From Eubacteriales bacterium (GTDB taxonomy: Bacteria > Bacillota > Clostridia > Oscillospirales > CAG-272), in the NCBI GenBank assembly GCA_045543615.1, contig JAZPXL010000005.1:2640-66639 (forward strand): 64,000 nucleotides of DNA, read 5' to 3'. The notes below the pieces were generated by a model. The model was not told the DNA's origin. It made no database searches and saw only the letters and a program-made list of their open reading frames with translations. This document shows, in pieces, positions 1 to 64,000 of the stretch (its first letter is position 1; each line of letters starts with the position of its first letter). A program made the translations under genes and the position numbers.

Positions 1-2215
1 ACTGATAAGCGTTTGTCGAAACCTCTCCGCTTGGTGTGCTTGAGTAATAAAGCAGTACCGCACAGCCTGTGTTTTCATTAACAATGCTCTGTATTGTTCC
101 ACCTGCATTGTAGCTAAGCTCAAGATGTGTAACAGCATTTCCACCATTCGGGGTCATTGATAATGATACGGGTCTGCCGAAGCCTGTGCTATTTATGTTC
201 AGCTTATTGCCGTTAATATCGGTCACAGACACGAGGTATCCACCTACGCCGAAGTACGAGGTTGCTGTATCTGATTTTGTGAATGTATAAATATTATGTG
301 CCGAGTCTTCAAGGACATAGCTTGATGTGTTGACGGTGAGTGTCAGAAGAAGTCCATCTTCATCGTAATAGATATTTTCCTCTCCCGTCTCATCGCTCTT
401 GAAAAAGGCGTGTTCTGTTCCGTCTCCGTCGGTGTAGACATAGTACGTCTCTACCTCATTGTTCTCAGTTCGTCTCGTTTTCGGAACTATTGACTGATTC
501 ATATTCGTCATAAATCCGTGAGAGGCTACTGCGTACAGATATGGAACGTCGAAGTTCGAGCTTGTTACGCTCTTGCCTGCAAACGCCGAGTTATATACTA
601 AAGTTGGGGTGAATGGGAAAAGGGCGTCGGTTGTAGAGGTTGTGCCTATTGCGAAAGACAGCGCACCGTTTGCGAGGTTGACGTGTCCGTTTCCTGCAAG
701 AGCTGCACCTGCCGACTGGTAGGTATAATAGCTCTCAACTCCAACGTTGGAGTTGTATCTTATCATAAAGAAGGGCGTGTAGGGACCGGAGCGACTTGAA
801 TCGGAAGAGTGAAAGCTCACTGTGCGAGAAGTGGTATTTCCTTCATCGTACGGCATCAATGCAATACCGTGATTAGGGGATGCTCCTGTATACCAATCTA
901 TTGCCGCAGATGTTATATCCCACGAGCAGACGGTATTGGGGCTCATAACGGTGATCCACTTGTAGTCAAGAACATCTCCAAATGTCATAGGTGTGTTAAA
1001 AGATGTTGCGCCTTCCGTCCAAAGATACGGTGAGTCTGTGCGAGTGATCTTTTTCGCTACCACAAGCAGTGGATAACTGTCGAACACATCAGAGGTAGAG
1101 CTGACAGTCATATTCAGCTCGGCTTTGTTGACAACAGAACCGGCAGGAAGTGTTGGAAGCGATCTCATAGCCACGTATGAACGTACCTCGGCAGCAGACG
1201 AGCCAAAGCCAACCTCCAAACTTTGCAAAGATCCGTATATTGAATCCGGATAGCTTTCAAAGACATAGGTGTCGCACATCTGTCCCATACTGTATCCACC
1301 GTGATAAATAGTCGGGTCAACTGTTATGGGAAGCGCACGGCCGGGGGCGTTCATCCACTCGCTGTCAGCCGTTACTGTAAGTGCATAAGTGTTCTGACCT
1401 ATAACTTCAAGAGTATATCTTGCAGCGTTTGTGGGTGCATATTCACCGTTTGCATCGAACACTACGGGGGCAGGAATGACGTATACTGTCTCTCCGTTGT
1501 CAGCGTTGCTGATAAGAACGTCACCGTTCTCGGATATAGCTGCACTCAGGTTATTGAGCTTCAGCGTAAATGTGTAGGAATAAGAGTCTTTTCTTTCTTT
1601 TACGATGATATTTTCCTTAACATTGTTGGATATTGCGATATACTCAAGGTCTACTCCGTCGAGGATATCTGCATAGACAATGCGTGAGGAGAGCTTATCG
1701 AGAGTTGTCATCTTCTTAAGAACATCATCGCTCTCGTCAAATTCTGTTTCGGTGTTTACCGCTACACCGACGGTTTTCTTGACAGCTCCATCAAGACTCA
1801 TCGTAATCTTGAAATTGCCATGGTGAAGTGTAAACAGGTTTTCATTACCCGTTATCTTTTTTGCAAATTTGAGTCTTGCGTTACTTGTTTTGTATTCGTC
1901 GCCCGACGCAGAAAGTGAGTTATCAATATCTACCCATTCTCCGTTTTCATCGAGCGTATGAATTGGGACATCATACTGGGCTGCAAGATACGTTCCGTCA
2001 TCGAGCCTGAAGTGCTTGACATTTTCTTCGCGGCGTTCCACCGCTTCAAATACGCCAAGCGGCGTCTGGGAGGGTGCATCAGTTATCTTTTCTGTGCCGA
2101 TGTCCTCAAACACTGAGGCGTACACCGACACGGGTACAAGATAAAAGATCATAAGAAGGGATAAAAAAATGGCTGTGAAGGCGATCGAATGCGTTTTGAT
2201 CCTTCGAATGTTCAA
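1..2215 (-). CDS. RHS/YD-repeat family secreted protein, N-terminal ~738 aa only (gene continues past window start)
   Basis: Not in the supplied ORF track (no stop inside window). Minus frame open from 2215 to 1. TTG at 2215-2213 has AAAGGAG 8 nt upstream. N-terminus LNIRRIKTHSIAFTAIFLSLLMIFYLVPVSVYA is signal-peptide-like. YD-type repeats follow (YYVYTDGDGTEHAF, IYYDEDGLLLTL, GGYLVSVTDINGNKL, LSYNAGGTIQSIV). Confidence 0.75.
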   Translation of the reverse strand, partial: MNIRRIKTHSIAFTAIFLSLLMIFYLVPVSVYASVFEDIGTEKITDAPSQTPLGVFEAVERREENVKHFRLDDGTYLAAQYDVPIHTLDENGEWVDIDNSLSASGDEYKTSNARLKFAKKITGNENLFTLHHGNFKITMSLDGAVKKTVGVAVNTETEFDESDDVLKKMTTLDKLSSRIVYADILDGVDLEYIAISNNVKENIIVKERKDSYSYTFTLKLNNLSAAISENGDVLISNADNGETVYVIPAPVVFDANGEYAPTNAARYTLEVIGQNTYALTVTADSEWMNAPGRALPITVDPTIYHGGYSMGQMCDTYVFESYPDSIYGSLQSLEVGFGSSAAEVRSYVAMRSLPTLPAGSVVNKAELNMTVSSTSDVFDSYPLLVVAKKITRTDSPYLWTEGATSFNTPMTFGDVLDYKWITVMSPNTVCSWDITSAAIDWYTGASPNHGIALMPYDEGNTTSRTVSFHSSDSSRSGPYTPFFMIRYNSNVGVESYYTYQSAGAALAGNGHVNLANGALSFAIGTTSTTDALFPFTPTLVYNSAFAGKSVTSSNFDVPYLYAVASHGFMTNMNQSIVPKTRRTENNEVETYYVYTDGDGTEHAFFKSDETGEENIYYDEDGLLLTLTVNTSSYVLEDSAHNIYTFTKSDTATSYFGVGGYLVSVTDINGNKLNINSTGFGRPVSLSMTPNGGNAVTHLELSYNAGGTIQSIVNENTGCAVLLYYSSTPSGEVSTNAYQ

Positions 2216-2559
2216 GTTGAATGCTCCTTTCTGAATTGTTGTGTGGTTAAAAGACGTACTAATTGGTACAAGTGCTAAATATTTACACTTACACCAATAC
2301 CATTGTACAACATATTGCCCAAATAATCAATATTTCACTGAAATATTTACATTTTGGTAACAGTTAAAGACGTAAAATTATATGTTAGTGGCGTTATGTG
2401 AATTTTTACATATATACTGTGGTTTACATAATGTAATACTTTGCAGAATTTGTATTGTTTTTTCTTTTTGGATTTACTTAAAAGTTTATTTTGGTTTGCA
2501 AATTTTGTATTTTTGCCCAATGTTCCCAATGTTTGCTATGATATTTCGATATTTAGCAC

Positions 2560-2588
2560 TTGACATATCTTGTGGAAAAGGGTAAAAT
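2560..2588 (+). promoter_or_regulatory. sigma-A type promoter for the 2618 lipoprotein gene
   Basis: TTGACA (2560-2565), 17-nt spacer, TAAAAT (2583-2588); AAAGGAGGG SD follows before ATG 2618. Confidence 0.5.
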
Positions 2589-2617
2589 ATAAGCAACCAC
2601 AAAGGAGGGTCATATAA

Positions 2618-4024
2618 ATGATGAAAAACAAGATCACTCTCACAGTTCGAGCACTTTCTCTGCTCTTCTCTCTGCTTCTCTTGTCCGGTTGTGTGGACGG
2701 TGGAGTTGGGGATATAACCACTGACGAGCCGAGCATCAGCGCATCCGTGACGGATGGTAGCGATGAAACCACCCGAAGTGTTGATGAAACCACCCGAAGT
2801 GTTGACGAAACCACGCAAGAGATAACCGAGGAGACAACTGAAATGACAGAGACAGGAAAAGAATACACACCTCTCAATTACGTAGATTTCAAAGCTATGT
2901 GGCTATCTCAATTTGACTTGAACTCCGTCTACTGCGTAGGTTCTTCCCAGAGGCCTGAGTCATCGTTCCGTTCACTTATGACAAAAATTCTTGACAACGT
3001 CAAGTCCAATGGTTACAACACGGTTATAGTTCAGGTGCGACCCAATGCTGACAGTATGTATCCATCAGAGGTCTATCCTATGTCCAAATATGTTGTTGGT
3101 TCGTACGGAAAGGATGCTACATATGATCCCTTTGCCATTATAATTGAGATGGCGCACGAAAGGCAGCTTTCGGTTCAGGCGTGGATCAATCCTATGCGTG
3201 CTATGACAACGAGTGAGATTGGTTCTGTTTCAAATAAATATCAAATCAAGAAATGGTATTCAAGTACCGACCTCAAGGGCAAATATGTAGTTGCAAACGG
3301 TTCAAACTACTATCTCAATGTTGCCTATGAGGATGTCCGTAATCTCATCATTGAGGGAGCAAGAGAGCTTCTTGAAAACTATGATGTCGACGGTCTTCAT
3401 ATGGATGACTATTTCTATCCTACGGAGGATACTTCATTTGACCTGCCTGCGTACGCTGCGTATGTCAAGGGAGGTGGCAAGAAAGATCTCAAGGGATTTC
3501 GCCGTGAATGCTTAAACAAGCTTGTATCGAGTCTATACGCCACAGTAAAGGATGTTGACGAGAGAATCATATTTGGCATCAGCCCTGCAGGAAACGTAAA
3601 CAACGTTCGCCGTGACTGTGCCGATGTTGACACCTGGTGTGCAAATCCCGGATATATTGATTACATCTGTCCCCAGGTTTATTTTGGACTTGAGCATCAG
3701 AATTACGATTTTGTCAAGGTTTGCAAGACCTGGAGCGATCTCATCAAGACCGACAGCGTCAAGCTCATAGTTGGAATGACTCTTGGCAAGGCAAAATCGG
3801 GAGTTGACAATTATGCAGGAAGTGGCAAAAACGAATGGGCGAACAACAAGGATGTTCTGAAGCGTTGTCTTGAACACACAAGGTCTCTTGACAAATGCAT
3901 CGGTGTTGCTTATTTCTGCTATCAGTATTATTACAATCCCGTCTCAGGCTCTGAGGTCAGCGAGACCAAGACCGAGCGAAGCAATTTCATCCCTGTTCTA
4001 AAGGAAATAACCTGGAAGAACTAA
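2618..4024 (+). CDS. lipoprotein, glycoside-hydrolase-like GHL10/UPF0748 (YngK/YddW-like) family
   Basis: Lipobox LLLLSGC. T/E-rich repeat linker. Body has AMWLSQFD and NTVIVQVRPNADSMYPSEVYP segments typical of GHL10-type TIM-barrel lipoproteins (assignment from memory). Confidence 0.6.
   Translation: MMKNKITLTVRALSLLFSLLLLSGCVDGGVGDITTDEPSISASVTDGSDETTRSVDETTRSVDETTQEITEETTEMTETGKEYTPLNYVDFKAMWLSQFDLNSVYCVGSSQRPESSFRSLMTKILDNVKSNGYNTVIVQVRPNADSMYPSEVYPMSKYVVGSYGKDATYDPFAIIIEMAHERQLSVQAWINPMRAMTTSEIGSVSNKYQIKKWYSSTDLKGKYVVANGSNYYLNVAYEDVRNLIIEGARELLENYDVDGLHMDDYFYPTEDTSFDLPAYAAYVKGGGKKDLKGFRRECLNKLVSSLYATVKDVDERIIFGISPAGNVNNVRRDCADVDTWCANPGYIDYICPQVYFGLEHQNYDFVKVCKTWSDLIKTDSVKLIVGMTLGKAKSGVDNYAGSGKNEWANNKDVLKRCLEHTRSLDKCIGVAYFCYQYYYNPVSGSEVSETKTERSNFIPVLKEITWKN
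2762..2824 (+). repeat. 21-nt in-frame tandem repeat (2 perfect units plus 1 degenerate) encoding DETTRSV
   Basis: gatgaaaccacccgaagtgtt at 2762-2782 and 2783-2803, degenerate third unit to 2824; lies in the linker after the lipobox. Confidence 0.9.
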
Positions 4025-4034
4025 CGGATGCAAA

Positions 4035-4075
4035 AAGGTTGTACCAAAGCGAGATGCTTTGATACAGCCTTTTTT
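4035..4075. terminator. bidirectional intrinsic terminator between lipoprotein gene and thrS
   Basis: AAGGTTGTACCAAAGC / GCTTTGATACAGCCTT stem (15 of 16 pairs), A-run upstream and T-run downstream. Confidence 0.75.
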
Positions 4076-4083
4076 ATTATTCA

Positions 4084-6018
4084 TTAGTCGAGCTTGAGTG
4101 TGCGAACGTCCTCAAGAGCAATTGCTACGAAATCTGCGACAGGCATAGCACCGAGATCCACGCCCTTACGGGAACGGACAGCTACCTTGCCCTCGGTCGT
4201 TTCCTTTTCACCTATAACAAGCATATAAGGAACTTTTTCAAGCTGAGCTGCTCTGATCTTGTAGCCAATCTTTTCGTTACGTGCGTCAACCTCTGTACGA
4301 ATGCCGACCGCCTCAAGCTGATCTCTTACAGCTCTTGCGTACTCCTCCTGTTCAGCTCCGATGGGAAGAACACGAACCTGTTCGGGAGCCATCCACATAG
4401 GAAGTGCGCCGGCGAACTTCTCAAGAACGAGAGCGAGTGTGCGCTCGTAGCATCCAAGGGATGTACGGTGGATGATATAAGGAGTTACACGGTTATCGTT
4501 GCTGTCTGTATATTCCATACCGAACTTCTTAGCGAGGAGCATATCTATCTGGATTGTGATAAGTGTATCTTCCTTGCCGTGAACATTCTTGATCTGGATA
4601 TCGAGCTTCGGGCCATAGAATGCAGCCTCGTCAATACCGATGGAGTACTTAAGGCCGATATTATCAAGTATGTTCTTCATTACGCTCTGTGCCTCTTCCC
4701 ACTGCTCAGGTGTGCCCTCATACTTATCTGTACGGGCAGGATCCCACTGTGAGAAGCGATATGTTACGTCGTCAGCAAGTCCGACAGCGCGAAGCATATA
4801 GTTTGCAAGATCAAGGCATCCACGGAATTCTTCCTCAAGCTGTTCGGGAGCGAGGATGTAATGTCCCTCGGAAATTGTGAACTGACGGACACGGATAAGG
4901 CCGTGCATCTCGCCTGAGTCTTCGTTTCGGAAGAGTGTGGATGTTTCCGTAAGTCTCATAGGAAGATCACGGTAAGATCTCTTCTTGTTGAGGAATACCT
5001 GATACTGGAATGGGCAGGTCATAGGACGGAGAGCGAGGCACTCCTTTGTTTCATCGTGGGGATCGCCAATTACGAACATACCGTCAAGGTAGTGGTCCCA
5101 ATGTCCCGAAATGCGATAGAGATCTCTCTTTGCCATAAGGGGAGTTTTGGTAAGCTGGCATCCTCTTCTTCTCTCCTCGTCCTCAACAAATCTCTGAAGA
5201 ACCTGAATAACTCTTGATCCCTTAGGGAGCATAACAGGAAGTCCCTGACCTATTGAGTCAACGGTTGTGAAGTATTCGAGCTCACGGCCAATCTTGTTAT
5301 GGTCGCGCTTCTTTGCCTCTTCAACTGCTGTGATATACGCATTAAGCTCTTCCTTTGAGGGATAAGCGATACCGTAGACTCTCTGAAGCATCTTATTATT
5401 CTGATCGCCCTTCCAATATGCGCCTGTGCACTGTGTCAGCTTAACAGCACGAACTGCGGCAGTTGAGAAAAGGTGAGGGCCTGCGCAGAGGTCAACGAAC
5501 TCGCCCTGACGATAGAAGCTGATAACAGCGTCATCGGGAAGCTCTGTAATAAGCTGGACCTTATAAGGCTCGTCCCTCTCTGTCATAAGAGCGATCGCCT
5601 CGTCTCTGGGAAGCTCAAAACGCTCTATGCGAAGATTCTCACGCATAATCTTCTTCATTTCAGCTTCAAGAGCCTTAAGTATTTCCTGTGTAAAAGGAAT
5701 GGCACTATCAAAATCATAGTAAAAACCGTTGTCTACTGCAGGGCCGATGGTGAGTTTTGTTTCGGGGTAAAGTCTCTTTACTGCCTGAGCAAGAATGTGG
5801 GCAGCTGTATGACGGTAAACCTTCTTACCCTCATCATCTGCAAATGTAAGAAGAACAACTTCGTCGCCCTCTGCGACGGGAGCATTCATTGCAACAACCA
5901 CACCGTTAAGCTTTGCTGCGATATGTTCACGGGCAGCAACGCCTGCTGCCTGAGCAGCCTCAAAGACCGTTGCCGCATTTTCAACCGAATACTCGATTGC
6001 ATTGATCGTAATCTTCAT
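4084..6018 (-). CDS. thrS: threonine--tRNA ligase
   Basis: 644 aa. N-terminal TGS-like domain, class II core, C-terminal anticodon-binding region. Thr-specific T-box leader upstream. Confidence 0.97.
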   Translation of the reverse strand: MKITINAIEYSVENAATVFEAAQAAGVAAREHIAAKLNGVVVAMNAPVAEGDEVVLLTFADDEGKKVYRHTAAHILAQAVKRLYPETKLTIGPAVDNGFYYDFDSAIPFTQEILKALEAEMKKIMRENLRIERFELPRDEAIALMTERDEPYKVQLITELPDDAVISFYRQGEFVDLCAGPHLFSTAAVRAVKLTQCTGAYWKGDQNNKMLQRVYGIAYPSKEELNAYITAVEEAKKRDHNKIGRELEYFTTVDSIGQGLPVMLPKGSRVIQVLQRFVEDEERRRGCQLTKTPLMAKRDLYRISGHWDHYLDGMFVIGDPHDETKECLALRPMTCPFQYQVFLNKKRSYRDLPMRLTETSTLFRNEDSGEMHGLIRVRQFTISEGHYILAPEQLEEEFRGCLDLANYMLRAVGLADDVTYRFSQWDPARTDKYEGTPEQWEEAQSVMKNILDNIGLKYSIGIDEAAFYGPKLDIQIKNVHGKEDTLITIQIDMLLAKKFGMEYTDSNDNRVTPYIIHRTSLGCYERTLALVLEKFAGALPMWMAPEQVRVLPIGAEQEEYARAVRDQLEAVGIRTEVDARNEKIGYKIRAAQLEKVPYMLVIGEKETTEGKVAVRSRKGVDLGAMPVADFVAIALEDVRTLKLD

Positions 6019-6047
6019 TGTTTTATCTCCTATAATAAATAATTTCT

Positions 6048-6232
6048 AAAAAACACCCCGACGGCAAATCTGCCGTCGGGGTGCAAATAAGCACGGTTCC
6101 ACCCGAACTTTTAACTTTAAAAATGATATTCAAGATGACACATAGGTGGTACTCCTGCGTATTGCGTCAAAAGCTCTCAGCACCGCTTTTTCTCTGTGGA
6201 CGAATGGTCGCAGGAACATATCCTCTGCATTA
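6048..6232 (-). promoter_or_regulatory. T-box leader (Thr specifier) with terminator/antiterminator
   Basis: Minus strand shows AGAGA and GGTGCTGAGAG stem I elements. ACC followed by A in GTACCACC is the candidate specifier. T-box sequence is GGGTGGAACCGTG (6104-6092). Terminator is CACCCCGACGGCAGATTTGCCGTCGGGGTG plus TTTTTT (6083-6048). Confidence 0.85.
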
Positions 6233-6237
6233 TTGGC

Positions 6238-6266
6238 ATTATACACCCAAAATCGACTTTTGTCAA
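6238..6266 (-). promoter_or_regulatory. consensus sigma-A promoter of thrS leader
   Basis: Minus strand TTGACA (6266-6261), 17-nt spacer, TATAAT (6243-6238). Confidence 0.7.
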
Positions 6267-6290
6267 TAGTGGTATACAAAAATCTTTATA

Positions 6291-6716
6291 TTATTTCTTG
6301 GAATATGAGCTTGCAGCCTTAGGATTAACAAACTGTCTCCAATCAAGGTCTCCACGGTCAAGTGCGATTATAAGTGCCTCAGCAGTACCGATATTGGTAG
6401 CTACGGGAACGTTATAGAGGTCGCAGAGGCGCAAGATCTCGCCGGCTCTCTCATCAAATATAGCCTCAGGGCGTGTATCACGGAAGTCGATAAGCAGGTC
6501 GATCTCATTGTATGAAATTCTCTGTGCAATCTGTTCCTCGCCACCCTGGCCTCCGGTCAGCAATCTTTCGATTTCGAGACCTGTCGCTTCGGAAATATAT
6601 TTCGCTGTGATGCTTGTAGCGCACAGATTGTGCTTGCATAAAATGCCACAGTATGCTGTGCAAAATTCAGCCATAAGTTCTTTCTTCTTATCGTGCGCAA
6701 TAATTGCTATTTCCAT
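6291..6716 (-). CDS. mgsA: methylglyoxal synthase
   Basis: 141 aa; IAIIAHDKKK N-terminus, GGxxGG and VPVATN segments typical of MGS-like fold. Confidence 0.85.
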   Translation of the reverse strand: MEIAIIAHDKKKELMAEFCTAYCGILCKHNLCATSITAKYISEATGLEIERLLTGGQGGEEQIAQRISYNEIDLLIDFRDTRPEAIFDERAGEILRLCDLYNVPVATNIGTAEALIIALDRGDLDWRQFVNPKAASSYSKK

Positions 6717-6752
6717 TTCGACATCCTTTCCTTCGTAATGAAGATAAAATAT

Positions 6753-7571
6753 TTATGTGGTAAGCAGTTTTCTTCTCTTCTTTTCCGGCAGATATGACAT
6801 AACGGGGATTCTCTCTCCGCAAATTCGTCTTGCCACCTCGTCGAATGCGGCGGCCGCCATCGCTTTATCCTGTTCTATCTCATAAGCGAGCTTTCCTGAT
6901 TCTTGTGCAAGCTCAAGCTTTGGAGAATTTGGTATAACACCAATGAGTTGAATATGCGTTCTGTCTATCAAAGAATTAAGTCCCGGGCGATTGCCACGCA
7001 GCACCTCATCGGAGTCATATCTGTTGATAATTAGATATTGCTCGTCAACTCCAAGATCCGAGAGCAGATATCCCGTCTTCTCAGCACCTCTTACAGAGGT
7101 TGGCTGATGGGATGCAACGATAAAAGCTGCATCAGCCGACGGAGCTGTAAGCGATAGTGTATCATCGGATGCACCGGGTGTATCAATAAAGACATATTCG
7201 CAGGAAAATTCCTTTGCTGCTGCATCGACAGCCTCGGCAAAGGCTTGTGGTGTTATCGGATCACGCTTGACGAGTGGTGCGGCAATAAACGTGAGTCTTT
7301 CCTCACGGGAGTCTATTATTGCAGCTCTCGCTGCACTAACTCTTCCCATAACAAGATCACAGATGTCATATACAACGCTATCTTCGCATCCAAGTATAAG
7401 GTCAAGTGAGCGATTTGAAAAGTCGCAATCCACAACCAGCACTCTTTTTCCAAGTGTTGCAAGGGCCATAGCCATATTTGCCGTAACCGTCGACTTTCCT
7501 ATTCCACCCTTGCAGGAGGTAACAAGATATGTTTTATATGATCGTCCGCTGTGTGCGCCCGTTGTTTTCAT
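6753..7571 (-). CDS. MinD/ParA-family P-loop ATPase (orphan MinD-like)
   Basis: Deviant Walker A SCKGGIGKST; VVDCDFSNRSLDLILG and IINRYD segments align by eye with MinD. Start moved to ATG 7571 (GGAGAGG SD 7 nt upstream). No minC/minE nearby. Confidence 0.7.
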   Translation of the reverse strand: MKTTGAHSGRSYKTYLVTSCKGGIGKSTVTANMAMALATLGKRVLVVDCDFSNRSLDLILGCEDSVVYDICDLVMGRVSAARAAIIDSREERLTFIAAPLVKRDPITPQAFAEAVDAAAKEFSCEYVFIDTPGASDDTLSLTAPSADAAFIVASHQPTSVRGAEKTGYLLSDLGVDEQYLIINRYDSDEVLRGNRPGLNSLIDRTHIQLIGVIPNSPKLELAQESGKLAYEIEQDKAMAAAAFDEVARRICGERIPVMSYLPEKKRRKLLTT

Positions 7572-7701
7572 ATCAGCACCTCTCCACATAAAAGATATAT
7601 TATTATACCATACAAAAGTGGGTTGTGTCAATCACAAACGGGAATTTTTTTGTTCCGATAGAAAACTTTTTCGCTTGCGCCTGTGGGTATATCCTTTATT
7701 A

Positions 7702-8253
7702 TCAGTCGGGATACACAGCACGACATCCACCGATGAGCTTTGGACGGGTGCGAGCGCAAACGACACAGGCCTCACCGATCTGCTTTTCACTGATCCTCAC
7801 GGGGACAGCAACAGCACGAAGGTGCATTCCGATAAGTGTAAGTCCTATATCCATACCTGCATCGGCAGAAATAGTCTCAACAGCGCAGGGACAGTCAAGC
7901 TCTGCCCAGACACGTGTTGCCCAAGAGCCGCCGGCGTGTGGCTGAGGAATTACGCAAACCTCGCAAAGACGGAGGTGCTCTGCGCATTCACGATCAACTA
8001 TTATCGCACGATTGAGATGCTCGCAGCACTGCGCTGCAAGGTATATTCCTCTCTCCTTTAAAATGGGAGCTATGCCCGAATAAATCGCCTCTGCGGCCTC
8101 AGCTGAGGAGTTCTTACCGATATGACCACCGACAACCTCTGAGGTTGAGCAGCCTACAACCAAAACGGATCCTCTCTTGAGGTCAGCAGCTTCCAAAAGC
8201 TCAAGCACAGCATTCTCTGCCTGTTTTTTTACCTGTTCAAAAAACTCATTCAT
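7702..8253 (-). CDS. UPF0340/TIGR01440 family protein (YwlG-like)
   Basis: 183 aa; LVVGCSTSEVVGGHIG motif characteristic of the YwlG family (from memory). Confidence 0.6.
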   Translation of the reverse strand: MNEFFEQVKKQAENAVLELLEAADLKRGSVLVVGCSTSEVVGGHIGKNSSAEAAEAIYSGIAPILKERGIYLAAQCCEHLNRAIIVDRECAEHLRLCEVCVIPQPHAGGSWATRVWAELDCPCAVETISADAGMDIGLTLIGMHLRAVAVPVRISEKQIGEACVVCARTRPKLIGGCRAVYPD

Positions 8254-8314
8254 AATGCGCCTCTTATTTTTACGTCATTTAGAAAATTGTCAAAATTGTG
8301 TTCTGTTTTCGTAC

Positions 8315-9049
8315 TTATCCGTTATATGCCGCCTCGTCGCAGAAGACATAGAGATCGCTGTGAGCACGAAGGAGTGTTACGGGAATATTTGTGGTGTACT
8401 TATTATCAAGAAGAGCCATAAGTGCATCGTGTTTTTCCTTACCCGACACTACAAGAACTATTGTTTTAGCCGACATAATATTGTCGATACCCATTGTGAT
8501 TGCGTGGCGCGGAACATCGTCTCTGCTCTCAAAGAAACGGGAGTTTGCGTCAATTGTGCTCTCGCAAAGCTCTGTCAGGTGTGTTGCACCAAGAAGCGTG
8601 TCAGACGGCTCGTTAAATCCGATATGACCGTTTCTGCCAACGCCGAGAAGCTGAACGCCGATACCACCTGCAGCAACGATTTCTGCATCGTAAGCTTCGC
8701 AGAACGCCACGGGATCTTCGCATTTTCCGTCGGGAACACGGGTGTTTTCCTTATTGATATTTACGTGGTCAAAAAGATGCTCATCCATAAAGCGACGGTA
8801 GCTCTGTTCGTGAGTCGGCTCGATGGGGTAATACTCATCGAGGTTATAAGTTCTGATATTTGAAAAGTCAATAATACCTGCATTATAATCCGACACAAGG
8901 CACTCATAAAGGCCCTCGGGGGATGAGCCGGTAGCGAGTCCAAGAATACCACTCGGATTGTCCTTAATATAATCTGTGAAAATGTCTGCTGCGCGACGAG
9001 ACATCTCGTCGTAATCTTTACATACAATTACTCTTTCTTTAGTAAGCAT
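8315..9049 (-). CDS. nagB: glucosamine-6-phosphate deaminase
   Basis: GLATGSSP, NLDEY and GxGxNGHIGFNEP motifs. Start moved to ATG 9049 (GAGGT SD 8 nt upstream). Confidence 0.85.
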   Translation of the reverse strand: MLTKERVIVCKDYDEMSRRAADIFTDYIKDNPSGILGLATGSSPEGLYECLVSDYNAGIIDFSNIRTYNLDEYYPIEPTHEQSYRRFMDEHLFDHVNINKENTRVPDGKCEDPVAFCEAYDAEIVAAGGIGVQLLGVGRNGHIGFNEPSDTLLGATHLTELCESTIDANSRFFESRDDVPRHAITMGIDNIMSAKTIVLVVSGKEKHDALMALLDNKYTTNIPVTLLRAHSDLYVFCDEAAYNG

Positions 9050-9248
9050 TATCATTACCTCATTATATATTTGTGTGCGCAAGTATAAGCACATATATAT
9101 ATTATACTATCTTGCGCATTATAATTCAACCCTTTTATCCTTTTTTTTCGACTTTATTCTCTCATTCTCCCATCCCCATTCATATACTGATAACGAGGGC
9201 AACCTCAAAAATCAATAATAATAAAGAATGTCAGAAAGGATAAAAGCT

Positions 9249-10097
9249 ATGGCAACATTTTTCAACAGAGCCACCCTGACCTACGGCACAAACTCGATTA
9301 CCTCTAATACCGTAAGTGGCGAGCTTGTCGGTGCGCTCACCGTAACTAAAAACGCATCAATTGACGAATATGTCCTCGGAAGCGTTCTGACCTACGGCAT
9401 CTCTCTTGTAAATTCCGGAACGAGTGCGATAAACTCTCTTACTCTAAGTGATGACCTCGGACTTTTTACAAACAGCGTCGGCGTACAGGTCAGACCTCTG
9501 ACCTATATTGACGGTTCAATTCTGTACTATCAAAATGGTGTGCTTTCGCCCACACCTGCAATAGTCACAGGTTCACCACTCGTTCTGACGGGAATAAGCG
9601 TTCCCGCCGGTGGCTCTGCAATTATAGTATATAACGCTCGTGTCAATGATTATGCAGAGCTTGAGGTCGGTGGCGAAATAACCAATACCGTAACCATCGC
9701 CGGTACTGCGCTTGATGACAACACGGCAACGGAAACTGTGACTGCCGCACAGACTCCTCTGCTCTCAATTCTCAAGTCGCTCTCGCCCGAATCCGTAACT
9801 GAGAACGGTCAGCTGACTTATACTCTGCTTATTGAAAACAGAGGCAACACCGAGGCTGATGGTGCGCTTACCGTAAGTGACACATTCGATCCCATTCTCA
9901 CCTCCATTACAGTCACCTACAACGGCATAGTCTGGACTGAAGGAACAGAGTACACTTATGATGAGAGCACAGGTGAGTTCACCACGCTTGACGGTGCTAT
10001 TACCGTACCTGCCGCAAGCTACACCACAGATCCCACAACCGGTGAGGTCAGCGTTGCCCCGGGAGTGGCAACAATTCGCATCACAGGAACAGTATAA
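9249..10097 (+). CDS. DUF11-type (conserved repeat domain) protein, two Ig-like repeats, no signal peptide
   Basis: Two T/S/G/V-rich beta-repeat units (LTVTKNAS...VYNARVN; LSILKSLSP...LTYTLLIENRGNTEA). Start at ATG 9249 has a GAAAGGA SD; ATG 9228 has none. Confidence 0.55.
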   Translation: MATFFNRATLTYGTNSITSNTVSGELVGALTVTKNASIDEYVLGSVLTYGISLVNSGTSAINSLTLSDDLGLFTNSVGVQVRPLTYIDGSILYYQNGVLSPTPAIVTGSPLVLTGISVPAGGSAIIVYNARVNDYAELEVGGEITNTVTIAGTALDDNTATETVTAAQTPLLSILKSLSPESVTENGQLTYTLLIENRGNTEADGALTVSDTFDPILTSITVTYNGIVWTEGTEYTYDESTGEFTTLDGAITVPAASYTTDPTTGEVSVAPGVATIRITGTV

Positions 10098-10113
10098 GAA
10101 AGGAAAACAAAAA

Positions 10114-10139
10114 GAGTGAGTCGCAAAAGCGACTCACTC
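10114..10139. terminator. bidirectional terminator hairpin
   Basis: GAGTGAGTCGC aaaa GCGACTCACTC, between convergent DUF11 and ispH-rpsA genes. Confidence 0.6.
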
Positions 10140-10154
10140 GATTATATAATCCGA

Positions 10155-12221
10155 TTACTCAGCGTCTGCCTCGTCAGCGTAGCCGTCATCAGAATCATCA
10201 TCAGCCGTATCATCATTCTCTTCAAGAAGAGCCTTGATGGAGAGGCTTACTCTCTGCTGTTCGTCATCGATCTTGATAATCTTAACAGTTACCTGCTGAC
10301 CTGCAGCAAGAACGTCAGCGGGATTCTCAACGCGTGTAAGAGCGATCTGAGAAACGTGGATAAGACCGTCAACATCATCTGTAATACGAGCGAATGCGCC
10401 GTATGTCATAATGCTGGAGATAGTTACGTCAAGAACGTCACCCTCTGCATACTGGGACTTGAATACCTTCCAGGGCTGTGTATCCTCTGTGCGATAGCCA
10501 AGTGTGATCTGCTTCTTCTCAAGGTCGAAGGACTTAACAAATACTGTGATCTCGTCACCAATGCTAAGAATGTCTGCAGGCTTATGTACAGGTCTCCAGG
10601 ACATTTCCTTCTTATGAAGCATACCATCTACACCACCGAGATCGATGAATGCGCCGTAATCGGTCATTCCTCTTACCTTACCGGTGTAATACTTGCCAAC
10701 TTCAATTTCAGACCAGAACTGCTCAGCGAGAGCACGACGCTCTTCTCTGGATGCAGCACGGATAGAACCAACAGCACTCTTGCCCTGGCCCTTCAGCTCA
10801 ATTACCTTGAACTTAACGGTCTGTCCAACGATGGAAGAAAGATCTCCACCCTTGGGAACATTTGTCTGCGATGCAGGAACAAAGATACGTGCGCCGTAAA
10901 TCTTTATTACAACACCACCCTTGACGGCCTCGGCTACTACGCCCTCAAGTGTTTCGCCGCTATCCTTAGCCTCTACTACGAGATGCCAATTGCGGTCGAG
11001 GTCTGCGCGCTTCTTGGAAACCATTGCGCAACCATCTACATCGCTGACGCGGATAACAAATACTTCTATCTCGTCACCGATCTTGTACTCGTCTCTCAGC
11101 TTCAGAGAAGCATCGTCGGATATCTGATCGGCGGTCAGTATGCCGGTAACCTTTGCACCGAGGTCGAGTTTGATCTCAACATCGTTTACTGCAATTACAG
11201 TACCGGTAACGGTGTCTCCTGATGTTAGTGTCTTGACTGCTGAGTCGAGCATTTCGTCAAAGCTTGCGTTTACCTCCGCCATTTCTGCCTTGTCGAGTTT
11301 AATTTCGCTCATTTTGTTGTATACCTCCTCTATTATGTCGCCGGGTGTTGATGCTCCGGCAACAATTCCCACTCTTGATGGGATGCTCGGAATTTTTCCG
11401 TCAAGCTCTTGCGGCTCCGAAATAAGCAGGGTGTTTGCACATTTTTCCCTACAAATCGAGTATAGCTTTGCGGTGTTTGAGCTGTCTCGTCCGCCGATGA
11501 CGATAACCAAATCGCACTCCGCAGCAAGCGTTGTCGCTTCAAGCTGGCGAATTTCCGTAACATTACATATTGTATCAAAAATTATCGCATTTGTATATAG
11601 TTTTTTGATAATTTCTAATGATTTTTTCCATTCAGCACTTTTTTGGGTGGTTTGTGCTACCACAATTGGTGCCATTTTGTCAGATTTTGGCAAAATTCTT
11701 TGTTCTACGGCTTTTTCGATTTCCTCTGCATTTGCAAAGGCGAAACGCTTACCGTTGAAGTAGCTGAGTATTCCGATGACCTCAGGGTGCTCGGACGAGC
11801 CTATGACAATCAGCATTCGCTCGCCGTCATCCTCGCCGTCGCTGTTTTCCGTTGCTATCCGATGAATTTTTTTGACATACGGACAGGTGCAGTCGATATA
11901 TGAGAATCCCTCATATCTTTCCGACAGAGCTTTGAGCTTCTCTTCGGTTTCCTTTGTAATGCCGTGTGCTCTGACAAACACAACGGCAGGACTACCAAGG
12001 ACGGTTGACTCAGCAATTTCATCAATTGCCTGTGGTTCTATCACACGCACTCCCTGTTCGTAAAGTCGTGCGTTATAGGTATCGTTATGGATCAGCTTGC
12101 CGAGGGTAAATATTCGCTCGCCTCCACCCTCTGCAATTTTCTTTTCGATCATATCAGTTGCACGCTTTACGCCGAAGCAAAATCCTGCGTGAGGTGCAAC
12201 TCTGACAATTCTCTCACTCAT
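10155..12221 (-). CDS. ispH: bifunctional 4-hydroxy-3-methylbut-2-enyl diphosphate reductase / ribosomal protein S1-like (IspH-S1 fusion)
   Basis: N-terminal half is IspH-like (VAPHAGFCFGVKRA, conserved Cys residues). C-terminal half has four S1 OB-fold repeats. Start moved to ATG 12221 (GGAGGAG SD), overlapping the plsC stop by 8 nt. Confidence 0.9.
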   Translation of the reverse strand: MSERIVRVAPHAGFCFGVKRATDMIEKKIAEGGGERIFTLGKLIHNDTYNARLYEQGVRVIEPQAIDEIAESTVLGSPAVVFVRAHGITKETEEKLKALSERYEGFSYIDCTCPYVKKIHRIATENSDGEDDGERMLIVIGSSEHPEVIGILSYFNGKRFAFANAEEIEKAVEQRILPKSDKMAPIVVAQTTQKSAEWKKSLEIIKKLYTNAIIFDTICNVTEIRQLEATTLAAECDLVIVIGGRDSSNTAKLYSICREKCANTLLISEPQELDGKIPSIPSRVGIVAGASTPGDIIEEVYNKMSEIKLDKAEMAEVNASFDEMLDSAVKTLTSGDTVTGTVIAVNDVEIKLDLGAKVTGILTADQISDDASLKLRDEYKIGDEIEVFVIRVSDVDGCAMVSKKRADLDRNWHLVVEAKDSGETLEGVVAEAVKGGVVIKIYGARIFVPASQTNVPKGGDLSSIVGQTVKFKVIELKGQGKSAVGSIRAASREERRALAEQFWSEIEVGKYYTGKVRGMTDYGAFIDLGGVDGMLHKKEMSWRPVHKPADILSIGDEITVFVKSFDLEKKQITLGYRTEDTQPWKVFKSQYAEGDVLDVTISSIMTYGAFARITDDVDGLIHVSQIALTRVENPADVLAAGQQVTVKIIKIDDEQQRVSLSIKALLEENDDTADDDSDDGYADEADAE

Positions 12222-12846
12222 TCTTCTCCTCCACGCCCGTATCTGCCAAATCACAGATCTTTGAGAAAATGTAGTTTGAGATTTCAGCTGCGCTCTCCCT
12301 CTGTCCACCGTCCGTATATTCCTCATAGCTTATCGGCTTGCCGATTATGACCTTTACAGGACCGAACAATGTAAGCTTATTCTTTTTGGTTTTGATATAA
12401 ACAGGAAGGACTGCAGCCTTCGATCTTGATGCTATAAGACCTGCTCCGCCTCTGACGGGAGTGGTTTTGGGATCAACGCCCTTTCTGCGTGTTCCCTGCG
12501 GAAAGAGACCAACAGAATAGCCCTCACCAAGCATTCTTATTGATTTTTTAAGAACGCCTGCATCAGCTCCATTTCTCTCTACGGGGAATGCACCGAGCTT
12601 TAAGAGGAGCGAGGAGAATACGGGTATTTTGAACAGCTCAGCCTTTGCCATAAATCTCGGCTGTTGCTGTCGCATTGCCGCACAGATAAAAAGCGGGTCG
12701 AGCATTGATATATGATTCGCGCACACAAGGTACGTTCCATCCGAAAGCTTGGGCTCGTTGTCCCTGCCTTTGAATGATACCCAGAACAGAAATCTTACGA
12801 TTCCTATAAGGCAGAATCGAACAACTATATAGAATTTACTCTTCAT
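12214..12846 (-). CDS. plsC: 1-acyl-sn-glycerol-3-phosphate acyltransferase
   Basis: HX4D motif (NHISMLDP) and FPQGTR motif. Start ATG 12846 with GGAGG SD, overlapping the cmk 3' end. Confidence 0.8.
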   Translation of the reverse strand: MKSKFYIVVRFCLIGIVRFLFWVSFKGRDNEPKLSDGTYLVCANHISMLDPLFICAAMRQQQPRFMAKAELFKIPVFSSLLLKLGAFPVERNGADAGVLKKSIRMLGEGYSVGLFPQGTRRKGVDPKTTPVRGGAGLIASRSKAAVLPVYIKTKKNKLTLFGPVKVIIGKPISYEEYTDGGQRESAAEISNYIFSKICDLADTGVEEKNE

Positions 12847-13543
12847 CAATTGCCTCCGATATACCGAGCTTGTCCGCAACTATTGCCATAACAGCTGCAA
12901 GCGACTGTTCGGGTGTATATCCGGAATTATTGAGCAGGACTGCATCGTCTGCGGGCTTCAGCGGAGCAACTGCTCTCTCGCTGTCACGAGTATCTCTTTC
13001 TATAATGTCTGCGAGTATCTTTTCATAGTCAGCGTCCTGACCCTTTTGGCGAAGTTCTAAAGTGCGTCGCTCAGCTCTCTCCTCGGCAGATGCCGTAAGG
13101 AAAATCTTGAGCTGTGCATCAGGAAGAATAACTGTTCCGATATCTCTGCCATCCATAATGACATTGTTCTTCTCTGCTATGCTTCTTTGCATATCAAACA
13201 GGTACTCTCTGACTCTCGGGATTGCCGAAACAGCCGATGCGTAGTGCGATATTTCGTGCTCACGGATCTTGTCTCCAAGGCATTCTCCGTCGAGATACAT
13301 ATACTGATGCCCATCCTCAAAGCGTGCCTCGACCAAAATTCTATCAAGCATATCAGCAACTCCGATGGCATCATCGGGTGCGATACCCTCTCTGCGCGCC
13401 GCATATCCCACGGTGCGATATATCGCTCCTGTATCAACGTAAGCAAAGCCGAGCTTTGCCGCAAGATTCTTTGCAAGCGTACTCTTTCCGGCTCCACCGG
13501 GGCCATCGATAGCAATCTTCAAGGTTACTGCATTATCACTCAT
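12836..13543 (-). CDS. cmk: cytidylate kinase
   Basis: IAIDGPGGAGKST P-loop; cmk-plsC-ispH/rpsA order is typical of Clostridia. Confidence 0.93.
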   Translation of the reverse strand: MSDNAVTLKIAIDGPGGAGKSTLAKNLAAKLGFAYVDTGAIYRTVGYAARREGIAPDDAIGVADMLDRILVEARFEDGHQYMYLDGECLGDKIREHEISHYASAVSAIPRVREYLFDMQRSIAEKNNVIMDGRDIGTVILPDAQLKIFLTASAEERAERRTLELRQKGQDADYEKILADIIERDTRDSERAVAPLKPADDAVLLNNSGYTPEQSLAAVMAIVADKLGISEAIDEE

Positions 13544-13637
13544 TATAATAGACTCCGTTTTTCAAGAAATGTTTCACTTTTTCTTGCTTATTTACAAATT
13601 ATTAAATTGCTGATTATTCAAGCAAAACGTAATTTCT

Positions 13638-14900
13638 TTATTTTACTGCGGCGTTGGCGGCAAGGAATGCTGTTGACCACGCAATCTGGAGGTTATAGCC
13701 TCCCGTGTATCCGTCGATATCAATAATCTCTCCTGCAAAGAAGAGTCCCTTCGATATCTTCGATTCCATTGTTTTAGGATCAATTTCGGAGGTCGGAATG
13801 CCTCCTCTTGTAATTATTGCCTCATCAATTGAGCGAAGCGACGACAGTGGCACAACAAAGCGTTTCAGCGTGCCGGCAATGATTCGCCTCATTTCCTTTG
13901 TAATAGAATGCACCTTTGTTTCAGGAGCTATCCCCGTCATCTCAACAAACGGCGCAATCATCTTTGATGGTAACAGGTCGCCTAAAGCATTTATGATATC
14001 CCTATTTTTATATTTTGCAAAATCGGACAGAAGCCTTGCGTCAAGCGTTGCTTCATCAAGTGCGGGCTTGAGGTCAATATGTACTTCGTAATCAGCAATT
14101 CTATCCGGCTCAAGTCTTGCTGATGCCGAGAGTGCCATAGGGCCTGTGAGTCCGAAATGTGTAAACATTATCTCGCCAAAATCGTCATAGACGCATTTGC
14201 CGTTCTTTTTCTCCACAACCCGTAGTGCAACATTCTTAAGCGAAAGCCCCTGCATTGATGGGCAGAGCTTTCCCGGTGAAACGAGCGGCACGAGGGATGG
14301 CGAGAGGCGAGTCGGATGGTGTCCAAGCTTTTCGGCAAATCTGTAACCGTCACCACTTGAGCCTGTTCTTGGGTACGAAAGACCTCCGGTGCAGATTATA
14401 ACACGGTCATAGGCATACCCATCATTCCCTCCGCCTGCATAGACAAGATATTCGCCGCTGTCAGCTTTTTCGATTCTGTCAACCGAAAGGCCGACAACTC
14501 TTGCTCCTGAGTTCTCAACATCACGCACAAGAGCTCTGACGACATCTGATGCCTTGTCGGACTCAGGGAACACACGTCTTCCTCTCTCGACCTTTAGGGG
14601 CACGCCGAGGTATTCAAAATGCTCCATAACCCTTGAGGGTGGAAAAGCTGAATATGCGGCGTATAGGAAGCGTGGATTTCTCGGAATATTTTCAAGGAAT
14701 TCGTCTCTTGTGCAATCGTTTGTGATATTGCATCTCCCCTTGCCTGTTATTCCAAGCTTTCTGCCCAAACGATCCCTACCGTTCTTTTCATATAAAGTAA
14801 CATTTGCGCCTGCATACGCAGAGAAGGCGGCGGCCGCCATACCTGCGGCACCGCCGCCTATCACGGCTATGCGAAGTCCTTCTCTGTTCTGTTTGGGCAT
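13638..14900 (-). CDS. NAD(P)/FAD-dependent oxidoreductase, HI0933/BaiN family
   Basis: N-terminal GGGAAGMAAA dinucleotide fold; GKGRCNITN motif; 420 aa typical length. Confidence 0.8.
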   Translation of the reverse strand: MPKQNREGLRIAVIGGGAAGMAAAAFSAYAGANVTLYEKNGRDRLGRKLGITGKGRCNITNDCTRDEFLENIPRNPRFLYAAYSAFPPSRVMEHFEYLGVPLKVERGRRVFPESDKASDVVRALVRDVENSGARVVGLSVDRIEKADSGEYLVYAGGGNDGYAYDRVIICTGGLSYPRTGSSGDGYRFAEKLGHHPTRLSPSLVPLVSPGKLCPSMQGLSLKNVALRVVEKKNGKCVYDDFGEIMFTHFGLTGPMALSASARLEPDRIADYEVHIDLKPALDEATLDARLLSDFAKYKNRDIINALGDLLPSKMIAPFVEMTGIAPETKVHSITKEMRRIIAGTLKRFVVPLSSLRSIDEAIITRGGIPTSEIDPKTMESKISKGLFFAGEIIDIDGYTGGYNLQIAWSTAFLAANAAVK

Positions 14901-14926
14901 TTTTATTCTCCGAGCGAATTTCGCTT

Positions 14927-15790
14927 TTAGTTCTGTGTTTTATCGTAGACCTCGTACTCGTCCCAGATCTTCTCAAGCTTTTCAAAGCGCACTCTGATGT
15001 CATCCATCTTTCTTCTTGATACTGCAACTATGATTGCATTGATGATCGAAAGAGGGGCAACAAGTGAGTCAACAAATGAGACGAGGTCGCTTCTGGCAAG
15101 CAGAAGCTGATCTGCAACAGCAGCAATAGGTGACTGCTTACTGTCTGTAAGCGAGACAACATCTGCACCTGCGTTGTGTGCATATTCAACGGCATTTACG
15201 ATACGCTTTGAGTATCTTGGGAAGCTTATCGCAATAAGCACATCCTTATCGCTAATACTCATAATCTGCTCAAACATCTCGCTTCCCGAGGTTGTCTGAA
15301 CAAATTTCACATTATCAAATATCATTCTGAAGTTGAAGTTCAGAAAGCCTGCAAGTGACGAGGAGGAACGCACACCGATTATGTAAATCTTCTCTGCCTT
15401 TACGATAGCATCGACAGCGGCATCAAACGCTTCTCTGTCAATGTCCTCAAGAGTTCTGCGTATTCTCTCAGCGTCGCTGACAAGTATTTTTTCAAGCACA
15501 TCTCCGTCGCCTATAAGCGAGTTTGTAACCTCAACACGCTGTACCGACGTAAGCTTCATTCTGATAAGCTCCTGCAGCGAGCGTTGCATCTCAGGGTATC
15601 CTTCAAATCCAAGCTCATTTGCAAAGCGAACGACGGTGGACTCTGACACACCAACTATTGCACCCATTTTTGAAGCAGTCATATACGCCGCCTTATCATA
15701 GTGCTCAAGTATAAAGTTTGCAATTCTCTTCTGGCCCTTCGAAAAAGTAGCCATATTCTCTTCAATAAGTGTAATCAGGTTCTTTACCAT
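14927..15790 (-). CDS. MurR/RpiR family transcriptional regulator (HTH plus SIS domain)
   Basis: N-terminal HTH_6-like segment (IANFILEHYDKAAYMTASKMGAIVGVSESTVVRFA) and a SIS domain. Start moved to ATG 15790 (GGAGG SD). Confidence 0.85.
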   Translation of the reverse strand: MVKNLITLIEENMATFSKGQKRIANFILEHYDKAAYMTASKMGAIVGVSESTVVRFANELGFEGYPEMQRSLQELIRMKLTSVQRVEVTNSLIGDGDVLEKILVSDAERIRRTLEDIDREAFDAAVDAIVKAEKIYIIGVRSSSSLAGFLNFNFRMIFDNVKFVQTTSGSEMFEQIMSISDKDVLIAISFPRYSKRIVNAVEYAHNAGADVVSLTDSKQSPIAAVADQLLLARSDLVSFVDSLVAPLSIINAIIVAVSRRKMDDIRVRFEKLEKIWDEYEVYDKTQN

Positions 15791-15931
15791 AGTCAGCCTC
15801 CATAATCCGTGCAGTCGCACAACCATCATTATAAACCAATCGTGCAAAAATGTCAAGTATTTTTTTGATTTTTTTGCAATACCAAATGGGCAATCCTGCA
15901 TTTTTTGGCAGGCTTGGCTGACTGTTTCGAG

Positions 15932-17473
15932 TCACTTTACCTCTTTTGACGGCAAAGATGCAATATGTGCTGCATCGTATTCGGAAAGTACGGTGAGAGC
16001 CGTTTCGACGTCGGAGGGGTAGGGTATGCGCTTGCCACCCTTTGCCATATGCATCTGCACGCCGTGTCCGACCATAAGAATAATGCGGCGTCCAAGCGGG
16101 GCGTTTACCGCCGCCCTGAGCGCATCCGGTCTGTATTCAATAAGCTCACAATGGCAGCGGCTTGTGTCAGTCCATTCCAGTATTTCGCCCGCAATCTTCT
16201 CATATGGCTCTGTTGCAGGGTCTTGCTCTGCGATTACTGCGTAGTCGCAATACTCGCTTATCACCTCTCCCATTTCCCTACGGCGATTTTTCGCCTTGTC
16301 CCCGTGTGCTCCGAAGACCATCACAAGCGTACGGTCGGGATATTCAGTTTTTGCAAATCTGCAAATATTTTCAAAGCTCGGCTTATTGTGCGCATAATCA
16401 ACGAAAATGTATATCTCATCATCAGCACTCTTGAAAAGCTCCATTCTGCCAGGAGCTTTTGCTTTTTCTACTGCTGTTACCATAATCTCAGGAGGTATGC
16501 CGACAGCATACGCCATAGCAATTGCGGCAAGTGCATTTGATATATTGAACTCACCCGGAATGGTAATCTTCATTTTTCGAGTCCAGAGAGGAGTTGTGAC
16601 GGTAAATTCGCTTCCGTCAGCATCACTTACAGACGAGGTACAACGAACCGTTGCTCCCTCGGCTTTTCCGTATGTAATGAGGGGGATTCTGTCTCCTATG
16701 TACTCAACAACTCTGTTGTATTCCCTTGTATCCGTGTTGACGCAGGCGAGTGAGCTATGGTCAAAGAGCATCAGCTTTGAGAGCAGATAGTCCTCAAAAT
16801 CGGGGTGTTCCTTTTCACTTATATGGTCATTCTCAATATTTGTAAACACTCCGATATTGAACTCGATTCCCTCCACTCTCTTATATTTAAGAGCCTGTGA
16901 GGATACTTCAAGTATCATATTCTCAAGTCCGTTTTCTGCAGCATTGAAGAAATGTCTCCATATCTCAGGAGATTCAGGAGTTGTGTTGGTTGCTCTTTCG
17001 TGTGCAAGTCCATCGTAATATTCAACTGACGAGGAATATGCACATTCGGGAAGTCCGTTTATCTCTGCATATCTGTCAAGTATTGCTTTGAGATAATACA
17101 AAGTAGTAGTCTTTCCCTTTGTACCTGTTATTCCAAAAGTAGTGAGGGATGACTGAGCGTTGCAGTTGTAGAGCTTTGCAAGTGTTGCCATCGCACTTCT
17201 TATATCGTTTACAATAATATAATTTTCCCTGTCGGCAATAACACGGTCACTAACATACGCAATTGCGCCATTCTCCAAAGCAGAGACAAGGTATTCATCA
17301 CGAAATGCAACGCCCTTAGCAATAAACAAAGTTCCGCCCCTTGCGTCTCTTGAATCGTATGTAAGATGCAGAACGCTCTCCCCAAGACTTTCGGGTGCAA
17401 TATCGCTCTTGACAAAGAGCCCGTCCGTCTTCAGCTGATTTATATATTCTGAAAGCGAATAAATTTGTCGCAT
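15932..17473 (-). CDS. murE: Mur ligase family, MurE-like UDP-MurNAc-tripeptide synthetase
   Basis: YDSRDARGGTLFIA N-domain; GITGTKGKTTT P-loop; DYAHN. The site that reads DNPR in mDAP-type MurE reads QDPA here. Confidence 0.75.
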   Translation of the reverse strand: MRQIYSLSEYINQLKTDGLFVKSDIAPESLGESVLHLTYDSRDARGGTLFIAKGVAFRDEYLVSALENGAIAYVSDRVIADRENYIIVNDIRSAMATLAKLYNCNAQSSLTTFGITGTKGKTTTLYYLKAILDRYAEINGLPECAYSSSVEYYDGLAHERATNTTPESPEIWRHFFNAAENGLENMILEVSSQALKYKRVEGIEFNIGVFTNIENDHISEKEHPDFEDYLLSKLMLFDHSSLACVNTDTREYNRVVEYIGDRIPLITYGKAEGATVRCTSSVSDADGSEFTVTTPLWTRKMKITIPGEFNISNALAAIAMAYAVGIPPEIMVTAVEKAKAPGRMELFKSADDEIYIFVDYAHNKPSFENICRFAKTEYPDRTLVMVFGAHGDKAKNRRREMGEVISEYCDYAVIAEQDPATEPYEKIAGEILEWTDTSRCHCELIEYRPDALRAAVNAPLGRRIILMVGHGVQMHMAKGGKRIPYPSDVETALTVLSEYDAAHIASLPSKEVK

Positions 17474-17656
17474 AGCAATTTCCTTTCACCTAAACAGAGT
17501 CAAATCAACTTATATTATAACACTTTTTTATTGAATTTACAATAGATAGATGCAAAATTAATACCCAAAGCTCGCAATTGTCACATTTTGGCGTTTTGAC
17601 CTAATTGTTGTATAAAAATTCGTATATATTTTTTTGTGATAAATTGTCTGTTTATC

Positions 17657-17685
17657 TTTACTTTTGTCCGAAAATGTGGTATCAT
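17657..17685 (+). promoter_or_regulatory. candidate promoter of uracil/xanthine permease leader
   Basis: TTTACT (17657-17662), 17-nt spacer ending in TGG, TATCAT (17680-17685). Confidence 0.4.
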
Positions 17686-17764
17686 TTAAGCAAGATCCGA
17701 GCAACCTTTGTCGGCAGATGCGCAATGTGTAATGGATTATAATACTGTTACTCCGTCATTTTGT

Positions 17765-17796
17765 GCGTCCATCATACCCGGTGGGCGTATTTTTTT
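17765..17796 (+). terminator. terminator-like hairpin in the permease leader (candidate attenuator)
   Basis: GCGTCCA / TGGGCGT stem (7 bp incl. 2 G-U), followed by ATTTTTTT, 40 nt before the start codon. Confidence 0.45.
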
Positions 17797-17835
17797 GGCA
17801 ACGGTTGTGTGGACAATTTTACGGAGGAGACCTAT

Positions 17836-19233
17836 ATGAAACTCATCTACAATGTCCGTGACAAAATGAAACCCGGTCAGCTCATCATCTTCGCCATCCA
17901 ACAACTGCTTGCAATTATGACTGCAACGCTTGTCGTTCCTGTCATAGTCGGTGCCGCGGCAGGTATTGAAATGAGCTCTGCTGCTGCACTTTTTGGTGCA
18001 GGTATCGGAACTCTCGTTTATCTGCTCTTCACAAAATTCAAGAGCCCCGTTTTCCTCGGCTCGTCCTTTGCGTTCATAAGCTCTATGATAGTCGCCTTTA
18101 CGGGTGCAACAAGCGCAGCTCTCGGTTATCTCGGCATTCTCATTGGTGCTGCTTGCGCAGGTCTTGTTTATGTAATCATAGCAATTATCGTTAAGCTCGT
18201 CGGAGTGGGATGGATCAATAAGCTTATGCCTCCTGTTGTTATTGGCCCGACGGTTGCCATCATCGGTCTTTCCCTTGCAGGCAACGCAATTGGTGACATC
18301 ACAGGCAATTCTATTTATGATGACGCCATCGGCGCATATCCTATGGATCTCAATTCCATTCTCTGCCTCCTTTGCGGAATCGTAACTCTCGTGGTTATCG
18401 TTATCTGCTCGGTTTACGGCAAGAAATCAGGCAAGCTTATTCCCTTTATTTACGGTATCCTTGCCGGCTATGCATTTTCCTCAGTTCTCACAGTTATCGG
18501 AATTCTCACAAGCAACGATGCGCTTCGTGTTGTTGACTACTCTGCTATAACATCTCTCTTTGAGACGATTTCGGTTTCATCATTTGTAAGCGTACCCGAC
18601 TTTACTTTCCTGCACGCTTTCGGTGCGTTTGGTGAGATCAACGTAAACTACATCGTAACCATTATTATTGCGTATGTTCCCGTTGCATTCGTTGTGTTTG
18701 CCGAGCACATCGCAGACCACAAGAACCTCTCATCCATCATTGAGCACGATCTGCTTGAAGATCCCGGACTCTCTCGCACGCTTCTTGGCGACGGTGTTGG
18801 TTCTATTGCAGGTGCATTTTTCGGTGGTTGTCCCAACACAACATACGGCGAGTCCGTTGGTTGCGTTGCTATTACCAAGAACGCATCCGTTTATACCATC
18901 GTCGCTGCAGCCGTCGGTGCAATCATCATCTCCTTCATCTCTCCCTTTGTTGCATTTGTTAACACCATCCCCTCTTGCGTAATGGGTGGTGTATGTATGG
19001 CTCTTTATGGATTTATCTCCATCTCAGGTATCAAGATGATCCAGAACGTTGACTTCAACGAGAATCGTAATCTCTTTGTTGCGTCTGCAATCCTCATCGC
19101 AGGAGTAGGTGGACTTGCTCTCAGCTTCGGTCAGGTCAAGCTCACAGCCGTTGCTTGCGCTCTCATTATCGGTATCGTAATCAACCTCATCCTTTCGGGT
19201 AAAAAGGCGGATGCTCCCTCCGACAAGGAATAA
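17836..19233 (+). CDS. NCS2 family nucleobase (uracil/xanthine) permease
   Basis: About 12-14 hydrophobic helices. AEHIADH and NTTYGESVG motifs typical of UraA/PyrP-type permeases. Start ATG 17836 after GGAGGAG. Confidence 0.85.
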   Translation: MKLIYNVRDKMKPGQLIIFAIQQLLAIMTATLVVPVIVGAAAGIEMSSAAALFGAGIGTLVYLLFTKFKSPVFLGSSFAFISSMIVAFTGATSAALGYLGILIGAACAGLVYVIIAIIVKLVGVGWINKLMPPVVIGPTVAIIGLSLAGNAIGDITGNSIYDDAIGAYPMDLNSILCLLCGIVTLVVIVICSVYGKKSGKLIPFIYGILAGYAFSSVLTVIGILTSNDALRVVDYSAITSLFETISVSSFVSVPDFTFLHAFGAFGEINVNYIVTIIIAYVPVAFVVFAEHIADHKNLSSIIEHDLLEDPGLSRTLLGDGVGSIAGAFFGGCPNTTYGESVGCVAITKNASVYTIVAAAVGAIIISFISPFVAFVNTIPSCVMGGVCMALYGFISISGIKMIQNVDFNENRNLFVASAILIAGVGGLALSFGQVKLTAVACALIIGIVINLILSGKKADAPSDKE

Positions 19234-19250
19234 TAGCGTAAAGCTTTTAT

Positions 19251-19288
19251 ACACAAACAGCCCCTGCGAATGCAGGGGCTGTTTGTGT
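19251..19288. terminator. bidirectional terminator between permease and rubrerythrin
   Basis: ACACAAACAGCCCCTGC gaa TGCAGGGGCTGTTTGTGT, near-perfect 17-bp stem. Confidence 0.75.
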
Positions 19289-19294
19289 TCTCTA

Positions 19295-19867
19295 TTATTC
19301 AGTAAACCTTGCAAAATAACCCTGCTCACTTCCACAGGTTGGACAATGTTCGGGTGGGCTGTCGGCTGAAATAAGCTGTCCACATTCAAGGCATATCCAT
19401 ACAACTCTCTCCTCGTCCTCAAACTTCAGAAATGCGTGTCCACTTGCAAGCTCGGTTTTGTACTTTTCAAATCTGTTTTCGTGTCTTCGTTCGATAGCTG
19501 CCACACGCTCAAATCTGCCTGCTATCTCCTCAAAGCCCTCTTCTCTTGCAGTTTCGGCAAACTGACGATACATCTCGTCCCACTCAAAATGCTCACCTGC
19601 GGCGGCTGTTTCAAGGTTGGTTTCAGTATCGGAAAAACCACCAAGCAGCTTGAACCAGATCTCTGCGTGCTCACTTTCATTCTTTGCTGTCTCCTCAAAG
19701 ATTGACGCAATTTTGTGATATCCCTCTGCTCTTGCTTTCTTGGCAAACCAGAGGTAGCGCAAAAACGCCTGTGACTCGCCCGACAGGGCTGTATGGATGT
19801 TTTCTTCTGTCTTTGTTCCTTTGATTTTTTCTTTCATAGATGTTGGTACCGGAATATTTGGAATCAT
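19295..19867 (-). CDS. rbr: rubrerythrin
   Basis: Ferritin-like ExxH diiron motifs (ESEHAEIW, ERRHENRF) plus C-terminal rubredoxin CxxC...CxxC (CLECGQ, CPTCGS). AGGAGG SD before ATG 19867. Confidence 0.9.
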   Translation of the reverse strand: MIPNIPVPTSMKEKIKGTKTEENIHTALSGESQAFLRYLWFAKKARAEGYHKIASIFEETAKNESEHAEIWFKLLGGFSDTETNLETAAAGEHFEWDEMYRQFAETAREEGFEEIAGRFERVAAIERRHENRFEKYKTELASGHAFLKFEDEERVVWICLECGQLISADSPPEHCPTCGSEQGYFARFTE

Positions 19868-19952
19868 TCACTCGTCCTCCTTATTTGTTTGACCTGATTA
19901 TTCACCACTCCCCCTGCTTTTATTCAATAAACATTTTTGAAAAAACAAAAAA

Positions 19953-19985
19953 ACGGTGGAAATCAAATGCTTTCCACCGTTTTTT
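19953..19985 (-). terminator. intrinsic terminator after GNAT gene
   Basis: ACGGTGGAAA / TTTCCACCGT 10-bp stem flanked by A- and T-runs. Confidence 0.7.
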
Positions 19986-19987
19986 GA

Positions 19988-20575
19988 TTATTTGAAATAC
20001 TCATCTGCGAGTATTGAGCAATAGCCGATATCACGGTATTCTCCTTTTATGAGAAGTGATGAACGCAAGACTCCCTCAAAGGTCATACCTGCCTTTTCCA
20101 TTACTCTGCGTGACACCTCGTTACCAACTATATATCTTGCCTCAATTCTCCTGAGTCCAAGCTCCTCAAAGCCAAACTCAATAACCCTTCTAAGTGCCTC
20201 AGGCGCAATCCCTCTGCCTCTGTAAAGAGGATTGATAACATACCCCACCTCAGCAGAATTATTGTCAAAATTGAATGAAGTAAAGCCACAAGTGCCAATC
20301 ATTTTCTGCCCCATATCACCGTCTGCGTTCCACACGATTGCCCAATCGTAAAACTCACCTTCACGGTATTTAGTAAGAACAAACTCAAGATATTCTCTTG
20401 TGTAGGTTCTTGACGGATGGGGTTGCCAGGTCAGATATTTTGTAACATCACTCCTGCAAGCGTATTCATACATATCGTATGAGTCGGCAGGCTTCATTTC
20501 CCTGAGTACAAGTCGCTTTGTCCTCAGCGTTGGTATACGGGAGAAAATCCGCTGTGCGTCCGTCTTCTTAAACAT
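19988..20575 (-). CDS. GNAT family N-acetyltransferase (RimJ/RimL-like)
   Basis: LVLREM...; acetyl-CoA motif YRGRGIAPEAL. Start uncertain (ATG 20575 preferred over TTG 20623). Confidence 0.75.
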   Translation of the reverse strand: MFKKTDAQRIFSRIPTLRTKRLVLREMKPADSYDMYEYACRSDVTKYLTWQPHPSRTYTREYLEFVLTKYREGEFYDWAIVWNADGDMGQKMIGTCGFTSFNFDNNSAEVGYVINPLYRGRGIAPEALRRVIEFGFEELGLRRIEARYIVGNEVSRRVMEKAGMTFEGVLRSSLLIKGEYRDIGYCSILADEYFK

Positions 20576-20616
20576 TCTTCTCTGTCCACCCGATAATATG
20601 GAACGAAAAAACGCAC

Positions 20617-21825
20617 TTACCAATTGTCGCTGTTATCCTGTGGTATAACTTCCTTAAGTGCAGCAATTGCGCACTCAATCATACTGTCATCAGGCTCACG
20701 GGTTGTAATATGCTGAAGCCATACGCCCGGAGCAGAAATAATTCTTGTGATTATATTATCACGTCTTCCTGCAAAGCGGATAAGCTCATATCCTATACCC
20801 ATAATGAAGGGGAGAAAGAGAATGCCGAGACCGGTTCTTGCGATGACGTTGAGAACATTGTTGCCCTCAACAAGCACCGATGGGATGAACATATTGATAA
20901 GAATGGACACAAGAAGCATAAGAATTATAAATGATGTGCCGCATCTGGGATGAAAGCGACTCTGTCGTCTTACATTTTCAACTGTAAGCTCAAGTCCACG
21001 CTCATAGCAGAATATTGTCTTATGCTCAGCTCCGTGGTACATAAATGTACGCTTGATGTCCTTCATAAGAGCGACTGCTGCCATATATCCAACAAGGATG
21101 GCGATTTTCAGCACACCTGTAATTGCAGCTCTGAGAAGCGAATAGCCATATCCCTCGCCTGTAATCTGCGGAAACAGCTTTGAGAGAAGCTCAAATACCG
21201 TTTCGGGAACGACCTTAAAGAGCAAGAGTGCAAGTCCGAGCCCCAAAAGCAAAGCTACAACCATAATGCCGACCATAGAGCCTGAGGACTCCTTTGGTTT
21301 CTCGGTTTTAACTTCACTCTCTGCAAAGGCATTCTCCGTCTCGGCATTTGGAGTCGAAGCTTCGGTTGTTTCTGCAGGCTCAGTTGTTTCTGCAGGCTCA
21401 GTTGTTTCTGTAGTTTCGTTTGTTTCTGTTGCTTCAACAGTTTCGGCAGGATCTTCTATTGCGATGCCTTTCTTTCTCTTTTTTGCATCCTCACGAGCCT
21501 TCTTCTTGGCAGCCTTCTCTCTCTCTTCTTCTTCGAGAAGCTCATCAAGCCCCGAAAGCTCAGCTGAACGCATCATAGATGCATAACCACCCATCATCGA
21601 ATCGACAAAGCCGACAACTCCTCTGACAACGGGCCAGGTAAGGAAGCCTTTTCTGTTTGCGCTGGTTGTTGGCTTTACCTCAACAACCATCTCGCCATCG
21701 GGCTTGCGAACTGCCAGGGCAGTCTTCTGAGGGCCACGCATCATTATGCCCTCAAGCAGAGCCTGACCGCCTATCGAAGTCTTTTTGGCCGGACAGCTCT
21801 GTACTTCTTTTTCTTTATTACTCAT
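20617..21825 (-). CDS. DUF1385 (YqhQ-like) membrane protein with low-complexity insertion
   Basis: SIGGQALLEGIMMRGP N-terminus and HGAEHK motif typical of DUF1385; about 90-aa K/E- and TE-rich insert. Start ATG 21825 (GAGG SD). Confidence 0.7.
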   Translation of the reverse strand: MSNKEKEVQSCPAKKTSIGGQALLEGIMMRGPQKTALAVRKPDGEMVVEVKPTTSANRKGFLTWPVVRGVVGFVDSMMGGYASMMRSAELSGLDELLEEEEREKAAKKKAREDAKKRKKGIAIEDPAETVEATETNETTETTEPAETTEPAETTEASTPNAETENAFAESEVKTEKPKESSGSMVGIMVVALLLGLGLALLLFKVVPETVFELLSKLFPQITGEGYGYSLLRAAITGVLKIAILVGYMAAVALMKDIKRTFMYHGAEHKTIFCYERGLELTVENVRRQSRFHPRCGTSFIILMLLVSILINMFIPSVLVEGNNVLNVIARTGLGILFLPFIMGIGYELIRFAGRRDNIITRIISAPGVWLQHITTREPDDSMIECAIAALKEVIPQDNSDNW

Positions 21826-21984
21826 ATTAAAAACCTCAAATGATATTTTTACTAAATAATTATAGCCCAATATTATGAACTGGTGATGAACACAGCAAAC
21901 AATAATAATCAAGAATTATTTATTATATAAAAGCGCACCTCCCGTTTTGACGAAAGATGCGCTTTTTCCTTTATTTATTATTAG

Positions 21985-23133
21985 TTAGTTGTTTGAAGGA
22001 TCAAAATCAATGCGAAGCTGACCACCGAGATCTGCATTATGCTTGTCCACGAGAGCGTGGATCTTCTTGACGGGATCGAGCAGTACGCTTGTTGATTCAT
22101 CGTGATTGAGTGTGTCGATGATGTAGGAAACATACTTACACATATTAACCTCAACATACCAAGGGCGTGTCTTAAGCTCTTCGGGCTGGTAAACAAGGTT
22201 TGTTGTAAATACCTTATCAATGATTCCTTCCTCGTATACCTTATCGAAATTATCAAGTCCATTGGTAAAGAGGCCGAAGGTTGCAAAGCTGAATACTCTC
22301 TTCGCACCTCTCTTCTTGATCTGACGTGCAACGTCAAACAAAGAGTCACCGGAGGAAATCATATCGTCAACAATGACAACATCCTTATCAGTAAGATCCT
22401 GACCGAGATATTCGTGTGCAACTATGGGGTTTCTGCCACCGACTATTCTTGAATAGTCACGGCGTTTGTAGAACATACCAACATCAAGTCCGATAGCCGA
22501 TGAGAAGAACATACATCTGTCCATCGCGCCCTCGTCGGGAGAGATAATGATCATCTGATCCTTATCAAATACGATATCGGGAACTTCACGCACCAGTGCC
22601 TTTACCATTTGGTATGTAGGACGGTAGTTGTCAAAGCCGATAAAAGGAACTGCATTTTGCACTCTTGCGTCGTGTGCATCAAATGTAATAATGTTCTTTA
22701 CACCGTAGAACTCAAGTTCACGGAGCATCATCGCACAGTCAAGCGATTCACGTCTTGTACGCCTGTGCTGTCTGCCTTCATAGAGCATAGGCATAATTAC
22801 GGATATACGGCGAGCCTTGCCCTCGACAGCTCCGACAATACGCTTAAGGTCAGCGTAATGCTCGTCAGGTGTCATAGGGATGTCCTGACCTCTCATCTTA
22901 TAGGTCACACCGTAGTTGAATGGATCGCAGATGATAACGAGGTCGAGACCTCTTACAGACTGCGTGAGAAGACCTTTTGCCTCTCCACTTCCAAAGCGAG
23001 GGCAATCTGCCTCTACAAGATATGATTCGTTTGTGCCTCGGCGTTCTCTGACGTACTTATCGACACTTGCAGCGAACTGCTCGCATCCCTTCATACCGAT
23101 TATTCCGAGAGTACCGTAAACTGCTTCGTTCAT
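21985..23133 (-). CDS. prs: ribose-phosphate pyrophosphokinase (long, ~380-aa class)
   Basis: PRPP-binding loop VVIVDDMISSGDS; FDAHD motif; N-terminal Prs domain. Confidence 0.85.
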   Translation of the reverse strand: MNEAVYGTLGIIGMKGCEQFAASVDKYVRERRGTNESYLVEADCPRFGSGEAKGLLTQSVRGLDLVIICDPFNYGVTYKMRGQDIPMTPDEHYADLKRIVGAVEGKARRISVIMPMLYEGRQHRRTRRESLDCAMMLRELEFYGVKNIITFDAHDARVQNAVPFIGFDNYRPTYQMVKALVREVPDIVFDKDQMIIISPDEGAMDRCMFFSSAIGLDVGMFYKRRDYSRIVGGRNPIVAHEYLGQDLTDKDVVIVDDMISSGDSLFDVARQIKKRGAKRVFSFATFGLFTNGLDNFDKVYEEGIIDKVFTTNLVYQPEELKTRPWYVEVNMCKYVSYIIDTLNHDESTSVLLDPVKKIHALVDKHNADLGGQLRIDFDPSNN

Positions 23134-23169
23134 TTTGACTCCTTTGCACGTGAGTATTTAGTTGAAAAT

Positions 23170-23198
23170 ATTATAGCACAAAAATCTTTCATATGCAA
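23170..23198 (-). promoter_or_regulatory. sigma-A promoter of prs
   Basis: Minus strand TTGCAT (23198-23193), 17-nt spacer ending in TGC, TATAAT (23175-23170). Confidence 0.5.
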
Positions 23199-23321
23199 AC
23201 ATTTTTTCGACATTTTTTCAATTTATTAAAAAAATTATTTAACGAAAGAAGTCTTGCATATTTCGGGTGGAAAAAGTCCCATATTTGCAATAAAAATTGC
23301 AAAGTGGGCTATCTTTCAGCA

Positions 23322-24299
23322 CTAAAACCAACCAAGCGTTCTCATTACGAAAGTGCCGAGGAAGATTGTCAGAATGCAAGCCATAGTTGAGAGCAGCAAA
23401 ATCTGCCCTGCAAGCTCATAGTCGCTCTTCATATTCTTTGCCATTATATAGCTGCTCACTGCCGCAGGCGTGCCAAAGATAATAAAGATAATCAATAGTT
23501 CGCTTCCCCTAAACCCAAGCAAATAAGCTGCGCCAACGCCCAGAATAGGATGGATCACCGTTTTTATCAGCGATGTAATTACGGCGTGAGAAATATTGCC
23601 CTTAAGCGAGGAGAAAGAAAACTCAGCTCCAAGCGAGATCAGCGCAAGTCCCGTTGTTGCGTTTGACAGATACTTAAGCGATGACGTTGCCACAGAGGGA
23701 AGCTTGATTCCGAATATCATAAACGGCAGGCCAAGCAAAACTGCGATAATGAGTGGATTTTTTATTGTGCTTAGCAAGATCTTTTTTATGTCGATTTTGT
23801 TCTTCTCGCCGTTTTCGCTCGGCATAAATACTGTAAGTACAACAACCGACAGCACGTTATATGCGAGTATGACAAATGCCGCTGTGATCGCATACGCTGC
23901 CAAAGCAACGCCTCTCTCGGCGGGGTCAGCAAACAGGTTTTCTATGAAAACCACGCCAAGGATTGCGGCATTTGAACGAAACATACTCTGCACCATCGCA
24001 CCGACCTTGCGTCTGTCCTTGACAAACAGGGGTGTCAGGAGCGAGAAGATAAGGCAGGTCAGGCATATCATCGGCACAGCGAACAGAGGCAGCTTATAAT
24101 ACTTCGCACCCTCGGAAATATCTGCGCCTGCAACCTGCAAAAAGATCATTGCAGGCAGAGCGATTTTAAAAACAAACTTGTCCGCGCCGTCATAAAAGGC
24201 ATCGGGCAACAGCTTAATCCGCTTCAATACAATTCCAACCACCGTCAGTATGAGGACGGGCAGAACCGTATTAAGACTCAATAACAAATTGTCAAGCAT
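23322..24299 (-). CDS. AEC (auxin efflux carrier) family transporter
   Basis: 325 aa, about 10 TM helices in two halves; length and topology fit AEC/malate-permease-like proteins. Confidence 0.75.
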   Translation of the reverse strand: MLDNLLLSLNTVLPVLILTVVGIVLKRIKLLPDAFYDGADKFVFKIALPAMIFLQVAGADISEGAKYYKLPLFAVPMICLTCLIFSLLTPLFVKDRRKVGAMVQSMFRSNAAILGVVFIENLFADPAERGVALAAYAITAAFVILAYNVLSVVVLTVFMPSENGEKNKIDIKKILLSTIKNPLIIAVLLGLPFMIFGIKLPSVATSSLKYLSNATTGLALISLGAEFSFSSLKGNISHAVITSLIKTVIHPILGVGAAYLLGFRGSELLIIFIIFGTPAAVSSYIMAKNMKSDYELAGQILLLSTMACILTIFLGTFVMRTLGWF

Positions 24300-24326
24300 A
24301 GTATTATCCTAATTTTTTGTCCAAAC

Positions 24327-26720
24327 TCATTTCATTTCAACAACGGTAACACCACCGTCGCCCTCTCCGTATTTACCAATACGGAAAGATGCAATTCTCG
24401 AGTCGCCCTTGAGCATACGCCAGATCGCATCCCTGAGCGCACCCGTACCCTTGCCGTGTATGAGGCGAACCGAGCGAAGACCTGCCATTACAACGCTGTC
24501 AAGATATTTATCAACAGCGTACCAAGCCTCATCCCCCGTCATACCTCTGAGGTCTATCTCGTCGGAGCAAGCTCTGCTGACGGCTGTGTGCCTGTATTCG
24601 CTGACGGTCTTTTTCTTGCCACTTGCGTCTGTAACTGTTATTACATCGTCCATCAGCTTGAGGTTTTTGACCTTTGTCTTTGTGCGTACAGCACCTATCT
24701 GTACACTTACGTTGCCACTTCTGTCGGGATCGGAGATAACAACGCCCTCTTGTCCTATGTTCATAAGATAAACGGCGTCACCCTTGTGAAGTGGGCGAGG
24801 CAGGACGTACTCCTCATCAACATTCTCGTCTACGGGATCAAACCTGTCCTCGTTTTCTCTCATATGCTCACGAATGCGCTTGCGCGCAGCATCAAGCTCC
24901 TCACCAAGCCTTGCAGAATCCCTTGCCTTTCTGACCTTATCAAGCTCAGCAAACACATATTCGCTTGAAATCTTCGCTCCCTCGATCATCTCGGCAGCTT
25001 TCTTCCTTGCACGTTCAACCTCACGGTCGGCGGCTGAAACGCTTTCACGGATCTTCGCTTCAGCTTCTCTCTTAAAGCGTTCGTATTCGATACGCATAGC
25101 CTCAGCCTCGTCACGATAAGCCTCAGCCTCCATTCTTGCTGCCTCAAGCTTGTCTATGACATCTTCAAAGCGTCTGTCATCGGAGCTTATTTCATCGAGC
25201 GCACGCTTGATTATATGCTCGGGAAGACCAAGTCTTTCGGAAATTGCAAGAGCGTTGGAGCGTCCGGGAGTGCCTATTGTCAGCTTATACGTCGGGCGCA
25301 GAGTTTCAATATCAAACTCGCAGGAAGCGTTTTTGACACCGGGGGTATTGAGTGCATACGCCTTAAGCTCTGCGTAGTGCGTTGTTGCGGCGCACATTGC
25401 GCCTGCCTCTCTTACCTCGGAAATAACGGCGATAGCAAGTGCCGCGCCCTCGATGGGGTCAGTACCTACTCCAAGCTCGTCAAAGAGCACAAGTGCATCA
25501 TCCGACAGATCATTTACTATCGATACGATGTTTACCATATGAGATGAAAATGTAGAAAGAGATTGCTCAATACTCTGCTCGTCTCCAAGGTCAACAAGAA
25601 CTCTACCGTATATCGGTATTGTCGAAAGCTCGCTTGCGGGAATGTGAAGTCCCGACTGTGCCATAAGCGCAAAGAGTCCGAGCGTTTTGAGCGTTACGGT
25701 CTTACCACCCGTATTCGGGCCTGTGATAACAAGCGTGTCGTAATCGCCTCCGAGTCTAATATCAACAGGGACGACCTTATCGGAGGGGATGAGTGGGTGG
25801 CGTGCTCGGCGCAAGTCTGTAATCTTTTTGTCAACCGAAATTTTTGGCTGTGCGCCGTTCATCCTAAACGAAAGCTCGGCACAGGCGAAGAAGAACGCAA
25901 GCTCATCGATATTGGCGTTATTGTATCTGAGCTTCTCTGCAATTGCCGATACCTCGCCCGAAAGCTCAAACAGTATCTTCTCTATTTCGTGTTTTTCCTT
26001 AGCCTCAAGCTCACGAAGCTCGTTATTTGCATCGACAACGGCAAGTGGCTCAATAAAAAGCGTTGCACCCGATGATGATGCATCGTGGACAAGTCCCTTT
26101 ATCTCGTTTTTGCATTCAGCCTTAACGGGAACGACAAAGCGTCCGTTTCGTATCGTAACAATATTCTCCTGAAGTGCTTTTGAATAAGCACCGGCTGTGT
26201 ATCTTGAGAGAATGTCCCTTATCTTTGAGGATGTCTGTCTGATTTTGCGACGGATATTGTAAAGCTCGGCGCTCGCCTCGTCCGCAACAGTCTCCTCGCT
26301 GATTATTGCCACTCTTATTCTTTCCTCAAGCTTTTTGTCGGGAAGCAATCTCTCGAATATCTCGTCAAGAACTGTCTCATATGTTCTGTTAGTCCTTGCG
26401 TAGTCAAGAAGTGAACGGCTTGTTCGCAATATATCTGCAACATCGAGAAGCTCTCTCTGTGATAGCATCGCACCCTTCTCGGCTCTCTCACAATGTGAGC
26501 TTATGTCCTTGACGCCGCCAAAGGGTGGCGCACCTTTTTCTGACGCAAGTCTTTTTGCATCGGTTGTTTTTCTTTGAAGTGCAAGCACACGGACGGCGTC
26601 ACTCTCAGGCAGAAGCTCTTCTGCCATCTTTCTTGCGCCCTCGGTTCTTGCACAATCGACAAGCATTTTTCGTATCTTGTCAAATTCAAGAAGCTTTATT
26701 GTTTTTTGTGGTAAATACAT
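24327..26720 (-). CDS. mutS2: endonuclease MutS2
   Basis: 797 aa; Walker A GPNTGGKT; long coiled coil; C-terminal Smr domain (LRGMTGDEA...LIHGKGTGALR). Confidence 0.93.
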   Translation of the reverse strand: MYLPQKTIKLLEFDKIRKMLVDCARTEGARKMAEELLPESDAVRVLALQRKTTDAKRLASEKGAPPFGGVKDISSHCERAEKGAMLSQRELLDVADILRTSRSLLDYARTNRTYETVLDEIFERLLPDKKLEERIRVAIISEETVADEASAELYNIRRKIRQTSSKIRDILSRYTAGAYSKALQENIVTIRNGRFVVPVKAECKNEIKGLVHDASSSGATLFIEPLAVVDANNELRELEAKEKHEIEKILFELSGEVSAIAEKLRYNNANIDELAFFFACAELSFRMNGAQPKISVDKKITDLRRARHPLIPSDKVVPVDIRLGGDYDTLVITGPNTGGKTVTLKTLGLFALMAQSGLHIPASELSTIPIYGRVLVDLGDEQSIEQSLSTFSSHMVNIVSIVNDLSDDALVLFDELGVGTDPIEGAALAIAVISEVREAGAMCAATTHYAELKAYALNTPGVKNASCEFDIETLRPTYKLTIGTPGRSNALAISERLGLPEHIIKRALDEISSDDRRFEDVIDKLEAARMEAEAYRDEAEAMRIEYERFKREAEAKIRESVSAADREVERARKKAAEMIEGAKISSEYVFAELDKVRKARDSARLGEELDAARKRIREHMRENEDRFDPVDENVDEEYVLPRPLHKGDAVYLMNIGQEGVVISDPDRSGNVSVQIGAVRTKTKVKNLKLMDDVITVTDASGKKKTVSEYRHTAVSRACSDEIDLRGMTGDEAWYAVDKYLDSVVMAGLRSVRLIHGKGTGALRDAIWRMLKGDSRIASFRIGKYGEGDGGVTVVEMK

Positions 26721-26753
26721 TTGTTGTTCCTCAAAATATCTGTTGTGTTGTTT

Positions 26754-27563
26754 TCATTTTAAAGACGAAAGCTCGTGATAGATTTTGAGTGAGGAAAAGC
26801 CTCTCTCAAGATGGTTGAGCAAAAACGTCTCACAGGCGTTTGCAAGTACATCCTCTTCGCTTTCCGTCTTCAGCTTAAATGAAAACACTCTTTTCGGCTC
26901 GCATTCCGTTATATATCGCAGAGCCTCAAGAACACCTCTGCCAAGCGGCAGAAGGATTGTTCTTTTTCCGTAAATATCAACATTTCTCTCGGCTTGTGGC
27001 TGTGGAGGTGGTGCTGATGCAACGCATTTGTTACACACGATGCCGCCCCCCATAACATCGAGATACCACGCCTCAGCATCCTCGCACTCGCATCTGGTGC
27101 AGGTGTGAAGCTCGGGGAGATAGCCCGAAATTGCAGCTGCACGCATCTCAAACGCCGCCTTTATGCTTTGCGCTTCGTATCCGTTTGATAGCGCATAAAA
27201 GGTATTGAGCACAAGTGGCAAAAGCTCGCCCGGCTCTTCTCCCGCACCACTAAGCTCAATTGTTACATCGGAGATATATTGCGCAAGATACATCAGTTCG
27301 ATATCCTTTGAAAGCTTCTCGAAGTTTCTGATGACTGAAGCATCCCGTACCCAAAATCCCACACCTTTTGAGCGAAGCTCGAAATTACCCCAGATGAATG
27401 GTCTTGCAACCCCCATAAGCTTGCTGCGCAAGGAGCGTGCGCCGTGAGCAATTACGTTTATTCTGCCCTCTTGCGGACACAGGAGAGTTAAGAGCTTGTC
27501 ATTGTCGCCTGACGGAACTACACGAAGCACCAGCGCATCTGTTGTAATATCGGCACTTGCCAT
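26754..27563 (-). CDS. recO: DNA repair protein RecO
   Basis: N-terminal OB fold; central Cys4 zinc motif (CTRCECE...CNKC); era-recO synteny. Confidence 0.85.
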   Translation of the reverse strand: MASADITTDALVLRVVPSGDNDKLLTLLCPQEGRINVIAHGARSLRSKLMGVARPFIWGNFELRSKGVGFWVRDASVIRNFEKLSKDIELMYLAQYISDVTIELSGAGEEPGELLPLVLNTFYALSNGYEAQSIKAAFEMRAAAISGYLPELHTCTRCECEDAEAWYLDVMGGGIVCNKCVASAPPPQPQAERNVDIYGKRTILLPLGRGVLEALRYITECEPKRVFSFKLKTESEEDVLANACETFLLNHLERGFSSLKIYHELSSLK

Positions 27564-27623
27564 TTCTCTCCCCCTCTCTCATCTGCTCTGTTTTAATACA
27601 AGCTTTCTGCTATATTTTCGCTA

Positions 27624-28523
27624 TTATTCTTCGTCAAGATCGCTACGGTTGTAGCCAAAGTTGCGCACAAGGCCCTCGCTCTCACGCCAGTTTTCCTTGA
27701 CCTTTACCCACAAATCAAGATAGATCTTACCTCCTGTGAGCTTTTCAAGCTCTTCACGGGAATATGAACCCACCTTTTTAAGTATCTCGCCGCCCTTGCC
27801 GATGATTATCTGCTTATGAGACGCCTTCTCGCAGATAATCTCTGCACGAATAACGGTGAGTGATCTCTTCTCCGTGTATTCCTCTATTACAACGGCAATA
27901 CCGTGTGGTACTTCACGGTCAAGCGCACGGAGTAATTTTTCTCTTATTATCTCAGCAACATACTGGCGCATAGGCTGGTCTGTCGCAACATCATCGGGAA
28001 AGAACCATTCGCTTTCTCTGAGAAAGTGCGAAAGCTCCTCTATAACCTCATCGACATTCTTGCCCGATTTTGCACAAACGGGTACTACTGCATCGAAATT
28101 GTGACGTGATGCGTAGGATGCAATTGTCTCGGCTATGGTTTCTCTCCTTGCAGTATCGACCTTATTGAGCACAAGCACCGACGGCACGCCCTCTTTTTTT
28201 ATGTAAGCGATGACGTCCTCCTCCGTCTTTGAGATCGGTCGTGTTACATCGGCAACGAGCAGTACAACATCTCCCTGCTGCATACCTGCCTTTGCGGCAC
28301 TCACCATATAATCTCCCAGGCGGTTCTGTGGACGGTGGATACCGGGTGTATCGAAGAAGACAAACTGATCCTCTCCGACGGTATGTATACCTCTGATGCA
28401 GTTTCTCGTTGTCTGGGGTTTGTTCGACACGATGGCAACCTTCTCACCGAGAATTCTGTTCATAAGCGTTGATTTTCCGACGTTTGGTCTTCCTACTATT
28501 GAAATAAATACTGTTCTCTTCAT
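27624..28523 (-). CDS. era: GTPase Era
   Basis: G1 GRPNVGKST, G3 DTPG, G4 NKVD, C-terminal KH domain. Confidence 0.95.
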   Translation of the reverse strand: MKRTVFISIVGRPNVGKSTLMNRILGEKVAIVSNKPQTTRNCIRGIHTVGEDQFVFFDTPGIHRPQNRLGDYMVSAAKAGMQQGDVVLLVADVTRPISKTEEDVIAYIKKEGVPSVLVLNKVDTARRETIAETIASYASRHNFDAVVPVCAKSGKNVDEVIEELSHFLRESEWFFPDDVATDQPMRQYVAEIIREKLLRALDREVPHGIAVVIEEYTEKRSLTVIRAEIICEKASHKQIIIGKGGEILKKVGSYSREELEKLTGGKIYLDLWVKVKENWRESEGLVRNFGYNRSDLDEE

Positions 28524-28536
28524 TGTCTTTCCTCAA

Positions 28537-28968
28537 TTATTTCTCATCTTCGCTCATTTTCTTAATAAAATCCGACACGTCATAAGATGACGCCTCTCCC
28601 GTATACTCCATAGCATCCTCACCGAGAGAGCCGGGATTCTTGTGGAAAATATAGAGCTTTTCACCCGACGGGTTATGTGAAAGCATAATATAGGAAATAT
28701 CGCCATCGACAATTCCTACAAAGAGTGTGTAGCGTGCATCGTCAAGCTCAAAAAAGCAGAGCTTGCCGTTTTCTGCGTTCATTTCATCATATTTGTAATC
28801 ATCAAGCTGTGAAAACTCGACGGTTTTGCCGAGATCGGCTATGTATCCCACCATAGCGAGTGGCATAAGTGGACGGTCGTCCACTTCCTCTCCGCACGAT
28901 GAAAGTGTCGGCAAAAGCGCAAGCGTAAGTGCAAGTACAAGGGTTATAATTTTTACATTTCTTTTCAT
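28537..28968 (-). CDS. hypothetical lipoprotein
   Basis: Signal peptide with lipobox LSSC; no recognisable domain. It sits where dgkA/cdd lie in the B. subtilis ybeY-era interval. Confidence 0.5.
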   Translation of the reverse strand: MKRNVKIITLVLALTLALLPTLSSCGEEVDDRPLMPLAMVGYIADLGKTVEFSQLDDYKYDEMNAENGKLCFFELDDARYTLFVGIVDGDISYIMLSHNPSGEKLYIFHKNPGSLGEDAMEYTGEASSYDVSDFIKKMSEDEK

Positions 28969-28969
28969 A

Positions 28970-29446
28970 TCATTTTACCTCAAGTCCTAATATTTTCATA
29001 ATTTCTCTCTGTCTTCCTCGCATATCCTCGTCATCCTCATCGGAAAGCTCGTGATCGTAACCGAGCAGATGAAGTGTTGAGTGAACGCTGAGGAATGCGA
29101 CCTCCCTTTCATACGGATGTCCGAACTGTTCTGCCTGTTGTCTTGCTCTCTCAAGCGAGATGACGATATCTCCAAGCTCAAGCTTCTCTCCGTCAAAGGC
29201 GTCCTCAAGGTTTCCGTCCTCTGCTATCGGGAAGGACAGAACGTCTGTTGGGCGATCAATGCCCCTGTACTCACGGTTCAGCTTGCGAATACCACTATTT
29301 GAAACAAATGTCACGGAAACTGCGCAATCATCTTCGATCTCTTCATATTCGAGCGTTGCTAAAACTGCTTTGTATACAAGCGTCTTGAGCTCTTCGCTTG
29401 CCTTTTCCTTACGACATCTTACTGAATAATCAATACTGAGTTTCAT
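28970..29446 (-). CDS. ybeY: rRNA maturation RNase YbeY
   Basis: HSTLHLLGYDH metal-binding motif. Confidence 0.9.
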   Translation of the reverse strand: MKLSIDYSVRCRKEKASEELKTLVYKAVLATLEYEEIEDDCAVSVTFVSNSGIRKLNREYRGIDRPTDVLSFPIAEDGNLEDAFDGEKLELGDIVISLERARQQAEQFGHPYEREVAFLSVHSTLHLLGYDHELSDEDDEDMRGRQREIMKILGLEVK

Positions 29447-29464
29447 TTTTACTTCCTTTGCGTT

Positions 29465-30481
29465 TTATCCCTTGCGACGATAGTGTGGTGGTCTTTGGGA
29501 TTGTGTGTTTTCTCTTTCGTATTTATCGTATGCGAGAATAATTCGCTGTACAAGCTTATGTCTGACAACGTCCCTGTCAGTAAATGCGTGAATTGCTATA
29601 CCCTCTATTCCGTCAAGGATTTTTACTGCAGAATACAGTCCACTCACCTGACCACCCGGCAGGTCGGTCTGTGTGAGGTCACCCGTCACAACTGCCTTTG
29701 AATTGTTGCCGAGACGAGTCAGAAACATCTTCATCTGCTCAAAAGTGGCATTCTGCGCCTCATCAAGAATGATGAATGAATCATCGAGAGTGCGACCTCT
29801 CATATATGCAAGAGGGGCTACCTCAATTATCTGCTTTTCAAGGTTGCGCTGATAATTCTCAGGACCCATCATCTCAAAGAGCGCATCGTACAGAGGTCTG
29901 AGATATGGATCGATTTTGCTCTGCAGGTCCCCCGGGAGATAGCCGAGCTTTTCGCCTGCTTCAATTGCAGGACGTGTGAGAATAATTCTGCTGACTTGCT
30001 TGTCACGCAGAGCCTTTACTGCCATAGCGACAGCCAGAAAGGTCTTGCCCGTACCTGCAGGACCTGTGCCGAGAACAATAGTGTTCTTTCTTATCGCCTC
30101 GATGTATTTCTGTTGTCCGAGTGTCTTAGGCTTTATGGGCTTACCCTTTGCGCTGACGCAAATGCAGTTCTCGTCAAACGCCTCAAGCTCTCCCTCTCTG
30201 CCGTCCCTGACCATATTGATTACATAAATAACGGTCTGCTCTGCAAGTGTTTCTGTTTTCTCGCCCATTCTTGCAAGGCATTCGATGGCTCTTGCGGCTG
30301 CATCAACGCCCTCTATGCTGTTTCCGCTGATTGTGAGAGATTCACCCTCGCCACCAATCTCCGAGCGATTATGCACAGTGACGCCAAACGCAGCTTCAAC
30401 AAGCTTCATATTGACATCCATAGCACCGTATAGCTTAGCGGCAAGGCCTCCACTGTTTATTTTTACGATTCTTTGTTCCAT
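29465..30481 (-). CDS. phoH: PhoH family ATPase
   Basis: Walker A GPAGTGKT; DEAQN Walker B. Start moved to ATG 30481 (AAAGGA SD). Confidence 0.9.
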   Translation of the reverse strand: MEQRIVKINSGGLAAKLYGAMDVNMKLVEAAFGVTVHNRSEIGGEGESLTISGNSIEGVDAAARAIECLARMGEKTETLAEQTVIYVINMVRDGREGELEAFDENCICVSAKGKPIKPKTLGQQKYIEAIRKNTIVLGTGPAGTGKTFLAVAMAVKALRDKQVSRIILTRPAIEAGEKLGYLPGDLQSKIDPYLRPLYDALFEMMGPENYQRNLEKQIIEVAPLAYMRGRTLDDSFIILDEAQNATFEQMKMFLTRLGNNSKAVVTGDLTQTDLPGGQVSGLYSAVKILDGIEGIAIHAFTDRDVVRHKLVQRIILAYDKYERENTQSQRPPHYRRKG

Positions 30482-30495
30482 TCTTAGTCCTTTCG

Positions 30496-31758
30496 TCATT
30501 CTCCCGAGCTTACAAAAAAGGGGGACGGCTTTGCTATATCCTCTATGCACACAAGAGTGCAGACAAGCACAACTCCTCGTCCGTCATCGCTTTCGTGCGT
30601 GTGGGTGTTTTTTCGAAGTATCTCACATTCAGCGCATTCTGAATCAATAATCCTCGACAGCTCAAAATAAGCAAGGCTTTCTGCCATCTGCTTTGTGCGT
30701 CTTTCTTCCCTTTGACTTGAAACAAGCTCTCTCGTTATCTCTATACCGATTGGGATTTTTCGCTCATTTGATGAGTATATATAAAACTCCGAGTTTATTG
30801 TATCACATTTTGCCACCTCATTTCCACCCTTTTTGAAAATTTTTTGCCTGAAAGAGAAAAAAATAATTGAAATTTCACGCACAGGACGGCTTTCCGGAAC
30901 AATCACAGTATAATCATAAGGCACAAACACCTCCACTATCCTTTCGGTTTGTGCAAACACCTTGCCTTTCGCTTTGAGCGCACGGAAGCCGTAGCGTCCG
31001 CTGTCAACAAGTCCGCTTGCCAGAAGCTCACCCGCCTTCACCGTCTGCCCACTCTCAACCACAGCCTCGCCTGCTATAAGCTCAAATCCCGAAATAAGTC
31101 CGTCTCTGCTTGCTACAAGGTTGACTCCATCTCCCTCGCACTCCTCAATTGGCCTTGGTGCTTGCACCTCTACAAGCTCTACCTCTGCCACAGTTCCTCT
31201 TATATTTACCGAGATCCAGGCAATACTCTCGCTGTGCCGAGCGATCTCGGTCTGTATCAGATCCACATCTATATTTTTAAGTGGTACACCGAGATACAGC
31301 CCGTTTTCTTCAAGTACATCAAGTACCTCGCCATCGCTCAGTATAGCGTTACCATTTATACTTATTTCCCACAGCACAGTCCGGCTTATGCAGACGAGTG
31401 CGACAGCAATCGCAAGTCCCAAAAGAGCGAACGGACGATGGATCAAAAATCCAAGGATGCGAGGAAGACCGAAGATAAGCCTGCTTTTTGTATTAATACC
31501 GTGTATTTTGCAAATGCTCAGCACAGCTTTTGCATCAAGCACACTCATTTCTACGCTTGCGCATTCCTGCCCCTCCCCCTCACTTACAGAAAAGTTCCGA
31601 TAGCGCACACCACAGCTAAGCAGAACGTTGAACAGCCCTTCAGCGTCCTCCTTTTTTATCTCTATACGCACGACTCCGAGAAAGAAATCTGCAACGCTTC
31701 GCACAGAAAAGCGATCTTTTTTGTCTCTGTTTTTATTCTTGTTTTGCTTACTTTGCAT
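30496..31758 (-). CDS. yqfD: sporulation protein YqfD
   Basis: Position between yqfC and phoH; single central TM segment; about 420 aa. Start ATG 31758 overlaps the yqfC 3' end. Confidence 0.75.
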   Translation of the reverse strand: MQSKQNKNKNRDKKDRFSVRSVADFFLGVVRIEIKKEDAEGLFNVLLSCGVRYRNFSVSEGEGQECASVEMSVLDAKAVLSICKIHGINTKSRLIFGLPRILGFLIHRPFALLGLAIAVALVCISRTVLWEISINGNAILSDGEVLDVLEENGLYLGVPLKNIDVDLIQTEIARHSESIAWISVNIRGTVAEVELVEVQAPRPIEECEGDGVNLVASRDGLISGFELIAGEAVVESGQTVKAGELLASGLVDSGRYGFRALKAKGKVFAQTERIVEVFVPYDYTVIVPESRPVREISIIFFSFRQKIFKKGGNEVAKCDTINSEFYIYSSNERKIPIGIEITRELVSSQREERRTKQMAESLAYFELSRIIDSECAECEILRKNTHTHESDDGRGVVLVCTLVCIEDIAKPSPFFVSSGE

Positions 31759-32074
31759 CGTCCTCGTCCTCCATCTCATCGCCAAAGGCAAGTGCGCAAA
31801 TCTCACCCTCAATACTGACTCTTCTCTCACAAAATGATGATGCGATAAGTCTTCTGCCACGTATTGTAATGATACCAAAGTTTACCACAAGCTTTATTCT
31901 CACGCTTGAATATTCCACCATTTCTCTGCATCCACACACAAGAAGTCTTTCCCTGCCTCGCAGCTCAATCATCGGCGCATCGCCAAGCACATCGGGTGGA
32001 ACGTCTGCTATTTTGCTCAACAGCTCCGACAAGCTCGCCCTCTTATCTGTTTTCTTTTTTCTCCTCTTATCCAT
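31748..32074 (-). CDS. yqfC: sporulation protein YqfC (YabP/YqfC family)
   Basis: PMIELRGRERLLVCGCREMVEYSSVRIKL and ITIRGRRL segments typical of YabP/YqfC. Start moved to ATG 32074. Confidence 0.7.
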   Translation of the reverse strand: MDKRRKKKTDKRASLSELLSKIADVPPDVLGDAPMIELRGRERLLVCGCREMVEYSSVRIKLVVNFGIITIRGRRLIASSFCERRVSIEGEICALAFGDEMEDEDDAK

Positions 32075-32172
32075 ACCTTCTCCGAATACACACCTCTGTG
32101 GACGAATAGAATTTATTGCCACACGGTTTTTGTTAATAATTTGCTATATTTTATGCAAGGGAGGTCTTTACA

Positions 32173-33273
32173 ATTACATCAAAGCCTTATGAGAGGTGGA
32201 CGGCATTCCCAATTCTCTTCTGTACTCTTCTGTGCTCTTCGCTGTTTTTCATCTATCAAAACACAGCATCAGCCGCTATGGTCGATGCACTTGCGCTTTG
32301 CTCACGCAAGGTTATACCGACCTTGTTTCCGTTTATGGTACTCTCAGAGATGGCTCTCTCGTGCAGTGCGCAAATAAAAAAAGGACGTCTTCACTCCGTC
32401 CTTAACGCAATAATGCAAAAGCTTTTTGGCGTATCGGGTGCTGCGTTTTCTGCCCTGCTTTTCGGTATCCTTTGTGGTGCGCCTGTCGGTGCAAAAACTG
32501 CCTTGACGCTCTATCGGACCGGCGAGCTTTCAAGGGAAGAGACGGAGAGTGTGCTTTGCTTTTGCAATTATCCATCCCTCCCTTTCGTTGTCTTCGTTGT
32601 AGGTGGCGGTATGTTGGGTGATAGGAAAACGGGCTTGTTTTTATACATATCAATTCTTCTGTCGGGATTGATCAGTGGATTTGTTCTTTGCAAGCTTTTG
32701 AGAGGACGGCACACGGAAAGCTTTTTGCCTGTGCACGATAGTACAGAAAAAGAAAGCTATTTTTTCTTTGCCACACTTTCGTCCTCCCTTCGTTCTTCTT
32801 CCCTCGCCTGTCTCTATGTAACTGCGTTTATTGCTTTTTTCTCGTCGCTTTCGTCCTGTCTCAACATTCTCCTTGCACCATTATTCCCACAACATCTGTT
32901 AGCTCTTATCGTCTCTGTCTTTGAGATGACATCGGGCGCAGCCGCTGCCACCTCTGCAGGAGGTCTGCGTGGAGCTCTGTGTTGCGCAGCAGCTCTTGGA
33001 TGGGGTGGCATTTCTGTGCATTTACAGATAATCAGCCTTTCTGATACATCCACAATCAGCTTCCGAAAATACATAGCTTCAAAGCTCCTCTCCGCCATCC
33101 TTTCTGTTTCATTCTTTGCTTTTTTCCTGATCTTTCTTCATCTGCCCGCCTCTTCATTTTCCCAAAGCGTCAGCGTGTTCAATCTGTTTCCCTCAATACC
33201 AAGCACATTCGGGGCTTTCTCCAACATATCTTTTCTTTTTGGGCTGTGTCTTTTACTTTGTCAAAAAACTTGA
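32173..33273 (+). CDS. YlbJ-like sporulation integral membrane protein (nucleoside-recognition/Gate domains)
   Basis: KVIPTLFPFMVLSE and GILCGAPVGAK motifs resemble YlbJ. The first canonical ATG is 32278, but the frame is open from 32140 and encodes the expected N-terminal TM helix. ATT 32173 lies 8 nt after GGAGG (see findings). Confidence 0.55.
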   Translation: MTSKPYERWTAFPILFCTLLCSSLFFIYQNTASAAMVDALALCSRKVIPTLFPFMVLSEMALSCSAQIKKGRLHSVLNAIMQKLFGVSGAAFSALLFGILCGAPVGAKTALTLYRTGELSREETESVLCFCNYPSLPFVVFVVGGGMLGDRKTGLFLYISILLSGLISGFVLCKLLRGRHTESFLPVHDSTEKESYFFFATLSSSLRSSSLACLYVTAFIAFFSSLSSCLNILLAPLFPQHLLALIVSVFEMTSGAAAATSAGGLRGALCCAAALGWGGISVHLQIISLSDTSTISFRKYIASKLLSAILSVSFFAFFLIFLHLPASSFSQSVSVFNLFPSIPSTFGAFSNISFLFGLCLLLCQKT

Positions 33274-33298
33274 CATATTCGATAGTTTTTGATATAAT
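33270..33298 (+). promoter_or_regulatory. consensus sigma-A promoter
   Basis: TTGACA (33270-33275, overlapping the ylbJ stop), 17-nt spacer, TATAAT (33293-33298). Confidence 0.65.
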
Positions 33299-33352
33299 TA
33301 AACAGGTGATGCGATGCGTCATCAAATCCACTTATAACGGTTGGGGAAAGAT

Positions 33353-34318
33353 ATGGGCTTTAATCTTTACGAACTTGGTGTTCCTTATTCTATGTGGACG
33401 CTTATCGTTGCAGTTGCAGTACCTTTAATTGCGGCTGTGGCAACCTTTGCTTGTATGTATCGTGCACGCACAGCAAGAAAGCTTGTGACATATTTTGTAA
33501 TGACACCTGTGTATTTTGCAATTGTAGCTTTTCTTTTGAGTGACACATCGTCCGTTCTCTCAAACGCACTTGCGTCAATTGGAATAGGATATCCTCAGCT
33601 TGTCGGTTTTCTTCTCTCTCTCTCTTTCTCACTTCTCTACCTAAGTCTTCTCTCTCTTATATGCGGAGCGGGAATTATGCACAAAAGAGGTGCTGTTACA
33701 AATACAGTATTCACTCTGCTGATCCTCGCTGCCGAGATTTTCCTTACATATCGTGCCTGGGCAGTTCTCACTATGACTGACATAGCTCCCATCCATACAG
33801 TTTCGGTGGCAGAGGCGTTGCCCGTTTTAAATAAACTTTCTTTCTTGCCAAAGGTTATAACCTCTGTTGGAGTTGACATTTGTGCTCTTGTTTTGCTTTC
33901 TGTATATCTTATCGTCTATTTTCTTACATTCATCGCAATAAAGAGCCGTGAGGAAATTGAACGTTCTGAGTTTGAGCGCAGACATCGTGACGCTCTGCGT
34001 GGAGGCGGCAAGAAAAAGCGATGCAAGGGTACAGAGGAAGAAAAAGAGACGGAAGATCCCATTTGCGCACGCTGTCAGTTTGCACGCAAGCTCTTGACCG
34101 AAAAGGGACAGATGATCTGCGACAAGCGTGGTGTCGTTTCAACCACTCATTCTTGCAAGGATTATATTTACGATCCCCTCAAGCGTATACCCACACGCCC
34201 ATCCTTTTCAGTTCCCGAAGTATTCGAGCCCGTGGAAGATGCGCCCACGGACACGCCCGACCAAAACAGCGAAACCGTGGAGCAACCTCTTTCATCTGTT
34301 GCCGATACAAACGAATAA
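33353..34318 (+). CDS. hypothetical polytopic membrane protein with C-terminal 4-Cys motif
   Basis: About 6 TM helices; charged linker; then CARCQFA...MICDKRGVV...HSCKDYIYDPLKR; acidic tail. Confidence 0.5.
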   Translation: MGFNLYELGVPYSMWTLIVAVAVPLIAAVATFACMYRARTARKLVTYFVMTPVYFAIVAFLLSDTSSVLSNALASIGIGYPQLVGFLLSLSFSLLYLSLLSLICGAGIMHKRGAVTNTVFTLLILAAEIFLTYRAWAVLTMTDIAPIHTVSVAEALPVLNKLSFLPKVITSVGVDICALVLLSVYLIVYFLTFIAIKSREEIERSEFERRHRDALRGGGKKKRCKGTEEEKETEDPICARCQFARKLLTEKGQMICDKRGVVSTTHSCKDYIYDPLKRIPTRPSFSVPEVFEPVEDAPTDTPDQNSETVEQPLSSVADTNE

Positions 34319-34322
34319 ACAC

Positions 34323-34366
34323 AAAAACAAGCCTTGCAAACAATGATGTTGCAAGGCTTGTTTTTT
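34323..34366 (+). terminator. intrinsic terminator
   Basis: AAAAACAAGCCTTGCAA / TTGCAAGGCTTGTTTTT perfect stem followed by T-run. Confidence 0.8.
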
Positions 34367-34398
34367 ATAAAAATACATCTTCCTATAATAAATATTTC

Positions 34399-34428
34399 TT
34401 GACAAACACAGGGCAGATGTGTTATTAT
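34399..34428 (+). promoter_or_regulatory. candidate promoter of the LRR-SPFH-ATPase operon
   Basis: TTGACA (34399-34404), 18-nt spacer, TATTAT (34423-34428). Confidence 0.5.
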
Positions 34429-34512
34429 AATCTTGTATATTATTTATAAATATAAGTGACTATAACTTATGTTTATAATATTTTTTCAAAACGCTTCCAA
34501 GAAAGGCAAAAA

Positions 34513-35433
34513 ATGAAATTTCACAACTTGTTTATGAGACTTTTGATCTGCGCTTTGCTCCTTTTTTCGCTCGCGCTGTCGCTTTTTTCCTGCGACGCAT
34601 TTGCTGATACGGAGTATGCGATAGTCTCAGAGAATAATATATCATCCGATGGGTTTGTTTACACTCTCTATGAAAACAAAACGGCCGTCATAACGGGTAC
34701 AGAAAACCCTGTCTCAAAGCTGGTAATACCGATGTCGCTTGACGGCATAAAGGTTACAGGGATTGCCGAGGGTGCTTTTTCCGGCAACGAGAAAATTCTC
34801 TATCTTGAGCTGCCGGGCACGCCCATTTCAATTGGCAAATCTGCTTTCGCCGGCTGTATATTCCTTATCTCAGCAAACCTCAACAGCTCGCTGACAAGAA
34901 TTGAAGACTCGACCTTTGAGCGATGCTACAACCTCTGTTTAGTCGATGGACTTGATGGGGTTGAATATATCGGCTCTTCAGCATTTTCCGATTGTTCGAG
35001 TATCGCAGCCATTTCTCTTCCCTCAACACTTAGGACAATTGAAAACGAGGCGTTCTGTGGATGCACCTCTCTTATGTCTGTAAGCGTTCCATCCTCCGTG
35101 ACGGATATACGCCCATACGTTTTTTCGGGTTGTTCGGCTATGACATTTGCTAACGTAGACTGCAGCACAGCAATTCCTGAATATACTTTTCTCGGCTGCA
35201 ACAATCTCTGCCGTGTTATCATTGGTGACAATGTTACAGGAGTTGGTACACACGCATTCCGTAACTGCTCAAACCTGAGCGTAGCGCATATTGGTTCATC
35301 AGTAAAGCTCATAGAAGAATATGCATTCTTTGGCTGTGACGCTTTGAGCGAAGTTGTTTTTGGTGGCAAAAGCTCATCAATTGACATTCGTGACGGTAAT
35401 GAAGCTATTACCCGTCTTGGTGGAGGTGAGTGA
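34513..35433 (+). CDS. BspA-type leucine-rich repeat (LRR_5) lipoprotein
   Basis: Lipobox LFSC. Repeats of about 23 aa with xAFxxCxxLxxIxLPxSLxxIxxxAF. Start ATG 34513. Confidence 0.75.
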   Translation: MKFHNLFMRLLICALLLFSLALSLFSCDAFADTEYAIVSENNISSDGFVYTLYENKTAVITGTENPVSKLVIPMSLDGIKVTGIAEGAFSGNEKILYLELPGTPISIGKSAFAGCIFLISANLNSSLTRIEDSTFERCYNLCLVDGLDGVEYIGSSAFSDCSSIAAISLPSTLRTIENEAFCGCTSLMSVSVPSSVTDIRPYVFSGCSAMTFANVDCSTAIPEYTFLGCNNLCRVIIGDNVTGVGTHAFRNCSNLSVAHIGSSVKLIEEYAFFGCDALSEVVFGGKSSSIDIRDGNEAITRLGGGE

Positions 35434-35434
35434 G

Positions 35435-36481
35435 ATGAAAACAACACAAAGCAAGTGCTTCTTCTCTGTCGCCATTATCATCAGCCTGCTTCTCCTTTCG
35501 TGCATCGGTTTTTTCGGATGCGACGGAACCCCTGAGCGCACGCCTGTTGATTTTTCGTTTGAAATACACGAGCCGTCGGATGAAATGGGATTTGCTGATG
35601 GCTACGGATATGTTCTTTGTCGGGACGATTGCGTTATGATAACGGACGGTTCGGCTGCAAAGGGAGACGTCGAAATACCTGCAACTATTGCCGGAAAAAC
35701 GGTGGTCGGCATTACCGATTCGGCTTTCCGTAACAACTCCTCGATCACCTCACTTTCCCTGCCCTCCACGCTTGAATATATCGCCTGCTACGCTTTTGCA
35801 AATTGCAGCTCACTTACCTCTGTTACTGCCACAGATACGCTTTGGCAGGTCGGTGGAGGTGCGTTCTCGGATACGCCATTTCTCAAGTCGCAGAGTGATG
35901 AGTTTGTAACCATTGGTGACTCTGTACTGATCGCTTACAACGGAAGCTCCCGTGAGGTTATCATACCTGAGGACATAAAGCACATCGGGGGCGCATTCCT
36001 CGGCAACGGAGAGTTGCTTGGCGTGGTGCTTGGAGACAATGTCCGATCCATTTCCGAATATTCATTTGCAGGCTGTATATCGCTCAGCTCCTTTGATTTC
36101 GGCATTTCGCTTGCCTATATCGGCGATGGTACGTTTGCAAGCGCAGAGATGCTTCAGGGTGTTATTCTGCCCGATACTGTCAAATATATCGGAACTGAGG
36201 CGTTCCTCAACTGCTATCAGATCAAATACGCCTATCTCGGCAATTCCCTTACTTCTGTGGGCGATGAGCCGTTTAGCTACTGCCAGGGACTTCGTTTGAT
36301 ATATCTTCCGTCAACTTTGACGAGTATTCAAAGCGCATATTTTTCCGATTGCGTGTCCCTGACTCTCATCCTCTACGGTGGTTCTGCCGAAGAATTCGAT
36401 GCCATCGCCCTCAACAACGGTGACGGCAGCTTCAAAAAAATTAACATTGTATACAATTACACGGGAGGTATAAATGAATAA
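35435..36481 (+). CDS. BspA-type leucine-rich repeat (LRR_5) lipoprotein
   Basis: Lipobox FFGC; same LRR_5 repeat pattern. ATG 35435 lies 1 nt after the upstream stop, with GGAGGTG SD. Confidence 0.75.
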   Translation: MKTTQSKCFFSVAIIISLLLLSCIGFFGCDGTPERTPVDFSFEIHEPSDEMGFADGYGYVLCRDDCVMITDGSAAKGDVEIPATIAGKTVVGITDSAFRNNSSITSLSLPSTLEYIACYAFANCSSLTSVTATDTLWQVGGGAFSDTPFLKSQSDEFVTIGDSVLIAYNGSSREVIIPEDIKHIGGAFLGNGELLGVVLGDNVRSISEYSFAGCISLSSFDFGISLAYIGDGTFASAEMLQGVILPDTVKYIGTEAFLNCYQIKYAYLGNSLTSVGDEPFSYCQGLRLIYLPSTLTSIQSAYFSDCVSLTLILYGGSAEEFDAIALNNGDGSFKKINIVYNYTGGINE

Positions 36482-38258
36482 CGGTCAAAAAATCCGTAAA
36501 TGGCTACCGTCTCTTGTATCTGCTTTTGTGCTGATGCTTTGCGGTATTGCTATGATTGTCTTCTACTACTTAACCAAATATCGTCCCTTATATCATCTTG
36601 CGGTTACATTTTTTATGCCGCTCGGTGTAGTATTGCCACTTCTTTTGATGCTCTTTGCAAGGAAAAAGAGCACAAAAGCTCCATCGTCTGCCGAATCAGA
36701 TGTTCTTCAAGAGACGGATGGTGGAGACGAGACAAAGAAGAAAAACGCTATTTTGCGCACTCTTCTCTCCATTGGTACAAAAATCAAAGGCATCAGCGAG
36801 GAGAAAGCAAAAACGCTACTTATAGTTGTAACAACAACCATAAGCGCAGCTCTATTCATCATCTCTCAGTTTTATCATTATCTTGCGTTTGGAACGACTA
36901 CAACGCTCTACACGATATCCTACCTTCACGTAGTGATACTTGCTTGCATTTTTGTTCTGTTTCTTGTGCTTGACAAATGGTGTCAGCATACGGAATATGA
37001 TGATTCATTTGCAGAGGCGTTTTCTTGCAATATCCGTTCAATTCTCTCGATAGGACGGCTCAGTCTCATATTCACTCTGCTTGCGATGTTTATTAAGCTT
37101 CTTGGGTTTTACGAACTTTTGAGCTATCTTGTAATAATCCTCAATGTGATTTTCTACTATTCAAGCGTAGTTCTTCTGTTTTCCTATGTTGCAAGAATTA
37201 TTCGCAAGGAGCTTGGAGAGTCCCCGGATGTTCGCATCCCCACACCTTTTGCACCCGGTGGTGGTAAGGATATGGGCATTCTCTCATATCTTGAAGCCAA
37301 TACGGGTATTACGATGCGAGGACTTTGGAGCTTTAGCCTGATCAAAAAGCTTCTGCTTCCTGCGTGCCTCACCATTTTAGCTCTCTTGTGGATCTCGACT
37401 GGTATTGTTGAGATCGGACCCGGTCAGCAGGGTGCTCTATACCGACTCGGTGTTCTTCAAGATGAAACGCTTGCACCCGGACTTCACATAAATCTCCCCT
37501 GGCCCATCGACAAAACAGAGGTATATGACACCGAAAAGGTTTCGATTATGTCGATTGGATATGTTTCCGACACACTCTCTGACAATGTCTGGACTCAGAC
37601 ACACGGAACTGAAGAATATGAGCTTCTGCTTGGTGGTGGAGAGGAACTTGTCTCACTCAACATCTGTGTTGAATACAAAATTGCAGATCTTGTCGCATAT
37701 CTCAGAAACTGCGCCAGACCCGAATCCATTCTTGAAGCGTGCTCATACGAGCTTGTAACCGACAGAACGATAGTCACCGACCTTATGACACTGCTTTCGG
37801 TTGACCGTGAGGCTTTTGCAAAGAGCTTTGAGGCTGACCTTTCGGAAAAGATTGCTGTTCACGGGACGGGAATTGAGGTTGTAAGCGTTGTTCTTGAAAG
37901 TATCCACCCGCCACTCATTATAACAGACATTTACCAACAGCTCCTGAGCGCAGAGCTTAATGCCAATACACTTATTATGGAGGCTGAGGCAAAAGCGGCT
38001 GTCAATCGCTACAATGCGCAGAGCAATTACGACACCATAGTGCTCACGGCAATTGCCGAAAAGCACAACGCCATCTCTAAGGCCGAGGCTGAGGTTGCAG
38101 AGTTTATGGCTTATGTTGCTGCAGACAACGAAAGTTCGGATGCATATCGCTATCGCAAATATCTTGATGCTGTCGCATCAGCCTACGGAAACGCAAAGCT
38201 CATCATCGTTGATGAAGACGTTGACTCCTCGAGAATATATTTCGGTAAGGTCAACTGA
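36474..38258 (+). CDS. polytopic membrane domain fused to SPFH/band-7 domain (HflK-like)
   Basis: About 7 predicted TM helices in the first ~290 aa. Then an SPFH core (GPGQQGALYRLG...LHINLPWPIDK) and an A/E-rich coiled coil. Start overlaps the upstream stop by 8 nt. Confidence 0.75.
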   Translation: MNNGQKIRKWLPSLVSAFVLMLCGIAMIVFYYLTKYRPLYHLAVTFFMPLGVVLPLLLMLFARKKSTKAPSSAESDVLQETDGGDETKKKNAILRTLLSIGTKIKGISEEKAKTLLIVVTTTISAALFIISQFYHYLAFGTTTTLYTISYLHVVILACIFVLFLVLDKWCQHTEYDDSFAEAFSCNIRSILSIGRLSLIFTLLAMFIKLLGFYELLSYLVIILNVIFYYSSVVLLFSYVARIIRKELGESPDVRIPTPFAPGGGKDMGILSYLEANTGITMRGLWSFSLIKKLLLPACLTILALLWISTGIVEIGPGQQGALYRLGVLQDETLAPGLHINLPWPIDKTEVYDTEKVSIMSIGYVSDTLSDNVWTQTHGTEEYELLLGGGEELVSLNICVEYKIADLVAYLRNCARPESILEACSYELVTDRTIVTDLMTLLSVDREAFAKSFEADLSEKIAVHGTGIEVVSVVLESIHPPLIITDIYQQLLSAELNANTLIMEAEAKAAVNRYNAQSNYDTIVLTAIAEKHNAISKAEAEVAEFMAYVAADNESSDAYRYRKYLDAVASAYGNAKLIIVDEDVDSSRIYFGKVN

Positions 38259-38275
38259 CAAGGAGGAAATCCAGA

Positions 38276-39385
38276 ATGAAAAAGAAAAATCCTAATGTTC
38301 AAACTGAAAACTCTGCAACAGATGCAGCAGTTATAAATACATCCCCTCGCGAGAAATCAAGTGCGACGGTTCGTGTTGTAAAAATTATCATCGCCCTTGT
38401 TCTCCTCGTAGCTATTCTCTACTTCGGCTTCACATTTGAGGTTCGTGAGGGCAATTGTGTAGTTGTGCTTCGCTTTGGTGCGCCCAGAGCAGAGATTACT
38501 GAGGCAGGTCTTTATTTCAAGCTTCCCTGGCCGTTTGAAACTGTTGTTCAGTATGAAAACAGACTTCAGTATTTCGAGATGAGCTACCTCGAAACCTTGA
38601 CTAAGGACAGCCGTAACATTATCTTCCAATCCTATGTTGTATGGAAGGTTGAAGATCCGCTTCTCTTCCACAACAGCGTCGGTGCAAACGGAACCGTTGC
38701 TAATTACATTGACACACAGGTTAGAAATGCTACAAACAGCATTATGGGTATGTATAACCTGACAGAGCTTGTTTCTCTCGACACCGAAACCATCAAGACC
38801 GACGAAATCCAGGCAAAGATTTTTGAGGCTGTCAAGGAAAACTGTGAGAAGAACTACGGTATTTCCGTAGTTGATGTCAGCATTCTCCGTCTCAGCCTGC
38901 CCGACACTCCTCTCCAGAGCGTGTTTGAGCAGATGCGCCAGGACAGACAGACCGATATCGACACAATTATTGCTGCTGCCAAGACAGAGGCGAACAAGAT
39001 AACCTCCGAGGCTGAGGCTGATGCCGCAGAGATTATTGCAGGTGGTATCAATGAGGCTGCCGCTATCAAGGCGCAGACCGAAAAAGAGGTTGCCGCAATC
39101 TACGCTGAGGCGCAGGCTGCAAATCTCGAGCTCTACACCTTCCTTAAGGAGCTTGACACTCTTATGAGCTCGGTTGACAGTGGTACTGTACTTATAGTCG
39201 GCACAGACTCCTACCCCTTCAACATTCTCAAGGATTACTCCGATATGCTTGAGGGTGAAGGAGATCAGACAATTATCAAGGATCTTTCCTACATTTTGAC
39301 ACAGCTCCCAGAAAATGACCGTCAGGCTCTCGTTGACGGTATCTACTCCCTCATTTCCGAGGCTACAAAGGGTAACGCACAATGA
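38276..39385 (+). CDS. SPFH/band-7 protein (HflC-like)
   Basis: Single N-terminal TM; VREGNCVVVLRFG...LYFKLPWPFE SPFH core; A/E-rich coiled coil. AAGGAGG SD. Confidence 0.75.
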   Translation: MKKKNPNVQTENSATDAAVINTSPREKSSATVRVVKIIIALVLLVAILYFGFTFEVREGNCVVVLRFGAPRAEITEAGLYFKLPWPFETVVQYENRLQYFEMSYLETLTKDSRNIIFQSYVVWKVEDPLLFHNSVGANGTVANYIDTQVRNATNSIMGMYNLTELVSLDTETIKTDEIQAKIFEAVKENCEKNYGISVVDVSILRLSLPDTPLQSVFEQMRQDRQTDIDTIIAAAKTEANKITSEAEADAAEIIAGGINEAAAIKAQTEKEVAAIYAEAQAANLELYTFLKELDTLMSSVDSGTVLIVGTDSYPFNILKDYSDMLEGEGDQTIIKDLSYILTQLPENDRQALVDGIYSLISEATKGNAQ

Positions 39386-40329
39386 AAACTGCAAAGAAAA
39401 ACACTCTCTTTGAGGACATTCTGCGTACTGTATCAAAATATTTTATAGTAATTATCATCGCAGTAATAATCCTCATCTGTTGCTCCGGCATTCGCTTTAT
39501 CAAGAGTGGAGAATCTGCAATAATTCTCCGTTTTGGCAAGCTTGTCGGACAGACGCGGGAAGAACAGGTTCACGATGCAGGCCTGCTTCTTGCATTTCCC
39601 TATATAATTGATGAGGTCATCACCGTTCCGACAGGCTCAATTATGGAGCTTTCCGTTACCACTCACAACACTGAGGGTGGTATGACGACCTATGACAAAA
39701 ACGGTTATGTCATCACGGGTGACAACAATATCGCCCTTATCACAGCATCAGTAAAATACACCGTCAGCGATCCTGTAAATTATGCGCTGTCGGTCAAAGA
39801 TCCCACCGCTCTCATCAACGCATCGGTCAGCAATGCTATGATCAATATTGCCGCCGCATCAAGCGTTGACTCAATCCTTACCACAGGCAAGGAGGACTTC
39901 ACCGAAGAGGTTCTGAGTATGTCACAAGCAAAGCTTGACGCTGCAGAGGCAGGTGTTAAGCTTACCTCCATTGAGCTTACAAAGGTTGCTATGCCTGAGG
40001 AGGTTCGTGAGGTTTATGAGGCCGTAACTTCAGCAAATGTTCAGGCAAGCACGCTTATTGAGCAAGCTCGTCAATATCGTGAAACAAGAATCCCTGCGGC
40101 GCAGAGCGAGGCAAGACTTCACATTACAGAAGCGCAGACCTATTATTCAAACTCAATTTCGGGTGCTAATTCCGATCTCGCAGAGTTCTACGGCGTTATT
40201 GATGAATACGGCACAAATCCCGACGTTGTCAGAATAAGGCTTTACAATTCTGCTATGTCGAATATTCTTCGCAAGATCGGCACTATCAGAGTTGTCGATG
40301 ACTCCGATTCCAAGATCGTCATAAACTAA
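39382..40329 (+). CDS. SPFH/band-7 protein (HflK-like)
   Basis: Single N-terminal TM; IKSGESAIILRFGK...LLAFPYIIDE SPFH core. ATGA overlap with the upstream stop. Confidence 0.75.
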   Translation: MKTAKKNTLFEDILRTVSKYFIVIIIAVIILICCSGIRFIKSGESAIILRFGKLVGQTREEQVHDAGLLLAFPYIIDEVITVPTGSIMELSVTTHNTEGGMTTYDKNGYVITGDNNIALITASVKYTVSDPVNYALSVKDPTALINASVSNAMINIAAASSVDSILTTGKEDFTEEVLSMSQAKLDAAEAGVKLTSIELTKVAMPEEVREVYEAVTSANVQASTLIEQARQYRETRIPAAQSEARLHITEAQTYYSNSISGANSDLAEFYGVIDEYGTNPDVVRIRLYNSAMSNILRKIGTIRVVDDSDSKIVIN

Positions 40330-40341
40330 TCGGAGGGCAGG

Positions 40342-42243
40342 ATGGAAAATATTGATAATATGGCCAAAAAGAGCCTTGAGGCTCAGGCACGTGATAATCT
40401 TAATGCCAAAAGCAAAAAGCGTCTTACTTTGAGTATTGTAAGTGGCGTGGCGGCTCTCAGCTGTCTTGCTGTTGGTATCATCTATTCCCTAATCTTCCCC
40501 GACAAAACCACTCTCCCGGCTCTTTTCTACACGATAGGTTTCCTTATTGAAGGTATTCCCGTTCTCGTTTCTGCAATAAAGGGTGTATGCTCAAGAAATC
40601 TTACCAATGCTATGGAGATCCTGGTTGCTATTGCCATAATTGCCTGCTATCTTTCGGGCGATCTTATTATGGCTGTGCTGATCCCTCTAATCCTCAACAT
40701 TGCCCATCTTCTTGAGGAGCGCAGTGTTATGGGGGGACGTGAGGCTATCGACGGCTTGCGCCGTATGCAGCAGGATACAGCGATTCTGCTTGATGGTGAG
40801 ACTGAAACTACCGTTTCTGCCTCCTCACTTGTAGTTGGACAGAGGATAGTTGTTAAGCCAGGCAGCGGTATTCCTATCGACGGCGTAGTAATTTCAGGCG
40901 AAACGAATGTTGACCAGAAATCCCTCACAGGCGAGCCCCTCCCGGCTCACATAAAAGTTGGGGATAAGGTTTATGCCGGTACTGTAAATATTGACGGTCG
41001 CATAATCGTTGAGGTCGAAAAGGCTTATGTTGACACATCGTTCTCAAATATTCTCTCTATGCTTGAGAACGCCGAAAACATTTCTATTCCCGAGTCAAGA
41101 CTTATTGACAGATTTATGGGATATTACATTCCCTTTGTCCTTGCGATAGCAGCAGCAGTTGCGCTAATCAATTCGGATATTTCAAAGGCTATTGCGATCC
41201 TCGTCGTTTCCTGCCCCTGTGGTCAGATGCTTGTAAGCTCTGCGCCTATGATCGCTTCTCTTTCAGCTGCTACCAAGCGAGGAATACTTATCAAAAACTC
41301 GAAGTTTATTGAAGAACTGACGGAGGTTGACACCGTTGCGTTCGACAAAACAGGAACTCTTACAGTTGGTGAACTGTCACTTACCGATACACTCGCTGTC
41401 GACGGCGAGGACGCAGAGGTTCTTCTCCGAACTGCTGCGGCCGTTGCTTGCGCATCAAATCACCCGATTTCAAGAGCTGTAACAGAGGCTGTTGCAGGAA
41501 AGAACTATCCCGTACTTGACAATGTCAAGGAAATTCCCGGACACGGTATGACAGGAACTGACGCTGACGGCAAGACAGTTTTGCTCGGCAACAAAGCTTG
41601 GCTTGAATCCCTCGGCATTACTATTACTGCTGGCTTCGGTGATGAGCTTGTTGGCTCTGTATCCTTTGTTGCTTATGACGGTCATCTTATCGGATGCCTT
41701 GGATTTAATGATACTGCTCGCCCTGAGGCAGCATCTGCGATCACATCTCTTCGCACACTTGGGATTGAAAACACAGTTATTCTGACCGGTGACCGTGAGG
41801 TTGCTGCACGCAGAATTTGCGAGGAGGTTGGTGCTGACGATGTTCGCTTCCAGCTTCTTCCTCAGGACAAGCTGAGTGCTCTCAACGCTCTGCGAACCGA
41901 GCATTGTGTGCTTGCTGTTGGCGACGGCATCAATGACGCGCCTGCGCTCAGGCAGGCTGATGTCGGAATTGCTATGGGTGCTATGGGCTCGGATCTTGCG
42001 ATTGAATCTGCCGATATTGCTCTGATGAACAACAATCTCCACAACATTCCATTCATTATCAGACTCTCCAAACGCACAAGGCGGATTATTTACCAGAATC
42101 TCATTCTCTCTTGTGTTATCAGCCTGCTTATGATTGCTCTTTCTGCATTTGGCGTTATTTCTGCGCTTGCAGGTGCGATATTCCACAATCTCGGCGCATT
42201 TGTTGTTCTTCTCAACAGCTCAAGACTTCTCAGAACAAAATGA
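40342..42243 (+). CDS. P1B-type heavy-metal-translocating ATPase lacking an N-terminal metal-binding domain
   Basis: TGE (SLTGEP), CPC in TM6 (SCPCGQ), DKTGTLT, HP (SNHPIS), GDGINDAPAL. 8 TM helices, with only about 27 aa before TM1. Confidence 0.9.
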   Translation: MENIDNMAKKSLEAQARDNLNAKSKKRLTLSIVSGVAALSCLAVGIIYSLIFPDKTTLPALFYTIGFLIEGIPVLVSAIKGVCSRNLTNAMEILVAIAIIACYLSGDLIMAVLIPLILNIAHLLEERSVMGGREAIDGLRRMQQDTAILLDGETETTVSASSLVVGQRIVVKPGSGIPIDGVVISGETNVDQKSLTGEPLPAHIKVGDKVYAGTVNIDGRIIVEVEKAYVDTSFSNILSMLENAENISIPESRLIDRFMGYYIPFVLAIAAAVALINSDISKAIAILVVSCPCGQMLVSSAPMIASLSAATKRGILIKNSKFIEELTEVDTVAFDKTGTLTVGELSLTDTLAVDGEDAEVLLRTAAAVACASNHPISRAVTEAVAGKNYPVLDNVKEIPGHGMTGTDADGKTVLLGNKAWLESLGITITAGFGDELVGSVSFVAYDGHLIGCLGFNDTARPEAASAITSLRTLGIENTVILTGDREVAARRICEEVGADDVRFQLLPQDKLSALNALRTEHCVLAVGDGINDAPALRQADVGIAMGAMGSDLAIESADIALMNNNLHNIPFIIRLSKRTRRIIYQNLILSCVISLLMIALSAFGVISALAGAIFHNLGAFVVLLNSSRLLRTK

Positions 42244-43034
42244 AAAGAACCATAATTCTACCGGAGCAGATAGGCACTCTTAGTATTCCGGATCGTTTCG
42301 CTCCACTACTGTCAGGGGCTTATGTTTATGACAGCTCTTCTTCCCCCGAAGCACGTGTTTATTATATTGACCGTGATGGTGGCTTATTTCTTAAATCGTC
42401 CACAAAAGGCAGCTTGGAGAGAGAAAGCCTGATGACCTCCTATTTCGCTTCAATAGGACTCTCGGTTCGGGTTCTTGATTATTTTTCAGATGAGCGTGAC
42501 TGGCTTCTTACCGAAAGTGCTGTGGGTGAGGATGCCACGCATCCATCGCTTATTGATGATCCCAAAAGGCTATGCAGATGCCTTGCCGCCGCTATGCTTG
42601 ATCTTCACAGCCGTGATTATTCAACTTGCCCTGCTCAAAACAGGCTTACTGAATATATCCAAACAGCTCACTATAATTACAAGCATCACCTATATAGTGA
42701 CGAGCATTTCCCTGACAATTTCGGTTACAGAACGGCAAATGAAGCTTGGACGAGGATATGTGAGCACAAGGACGAGCTTGTAGCCGACACCTTGATACAC
42801 GGGGACTTTTGTCTACCCAATATTTTATTCAAGGACTGGCAATTCTCTTCCTTTATTGATCTTGGAAACAGTGGTGTAGCTGACAGGCACATCGACATTT
42901 TCTGGTGTCTGTGGACACTTTGGTTCAATCTTCACACAAACGAATACTACGACTACCTCATCGACGCATACGGCAGGCATCTCGTTGACCACGAAAAGCT
43001 CAGAACCGTTGCAGCATTTGAAGTTTTTGGTTAA
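42240..43034 (+). CDS. aminoglycoside phosphotransferase (APH(3')-like) family kinase
   Basis: HGDFCLPNILF (Brenner motif) and FIDLGNSGVADRHIDIF align by eye with APH(3') enzymes. ATG 42240 overlaps the ATPase stop (ATGA). Confidence 0.75.
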   Translation: MKRTIILPEQIGTLSIPDRFAPLLSGAYVYDSSSSPEARVYYIDRDGGLFLKSSTKGSLERESLMTSYFASIGLSVRVLDYFSDERDWLLTESAVGEDATHPSLIDDPKRLCRCLAAAMLDLHSRDYSTCPAQNRLTEYIQTAHYNYKHHLYSDEHFPDNFGYRTANEAWTRICEHKDELVADTLIHGDFCLPNILFKDWQFSSFIDLGNSGVADRHIDIFWCLWTLWFNLHTNEYYDYLIDAYGRHLVDHEKLRTVAAFEVFG

Positions 43035-43036
43035 TC

Positions 43037-43074
43037 AAAAAAGCCGACCTACTAACTATGGTAGGTCGGCTTTG
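43037..43074 (+). terminator. intrinsic terminator ending the seven-gene operon
   Basis: AAGCCGACCTAC taactatg GTAGGTCGGCTT, 12-bp perfect stem. Confidence 0.7.
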
Positions 43075-43135
43075 TCATTTCGACAAGCTTCGGCATACAA
43101 TTATAATAGACGACGGGAAGAATGGAGGCGAAAAA

Positions 43136-43360
43136 ATGAGATATATTGCCGTTTTCGGCACACAAACTCTAACGCAGAGGGCAAACAGAGCTTTGCGTCA
43201 ATCGAGTATACCAAGCGAGATCGTGAAAATCGACACCTCTTTGAGCAGAAGCGGCTGTAGCTGGGGTGTGGCTTTTGATGAGGGACGCTTGTATGAGGTT
43301 AAAATGGTTCTTTCATCAGCAGGGGTAAGTGAGAAAGAAATTATCAGGGAGGTCAAATGA
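43136..43360 (+). CDS. DUF3343 (putative Se/S carrier-like) small protein
   Basis: 74 aa; MRYIAVFGTQTLTQRANRAL...GCSWGVAF pattern typical of DUF3343 (from memory). GGAGG SD. ATGA overlap with the next gene. Confidence 0.6.
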   Translation: MRYIAVFGTQTLTQRANRALRQSSIPSEIVKIDTSLSRSGCSWGVAFDEGRLYEVKMVLSSAGVSEKEIIREVK

Positions 43361-44496
43361 TGGTCTACCTAGACAACGCCGCAACAAGCTTTCCAAAGCC
43401 GCCGTCCGTAATAAGTGAAGTTGAACGTTGTATGCGTGAATATTGTGGCAACCCCGGCAGAGGTGCGCACGCGCTTGCTCTTGCATCTGCTGAAATGATT
43501 TACAACTGCCGTGAGGGACTGTGCGAGCTGTTTTCTGCACCCTCCCCCGAGCGAGTTGTCTTTACGCAAAACACAACTATGGCACTTGGGATAGCCATAG
43601 CAGAGCTTGGACGCATCGGTGGTCACGTCATCGCATCAAACCTTGAGCACAATTCTGTCAGGCGACCTCTCCTGTCTCTCGAAAGTGAGGGCAAAATTTC
43701 GCTCTCTGTTTTTGATGCCACAGCCCCAACCACTTCGGCCATATGCGAGGAAATTTCATCACTTGTGCGAAATGAGACTATTGCCGTTGTCTGCACTGCT
43801 GCATCAAATGTTTGTAGCATCGCTCTTCCGCTTTTGGAAATCGGACGGTTGTGCCATAGAAATAATCTGCTGTTCATTGTAGACGGTGCGCAGGCAGCAG
43901 GTCACTTGGATATCAGCATAAAAGACTATTTGATAGATGCACTTTGCGTTCCGGGGCACAAGGGCCTTTGGGGGCCTCAGGGCAGTGGAGCTTTAATTCT
44001 GGGCAACTCTTTTTCTCCATCTCCAATTATCCTCGGTGGTTCCGGAAGTGCCTCTCTAAGCCCTAAAATGCCCTTAGAGCTGCCTGAACGTCTTGAGGCC
44101 GGTACACTTTCGACTCCGGCGATTGCAGGCCTTGCGAGAGGTATTGAAGCCCTAAGAGCTGTTAAAATAAAAAGCATTCGTGCTCACGAGCAAAGCCTAT
44201 ACTTAAAAGCAAGGCGTCTTCTCTCCACCCTTAACGAATGCAAGCTCTACGCACCAAACTATATCGGCTCTGTACTTTCATTTAATATTAAAGGTATTTC
44301 ATCTGAACGCGTTGCACAAATGCTCTCCGAGCGTGATATTTGCGTGCGTGGTGGCTTCCATTGTGCTCCGTGGGCACACAAGGCACTTGCAACCGGAGAC
44401 TTGGGTTGTGTGCGTGCTTCCTTCTCCTATTTCAACACGAAAGAGGATATTGATGCGCTGTTTGAGTCTGTTTGCGATATAATTAACAAAAAATAA
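43357..44496 (+). CDS. class V aminotransferase / cysteine desulfurase family protein
   Basis: YLDNAATSFPKP N-terminus; PLP lysine context PGHKGLWGPQG; about 380 aa. Confidence 0.85.
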   Translation: MMVYLDNAATSFPKPPSVISEVERCMREYCGNPGRGAHALALASAEMIYNCREGLCELFSAPSPERVVFTQNTTMALGIAIAELGRIGGHVIASNLEHNSVRRPLLSLESEGKISLSVFDATAPTTSAICEEISSLVRNETIAVVCTAASNVCSIALPLLEIGRLCHRNNLLFIVDGAQAAGHLDISIKDYLIDALCVPGHKGLWGPQGSGALILGNSFSPSPIILGGSGSASLSPKMPLELPERLEAGTLSTPAIAGLARGIEALRAVKIKSIRAHEQSLYLKARRLLSTLNECKLYAPNYIGSVLSFNIKGISSERVAQMLSERDICVRGGFHCAPWAHKALATGDLGCVRASFSYFNTKEDIDALFESVCDIINKK

Positions 44497-44525
44497 ATGG
44501 GTGTTGTGCGATGCACAACACCCAT
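44497..44525. terminator. bidirectional terminator between desulfurase gene and rplQ
   Basis: ATGGGTGTTGTGC ga TGCACAACACCCAT. Confidence 0.75.
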
Positions 44526-44538
44526 AAATTGTTTTAAA

Positions 44539-44994
44539 TTACTCTGCGTCAGCAGGTGTCTCCTCTGCAGCGGGAGCTGCGGGAGCCTTCTTGCTCTTCT
44601 TCTTGGACTTCTTAGCTGCTGCTGCGGCTGCTGCTTCCTCTTCTGCCTTTGTAACAGTCAGAGTGATAAGAGCCATTTCAGCTGCGTCACCGCGGCGCGG
44701 ACCGAGCTTATAAATTGTTGTGTAACCACCGTTTACGCCCTCATATCTGGGTGCGATCTCGGTGAAAAGCTTGGTTACGACATCCTCGGATGTAATGAAA
44801 GCCAAAGCTGCACGACGGCTTGCAAGTGTGTTGGTCTTACCGAGTGTGATCATCTTCTCAGCAAGTGCACGAACTTCCTTTGCGCGTGTGAGAGTTGTCT
44901 CGACCTTACCATTCTCAAGCAGGTAAGTTACAAGGCCACGAAGCATAGCATTTCTGTGAGCTGTAGGTCTGCCGAGTTTTCTTGTTCCGGGCAT
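44539..44994 (-). CDS. rplQ: 50S ribosomal protein L17 with A/K-rich C-terminal tail
   Basis: [21 protein letters not shown]; last gene of the alpha operon. About 39 extra C-terminal residues. Confidence 0.95.
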
Positions 44995-45054
44995 CTTAGT
45001 GCTCCTCCTTAATGAATCATAAATGTGACGTGGTAGAAATCATTCACTTAATGC

Positions 45055-46032
45055 TCATTCCTCGTCCTTGCGGAGAGTCAGTCCAAGGGACTGGAGCTTA
45101 AGAATGACTTCTTCGAGCGATTTCTTACCGAGGTTACGAACCTTGATCATTTCGTCCTCAGAGCGGCTGACCAGATCTTCTACCGTGTCAATGCCTGCAC
45201 GCTTCAAACAATTGAAGCTACGAACAGACAGGTCAAGTTCCTCAATGGTCATCTCAAGAACCTTTTCTTTTTCCTTCTCGGGTCTCTCAATCATAATCTG
45301 AGCGTCCTTTGCTTCATCCGACAAATCCACAAACAAGTTGAGATGCTCGTTGAGAATCTTGGCACCGAGTGAAATCGCTTCTTTTGCCGTAATGGTTCCG
45401 TTTGTAAGAACCTCAAGTGTAAGTTTATCGTAATCGGTAATATTGCTTCCGACACGAGTGTTTTCTACTGTGTAGCTTACATTGTAAACGGGTGTGTAAA
45501 TCGAGTCTGTGTAAATCAGGCCGATAGGTGCGCTTACGGTTGTTCCGTATGCATCAGCGTGGATCAGCTTGTTTCTGTCCTGAGAAACATATCCACGTCC
45601 GTTTTCGAATGTCAGCTCCATATAAAGGTGCGCACCCTCTGCAAGCGTTGCCAGGTGGTGATCACCATTGAGAATTTCGATATCGGAATCCTGCTTGATG
45701 TGTGATGCGGTAACATTGTCGGGTCCTACCACATCGAGAATTACAGTCTTAGGTGCCTGTGTGTAAAGCTTGGCAACTATGCCCTTTACATTCAGCACGA
45801 TCTCTGTAAGATCCTCGGTCACACCGGGAAGCGAGGTGAATTCGTGCAATGCACCATCTACCTTGATAGATGTAACAGCTACTCCGGGGAGTGAGCTGAG
45901 CAATACTCTACGAAGAGAGTTACCGAGCGTAATGCCGTAGCCACGCTCAAGAGGCTCAACGACAAATTTGCCGCTTCTGCCGTCTTCGCTCTCATCTATC
46001 GTTACGATATTGGGCTTTTGAATCTCTATCAT
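45055..46032 (-). CDS. rpoA: DNA-directed RNA polymerase subunit alpha
   Basis: N-terminal domain plus C-terminal domain ([16 protein letters not shown]); position in the alpha operon. Confidence 0.97.
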
Positions 46033-46153
46033 TCCAGTTATACCTCCAAAATTTTATCTGCTTGCGTAAAAAGTTTATGCGCTCTCAGTCTCCCACATAA
46101 TTCTCCTGAATATATGCGCAGGGCACATAAATGAATGTGGGAGAAATGCGGTA

Positions 46154-46810
46154 TTACTTGGAATAGAGCTCGACGATGAGCTGTTCCTTGAAGTCAAAGC
46201 CAACGTCTTCTCTTGTGGGAAGAGCAACTACCTTAGCGGAAGCTGTTGCAACGTCTACCTCAAGCCACTTAGGAGCTGTCTTTGTAGCCATAGCCTCAAC
46301 GAGAGCCTTGATAGCATCCTTTGCAAGTGCGTTCTCAGCAACGGAAATAACGTCGCCAACTTTTACACTATAGGAAGGAATGTTGACCTTCTTGCCGTTT
46401 ACACGGATGTGATCGTGGAGTGTAAGCTGACGGGACTGTGTGCGGCTCTCGCCGAATCCCATACGGAATACAACGTTGTCAAGACGACGCTCAAGCAGGA
46501 CGAGAAGGTTTTCACCTGTCATACCGGGCATACGGTCTGCCTTGTCAAAGTAGTTGTGGAACTGACGCTCCAGAACTCCGTAGAAACGTCTTACCTTCTC
46601 CTTCTCACGGAGCTGTCTTCCGTACTCCTGAAGCTTCTTCTTTGCAGCACCGTGCTGACCGGGAGCTGCAGGAACAGAGTTACGGTTACGTGATGTGGGG
46701 TCTACACGGTCGAAGGGGCACTTGCCCGAAGTGCAGCGATCGCCCTTGAGAAAAAGCTTGGTGCCTTCTCTGCGGCAAAGCTTGCATACAGGACCTGTAT
46801 ATCTTGCCAT
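46154..46810 (-). CDS. rpsD: 30S ribosomal protein S4
   Basis: [16 protein letters not shown]. Start moved to ATG 46810 (AAGGAGG SD). Confidence 0.95.
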
Positions 46811-46836
46811 AGTTTTGGTTCCTCCTTGTTTTTCTC

Positions 46837-47232
46837 TCAAACGCGACGGCGCTTGGGGGGTCTGCATCCGTTGTGGGGTACAGGTGTAACGTCTTTGATC
46901 ATTGTGATCTGAAGACCTACTGTTTCGAGTGCGCGGATCGCAGATTCACGTCCCGATCCAGGGCCTCTTACGTAAACCTCAACCGACTTGAGTCCGTGCT
47001 CCATAGCAGCCTTTGCAGCTGTTTCGGAAGCAGACTGTGCTGCGAAGGGTGTGGACTTTCTGGAGCCCTTGAAGCCGAGTTCACCGGCAGATGCCCAAGA
47101 AATTGCGTTACCCTCGGTATCGGTTACTGTAACAATGGTGTTATTGAAAGTTGCGCGAATATGAACCTGACCATTGGGTATATTCTTTTTGTCGCGACGC
47201 TTTTTAATAACCTTCTTTGTAACTTTAGCCAT
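46837..47232 (-). CDS. rpsK: 30S ribosomal protein S11
   Basis: [18 protein letters not shown]; operon order. Confidence 0.96.
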
Positions 47233-47241
47233 AGTAGATTA

Positions 47242-47613
47242 TTATCCTTTCTTCTTGTTGGCGATAGTCTTGACGGGACCTTTACGTGTTCTTGCGTTTG
47301 TCTTGGTTCTCTGACCTCTTACGGGCAGACCTTTTCTATGTCTGATTCCGCGGTAGCAGTTGATCTCAACCAAACGCTTGATGTTAAGAGCAACGTCACG
47401 GCGAAGGTCACCTTCGACAACGTAGTTGTTCTCGATCTCGTCACGGAGCTTTGCAACCTCATCCTCTGTGAGGTCCTTTGCGCGTGTGTCGGGATTGATG
47501 CCGGTCTTTGCAAGGATGTCTCTTGCGCTCTTGCGACCGATACCGTAGATGTAGGTAAGCGCAATCTCAACACGCTTCGAATTAGGAATATCAACACCAG
47601 CTATACGAGCCAT
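47242..47613 (-). CDS. rpsM: 30S ribosomal protein S13
   Basis: [26 protein letters not shown]. Confidence 0.96.
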
Positions 47614-47648
47614 TCTGTTTGATCCTTTCTTTCTCTTTGTAGTCGCTA

Positions 47649-47762
47649 TTAACCCTGACGCTGCTTGTGCTTAGGGTTCTCGCAGATGACCATTACGCGG
47701 CCATGTCTCTTGATGATTTTGCATTTTTCGCAAATCTTCTTTACGGATGGCTTAACTTTCAT
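47649..47762 (-). CDS. rpmJ: 50S ribosomal protein L36 (zinc form)
   Basis: Not in the ORF track (37 aa). Minus strand encodes [37 protein letters not shown], between infA and rpsM. Confidence 0.92.
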
Positions 47763-47793
47763 TAAATTTTACCATACCTTTCTGAATGATAAC

Positions 47794-48027
47794 TTATTTG
47801 GTGCGCCAAGTGATGCGTCCCTTATTGAGGTCGTATACTGAAACCTCTACGGTAACGTGATCACCGGGCAAGATCCGAATAAAATTTTGTCTCAGCTTTC
47901 CCGAAATATGTGCGGTTACTATATGACCGTTGGGAAGCTGTACTTTGAATACGGTGTTGGGCAGTGCCTCAAGTACCGTACCTTCAAATTCGATTACATC
48001 GTTCTTAGCCAGAACAATCCCCTCCAA
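47794..48027 (-). CDS. infA: translation initiation factor IF-1
   Basis: [23 protein letters not shown]...ILPGD...GRITWRTK. Start ambiguous: TTG 48027 or CTG 48012 (see findings). Confidence 0.93.
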
Positions 48028-48036
48028 TCTGTTCTC

Positions 48037-48792
48037 TTAGTCCGCCAGAGCCGTTAGTATCAAAGCTCCGTCGTGAGTGAGTGCTACGGTATTCTCATAA
48101 TGTGCTGAGAGTGTACCGTCTGCTGTCTTAACTGTCCAACCATCGGATAGCTGTCTGACTTCATATCCACCCATATTGACCATAGGTTCAATTGCGAGTG
48201 TCATTCCAACAGCGAGCTTGATTCCACGGCCTGCCGTTCCGAAGTTCGGAACTTCAGGATCTTCGTGAAGATCGTGTCCGATTCCGTGACCTATATATTT
48301 TCGTACCACGCTGAAGCCCTCAGCCTCAACGCAAGTTTGGATGGCGTGTGAAATGTCACCGATGCGATTACCGTCCCGTACTTGCTCGACACCACAGAAG
48401 AAGCTGCGTTTAGTTGTGTCGATCAGCCGCTGTACTTCGTCGCTTACGCGACCCACAGCAACAGTTCTTGCCATATCTCCGTTAAAGCCCTTATAAAACG
48501 CTCCTGTGTCGATCTTCACGATATCTCCCTCGTAAAGAATTCTCTTCTTTGAGGGTATGCCGTGAATGACCTCATCGTTAACGCTTATACAAGCACTTCC
48601 GGGGAATCCGCCGTAGCCGAGAAAACCGGGCTTTGCACCACATCTTTCGATGTGCTGTCTTATAACCTTGTCGATGTCGTATGTGCTGACGCCCTCACGG
48701 ATCATCTCGCACGCCTTGAACATCGCTTCAGCGGTTATTCTGCCCGCTTCTCTCATCACGGCTATTTGCGACGAATTTTTAATAGGTATCAT
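48037..48792 (-). CDS. map: type I methionine aminopeptidase
   Basis: Metal ligands in VIHGIP, DxGA, HGIGHxxHE, LAIEPM contexts; spc-operon position. Confidence 0.95.
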   Translation of the reverse strand: MIPIKNSSQIAVMREAGRITAEAMFKACEMIREGVSTYDIDKVIRQHIERCGAKPGFLGYGGFPGSACISVNDEVIHGIPSKKRILYEGDIVKIDTGAFYKGFNGDMARTVAVGRVSDEVQRLIDTTKRSFFCGVEQVRDGNRIGDISHAIQTCVEAEGFSVVRKYIGHGIGHDLHEDPEVPNFGTAGRGIKLAVGMTLAIEPMVNMGGYEVRQLSDGWTVKTADGTLSAHYENTVALTHDGALILTALAD

Positions 48793-49430
48793 TTGTTAGC
48801 AACCTTAGCAAGTGCAATACGCACAAGCTCTGTTGTATCCTCTACCTGTTCCTGTCCCTCAACTCTTACAAGCTTACCTCTCTGCTCATAGAAAGCAAGG
48901 AGCGGCTCTGTCTGGTTGTGGTAGTTCTGAAGGCGAGTAATAACAGTTTCTGCCTTGTCATCAGCACGAATATAGAGTGCTGAAGAACACTTGTCGCAGA
49001 TGTCGGGAACAATGGGGGGCTTATACTCGATATGATAGGATGCGCCGCACTTACATACGCGTCTTCCTGTCATACGGGCTACGATCTTTTCATCACTTAC
49101 GTCTATCGAAAGCACAGCATCAATCTGCACTCCCATAGCCTCAAGTGCCTCCGCCTGAGCAATAGAGCGGGGGAAACCGTCGAGAATGAAGCCGTTTTTG
49201 CAAGCATCGCTCTTGAGATAATCACGGACGATGCCAATTACGATCTCGTCAGGGACGAGAGCTCCGCTTTCTACATATGACTTAGCAGTCTTACCAAGAT
49301 CGGTACCTGCGTTCATAGCGTCACGGAGTATCTGTCCTGTCGAAATCGCCGGAATCTGTTCTCTTGCGGCGATCAGTTCGGCCTGAGTTCCTTTTCCCGC
49401 ACCGGGGGCTCCCATAATAATTAAGTTCAT
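48789..49430 (-). CDS. adk: adenylate kinase
   Basis: MNLIIMGAPGAGKGTQ P-loop; Cys-containing lid. Start moved to ATG 49430 (GGAGG SD). Confidence 0.95.
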   Translation of the reverse strand: MNLIIMGAPGAGKGTQAELIAAREQIPAISTGQILRDAMNAGTDLGKTAKSYVESGALVPDEIVIGIVRDYLKSDACKNGFILDGFPRSIAQAEALEAMGVQIDAVLSIDVSDEKIVARMTGRRVCKCGASYHIEYKPPIVPDICDKCSSALYIRADDKAETVITRLQNYHNQTEPLLAFYEQRGKLVRVEGQEQVEDTTELVRIALAKVANK

Positions 49431-49467
49431 TATTGTTTCCTCCGAATCAAGTAATGCGGGCGGTCTA

Positions 49468-50826
49468 TTAACCGAACAAGCCCTTAGTCTTAGAGCCACT
49501 CATATTGCGGATAGCAAGCTGAGAATCCAAGTCACGCACGGTCTCGAGTACAACACCGACAACGATAAGCAGCGAGTTACCACCGAATGCGAAGCCTGCG
49601 AAGGTTGTGCTGGTGGGGTCGATGAGTGTGTTGACGATATTGATGAGCATCGGGAATCCTGCGATGAAGCAAAGGAAGATGGCTCCGATAAGAGTTACTC
49701 TGTTGAGTATCTTCTTGATATACATAATGGTAGGCTTACCCGAACGGATACCGGGGATAGAGCCACCGTTCTTCTGGATGTTGTTAGCAACTTCTACAGG
49801 GTTGAAGGAAATCATTACATAGAAATATGCAAAGACGATGATCAGCGCAATGTAGATGATGAAATACAGCCAGGAGTTGTAGTTAAATACTTCGCTGACA
49901 AACTTGCCAAATCCACTATCAGCACCTGTAAAGGAAGCGATTGTCGCGGGAACCGACACGATCGAGCTTGCGAAGATTACGGGCATAACGCCGTTCATAT
50001 TCAGCTTGAGGGGGAGGTTCGAGGACTGGCCGCCGTACATCTTTCTGCCGACGACACGCTTAGCGTACTGGATCGGAATTCTACGCTCGGATTCTGTAAA
50101 CCAAACTACGAGAACCACGATTGCAAGCATAACAACGATGGAAAGAACGAGAAGTGCGATTCTCCAAGGCTCGAAGGTCTGGGAGGTAACGTTTCCGTTT
50201 GCATCGTATGTGAACTTGAAGAGCATATTGTAGAAGCCGCTGACAGTTGTGCCGAAGCCTGCAACGATGTTTGCAAAGAGGATCATCGAGATACCGTTAC
50301 CGATACCGTGCTCGTTGATCTTTTCTGCAAGCCACATAATAACGGATGCACCCGCACAGTAGCAAGCTACGATAACGATCTGCTGGAAGAGATTGATATC
50401 GGAGGCGATAACGCCGATGCTCTGCATATAGATGAGGTAGCCAATTGCTGTAAGAATAGAAAGGCCAACTGTTGTGTAACGGGTGATTGCTGTAATTGTG
50501 CGACGTCCCTCGTCACCGTTCTTGGAGAGTCTCTCAAGAGCGGGAATTGCAACTGTAAGAAGCTGAATTACGATGGACGCTGTGATGTAGGGTGAAACTG
50601 AGAGTGCAAAGAGTGTTGCACGTCCGAAGGATTCACCGGACATCAGGTTGAGGTACGAAAAAATTGAACCTTGTGTAGCATTTGTGAATGCTTCGTAAGC
50701 ATTAGCTAAAACGTAAGGTACGGGAATCTGCGCGCCAAGACGGTAAACAACCAAAATGAGCAATGTAAAAAGAATCTTTGTACGAAGCTCTGTTACTTTC
50801 CAGGCATTTTTGAATGTCGCAAACAT
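49468..50826 (-). CDS. secY: preprotein translocase subunit SecY
   Basis: 10-TM protein after rplO. Start ATG 50826 (GGAGG SD). Confidence 0.96.
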   Translation of the reverse strand: MFATFKNAWKVTELRTKILFTLLILVVYRLGAQIPVPYVLANAYEAFTNATQGSIFSYLNLMSGESFGRATLFALSVSPYITASIVIQLLTVAIPALERLSKNGDEGRRTITAITRYTTVGLSILTAIGYLIYMQSIGVIASDINLFQQIVIVACYCAGASVIMWLAEKINEHGIGNGISMILFANIVAGFGTTVSGFYNMLFKFTYDANGNVTSQTFEPWRIALLVLSIVVMLAIVVLVVWFTESERRIPIQYAKRVVGRKMYGGQSSNLPLKLNMNGVMPVIFASSIVSVPATIASFTGADSGFGKFVSEVFNYNSWLYFIIYIALIIVFAYFYVMISFNPVEVANNIQKNGGSIPGIRSGKPTIMYIKKILNRVTLIGAIFLCFIAGFPMLINIVNTLIDPTSTTFAGFAFGGNSLLIVVGVVLETVRDLDSQLAIRNMSGSKTKGLFG

Positions 50827-50828
50827 CC

Positions 50829-51272
50829 TTATACCTCCTCGCAACTTCCGCCTGCTGCTTCAATTTTTTCCTTTGCTGCTGCAGAAAACTTAGCAGCCTT
50901 AACGGTAATCTTCTTGGTGATCTCGCCATTGCCGAGAACCTTAAGTCCGTCAAGTCCCTTGCGAACAATTCTTGCTGCAAGAACTGCCTCGAGATCGACA
51001 ACTGCGCCGTCCTCAAAGCGGTTAAGATCGCTTACGTTGATTGTAGCATAAACGGTAGCAAATCTCTTGTTGTTAAAGCCTCTCTTAGGAAGCTGTCTGT
51101 AAATGGGGAACTGACCGCCTTCAAAGCCGGGTCTTACACCACCGCCGGAGCGAGCGTTCTGACCCTTATGACCCTTACCAGCTGTCTTACCGTTACCGGA
51201 GCCTGCACCACGACCCTTGCGGAATCTGGACTTTACTGCACCGGGAGCAGGACTGAGTTCATAAAGCTTCAT
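50829..51272 (-). CDS. rplO: 50S ribosomal protein L15
   Basis: [30 protein letters not shown]. Confidence 0.96.
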
Positions 51273-51464
51273 TTATGCTTCCTCCTTTTCTGCAACATCC
51301 TCAACGGATACAAGGTGATGGAGAACCTTTACCTTGCCGTCGAGTACGGGACCAGCCTCGTGAATGATGCTGTCGCCGATTTTCTTAAGACCGAGAGAAG
51401 CTGCGGTGCTTCTCTGATTGGGCTTAGAACAGATGAGGGATCTGATAAGAGTTACTTTCTTCAT
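51273..51464 (-). CDS. rpmD: 50S ribosomal protein L30
   Basis: 63 aa; between rpsE and rplO; LGLKKIGDS motif. Confidence 0.93.
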
Positions 51465-51979
51465 CTCTGAACGCCTCCCTTTACATCATCTGCTGTAATG
51501 TTACGGCCACGAGCTACCTCGTCAACAGAGCGAAGCTGCTGGAGACCGGCCATTGTAGCCTTAACTACGTTGATGGGGTTGTTGGAGCGCAGGCACTTAG
51601 CACGAATGTTGCTAATACCAGCTGCCTCAAGTACCATACGAACCTTAGAACCGGCGATGATACCGGTACCGGGAGCTGCGGGCTTGAGAAGAACTCTGCC
51701 TGCGCCAAACTCGCCAAGTACTTCGTGAGGAATGGTTGTTCCCTTGATGGAAACTGTAACCATATTCTTCTTTGCGTCTTCAACACCTTTGCGGATTGCT
51801 TCGGTAACTTCGGCAGCCTTGCCGATACCTACGCCTACACGTCCATGACCATCACCGACAACCATAAGTGCGGCAAAGCGGGCAACACGTCCGCCTTTAA
51901 CGGTCTTGGAAACACGGTTCAGGGCAACGAGGTTTTCAATATATTCATTTGCCTCGTAATTGTTGTTTCTGAATGCCAT
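51461..51979 (-). CDS. rpsE: 30S ribosomal protein S5
   Basis: [27 protein letters not shown]. Confidence 0.96.
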
Positions 51980-52044
51980 TTCAATCTCCTTGAATGTTCA
52001 ATTAATAAGTTGAACAGTGTACAAACCGGAATCAGTCTTTCGAC

Positions 52045-52401
52045 TCAGAACTTCAGGCCGCCCTCGCGAGCGCCGTCAGCCAGTTCCGATACACGTCCGT
52101 GATAAAGATAGCCGCCGCGGTCGAATACGACTTCGGTGATACCCTTGTTCTGTGCTCTTTCGGCAACAAGCTTGCCGACTTTCTTGGCAGCCTCTTTGTT
52201 GCCGCCGGTTTCAAATTCCTTCTCGTAAGAGGAAGCGCTGACGAGAGTGACGCCATTGACATCGTCGATGATCTGAGCACTGATGTGGTTAATCGAACGA
52301 TACACAGCCAGACGAGGACATTCGGGTGTGCCGGAAATCTTTGCTCTGACTCTGGTATGTCTCTTAAGACGTGCTGCGTTCTTATCCTTCTTTGATACCA
52401 T
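52045..52401 (-). CDS. rplR: 50S ribosomal protein L18
   Basis: [18 protein letters not shown]; [12 protein letters not shown]. Confidence 0.96.
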
Positions 52402-52418
52402 TGTTCTTCACTCCTTTC

Positions 52419-52985
52419 TCAGTTCTTCTTCTTCATCTCTTTAGTGCGGATGACTTCGCCCTGGTAACGGATGCCCTTCTGATGATAAGGCTCAGGAGGT
52501 CTCTTGCCACGGATAACAGCTGCGATCTGGCCAACCTGCTGCTTGTTTGTTCCCTTGATCGTGATTGTGATCGGAACAACCTTTTCAGCTACCTCGAAGG
52601 TGATGCCTTCGGGCTGGGGAATCGTGTACTTTTCCTGAGGCTTACCGTTTACAAGCGAGTAACCGATATAAAGGAGAAGGTTCTTATCCTGCATTGTTGC
52701 TCTGTAACCTGTACCGTGGATCTCAAGTACACGGGTATAACCCTGAGTTACGCCAACAACCATATTGTTGATAAGTGTGCGGGTGAGGCCGTGGAGGCTT
52801 CTATCCGCCTTTTCGTCTGTGGGACGCTCGACTGTAAGTACGCCAGCGTCAATCTTTACAGTCATACGAGGGCTGATCTTCTCGGTAAGTGTTCCGAGCG
52901 GGCCCTTGACGGTTACAACACCGTCGGCAACCTTTACATCTACACCTGCGGGCAGGGTGATGGGCATTCTTCCTATTCTTGACAT
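52419..52985 (-). CDS. rplF: 50S ribosomal protein L6
   Basis: MSRIGRMPITLPAGVDV. Confidence 0.96.
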   Translation of the reverse strand: MSRIGRMPITLPAGVDVKVADGVVTVKGPLGTLTEKISPRMTVKIDAGVLTVERPTDEKADRSLHGLTRTLINNMVVGVTQGYTRVLEIHGTGYRATMQDKNLLLYIGYSLVNGKPQEKYTIPQPEGITFEVAEKVVPITITIKGTNKQQVGQIAAVIRGKRPPEPYHQKGIRYQGEVIRTKEMKKKN

Positions 52986-53001
52986 CTTTTTGCCTCCTTA
53001 C

Positions 53002-53400
53002 TCACCATACAAAGGCAAGAACTTCGCCGCCAACCTTCTCTTTACGAGCCTGCTTGTCGGTCATTATGCCCTTTGAGGTGGATACGATTGCGATGCCGAG
53101 TCCGTTCATTACACGGGGCATTTCGTCACAGCCTGCGTAAATACGAAGACCGGGCTTGGATACTCTGCGAATACCGCGGAGAACCTTCTGCTTCTTATCC
53201 GTGTACTTAAGGGTAACGCGGATGATACCCTGCTTGTTATCCTCGATAACCTCATAGCTTGTAACATAGCCCTCGGAAACGAGGATGTCGGCGATTGCCT
53301 TCTTCATGTTGGATGCCGGAATGTCCACTGTAGAATGCTTTGCATCATTAGCATTTCTGATTCGTGTGAGCATATCGGCAATTACGTCTGACATTTGCAT
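53002..53400 (-). CDS. rpsH: 30S ribosomal protein S8
   Basis: [13 protein letters not shown]. Confidence 0.96.
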
Positions 53401-53520
53401 TTTAATTTTCCTCCATATGCAAGTTTATTTATCTTGCTGCCGTTGGCAAACGGCGGCGTATCGGCGGTTAAATCGGGCCGCAGCTTGATTTCCTTCCGAT
53501 AGTGTGGGGTTGGTAATTGC

Positions 53521-53706
53521 TTACCAGGATGCCTTTCTTACTCCGGGAATCTCGCCCTTGTATGCGAGATTACGGAAGCAAATACGGCAGATACCGTACT
53601 TGCGGAGATAAGCGTGGGGACGACCGCAGATCTTGCAGCGGTTGTAACGACGTGTTGAATACTTCTGGGGTGCCTGCTGTTTGAGGACCATTGCCTTCTT
53701 TGCCAT
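53521..53706 (-). CDS. rpsN: 30S ribosomal protein S14 type Z (zinc-binding)
   Basis: 61 aa; CKICGRP...CRICFR Cys4. Confidence 0.95.
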
Positions 53707-53720
53707 TTACCCTTACCTCC

Positions 53721-54263
53721 TTAGTCTTTTGCGAAGGGAGCACCGAGAGCTGCAAGCAGCGCACGAGCCTCTTCATCAGTCTTTGCTGTTGTTACGAAGC
53801 AGATGTCCATACCACGAATCTTGTCGATCTTATCGTACTCGATTTCGGGGAAGATGAGCTGCTCCTTAAGTCCGAGAGCGTAGTTTCCTCTTCCGTCGAA
53901 TGCATCAGGGTTGATACCCTTGAAGTCACGTACACGGGGGAGGGAGAAGTTGAAGAGCTTATCTACGAACTCGTACATTCTTTCGCCGCGAAGTGTTACC
54001 TTTGCGCCGATGACCATACCCTCACGAACCTTGAAGTTCGCAACGGACTTGCGTGCCTTTGTAGGAACTGCCTTCTGTCCGGTGATGAGTGTAAGATCGC
54101 TGATGATATTGTCGATAACCTTTGCGTTATCTCTTGCCTCGCTCGAGCCTACGTTGAGAACGACCTTCTCGAGACGGGGAATCTGCATTACGCTTGTGTA
54201 GCCAAACTGCTGCATAAGGGCGGGAGCGATTTCGCTAATATAAGTTTCCTTAAGTCTTGCCAT
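53721..54263 (-). CDS. rplE: 50S ribosomal protein L5
   Basis: [22 protein letters not shown]. Confidence 0.96.
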
Positions 54264-54281
54264 TTCAAACTTCCTCCCTTA

Positions 54282-54614
54282 TCAAAGTGCCTTGCCGCAT
54301 TTTGTGCAAACGCGGATCTTCTTGCCGTTCTTATCGGTGCCGGCCTTAACTCTTACGCCCTTCTTGCACTCGGGGCAATAAAGAGCAACCTTGCAAGCAT
54401 AAATTGCGCCCTCGGTATCAACGATACCACTGGTCTCGCCCTGTCTGCGTGCCTTTACGTGCTTGTGAACGACGTTACAGCCCTCAACGATAACCTTGCC
54501 TTCCTTAGGGGAAACTGCGATTACCTTATGGGTCTTAACCTTGCCGCTCTCATCTTTTCTTTCCGCGTACTTTCCGGTCAGAAGTACGACGGTATCGCCT
54601 GTTTTGATATACAT
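54282..54614 (-). CDS. rplX: 50S ribosomal protein L24 (variant with C-terminal CxxC...CxxC)
   Basis: KTGDTVVLLTGK KOW motif; position between rplN and rplE; CPEC-x19-CTKC near the C-terminus. Confidence 0.93.
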   Translation of the reverse strand: MYIKTGDTVVLLTGKYAERKDESGKVKTHKVIAVSPKEGKVIVEGCNVVHKHVKARRQGETSGIVDTEGAIYACKVALYCPECKKGVRVKAGTDKNGKKIRVCTKCGKAL

Positions 54615-54631
54615 CGTTTTTTCTCCTTACC

Positions 54632-55000
54632 TTACAGTACTTCAGGTGCGAGAGAAAGTATCTTGAGGTACTGTCTCTCTCTCAGTTCTCTTGCCACCGG
54701 GCCAAAGATACGTGTGCCACGGGGTGTCTGGTCATCTCTGATAATGACCGCTGCGTTCTCATCGAACTTGATATATGAGCCGTCTGCTCTCTTGGTGCCG
54801 TGTGTGCTGCGTACGATAACTGCCTTTACGACGTCGCCCTTCTTGACCATTCCACCGGGAGTGGCCTTCTTGACTGTAGCAACAACAACATCGCCGATAT
54901 TTGCATATCTGCGGCCGGTGCCACCAAGAACTCGAATGCAAAGAAGCTCTTTGGCGCCGGTATTGTCGGCAACCTTCATTCTTGATTCTTGCTGTATCAC
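54632..55000 (-). CDS. rplN: 50S ribosomal protein L14
   Basis: [27 protein letters not shown]. Confidence 0.97.
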
Positions 55001-55062
55001 TTAAGATTCCTCCTGTTTCAATACGATTTTTGACGTATTTACTGTATGAATTGTGCCGCTGA

Positions 55063-55320
55063 TTATTTGGCCTTTTCTATGATAGAAACTACGCGCCATC
55101 TCTTTGTCTTAGAGAGAGGTCTTGTTTCCATAATGCTGACCTTATCGCCGATGCCGCACAGATTGTCTGCGTCGTGAGCATGAACCTTGAGCGTACGCTT
55201 GACGATCTTGCCGTAAATCGGATGCTTTACGTTGTCTGCGATTGCAACAACAACTGTCTTGTCCATCTTATCGCTGATAACTGTGCCGACACGGACTTTT
55301 CTGAGGTTTCTGTCTTCCAT
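55063..55320 (-). CDS. rpsQ: 30S ribosomal protein S17
   Basis: [17 protein letters not shown]; operon order. Confidence 0.95.
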
Positions 55321-55334
55321 ATTACTTTACCTCC

Positions 55335-55520
55335 TTATGCGTTCTCGTTAAGAACGGTCATAATGCGAGCGATGTCCTTCTTGACGTCGCTGATACGGTT
55401 GGTGTTTTCCAACTGGTTGATTGCAAGCTGGAAACGGAGGTTAAAGAGTTCTTCCTTCAGTTCCTTGAGCTTTGCCTCGAGTTGTTCGCGGCTCATTGCT
55501 CTGATTTCGCTGATTTTCAT
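55335..55520 (-). CDS. rpmC: 50S ribosomal protein L29
   Basis: 61 aa; [11 protein letters not shown] motif. Confidence 0.94.
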
Positions 55521-55933
55521 TCGTTAGCCTCCTTGCTGACAAACTTGCACTTGATGGGGAGCTTGTGAGAAGCAAGACGCATAGCTTCCTTTGCTGTCTC
55601 TTCCGGAACACCGTCCATCTCAAACATAATACGACCGGGCTTAACTACTGCCACCCAGTATTCGGGTGAACCCTTACCGGAACCCATTCGAGTCTCAGCA
55701 GGCTTTTCAGTAATAGGCTTGTCGGGGAAAATTTTGATCCATACGTTACCGCCACGACGGATGTAACGTGTCATAGCAATACGAGCTGCCTCGATCTGAT
55801 TGCTTGTGATCCAAGCGGGCTCAAGTGCCATAAGACCGTAGCTACCGTAGGTAATTGTGTTTCCGCGGGATGCTTTACCCGTCAGACGACCACGCTGTAC
55901 ACGACGGAACTTTACTCTTTTAGGCATTAACAT
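55517..55933 (-). CDS. rplP: 50S ribosomal protein L16
   Basis: [16 protein letters not shown]. Confidence 0.97.
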
Positions 55934-56805
55934 TACTTGTTACCTCCTTCTTTGTGAGCAGGACGGGGACCCTGGGGGCGTGCACCCTGAGGACGATTGC
56001 CCTGGGGGCGATTGCCTCTGCGCTCACCACCGCGATTGTCGTTTCCGCGAGGAGGACGGTTGCCGTCTCTACGCTCACCACGACGCTCGCCGCCGTTTCT
56101 ACGGTCGCCTCTGCGGTCGCCTCTACGATCGGATCTTCTCTCGCGAGCTGCGCCCTCGTTGAGGACCTCACCGTTGTAAATCCATACCTTTACACCGATC
56201 TTACCGTATGTGGTATTAGCCTCCCAGAAGCCGTAATCGATGTCTGCACGGAGTGTCTGAAGCGGAATTGTTCCCTCGTGGTAGTGCTCAGCACGTGCAA
56301 TTTCCGCACCGCCAAGACGTCCGCTGCAGGAGATCTTGATTCCGCGTGCGCCAAGGCGCATTGTATTTCTGATAGCCATCTTCATTGCACGGCGGAAAGC
56401 TACACGGCCTTCGAGCTGAGCTGCAATGTTTTCTGCTACGAGCTGAGCGTTGAGCTCAGGGTTGCGAACCTCTACTACATTGATAGATACGGGAATCTGC
56501 TGACCGTTAGCGTCGAGACCAACGATTGCTTCAACTTCCTTCTTGAGCTTTTCAATGTTGTCGCCGCTGCGTCCGATTACGATACCGGGCTTTGCGCAAT
56601 GAATGTACACTCTAACTCTGTACTGATCGCGCTCGATCTCGATCTTCGGTACGCCTGCCTTCTGAAGCTCGTTCTTCAGAAGCTTTCTGATGTTATAGTC
56701 GGATACAAGTACATCTCCGAATACCTCGTCCTTGACGCACCATCTGGAATCCCAGCCCTTGATTACGCCAACACGAAGGCCATGAGGATTAACTTTCTGT
56801 CCCAT
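55933..56805 (-). CDS. rpsC: 30S ribosomal protein S3 with ~74-aa R/G/D/P/N-rich C-terminal extension
   Basis: [13 protein letters not shown]; KH and S3-C domains; then [53 protein letters not shown] tail. Confidence 0.96.
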
Positions 56806-57155
56806 TACGCATTGACCTCACTTTCTCTTTCCTTAACTGCCAAGGTGACATGAGATGTTCTCTTGAGAATTCTGTCGCCCGAACCCTTAGCTCTGGGCAT
56901 ATATCTCTTGAGTGTCGGACCGGGGCATACAAAGCACTCGGAAACATAGAGTTTCGAAGTATCCATACTGAAGTTGTGCTCTGCGTTTGCAATTGCACTC
57001 TTCAGAAGTTTGATGAGTTCAGGGGATGCTGCCTTAGGTGTATTCTTAAGAATTGCCATTGCAACATCTGCATCCTTACCGCGGATAAGATCGAGAACGA
57101 TCTTTACCTTACGGGGAGAAATTCTGACATATTTAAGATAAGCTTTTGCTTCCAT
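56805..57155 (-). CDS. rplV: 50S ribosomal protein L22
   Basis: [19 protein letters not shown]. Confidence 0.96.
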
Positions 57156-57175
57156 TATTTCTTATTCCTCCTCGA

Positions 57176-57457
57176 TTATTTGCCGTTGTTGGATGTCTTC
57201 GAGCCGGCGTGACCGGGGAAGCGGCGTGTGGGTGCGAATTCACCGAGCTTGTGTCCAACCATATCCTCGATAATGTATACCGGAACGTGCTTGTGACCGT
57301 CGTGAACTGCGATGGTGTGTCCAACGAATTCGGGGAATATTGTGGAAGCGCGAGACCAAGTCTTGATAACTTTCTTCTCGTTCTTCTCGTTCATGGCACG
57401 AACTCTCTTCATGAGTTTCTCTTCTACAAAAGGTGCCTTCTTAAGACTTCTGCTCAT
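57176..57457 (-). CDS. rpsS: 30S ribosomal protein S19
   Basis: [15 protein letters not shown]; [11 protein letters not shown]. Confidence 0.97.
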
Positions 57458-57471
57458 TCTATATTCCCTCC

Positions 57472-58302
57472 TTATTTAGCGTTTCTGTGTTTTACGATGA
57501 ACTTTTCAGTTCTCGCCTTAGTGTTTCTCGTCTTATAGCCGAGAGCAGGCTTGCCCCAAGGAGTAAGCGGACCGGGATGACCGATGGGCGAACGTCCTTC
57601 ACCACCACCGTGGGGGTGATCGCAGGGGTTCATTACTGAACCACGAACTGTAGGTCTGATGCCTCTGTGACGAGTCTTACCAGCCTTACCAACCTTAACG
57701 GTATCGTGCTCAATGTTACCAACCTGTCCGATTGTTGCCTTACAGTTGAGGGGAACGATTCTTACCTCACCGGAAGGAAGACGAACGAGTGCTGTGCCGT
57801 TCTCTTTCGAGATCAGCTGAGCTGCTGTACCAGCGGAACGAACAAGCTGTCCGCCCTTGCCGGGGTGAAGCTCAATGTTGTGAATGAATGTACCTGTGGG
57901 GATGTTTGCAAGGGGGAGAGTGTTACCGGGCTTGATGTCGGAGCTCTCACCGGAGTAAACGATATCGCCATCCTTGAGGCCAACAGGAGCGATGATGTAG
58001 CTCTTCTTGCCGGACTCTGTCTCAAGCAGTGCGATATATGCGGTACGGTTGGGGTCGTACTCAATACCGATAACCTTTGCAGCCTCGGTGTTGTCACGAC
58101 GGAAGTCGATTATACGGTACTTAACCTTGTTTCCGCCACCTCTGTGACGAACTGTGATCTTACCGTTTGCATTACGGCCGGCGTTCTTCTTCTTGATTAC
58201 GATGAGGCTCTTCTCGGGAGAAAACTTGGTGATCTCCTCGAAGGACGGAACTGTCATCTGACGTCTGCCGGGCGTCGTGGGCTTATATTTGATTGTAGGC
58301 AT
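57472..58302 (-). CDS. rplB: 50S ribosomal protein L2
   Basis: [15 protein letters not shown]; [14 protein letters not shown]. Confidence 0.97.
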
Positions 58303-58322
58303 TATTCTTTCCTCCTACTTTC

Positions 58323-58619
58323 TCAGTTCATACCATCGAAGAAGGCGATGGTCTTGGAATCCTCTGTAAGAGTTACAATTGCTTTCTTCCACTCTGCAGT
58401 GTAGCCGTAATTGTAACGGACTCTCTTTTCCTTGCGCTTCATCATGATAGTATTGACCGACGCAACCTTTACGCCGAACATTGTTTCAACCGCGTAAGCG
58501 ATCTCGGGCTTGGTAGCGGAGGTCATAACTTTGAAAACATATTTCTTCTGATCCATCATATCCATGCTCGCCTCAGTGATGACGGGCTTGATGATGATAT
58601 CCTGCACCATTTTCTTCAT
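58323..58619 (-). CDS. rplW: 50S ribosomal protein L23
   Basis: IIKPVITEAS; operon order. Confidence 0.95.
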   Translation of the reverse strand: MKKMVQDIIIKPVITEASMDMMDQKKYVFKVMTSATKPEIAYAVETMFGVKVASVNTIMMKRKEKRVRYNYGYTAEWKKAIVTLTEDSKTIAFFDGMN

Positions 58620-59305
58620 TATGCGTAAACCTCCTGCAGCTTCTCTACTGCGGCACGGGTGATTACGAGCTTCTCAGCGTTAAGAATTTCATAAACGTTG
58701 ATTGTGCTGTAAAGTGTCGTTGCAGCGGTAGGAATGTTTGCACAGCTCTTTACTACGACTCTGTCAGCCTCAGGGAGAACGAGCAGTGTCTTGCAGGCTA
58801 CTGTCTCAACTCTGGTCTTAACTTCATCGCCTTCCTTGTACTTTCTCTCAACATCCTTGGAAAGTCCGAGAGCTGCGAACATCTTTACGAGCTCAGCGGT
58901 CTTGTAGGACTCGAGCTTGCACTCGTCGAGAATTACAAGGTTGCCCTGTGCGAGCTTGTCAGAGAGTGCGCTGAAGAGAGCAACTCTCTTGGTCTTCTTT
59001 GTAAGGTCTGTGCGGTATGTGCGAGGCTTAGGACCGAGCGCGATACCACCGTGTACCCACTGGGGAGCACGACGAGAACCCTGACGGGCACGACCTGTAC
59101 CCTTCTGTCTCCAAGGCTTCTTACCGCCGCCGCTAACCTCTGTACGAGTCAGTGTCGACTGTGTGCCCTGTCTCTGATTGAGCATATAAGCTCTTACTGC
59201 AGCGTGAAGAACGGCTCCGTTAACCTCAGCACCGAAAAGCTTTTCGGAAAGGCTGATTTCGCCAACTTCGTTACCTGCCATATTCAATACTTTTACGTTA
59301 GGCAT
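58619..59305 (-). CDS. rplD: 50S ribosomal protein L4
   Basis: GGGKKPWRQKGTGRARQGS. Confidence 0.96.
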   Translation of the reverse strand: MPNVKVLNMAGNEVGEISLSEKLFGAEVNGAVLHAAVRAYMLNQRQGTQSTLTRTEVSGGGKKPWRQKGTGRARQGSRRAPQWVHGGIALGPKPRTYRTDLTKKTKRVALFSALSDKLAQGNLVILDECKLESYKTAELVKMFAALGLSKDVERKYKEGDEVKTRVETVACKTLLVLPEADRVVVKSCANIPTAATTLYSTINVYEILNAEKLVITRAAVEKLQEVYA

Positions 59306-59327
59306 TTGTCATTCCTCCTTATATCGT

Positions 59328-59957
59328 TCACGCCTTGACCGAGTCGCGGATGAACACGATACCGCCCTTAGCACCGGGAATAGCGCCGCGAACTGCGATA
59401 AGGTTGTTCTCTGCATCGATCACAGCAACGGTCAGGTTGAGAATGGTGACCTGTTCGTTACCGTACTGACCTGCCATCTTCTTGTTCTTGAAGATTCTTG
59501 CGGGGTCGATAACACCCATAGAACCGGACTGCCGATGCACAGGGCCTACGCCGTGTGTCATTCTCAGCTTGCGGAGGTTCCAACGCTTGATAGCACCCGT
59601 GTATCCACGGCCCTTGGTCATACCTGTTACGTCGACCTTGTCGCCTACGGCGAAGGTTTCGACCGATACGACGTCACCGACGTTGTAGCGGGAGCAATCT
59701 GCGAAGCGGAATTCCTTAATGTGTCTCTTCGCTGTGAGTCCGTTCTTTGCGAAATGTCCGATTACTGCCTTTGTTGTGTGCTTGTCCTTAACATCAGCGT
59801 AACCGAGCTGTACGGCGTCATAGCCGTCCTGTTCGACAGTCTTAACCTGCGATACTACGCAGGGACCTGCCTGGATTATCGTTACCGGGATGACGTTTCC
59901 GACTTCGTCGAAAATCTGAGTCATACCGACCTTCTTGCCGATAATGCCCTTGTTCAT
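59328..59957 (-). CDS. rplC: 50S ribosomal protein L3
   Basis: GIIGKKVGMTQIF; GKGYTGAIKRWN-like motif. Confidence 0.97.
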   Translation of the reverse strand: MNKGIIGKKVGMTQIFDEVGNVIPVTIIQAGPCVVSQVKTVEQDGYDAVQLGYADVKDKHTTKAVIGHFAKNGLTAKRHIKEFRFADCSRYNVGDVVSVETFAVGDKVDVTGMTKGRGYTGAIKRWNLRKLRMTHGVGPVHRQSGSMGVIDPARIFKNKKMAGQYGNEQVTILNLTVAVIDAENNLIAVRGAIPGAKGGIVFIRDSVKA

Positions 59958-60073
59958 TGTTTTTTCCTCCTGTAGGTTATTGGTTGACGCTTTGAATTTT
60001 CCCTGTGGGATTACGCCAACTTGACCGACAAGCGCTCATATGAGCCTTGTTTCGTGTTTTTTGTGCTGTGTGA

Positions 60074-60385
60074 TTACAGAGTGATCTGAATATCAACGCC
60101 AGCGGGGAGCTCAATATTCATCAATTCTTCTGTAAGCTTCTTAGAAGGCTTCTTGATGTCAATGAGTCTCTTGTGGTTGCGAAGCTCAAACTGCTCGCGG
60201 CTGTCCTTGTACTTATGGACTGCACGGAGAATGGTAACGATCTCCTTCTCTGTGGGAAGCGGGATGGGTCCGGAAACCTCAGCACCGTTACGCTTAGCAA
60301 CTTCAACAATCTTAGCTGCTGCAGCATCCACGAGGGTGTGGTCGTAGCTCTTCAGTCTGACTCTGAGCTGATCCTTAACTGCCAT
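60074..60385 (-). CDS. rpsJ: 30S ribosomal protein S10
   Basis: [21 protein letters not shown]. Start moved to ATG 60385 (AAGGAGG SD). Confidence 0.96.
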
Positions 60386-60457
60386 TTTGTTTTCCTCCTT
60401 GTTTTTTTCTCGCATACGTGCGAATAAATAAGATGTAGCTTTTCCGTACTATGCGTT

Positions 60458-60740
60458 TAAAAAACAAGGCTTCGTTTCTTTGTGCACCGTTCCGTGCGTT
60501 TCGTCTTGCAGCCATACAAAAGCCGAAACTCGTCATTCGCCGCCGTCACGCAAGCACGGCGCGACACGAATTTCGGAAAGTACGGCAACAAACCGTAAGC
60601 ACGCAGCAGCCTTATGAACCTCGGCTACCTCGGCACTTGATTAGCCCTTCGCCCGATCTTTCGGACTTCTCCGCGAAAATTACCCGCTGTTCCGGCGGCA
60701 ACCTTTCGCTTCAACGCATTCTTCGCACATCAAGCCTTGT
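60458..60740 (-). promoter_or_regulatory. long structured 5' leader of the S10 operon (unclassified RNA element)
   Basis: Lies between a consensus promoter and the rpsJ SD. At least five nested long-range helices are readable by eye (coordinates in findings). The 3' arm of the closing helix is followed by TTTTTT. More GC-rich than the flanks. Confidence 0.5.
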
Positions 60741-60741
60741 A

Positions 60742-60770
60742 ATTATACTACATTTTATCTCATATTGCAA
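60742..60770 (-). promoter_or_regulatory. sigma-A promoter of the S10 operon
   Basis: Minus strand TTGCAA (60770-60765), 17-nt spacer, TATAAT (60747-60742). Confidence 0.7.
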
Positions 60771-60866
60771 TATGGCAAATGGGAGAAAAAATATTATATT
60801 TTAATCCTTGTTTTGTATATTTTGAACAAATCATTGGCACAATTGCTCAATATTGCCCAAAATACC

Positions 60867-60892
60867 GCCTCCGCTTTTGTTATAGCGGAGGC
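60867..60892 (-). terminator. terminator hairpin after the HTH regulator gene
   Basis: GCCTCCGC / GCGGAGGC 8-bp stem; on the minus strand it is followed by GGTATTTTG. Confidence 0.55.
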
Positions 60893-60970
60893 AAATATTC
60901 ATTTTTTATATCAAAAAACGGCGATTTTTTCGTCTTATGTAACAAAAATTCAATAAAAACTAACGGTTAT

Positions 60971-61528
60971 TTACTCGTCTTCGGGTGGATTGCTACTAAG
61001 AAGCTTGCTTAACGACTCGCAAAGCTTTTCCCTGAGCCACATAGGCTCGATTATCTTTATCTCAGCGTCTGCTGCAAGGAGTGCTCCGAAGAAAATTCTG
61101 ATATTGTGAAATTCACAGAAATACCTATCGCCCTTTCCTATCTTGCGAGTAACAAACGGGCCGAGCTCAAGAGCTACGAGTTTATCGGGAATCTCAAGTA
61201 TTGCCGTATAAGGAATGCTCAACTGCATAGAACCATCATCGCTTGCGCTCGAACGGTCTGCAAGGGCAATGAAGCCTGCGTAGTCCTGCGGGTCTTCAAC
61301 TCTTATGGAATCAGGGAGTGTGAAATCCTCTGTGTAATAATATCCCTTCTTTGTTGGACAAAACGCAATCGGTGCTCCAATCTTACGGCGAAGGTAGTCG
61401 CAGTCTCGCTGAGCCTGTCTGTGAGAAATGCCAAATCTCTCGGACAAACGCATAGCGTTTGGATAATATCCGTCCTTTATTCTTTTGTGCAACCATATAA
61501 TGCGCTCAACAGCAAAATCTGCAGACAT
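60971..61528 (-). CDS. short HTH transcriptional regulator with YafY/WYL-family C-terminal (WCX-like) region
   Basis: N-terminal HTH (NAMRLSERFGISHRQAQRDCDYLR). The C-terminus FFGALLAADAEIKIIEPMWLREKL resembles the end of WYL-type regulators. No clear WYL core at only 185 aa. Confidence 0.5.
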   Translation of the reverse strand: MSADFAVERIIWLHKRIKDGYYPNAMRLSERFGISHRQAQRDCDYLRRKIGAPIAFCPTKKGYYYTEDFTLPDSIRVEDPQDYAGFIALADRSSASDDGSMQLSIPYTAILEIPDKLVALELGPFVTRKIGKGDRYFCEFHNIRIFFGALLAADAEIKIIEPMWLREKLCESLSKLLSSNPPEDE

Positions 61529-61596
61529 ATCCGCCTCCGTTGTTTTTTTATAGTTTGGGGTATGCGATTTAGTCTATATATATTATAAGGTAGGAA

Positions 61597-62619
61597 TTAT
61601 TCGTTTCCCGTCTCTTCCCCACCGTCAGCAGCCCTCTCCTCTTCTTTTCTTTCAGCAATAGGCTCTGTCTCCGCCGTAGGAGACTCGGGCTCGTTTGATG
61701 GTGCACTTCCTTCAACTGCATCGGTTTGAGCTGCAGGCTCAAGCGGTGACGCCAGAACAAGAATTCTTGAAAGCACATAGAAAGAAAGAATAAAGCAAAT
61801 GAACGCCTCTACGCAGAAGTCGCCACGAGTGAGAAGTCCACTATAATAAGCGATCAACTCCGAAACGCCGGTTGAGATAGACAATACAAATGCGATCAAG
61901 CCAAACACGAAATATCTTCCGGGACGTTCATATTCGTTTGAGATATACTGTCTCTCTTCTCCAAGAAAATAAAGCATCAGGGAGATCATTGCAAACTGTA
62001 TCATAAGCTTTGATGGACTGTTCATCTGAACATTCATTTCAAAATAGACAAGAGCTGTGCCGGATAGCAGCCTAAGCATAGGGAAAATGCCAAGTCCTGC
62101 AGTAAGAGCCTTCTTTGATTTGAGCGATGAACGAGCGAAGAAACAAATTGACGAGAGTAAGCTCGAGACAATACCGACAATAACAAGCACCATCGTTACT
62201 CTTTCGATCTGGAGGCTGTCGCTCCTGTAAGAATCGGAGAACACAAACTCAAATCGTTTGAAGACCCCGTTTTTATTATAAGCATAAATCTTATAAACAA
62301 AGTCAGCGGCCATCACAAATCCCGCAATGAGGGACGTAAAGAAAACTGCGTTGCCACCAAAATCAAATCTTGCCGACTGCATAGCCTTCTTGGGAATAAG
62401 CAAAAATCCACTTGTTGCCCACAGAAGCGTGAGAACAAATAAAATATTCGTAATCGCTACGAGTGGGGTGTCATTGAAATAACCTATCGAGGCATCAAAG
62501 CTGACAAAATAGCATACTGCGCGCAATATTGCGCAAACAAGCGCAAGTGCTGTGGTGGAATATAAATATACTTTAAGTTTTCCCGAAATCAAGGAAGTAG
62601 TCTTATTATCCTGTGTCAT
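61597..62619 (-). CDS. hypothetical polytopic membrane protein with acidic C-terminal tail
   Basis: About 8 hydrophobic helices; no recognisable motif. Start ATG 62619 (GGAAGGA SD) preferred over TTG 62643. Confidence 0.5.
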   Translation of the reverse strand: MTQDNKTTSLISGKLKVYLYSTTALALVCAILRAVCYFVSFDASIGYFNDTPLVAITNILFVLTLLWATSGFLLIPKKAMQSARFDFGGNAVFFTSLIAGFVMAADFVYKIYAYNKNGVFKRFEFVFSDSYRSDSLQIERVTMVLVIVGIVSSLLSSICFFARSSLKSKKALTAGLGIFPMLRLLSGTALVYFEMNVQMNSPSKLMIQFAMISLMLYFLGEERQYISNEYERPGRYFVFGLIAFVLSISTGVSELIAYYSGLLTRGDFCVEAFICFILSFYVLSRILVLASPLEPAAQTDAVEGSAPSNEPESPTAETEPIAERKEEERAADGGEETGNE

Positions 62620-62813
62620 CTTAATAAATCCTTCCGTATACAATTGGATATATTATACAACACAATTGTGAACTGTATGTAAACAAGTGCCATTGAAGAG
62701 TGCAAAAAGCAATAATATATATTAAATATGGTAAGAAAATCAGAGAAATATAATAAAGACTTGTTTAGGCAAAATTATTTTTAAAAAAACACAAAGTTTT
62801 TTTCAAAAAGGTA

Positions 62814-62842
62814 TTGACAATACGAGTTATATGTGGTATAAT
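62814..62842 (+). promoter_or_regulatory. consensus sigma-A promoter of rplJ-rplL with A/T-rich UP-like region
   Basis: TTGACA (62814-62819), 17-nt spacer with TGG, TATAAT (62837-62842); A/T tracts at 62772-62810. Confidence 0.75.
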
Positions 62843-62848
62843 CTATGC

Positions 62849-63010
62849 CGTTATCCAAAGACAGCAGGTTCCCGTAAAAGCATCAGCCACCCTGCCGAGG
62901 AAGAACTCAAACAAATATTTGGTTTTGTGTCTTTCTCTGCGTGTGCGCCTATGCGACGGGAGAAGGATATTTTTTTACCCCAAAAAGGGTACACGAACAC
63001 AACCAGGAGG
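62849..63010 (+). promoter_or_regulatory. L10-type ribosomal protein leader with attenuator hairpin
   Basis: About 170-nt UTR upstream of rplJ. TCTTTCTC (62930-62937) pairs with GAGAAGGA (62960-62967), followed by TATTTTTTT, as in Firmicute L10 leaders that act by attenuation. Confidence 0.6.
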
Positions 63011-63018
63011 TAAATTTA

Positions 63019-63549
63019 ATGGCCAGCCAAGCTATACTTGAGCAGAAGCAGCAGGTTGTTGCCGAGCTTGCCGACAAGATTCGCAACTCCGTTTCCGGTG
63101 TCGTGGTTAATTACCAGGGCATCACTGTTGAGGACGATACCAAGATGCGTAAGGCTCTGCGTGAAGCAGGTGTTTCTTACCAGGTTATCAAGAATTCCCT
63201 CACAGGTAGAGCGTGCGAAGAGTGCGGCTACGGTGAAATCAAGCAGTATCTGTCCGGTATGACCGCTATCGCAGTCAGCCCCGACGATGCAATCGCTCCC
63301 GCTAAAATTCTCAAGCAGTATGCTGACAAGATTGAGTCCTTCCAGATTCTTGCAGGTTATTGTGACGGTGTTATTCTTGACGCCGCTGCAGTAGAGGTTC
63401 TTGCAACAATTCCCTCGAAGGAAACTCTCATCGCTCAGTTGCTCGCTTGCATCCAGTCCCCCATTACCAAATTCGCCTATGTTCTTGACCAGGTGGCCAA
63501 GAAGGACGAGCAGCCCGCTGAGGCTGCAGAAGCTCCCGCCGAAGCTTAA
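63019..63549 (+). CDS. rplJ: 50S ribosomal protein L10
   Basis: ILEQKQQVVAELADKIRNS. Start moved to ATG 63019 (AGGAGG SD). Confidence 0.95.
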   Translation: MASQAILEQKQQVVAELADKIRNSVSGVVVNYQGITVEDDTKMRKALREAGVSYQVIKNSLTGRACEECGYGEIKQYLSGMTAIAVSPDDAIAPAKILKQYADKIESFQILAGYCDGVILDAAAVEVLATIPSKETLIAQLLACIQSPITKFAYVLDQVAKKDEQPAEAAEAPAEA

Positions 63550-63594
63550 TTTATCGGTGGCATAATATTTAATAATTTCAGGAGGTCATTTAAA

Positions 63595-63975
63595 ATGGCA
63601 AACGAAAAGATTACAGCTATTCTTGAAGAAATCAAAGCATTGACAGTTATCGAGCTTTCTGAGCTCGTTCACGCTTGTGAGGAAGAGTTCGGCGTTTCCG
63701 CTGCTAACGTTTCCGCAGGTGCTGCTGCAGGCGCTGCTGCTCCCGCTGCTGCTGTTGAAGAGAAGACCGAGTTCGACGTAATTCTTGCTAGCTTCGGTGC
63801 TAACAAGCTCGCAGTTATCAAGGCTGTTCGTGAGATCACAGGTCTCGGACTTAAGGAAGCTAAGGAACTCGTTGAGGGTGCTCCTAAGGCTCTTAAGGAA
63901 GGCGTTTCCAAGGAAGAGGCAGAGTCCATCAAGACCACTCTTACCGAGGCTGGCGCAACTGTAGAAATCAAGTAA
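63595..63975 (+). CDS. rplL: 50S ribosomal protein L7/L12
   Basis: Alanine-rich hinge; C-terminal [40 protein letters not shown]. Confidence 0.97.
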
Positions 63976-64000
63976 TTTATCTGCACACAAAATCCTGTCT

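Follow-up and report, generated by a model that had tools for sequence, protein, structure and literature searches.

The S10 operon's leader in the 64-kb stretch of Eubacteriales DNA analysed here (the window) is, as judged from its sequence, an RNA of a known class and not a new one. It is a modular member of the S10-Clostridia ribosomal protein leader family, Rfam RF03136, and not one 280-nt nested domain, and as such it would probably provide feedback control of the operon by attenuation through an operon-encoded protein. The 5' 74 nt of the leader (60649..60722, minus strand) match the Rfam model over its full length (model positions 1-81 of 81) and score 45.5 bits, the gathering score being 35.1 (E = 5e-6, calculated over all 64 kb of the window). 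This match lies on the same (minus) strand as rpsJ, 264 nt 5' of its ATG and with a promoter just upstream, and no other ribosomal-protein leader family in Rfam matched the region, even at E values of up to 10. An earlier note on this DNA had read it as a ribosomal-protein leader, structured and transcribed ahead of rpsJ, which was right in kind; its view that the leader was undescribed and could be placed in no known RNA family was wrong, since the Rfam scan that it had itself asked for returned a known family above the gathering score, which refutes it on its own terms. The consequence for annotation is routine, in that the locus is to be labelled RF03136, S10 leader.

The gene behind the leader, rpsJ, is the first of the S10 operon and encodes ribosomal protein S10 (60074..60385, minus strand; 103 aa; Pfam PF00338, E = 3e-35), the next gene being rplC (59957-59328; Pfam PF00297). 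The rpsJ ATG at 60385 agrees with the start in 80 homologues, and the Shine-Dalgarno (SD) sequence AAGGAGG (60394..60400, minus strand) is invariant among congeners. Transcription is predicted to start near 60735 on the minus strand, from a sigma-70-type promoter, TTGCAA-17-TATAAT (60742..60770, minus strand; promoter scan score 10/12), which follows the upstream gene's own terminator-like hairpin (60894-60865); the promoter scan found no second promoter near rpsJ. The earlier note had already placed this promoter at 60770-60742, and its position proved to be kept: five congeners carry TTGAAA or TTGCAA-17-TATAAT at the same place, and a distance of 14 nt from the end of the -10 box to the conserved 5' box of the RF03136 motif recurs in several further relatives. 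Since congeners differ by 1- and 2-nt indels within the leader, we take it to be non-coding, and coding potential was rejected for both strands. The leader folds somewhat better than shuffled sequences (z = -2.49, with 2/100 shuffles) and contains five uninterrupted complementary stretches of at least 9 bp; dinucleotide shuffles average 1.36 +/- 1.17, and five are reached in 2/200 of them.

Eckert & Weinberg 2020 (PMC7247131) treat RF03136 as extending to Clostridia the S10 leader that Yao et al. 2007 (PMC1913097) had reported for Firmicutes. In the literature it stands as a candidate ribosomal-protein leader, and we found no published experiments on how this widespread S10 leader of Firmicutes or Clostridia works. 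Within the window leader, all three helices of the motif, P1 (60709-60703 with 60679-60673), P2 (60698-60695 with 60687-60684) and P3 (60666-60661 with 60656-60651), all on the minus strand, are present in both the minimum free energy (MFE) and the centroid structure. The local hairpin GTCCGA..TCGGGC picked out in the earlier note is real and corresponds to the second hairpin of the family.

Of the rpsJ loci scanned, 18 of the first 20 reach the gathering score of RF03136. A further model (R1), made from RF03136 matches in relatives and giving the window motif 69.6 bits, found the motif in 78 of 81 sources. Across these 78 homologues, 97.7% of the cells in the motif helices are paired, and compensatory changes occur at 12/21 pairs, values that none of 500 shuffles reached; one such change, in P2, separates the window from the relative L001. 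The closest genomes, a mixture of metagenome-assembled genomes and isolates, belong to the Eubacteriales, Oscillospiraceae, Acutalibacteraceae and Faecalibacterium, so that the Clostridia lineage of the family also fits. The window thus shares with RF03136 its position in the rpsJ 5' UTR, its Eubacteriales/Oscillospirales lineage, and P1/P2 and a second hairpin with covariation. It differs in that its clade has a 9-nt tandem duplication, GUGCGAAGA / AUGCGUUGA (60711..60728, minus strand), of the 5' box of the motif, which is unpaired and conserved, together with a 2-nt deletion in GGAGUAUGUCC that gives GGAGAAGUCC. This duplication is specific to the genus-level clade of the window, other relatives having a single UGAUAUGCGAUGA box. 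Another candidate ribosomal-protein leader in the rpsJ 5' UTR of a Clostridial family is the motif RLC-47-1, reported from three genera only of the Peptostreptococcaceae (PMC11109978); it comes from a different family, and we set it beside the window leader by description only.

For comparison of the whole leader we used a set of 76, comprising the window and 75 related rpsJ leaders in which the model search found the motif. These have a common layout of promoter, RF03136 motif, variable hairpins, a hairpin with a U-tract, a 17-nt spacer and a conserved box that we call M2. The motif follows directly on a good promoter in many loci, and the distance from its end to the start codon ranges from 89 to 443 nt (median 186). 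In the MFE structure of the window leader, the variable part consists of two hairpins, GGUAGCC..GGCUGCU (60629-60605, minus strand) and ACGG..CCGU (60596-60582, minus strand), the second of which had been correctly recognised as a local hairpin. Outside the genus, sequence alignment of this region (60582..60629) was not possible. In the sister clade the first hairpin is kept with another sequence, GUGGCCUU..GAGGUUGC; a tandem GCCGAGGT-A-GCCGAGGT at 60634-60618, also remarked on previously, is present in the window and is not conserved in that clade. A metagenome search for close relatives yielded four loci only, all of the L001 clade, so that covariation at the genus level rests on two lineages.

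Next downstream is a strong terminator-like hairpin (60523..60576, minus strand) with the basal stem CCGAAAUUCGU / ACGAGUUUCGG, which is predicted to fold with -28.8 kcal/mol and a pair probability of 0.99 for the basal stem, and for which comparison with L001 reveals a compensatory change, U-A to C-G. Its top is the hairpin TCGC-GCCGT..ACGGC-G-GCGA of the earlier note. One nucleotide after it (C60522) follows the U-tract UUUUGUAU (60514..60521, minus strand), with 6 U in 9 nt, and by its sequence and predicted fold the combination has the appearance of an intrinsic terminator. A hairpin adjoining a U-tract was found at the same aligned place in 71/76 leaders, with medians of -12.6 kcal/mol and 6 U in 9 nt. 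Hairpins of -8 kcal/mol or better occur in 69% of the real sequences against 20% of shuffles. The fixed position holds 5 U or more per 9 nt in 67/76 leaders, a content that 9.5% of the 9-mers from other parts of these leaders attain. The stems vary in sequence and length between species while the hairpin persists, and in a published annotated alignment the homologous hairpins are called terminators by RNIE. The leader thus does contain an attenuator-like element, as had been suspected, which consists of the hairpin at 60576-60523 and the U-tract at 60521-60514, and not of a helix closing 280 nt and the run TTTTTT at 60464-60459. Since the U-tract of the window is interrupted (UUUUGUAU) and set off from the basal stem by a C, termination there could be weak. 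Furthermore, about five relatives have the hairpin without a clean U-tract, and in L007, L008 and L016 an A-rich run follows it, implying that attenuation is not universal. Compared with intrinsic 5'-UTR attenuators in general, the element shares a G+C-rich stem-loop adjoining a U-tract at a conserved position between promoter and start codon; it is unlike ordinary ones in its interrupted U-tract, in that no competing antiterminator was found and in the strictly spaced box after the terminator.

No conserved antiterminator was detected in the leaders. The mean energy of duplexes between the 5' arm of the terminator and upstream sequence is -10.2 kcal/mol, against -10.4 kcal/mol for shuffled arms, and the upstream partner of this arm is not consistent among leaders. 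The 3' arm of P3 (YCGGG) can form about 5 bp with the 5' arm of the terminator (CCCGR), a pairing for which there is no usable covariation because both arms are conserved. Given that no conserved antiterminator was found, the most economical model is one of protein-assisted termination, which does not require an antiterminator. Transcription from the promoter at 60770-60742 would first yield the RF03136 motif (60722-60649), a putative binding site for an operon-encoded ribosomal protein, and then the two lineage-variable hairpins, the strong hairpin with its U-tract, the M2 box and the rpsJ SD. A protein in excess over rRNA would increase termination at the hairpin and U-tract and so place the whole S10 operon under feedback control, by assisted pausing or termination at a constitutive attenuator and not by a switch between two structures, as L4 acts with NusA in Escherichia coli.

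There, L4 regulates the S10 operon together with NusA through both attenuation and translational repression (Zengel & Lindahl, in PMC3616713), and the E. coli L4-type leader is reported to be restricted to Gammaproteobacteria (PMC3616713). The earlier note had called the E. coli leader not known outside that class; an S10-operon leader of another type is nonetheless known there, since the window leader belongs to a Clostridial/Firmicutes family. The E. coli leader is the likely functional analogue: it serves the same operon, has a terminator hairpin within the leader and, like the window leader, needs no alternative antiterminator. It differs in its architecture: in the Clostridial leaders the sensor motif lies 70-150 nt 5' of the terminator and is not part of it. 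No relationship in sequence or structure to the E. coli leader was detected for the window leader, nor was one expected.

The earlier note had proposed a different architecture: an undescribed domain of about 280 nt built from five nested long-range helices (numbered here from the outermost), with the outer 3' arm and TTTTTT (60464-60459) acting as a folding-dependent attenuator. The sequences that it quoted all occur on the minus strand where it placed them, and all 37 of the proposed pairs are standard pairs. Helices 1 and 4 are moreover two of the five complementary stretches of at least 9 bp in which the leader is richer than shuffles, and helix 2 has a pair probability of 0.38. Thermodynamic and comparative evidence nonetheless goes against the nested helices. 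The best fold with all five reaches -102.2 kcal/mol, 21.4 kcal/mol worse than the MFE of -123.6 kcal/mol, and the ensemble pair probabilities of helices 1, 3, 4 and 5 are 0.05, 0.09, 0.00 and 0.00. Among the five congeners, pairing of helix 1 falls to 57%, two pairs are lost from each of helices 4 and 5, and helices 2 and 3 are invariant and therefore uninformative. Helix 4 (60701-60693 with 60545-60537) competes with the covarying hairpin P2. The partners of helix 3 are conserved boxes without covariation, an unchanged C of the motif standing opposite A of the box in 45/76 leaders, and the 5' arm of helix 1 is mostly upstream of the predicted transcription start. As for the T-run at 60464-60459, no stable local hairpin can be read directly before it in the sequence, and it is not conserved, being reduced to four T in congeners. 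The nested-helix model is thus already close to refuted, and we regard it as extremely improbable beside the modular reading.

Downstream of the terminator, all 76 leaders possess the M2 box (GAAACGCACGGAACGGUGC in the window; 60484..60502, minus strand; consensus GAAACRCNCGG-N4-GUGU). The alignment has no gaps in the 55 columns that run from the terminator's 3' arm through the box, and the box begins at a constant distance of 17 nt from the core U-run (60521-60518 in the window). Such rigid spacing suggests a single machine, a protein or else RNA polymerase, that reads U-run and box alike. A sequence profile of M2 gave one match at the expected place per locus, and in the 64-kb window one match only (60523-60485, E = 2.3e-5), the box being specific to this leader. 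In most loci 35-70 nt separate the box from the start codon, and in the window the rpsJ SD lies about 80 nt further on. It lies outside the 81-position RF03136 model, which stops at 60649, and both M2 and the terminator-like hairpin fall in the unaligned 3' flank of the Rfam family; the current model is therefore suggested to cover the first third only of the functional leader. We found no description of M2 in the literature, and it is possibly new, the only item of the leader that is. Attenuation alone leaves this strictly conserved box unexplained. With slightly more doubt than confidence, we propose that M2 is a second functional element, undescribed so far, in the S10 leaders of Clostridia, rigidly spaced from the U-run of the attenuator. 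It may be a second ribosomal-protein operator, or a site that cooperates with the terminator; on read-through transcripts it would act as a second protein site or as a determinant of processing or stability. The resulting map of sensor motif, fixed terminator and rigidly spaced box offers concrete targets for experiment.

Between U-tract and M2, RNAalifold gave no consensus fold and mutual-information scans yielded no convincing pairs; the only possible stem of the box is one of 4 bp, ACRC/GYGU. Mimicry of rRNA, searched for in the 16S and 23S rRNA of E. coli, was not convincing: the best match, GAGACACACGG at 23S positions 940-950, has one mismatch, with about 0.26 such matches expected by chance. 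This 23S segment is presumably one strand of a longer helix.

A further reading is that of a short upstream open reading frame (NTG-x3-E-T-H/P-G-x-V) running across M2, whose translation would control the operon. An NTG is found at a fixed place, -15 from M2, in 40/76 leaders, a stop codon directly follows the Val codon in 22, and the variable positions 2, 8 and 14 of M2 are third codon positions of this frame. However, 36/76 leaders, including the window, lack a start codon in frame, the sequence upstream contains no SD but only the U-tract, and open frames number 46, 54 and 42 of 76, with no excess of this frame over the other two. In addition, only purines occur at position 2, which is what an R-U pair demands, where in an ACN codon any of the four bases would do, and free variation is seen at position 4, a second codon position. 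The evidence from frame, start codons and codon positions largely refutes a leader peptide, which we consider hardly credible.

Since S10 is also NusE, the product of the gene behind the leader might act with NusB in autoregulation, with the U-rich tract or M2 as a boxA-like site on the rpsJ mRNA. The tract GGUUUUUnnAUG, U-rich and followed by A, loosely resembles GYUCUUUAANA, and boxA-like sites within 50 bp of the gene start have been proposed upstream of rpsJ in some Gammaproteobacteria (PMC5725501). The U-tract, however, is about 130 nt from the start codon and adjoins a hairpin as in a terminator, which is how RNIE calls its published homologues. Inspected by eye, the leader does not match the published boxA consensus GYTCTTTAANA. 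We therefore see very little likelihood in a Nus-factor mechanism.

A weightier alternative to attenuation is that control is mainly translational, with a protein on the RF03136 motif, on M2 or on both blocking ribosome entry at rpsJ through an SD-masking fold or entrapment, and with the hairpin and U-tract being constitutive or structural. Most validated ribosomal-protein leaders act on translation, and the proximity of M2 to the start codon in most loci would suit such a mechanism. In the window, the pyrimidine-rich segment CCUUGUUUUUU (60459..60469, minus strand) can form an 11-bp helix with 60407-60397 (AAAAAACAAGG), which overlaps the SD, and the sister clade has at the same place a different anti-SD-like sequence, CUCCU, that pairs with AGGAG. 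Across the family, however, SD masking shows no excess, with a mean pairing probability of 0.59 against 0.56 in shuffles and 38/67 loci above the control, and it was rejected at that level. The SD of the window itself has a pairing probability of 0.52 against 0.42 in shuffles, 12/30 of which are as high, and the RF03136 motif is distant from the SD (90-440 nt). Mainly translational control is thus unlikely, if less so than the other alternatives to attenuation, and at the level of the genus the segment at 60469-60459, by its predicted pairing, is a possible anti-SD candidate. The same segment overlaps the 3' arm of helix 1 of the nested-helix proposal.

The leader that lies upstream of rpsJ almost certainly belongs to the S10-Clostridia/Firmicutes S10 leader family, natural downstream parts included. 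When the whole window was scanned with Rfam 15 at gathering thresholds, two matches were returned, one of them RF03136 ('S10-Clostridia ribosomal protein leader') at 60722-60649 (-), with a score of 45.5 bits (cut-off 35.1) over model positions 1-81 of 81. A known family therefore covers the 5' quarter of a region that the earlier note had considered unassignable to any known RNA family, and a local hairpin noticed there, GTCCGA-AAGA-TCGGGC, is the second hairpin of the RF03136 model. The RF03136 alignment was described as extending the Firmicutes S10 leader (Yao et al. 2007) by further homologues from Clostridia, with structure and conservation fundamentally the same as those of the established motif (Eckert & Weinberg 2020, PMC7247131); according to the supplement of that paper, experiments have yet to establish the ligand, for which every protein of the operon is a candidate.

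At the locus itself, a promoter scan identified a sigma-70-type promoter (TTGCAA-17-TATAAT, 60770-60742 (-)), and a non-coding stretch of ~350 nt separates it from rpsJ (S10; Pfam PF00338, E = 3e-35), which is followed by rplC. The rpsJ start at 60385 (-), giving 103 aa, is common to 80 homologues and is preceded by a Shine-Dalgarno sequence (SD), AAGGAGG, at 60400-60394 (-); an upstream ATG at 60415 in the ORF list, which would extend the protein to 113 aa through 60386-60415 (-), was rejected on these grounds. Coding sequence within the leader was likewise rejected, given indels of 1-2 nt among leaders of the same genus. The S10 promoter is preceded by a strong terminator-like hairpin of the preceding gene (60894-60865), before which a 185-aa ORF (60971-61528 (-)), lacking a Pfam match at E = 1e-3, comes to an end.

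A search with the S10 protein, using one genome per species, yielded 80 rpsJ loci, all within Eubacteriales, Oscillospirales and neighbouring orders; the nearest of them (L001, from a sister clade within the genus) encodes an S10 that is 97% identical. Of the first 20 loci scanned, 18 reached the RF03136 gathering score, and a covariance model built from those 18 matches and run on 81 sources found the motif in 78, the remaining three being loci with truncated upstream DNA. Across the 78-sequence alignment 97.7% of cells were paired and compensatory changes were seen in 12 of 21 pairs, a level reached by none of 500 shuffles. Between the end of the motif and the start codon lie 89 to 443 nt (median 186 nt; 254 nt in the window), and outside the genus BLAST detected conservation at the sequence level in the motif only. 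The window is one of several loci in which 14 nt separate the end of a good -10 box from the conserved 5' box of the motif, placing the motif at the extreme 5' end of the transcript. This conserved, unpaired 5' box is copied in the window by a 9-nt tandem duplication, GUGCGAAGA/AUGCGUUGA (60711-60728 (-)), which is common to five leaders of the same genus and absent from other relatives. In the MFE fold, a 7-bp helix that is not in the Rfam model, GCUUGAU/AUCAAGU (60728-60734 with 60642-60648 (-)), closes the entire motif; it is kept in the sister clade with a U-G wobble, and is a possible extra P0 helix.

By reading 76 spacers (that of the window and those of 75 related leaders), anchored on a recurrent word, we found two conserved modules beyond the Rfam model: a hairpin with a U-rich tract, and a box that we term M2. 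The hairpin is followed directly by the U-rich tract in 71/76 leaders (median -12.6 kcal/mol; median 6 U in 9 nt). Its stems differ wholly in sequence and length between species, most beginning with CCGG. Hairpins of -8 kcal/mol or stronger adjoin the U-tract in 69% of real versus 20% of shuffled sequences, and 67/76 leaders have five or more U in 9 nt at the fixed place, compared with 9.5% of the 9-mers taken from other places in those leaders. In the window, the terminator-like hairpin (-28.8 kcal/mol) spans 60576-60523 (-), with a basal stem CCGAAAUUCGU/ACGAGUUUCGG (pair probability 0.99) that shows a compensatory U-A to C-G change in the sister clade, and is followed, after C60522, by the U-tract UUUUGUAU (60521-60514 (-)). 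What had been read as a competing hairpin, TCGC-GCCGT..ACGGC-G-GCGA, is its upper part. In the annotated alignment that the authors provide for the family, RNIE terminator predictions sit on exactly these hairpins, so the attenuator is already visible in public data; the paper does not discuss it.

M2 (consensus G-A-A-A-C-R-C-N-C-G-G-N4-G-U-G-U; 60502-60484 (-)) is found in 76/76 leaders and starts exactly 17 nt past the core U-run (in the window, 60521-60518). MAFFT aligns all of these leaders gap-free over 55 nt, from the terminator 3' arm through M2. A sequence profile of this segment gave one match per locus at the expected place, including loci outside its building set, and a single match in the 64-kb window (60523-60485, E = 2.3e-5). 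RNAalifold returned no consensus structure for the segment; M2 could form at most a 4-bp stem (A0-U15, C1-G14, R2-U13, C3-G12) around an 8-nt loop with an invariant CGG, and position 2, opposite a U, is only ever a purine, which fits a base-pair requirement. This variation suits an R-U pair better than a codon, and a uORF through M2 was rejected, with an NTG at -15 in only 40/76 leaders, not including the window, and no SD. A boxA/Nus site was also rejected, as inspection of the leader by eye gave no match to the published consensus, and the position near the gene start is unmatched too. Mimicry of rRNA by M1 or M2 was not convincing when judged against E. coli rRNA, the best match (23S 940-950, GAGACACACGG) being one of which ~0.26 are expected by chance; 23S 940-958, GAGACACACGGCGGGUGCU, does resemble M2 (compare GAAACACACGGCGGGGUGUU in the related locus L015), and is only a lead. 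At three loci (L007, L008 and L016), ~25 nt before M2, an A-rich run (e.g. AUUAAAAAAGG) follows the hairpin with no clean U-tract, UUU being retained ahead of the run in L008; since M2 is kept in all three, the box does not require a functional terminator. M2 is specific to the S10 leader and lies outside RF03136. Words from the box turn up 50 or more times in the 3' flanks that the published alignment leaves unaligned, and we found no description of the box in the literature. The rigidly spaced M2 box may be new, as may the conclusion that the leader has three modules, of which the Rfam model covers just the first.

If validated ribosomal-protein leaders are a guide, the 5' motif would serve as the sensor for an operon-encoded protein and the conserved hairpin and U-tract as the attenuator, an attenuation mechanism to which we give an even chance. 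A classical switch, which requires an antiterminator, is not supported: the best duplex that the terminator 5' arm forms with any upstream sequence has a mean of -10.2 kcal/mol versus -10.4 for shuffled arms, with an inconsistent partner. With no antiterminator apparent, the best working parallel is offered by the E. coli S10 leader, in which L4 and NusA enhance termination at the leader terminator (PMC3616713); the two RNAs are unrelated.

Masking of the SD gave no signal at the family level (SD pairing probability 0.59 versus 0.56 for shuffles, 67 leaders), and the window's value is unremarkable (0.52 versus 0.42). The window does contain a possible mask at the genus level, an 11-bp helix between CCUUGUUUUUU (60469-60459) and AAAAAACAAGG (60407-60397), and the sister clade has CUCCU at the place of CCUUGUUUUUU. 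At many related loci (e.g. L019, L054, L066, L069 and L077) a GCCCGCCAA box recurs 10-20 nt ahead of the SD, immediately 5' of AAGGAGGCG, and pairing is possible between its CGCC and GGCG at the SD 3' edge; the window lacks the box, for which an ensemble test detected no excess of SD pairing.

The earlier note had instead proposed a nested domain of ~280 nt, held together by five long-range helices. All its quoted strings sit at the coordinates it gave, and 37/37 of the proposed pairs are standard. Compared with shuffles, the leader has a moderately more stable fold (z = -2.49) and holds five uninterrupted complementary stretches of at least 9 bp, against 1.36 +/- 1.17 in dinucleotide shuffles (2/200 reach five), which together indicate real structure; these stretches comprise helices 1 and 4, a local-hairpin stem, the SD-region pairing and a long-range pairing of 60730 with 60416. 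Yet the best fold containing all five helices reaches -102.2 kcal/mol, compared with an MFE of -123.6 for a fold that holds the Rfam helices and the terminator hairpin in their place, and ensemble pair probabilities for helices 1-5 are 0.05, 0.38, 0.09, 0.00 and 0.00. A metagenome search added four same-genus leaders, all on the L001 side; in the resulting six-sequence alignment helix 1 is 57% paired (the sister clade has lost 5/9 of its pairs), two pairs are missing from each of helices 4 and 5, and helices 2 and 3 are invariant and so carry no information. Helix 4 would take the 5' strand of the motif helix P2, which changes compensatorily from CCGC/GCGG to CCGU/ACGG while the proposed distal partner stays fixed. 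Helix 3 joins two family-wide boxes, UGCGWU in the motif and AACRC in M2, that do not covary, a motif C facing an M2 A in 45/76 leaders. Most of the 5' arm of helix 1 (60740-60732) precedes the predicted start near 60735, a caveat already raised. Directly ahead of the T-run at 60464-60459, suggested as part of an attenuator, no stable hairpin could be seen by eye, and leaders of the same genus have CUAACUUUUC; the tandem GCCGAGGT repeat is not conserved. The idea of a long structured rpsJ leader with an attenuator-like feature stands in spirit, without the unassignable RNA or the nested domain.

Between M2 and the SD lies an A/U-rich block, GCUACAUCUUAUUUAUUCGCACG (60415-60439 (-)), kept within the window's genus and recognisable at L002 and L004 as GCUACAU-AUAUUAUAUAUGCGC; it was not promoter-like in the promoter scan, and could be a candidate processing or ribosome-loading site. 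Elsewhere in the window, an RF00557 L10 leader (62837-62984 (+); 46.2 bits, gathering score 44) precedes rplJ/rplL (ORFs 62941-63549 and 63595-63975), which are divergent from the S10 operon, an arrangement shared with L001 and L002.
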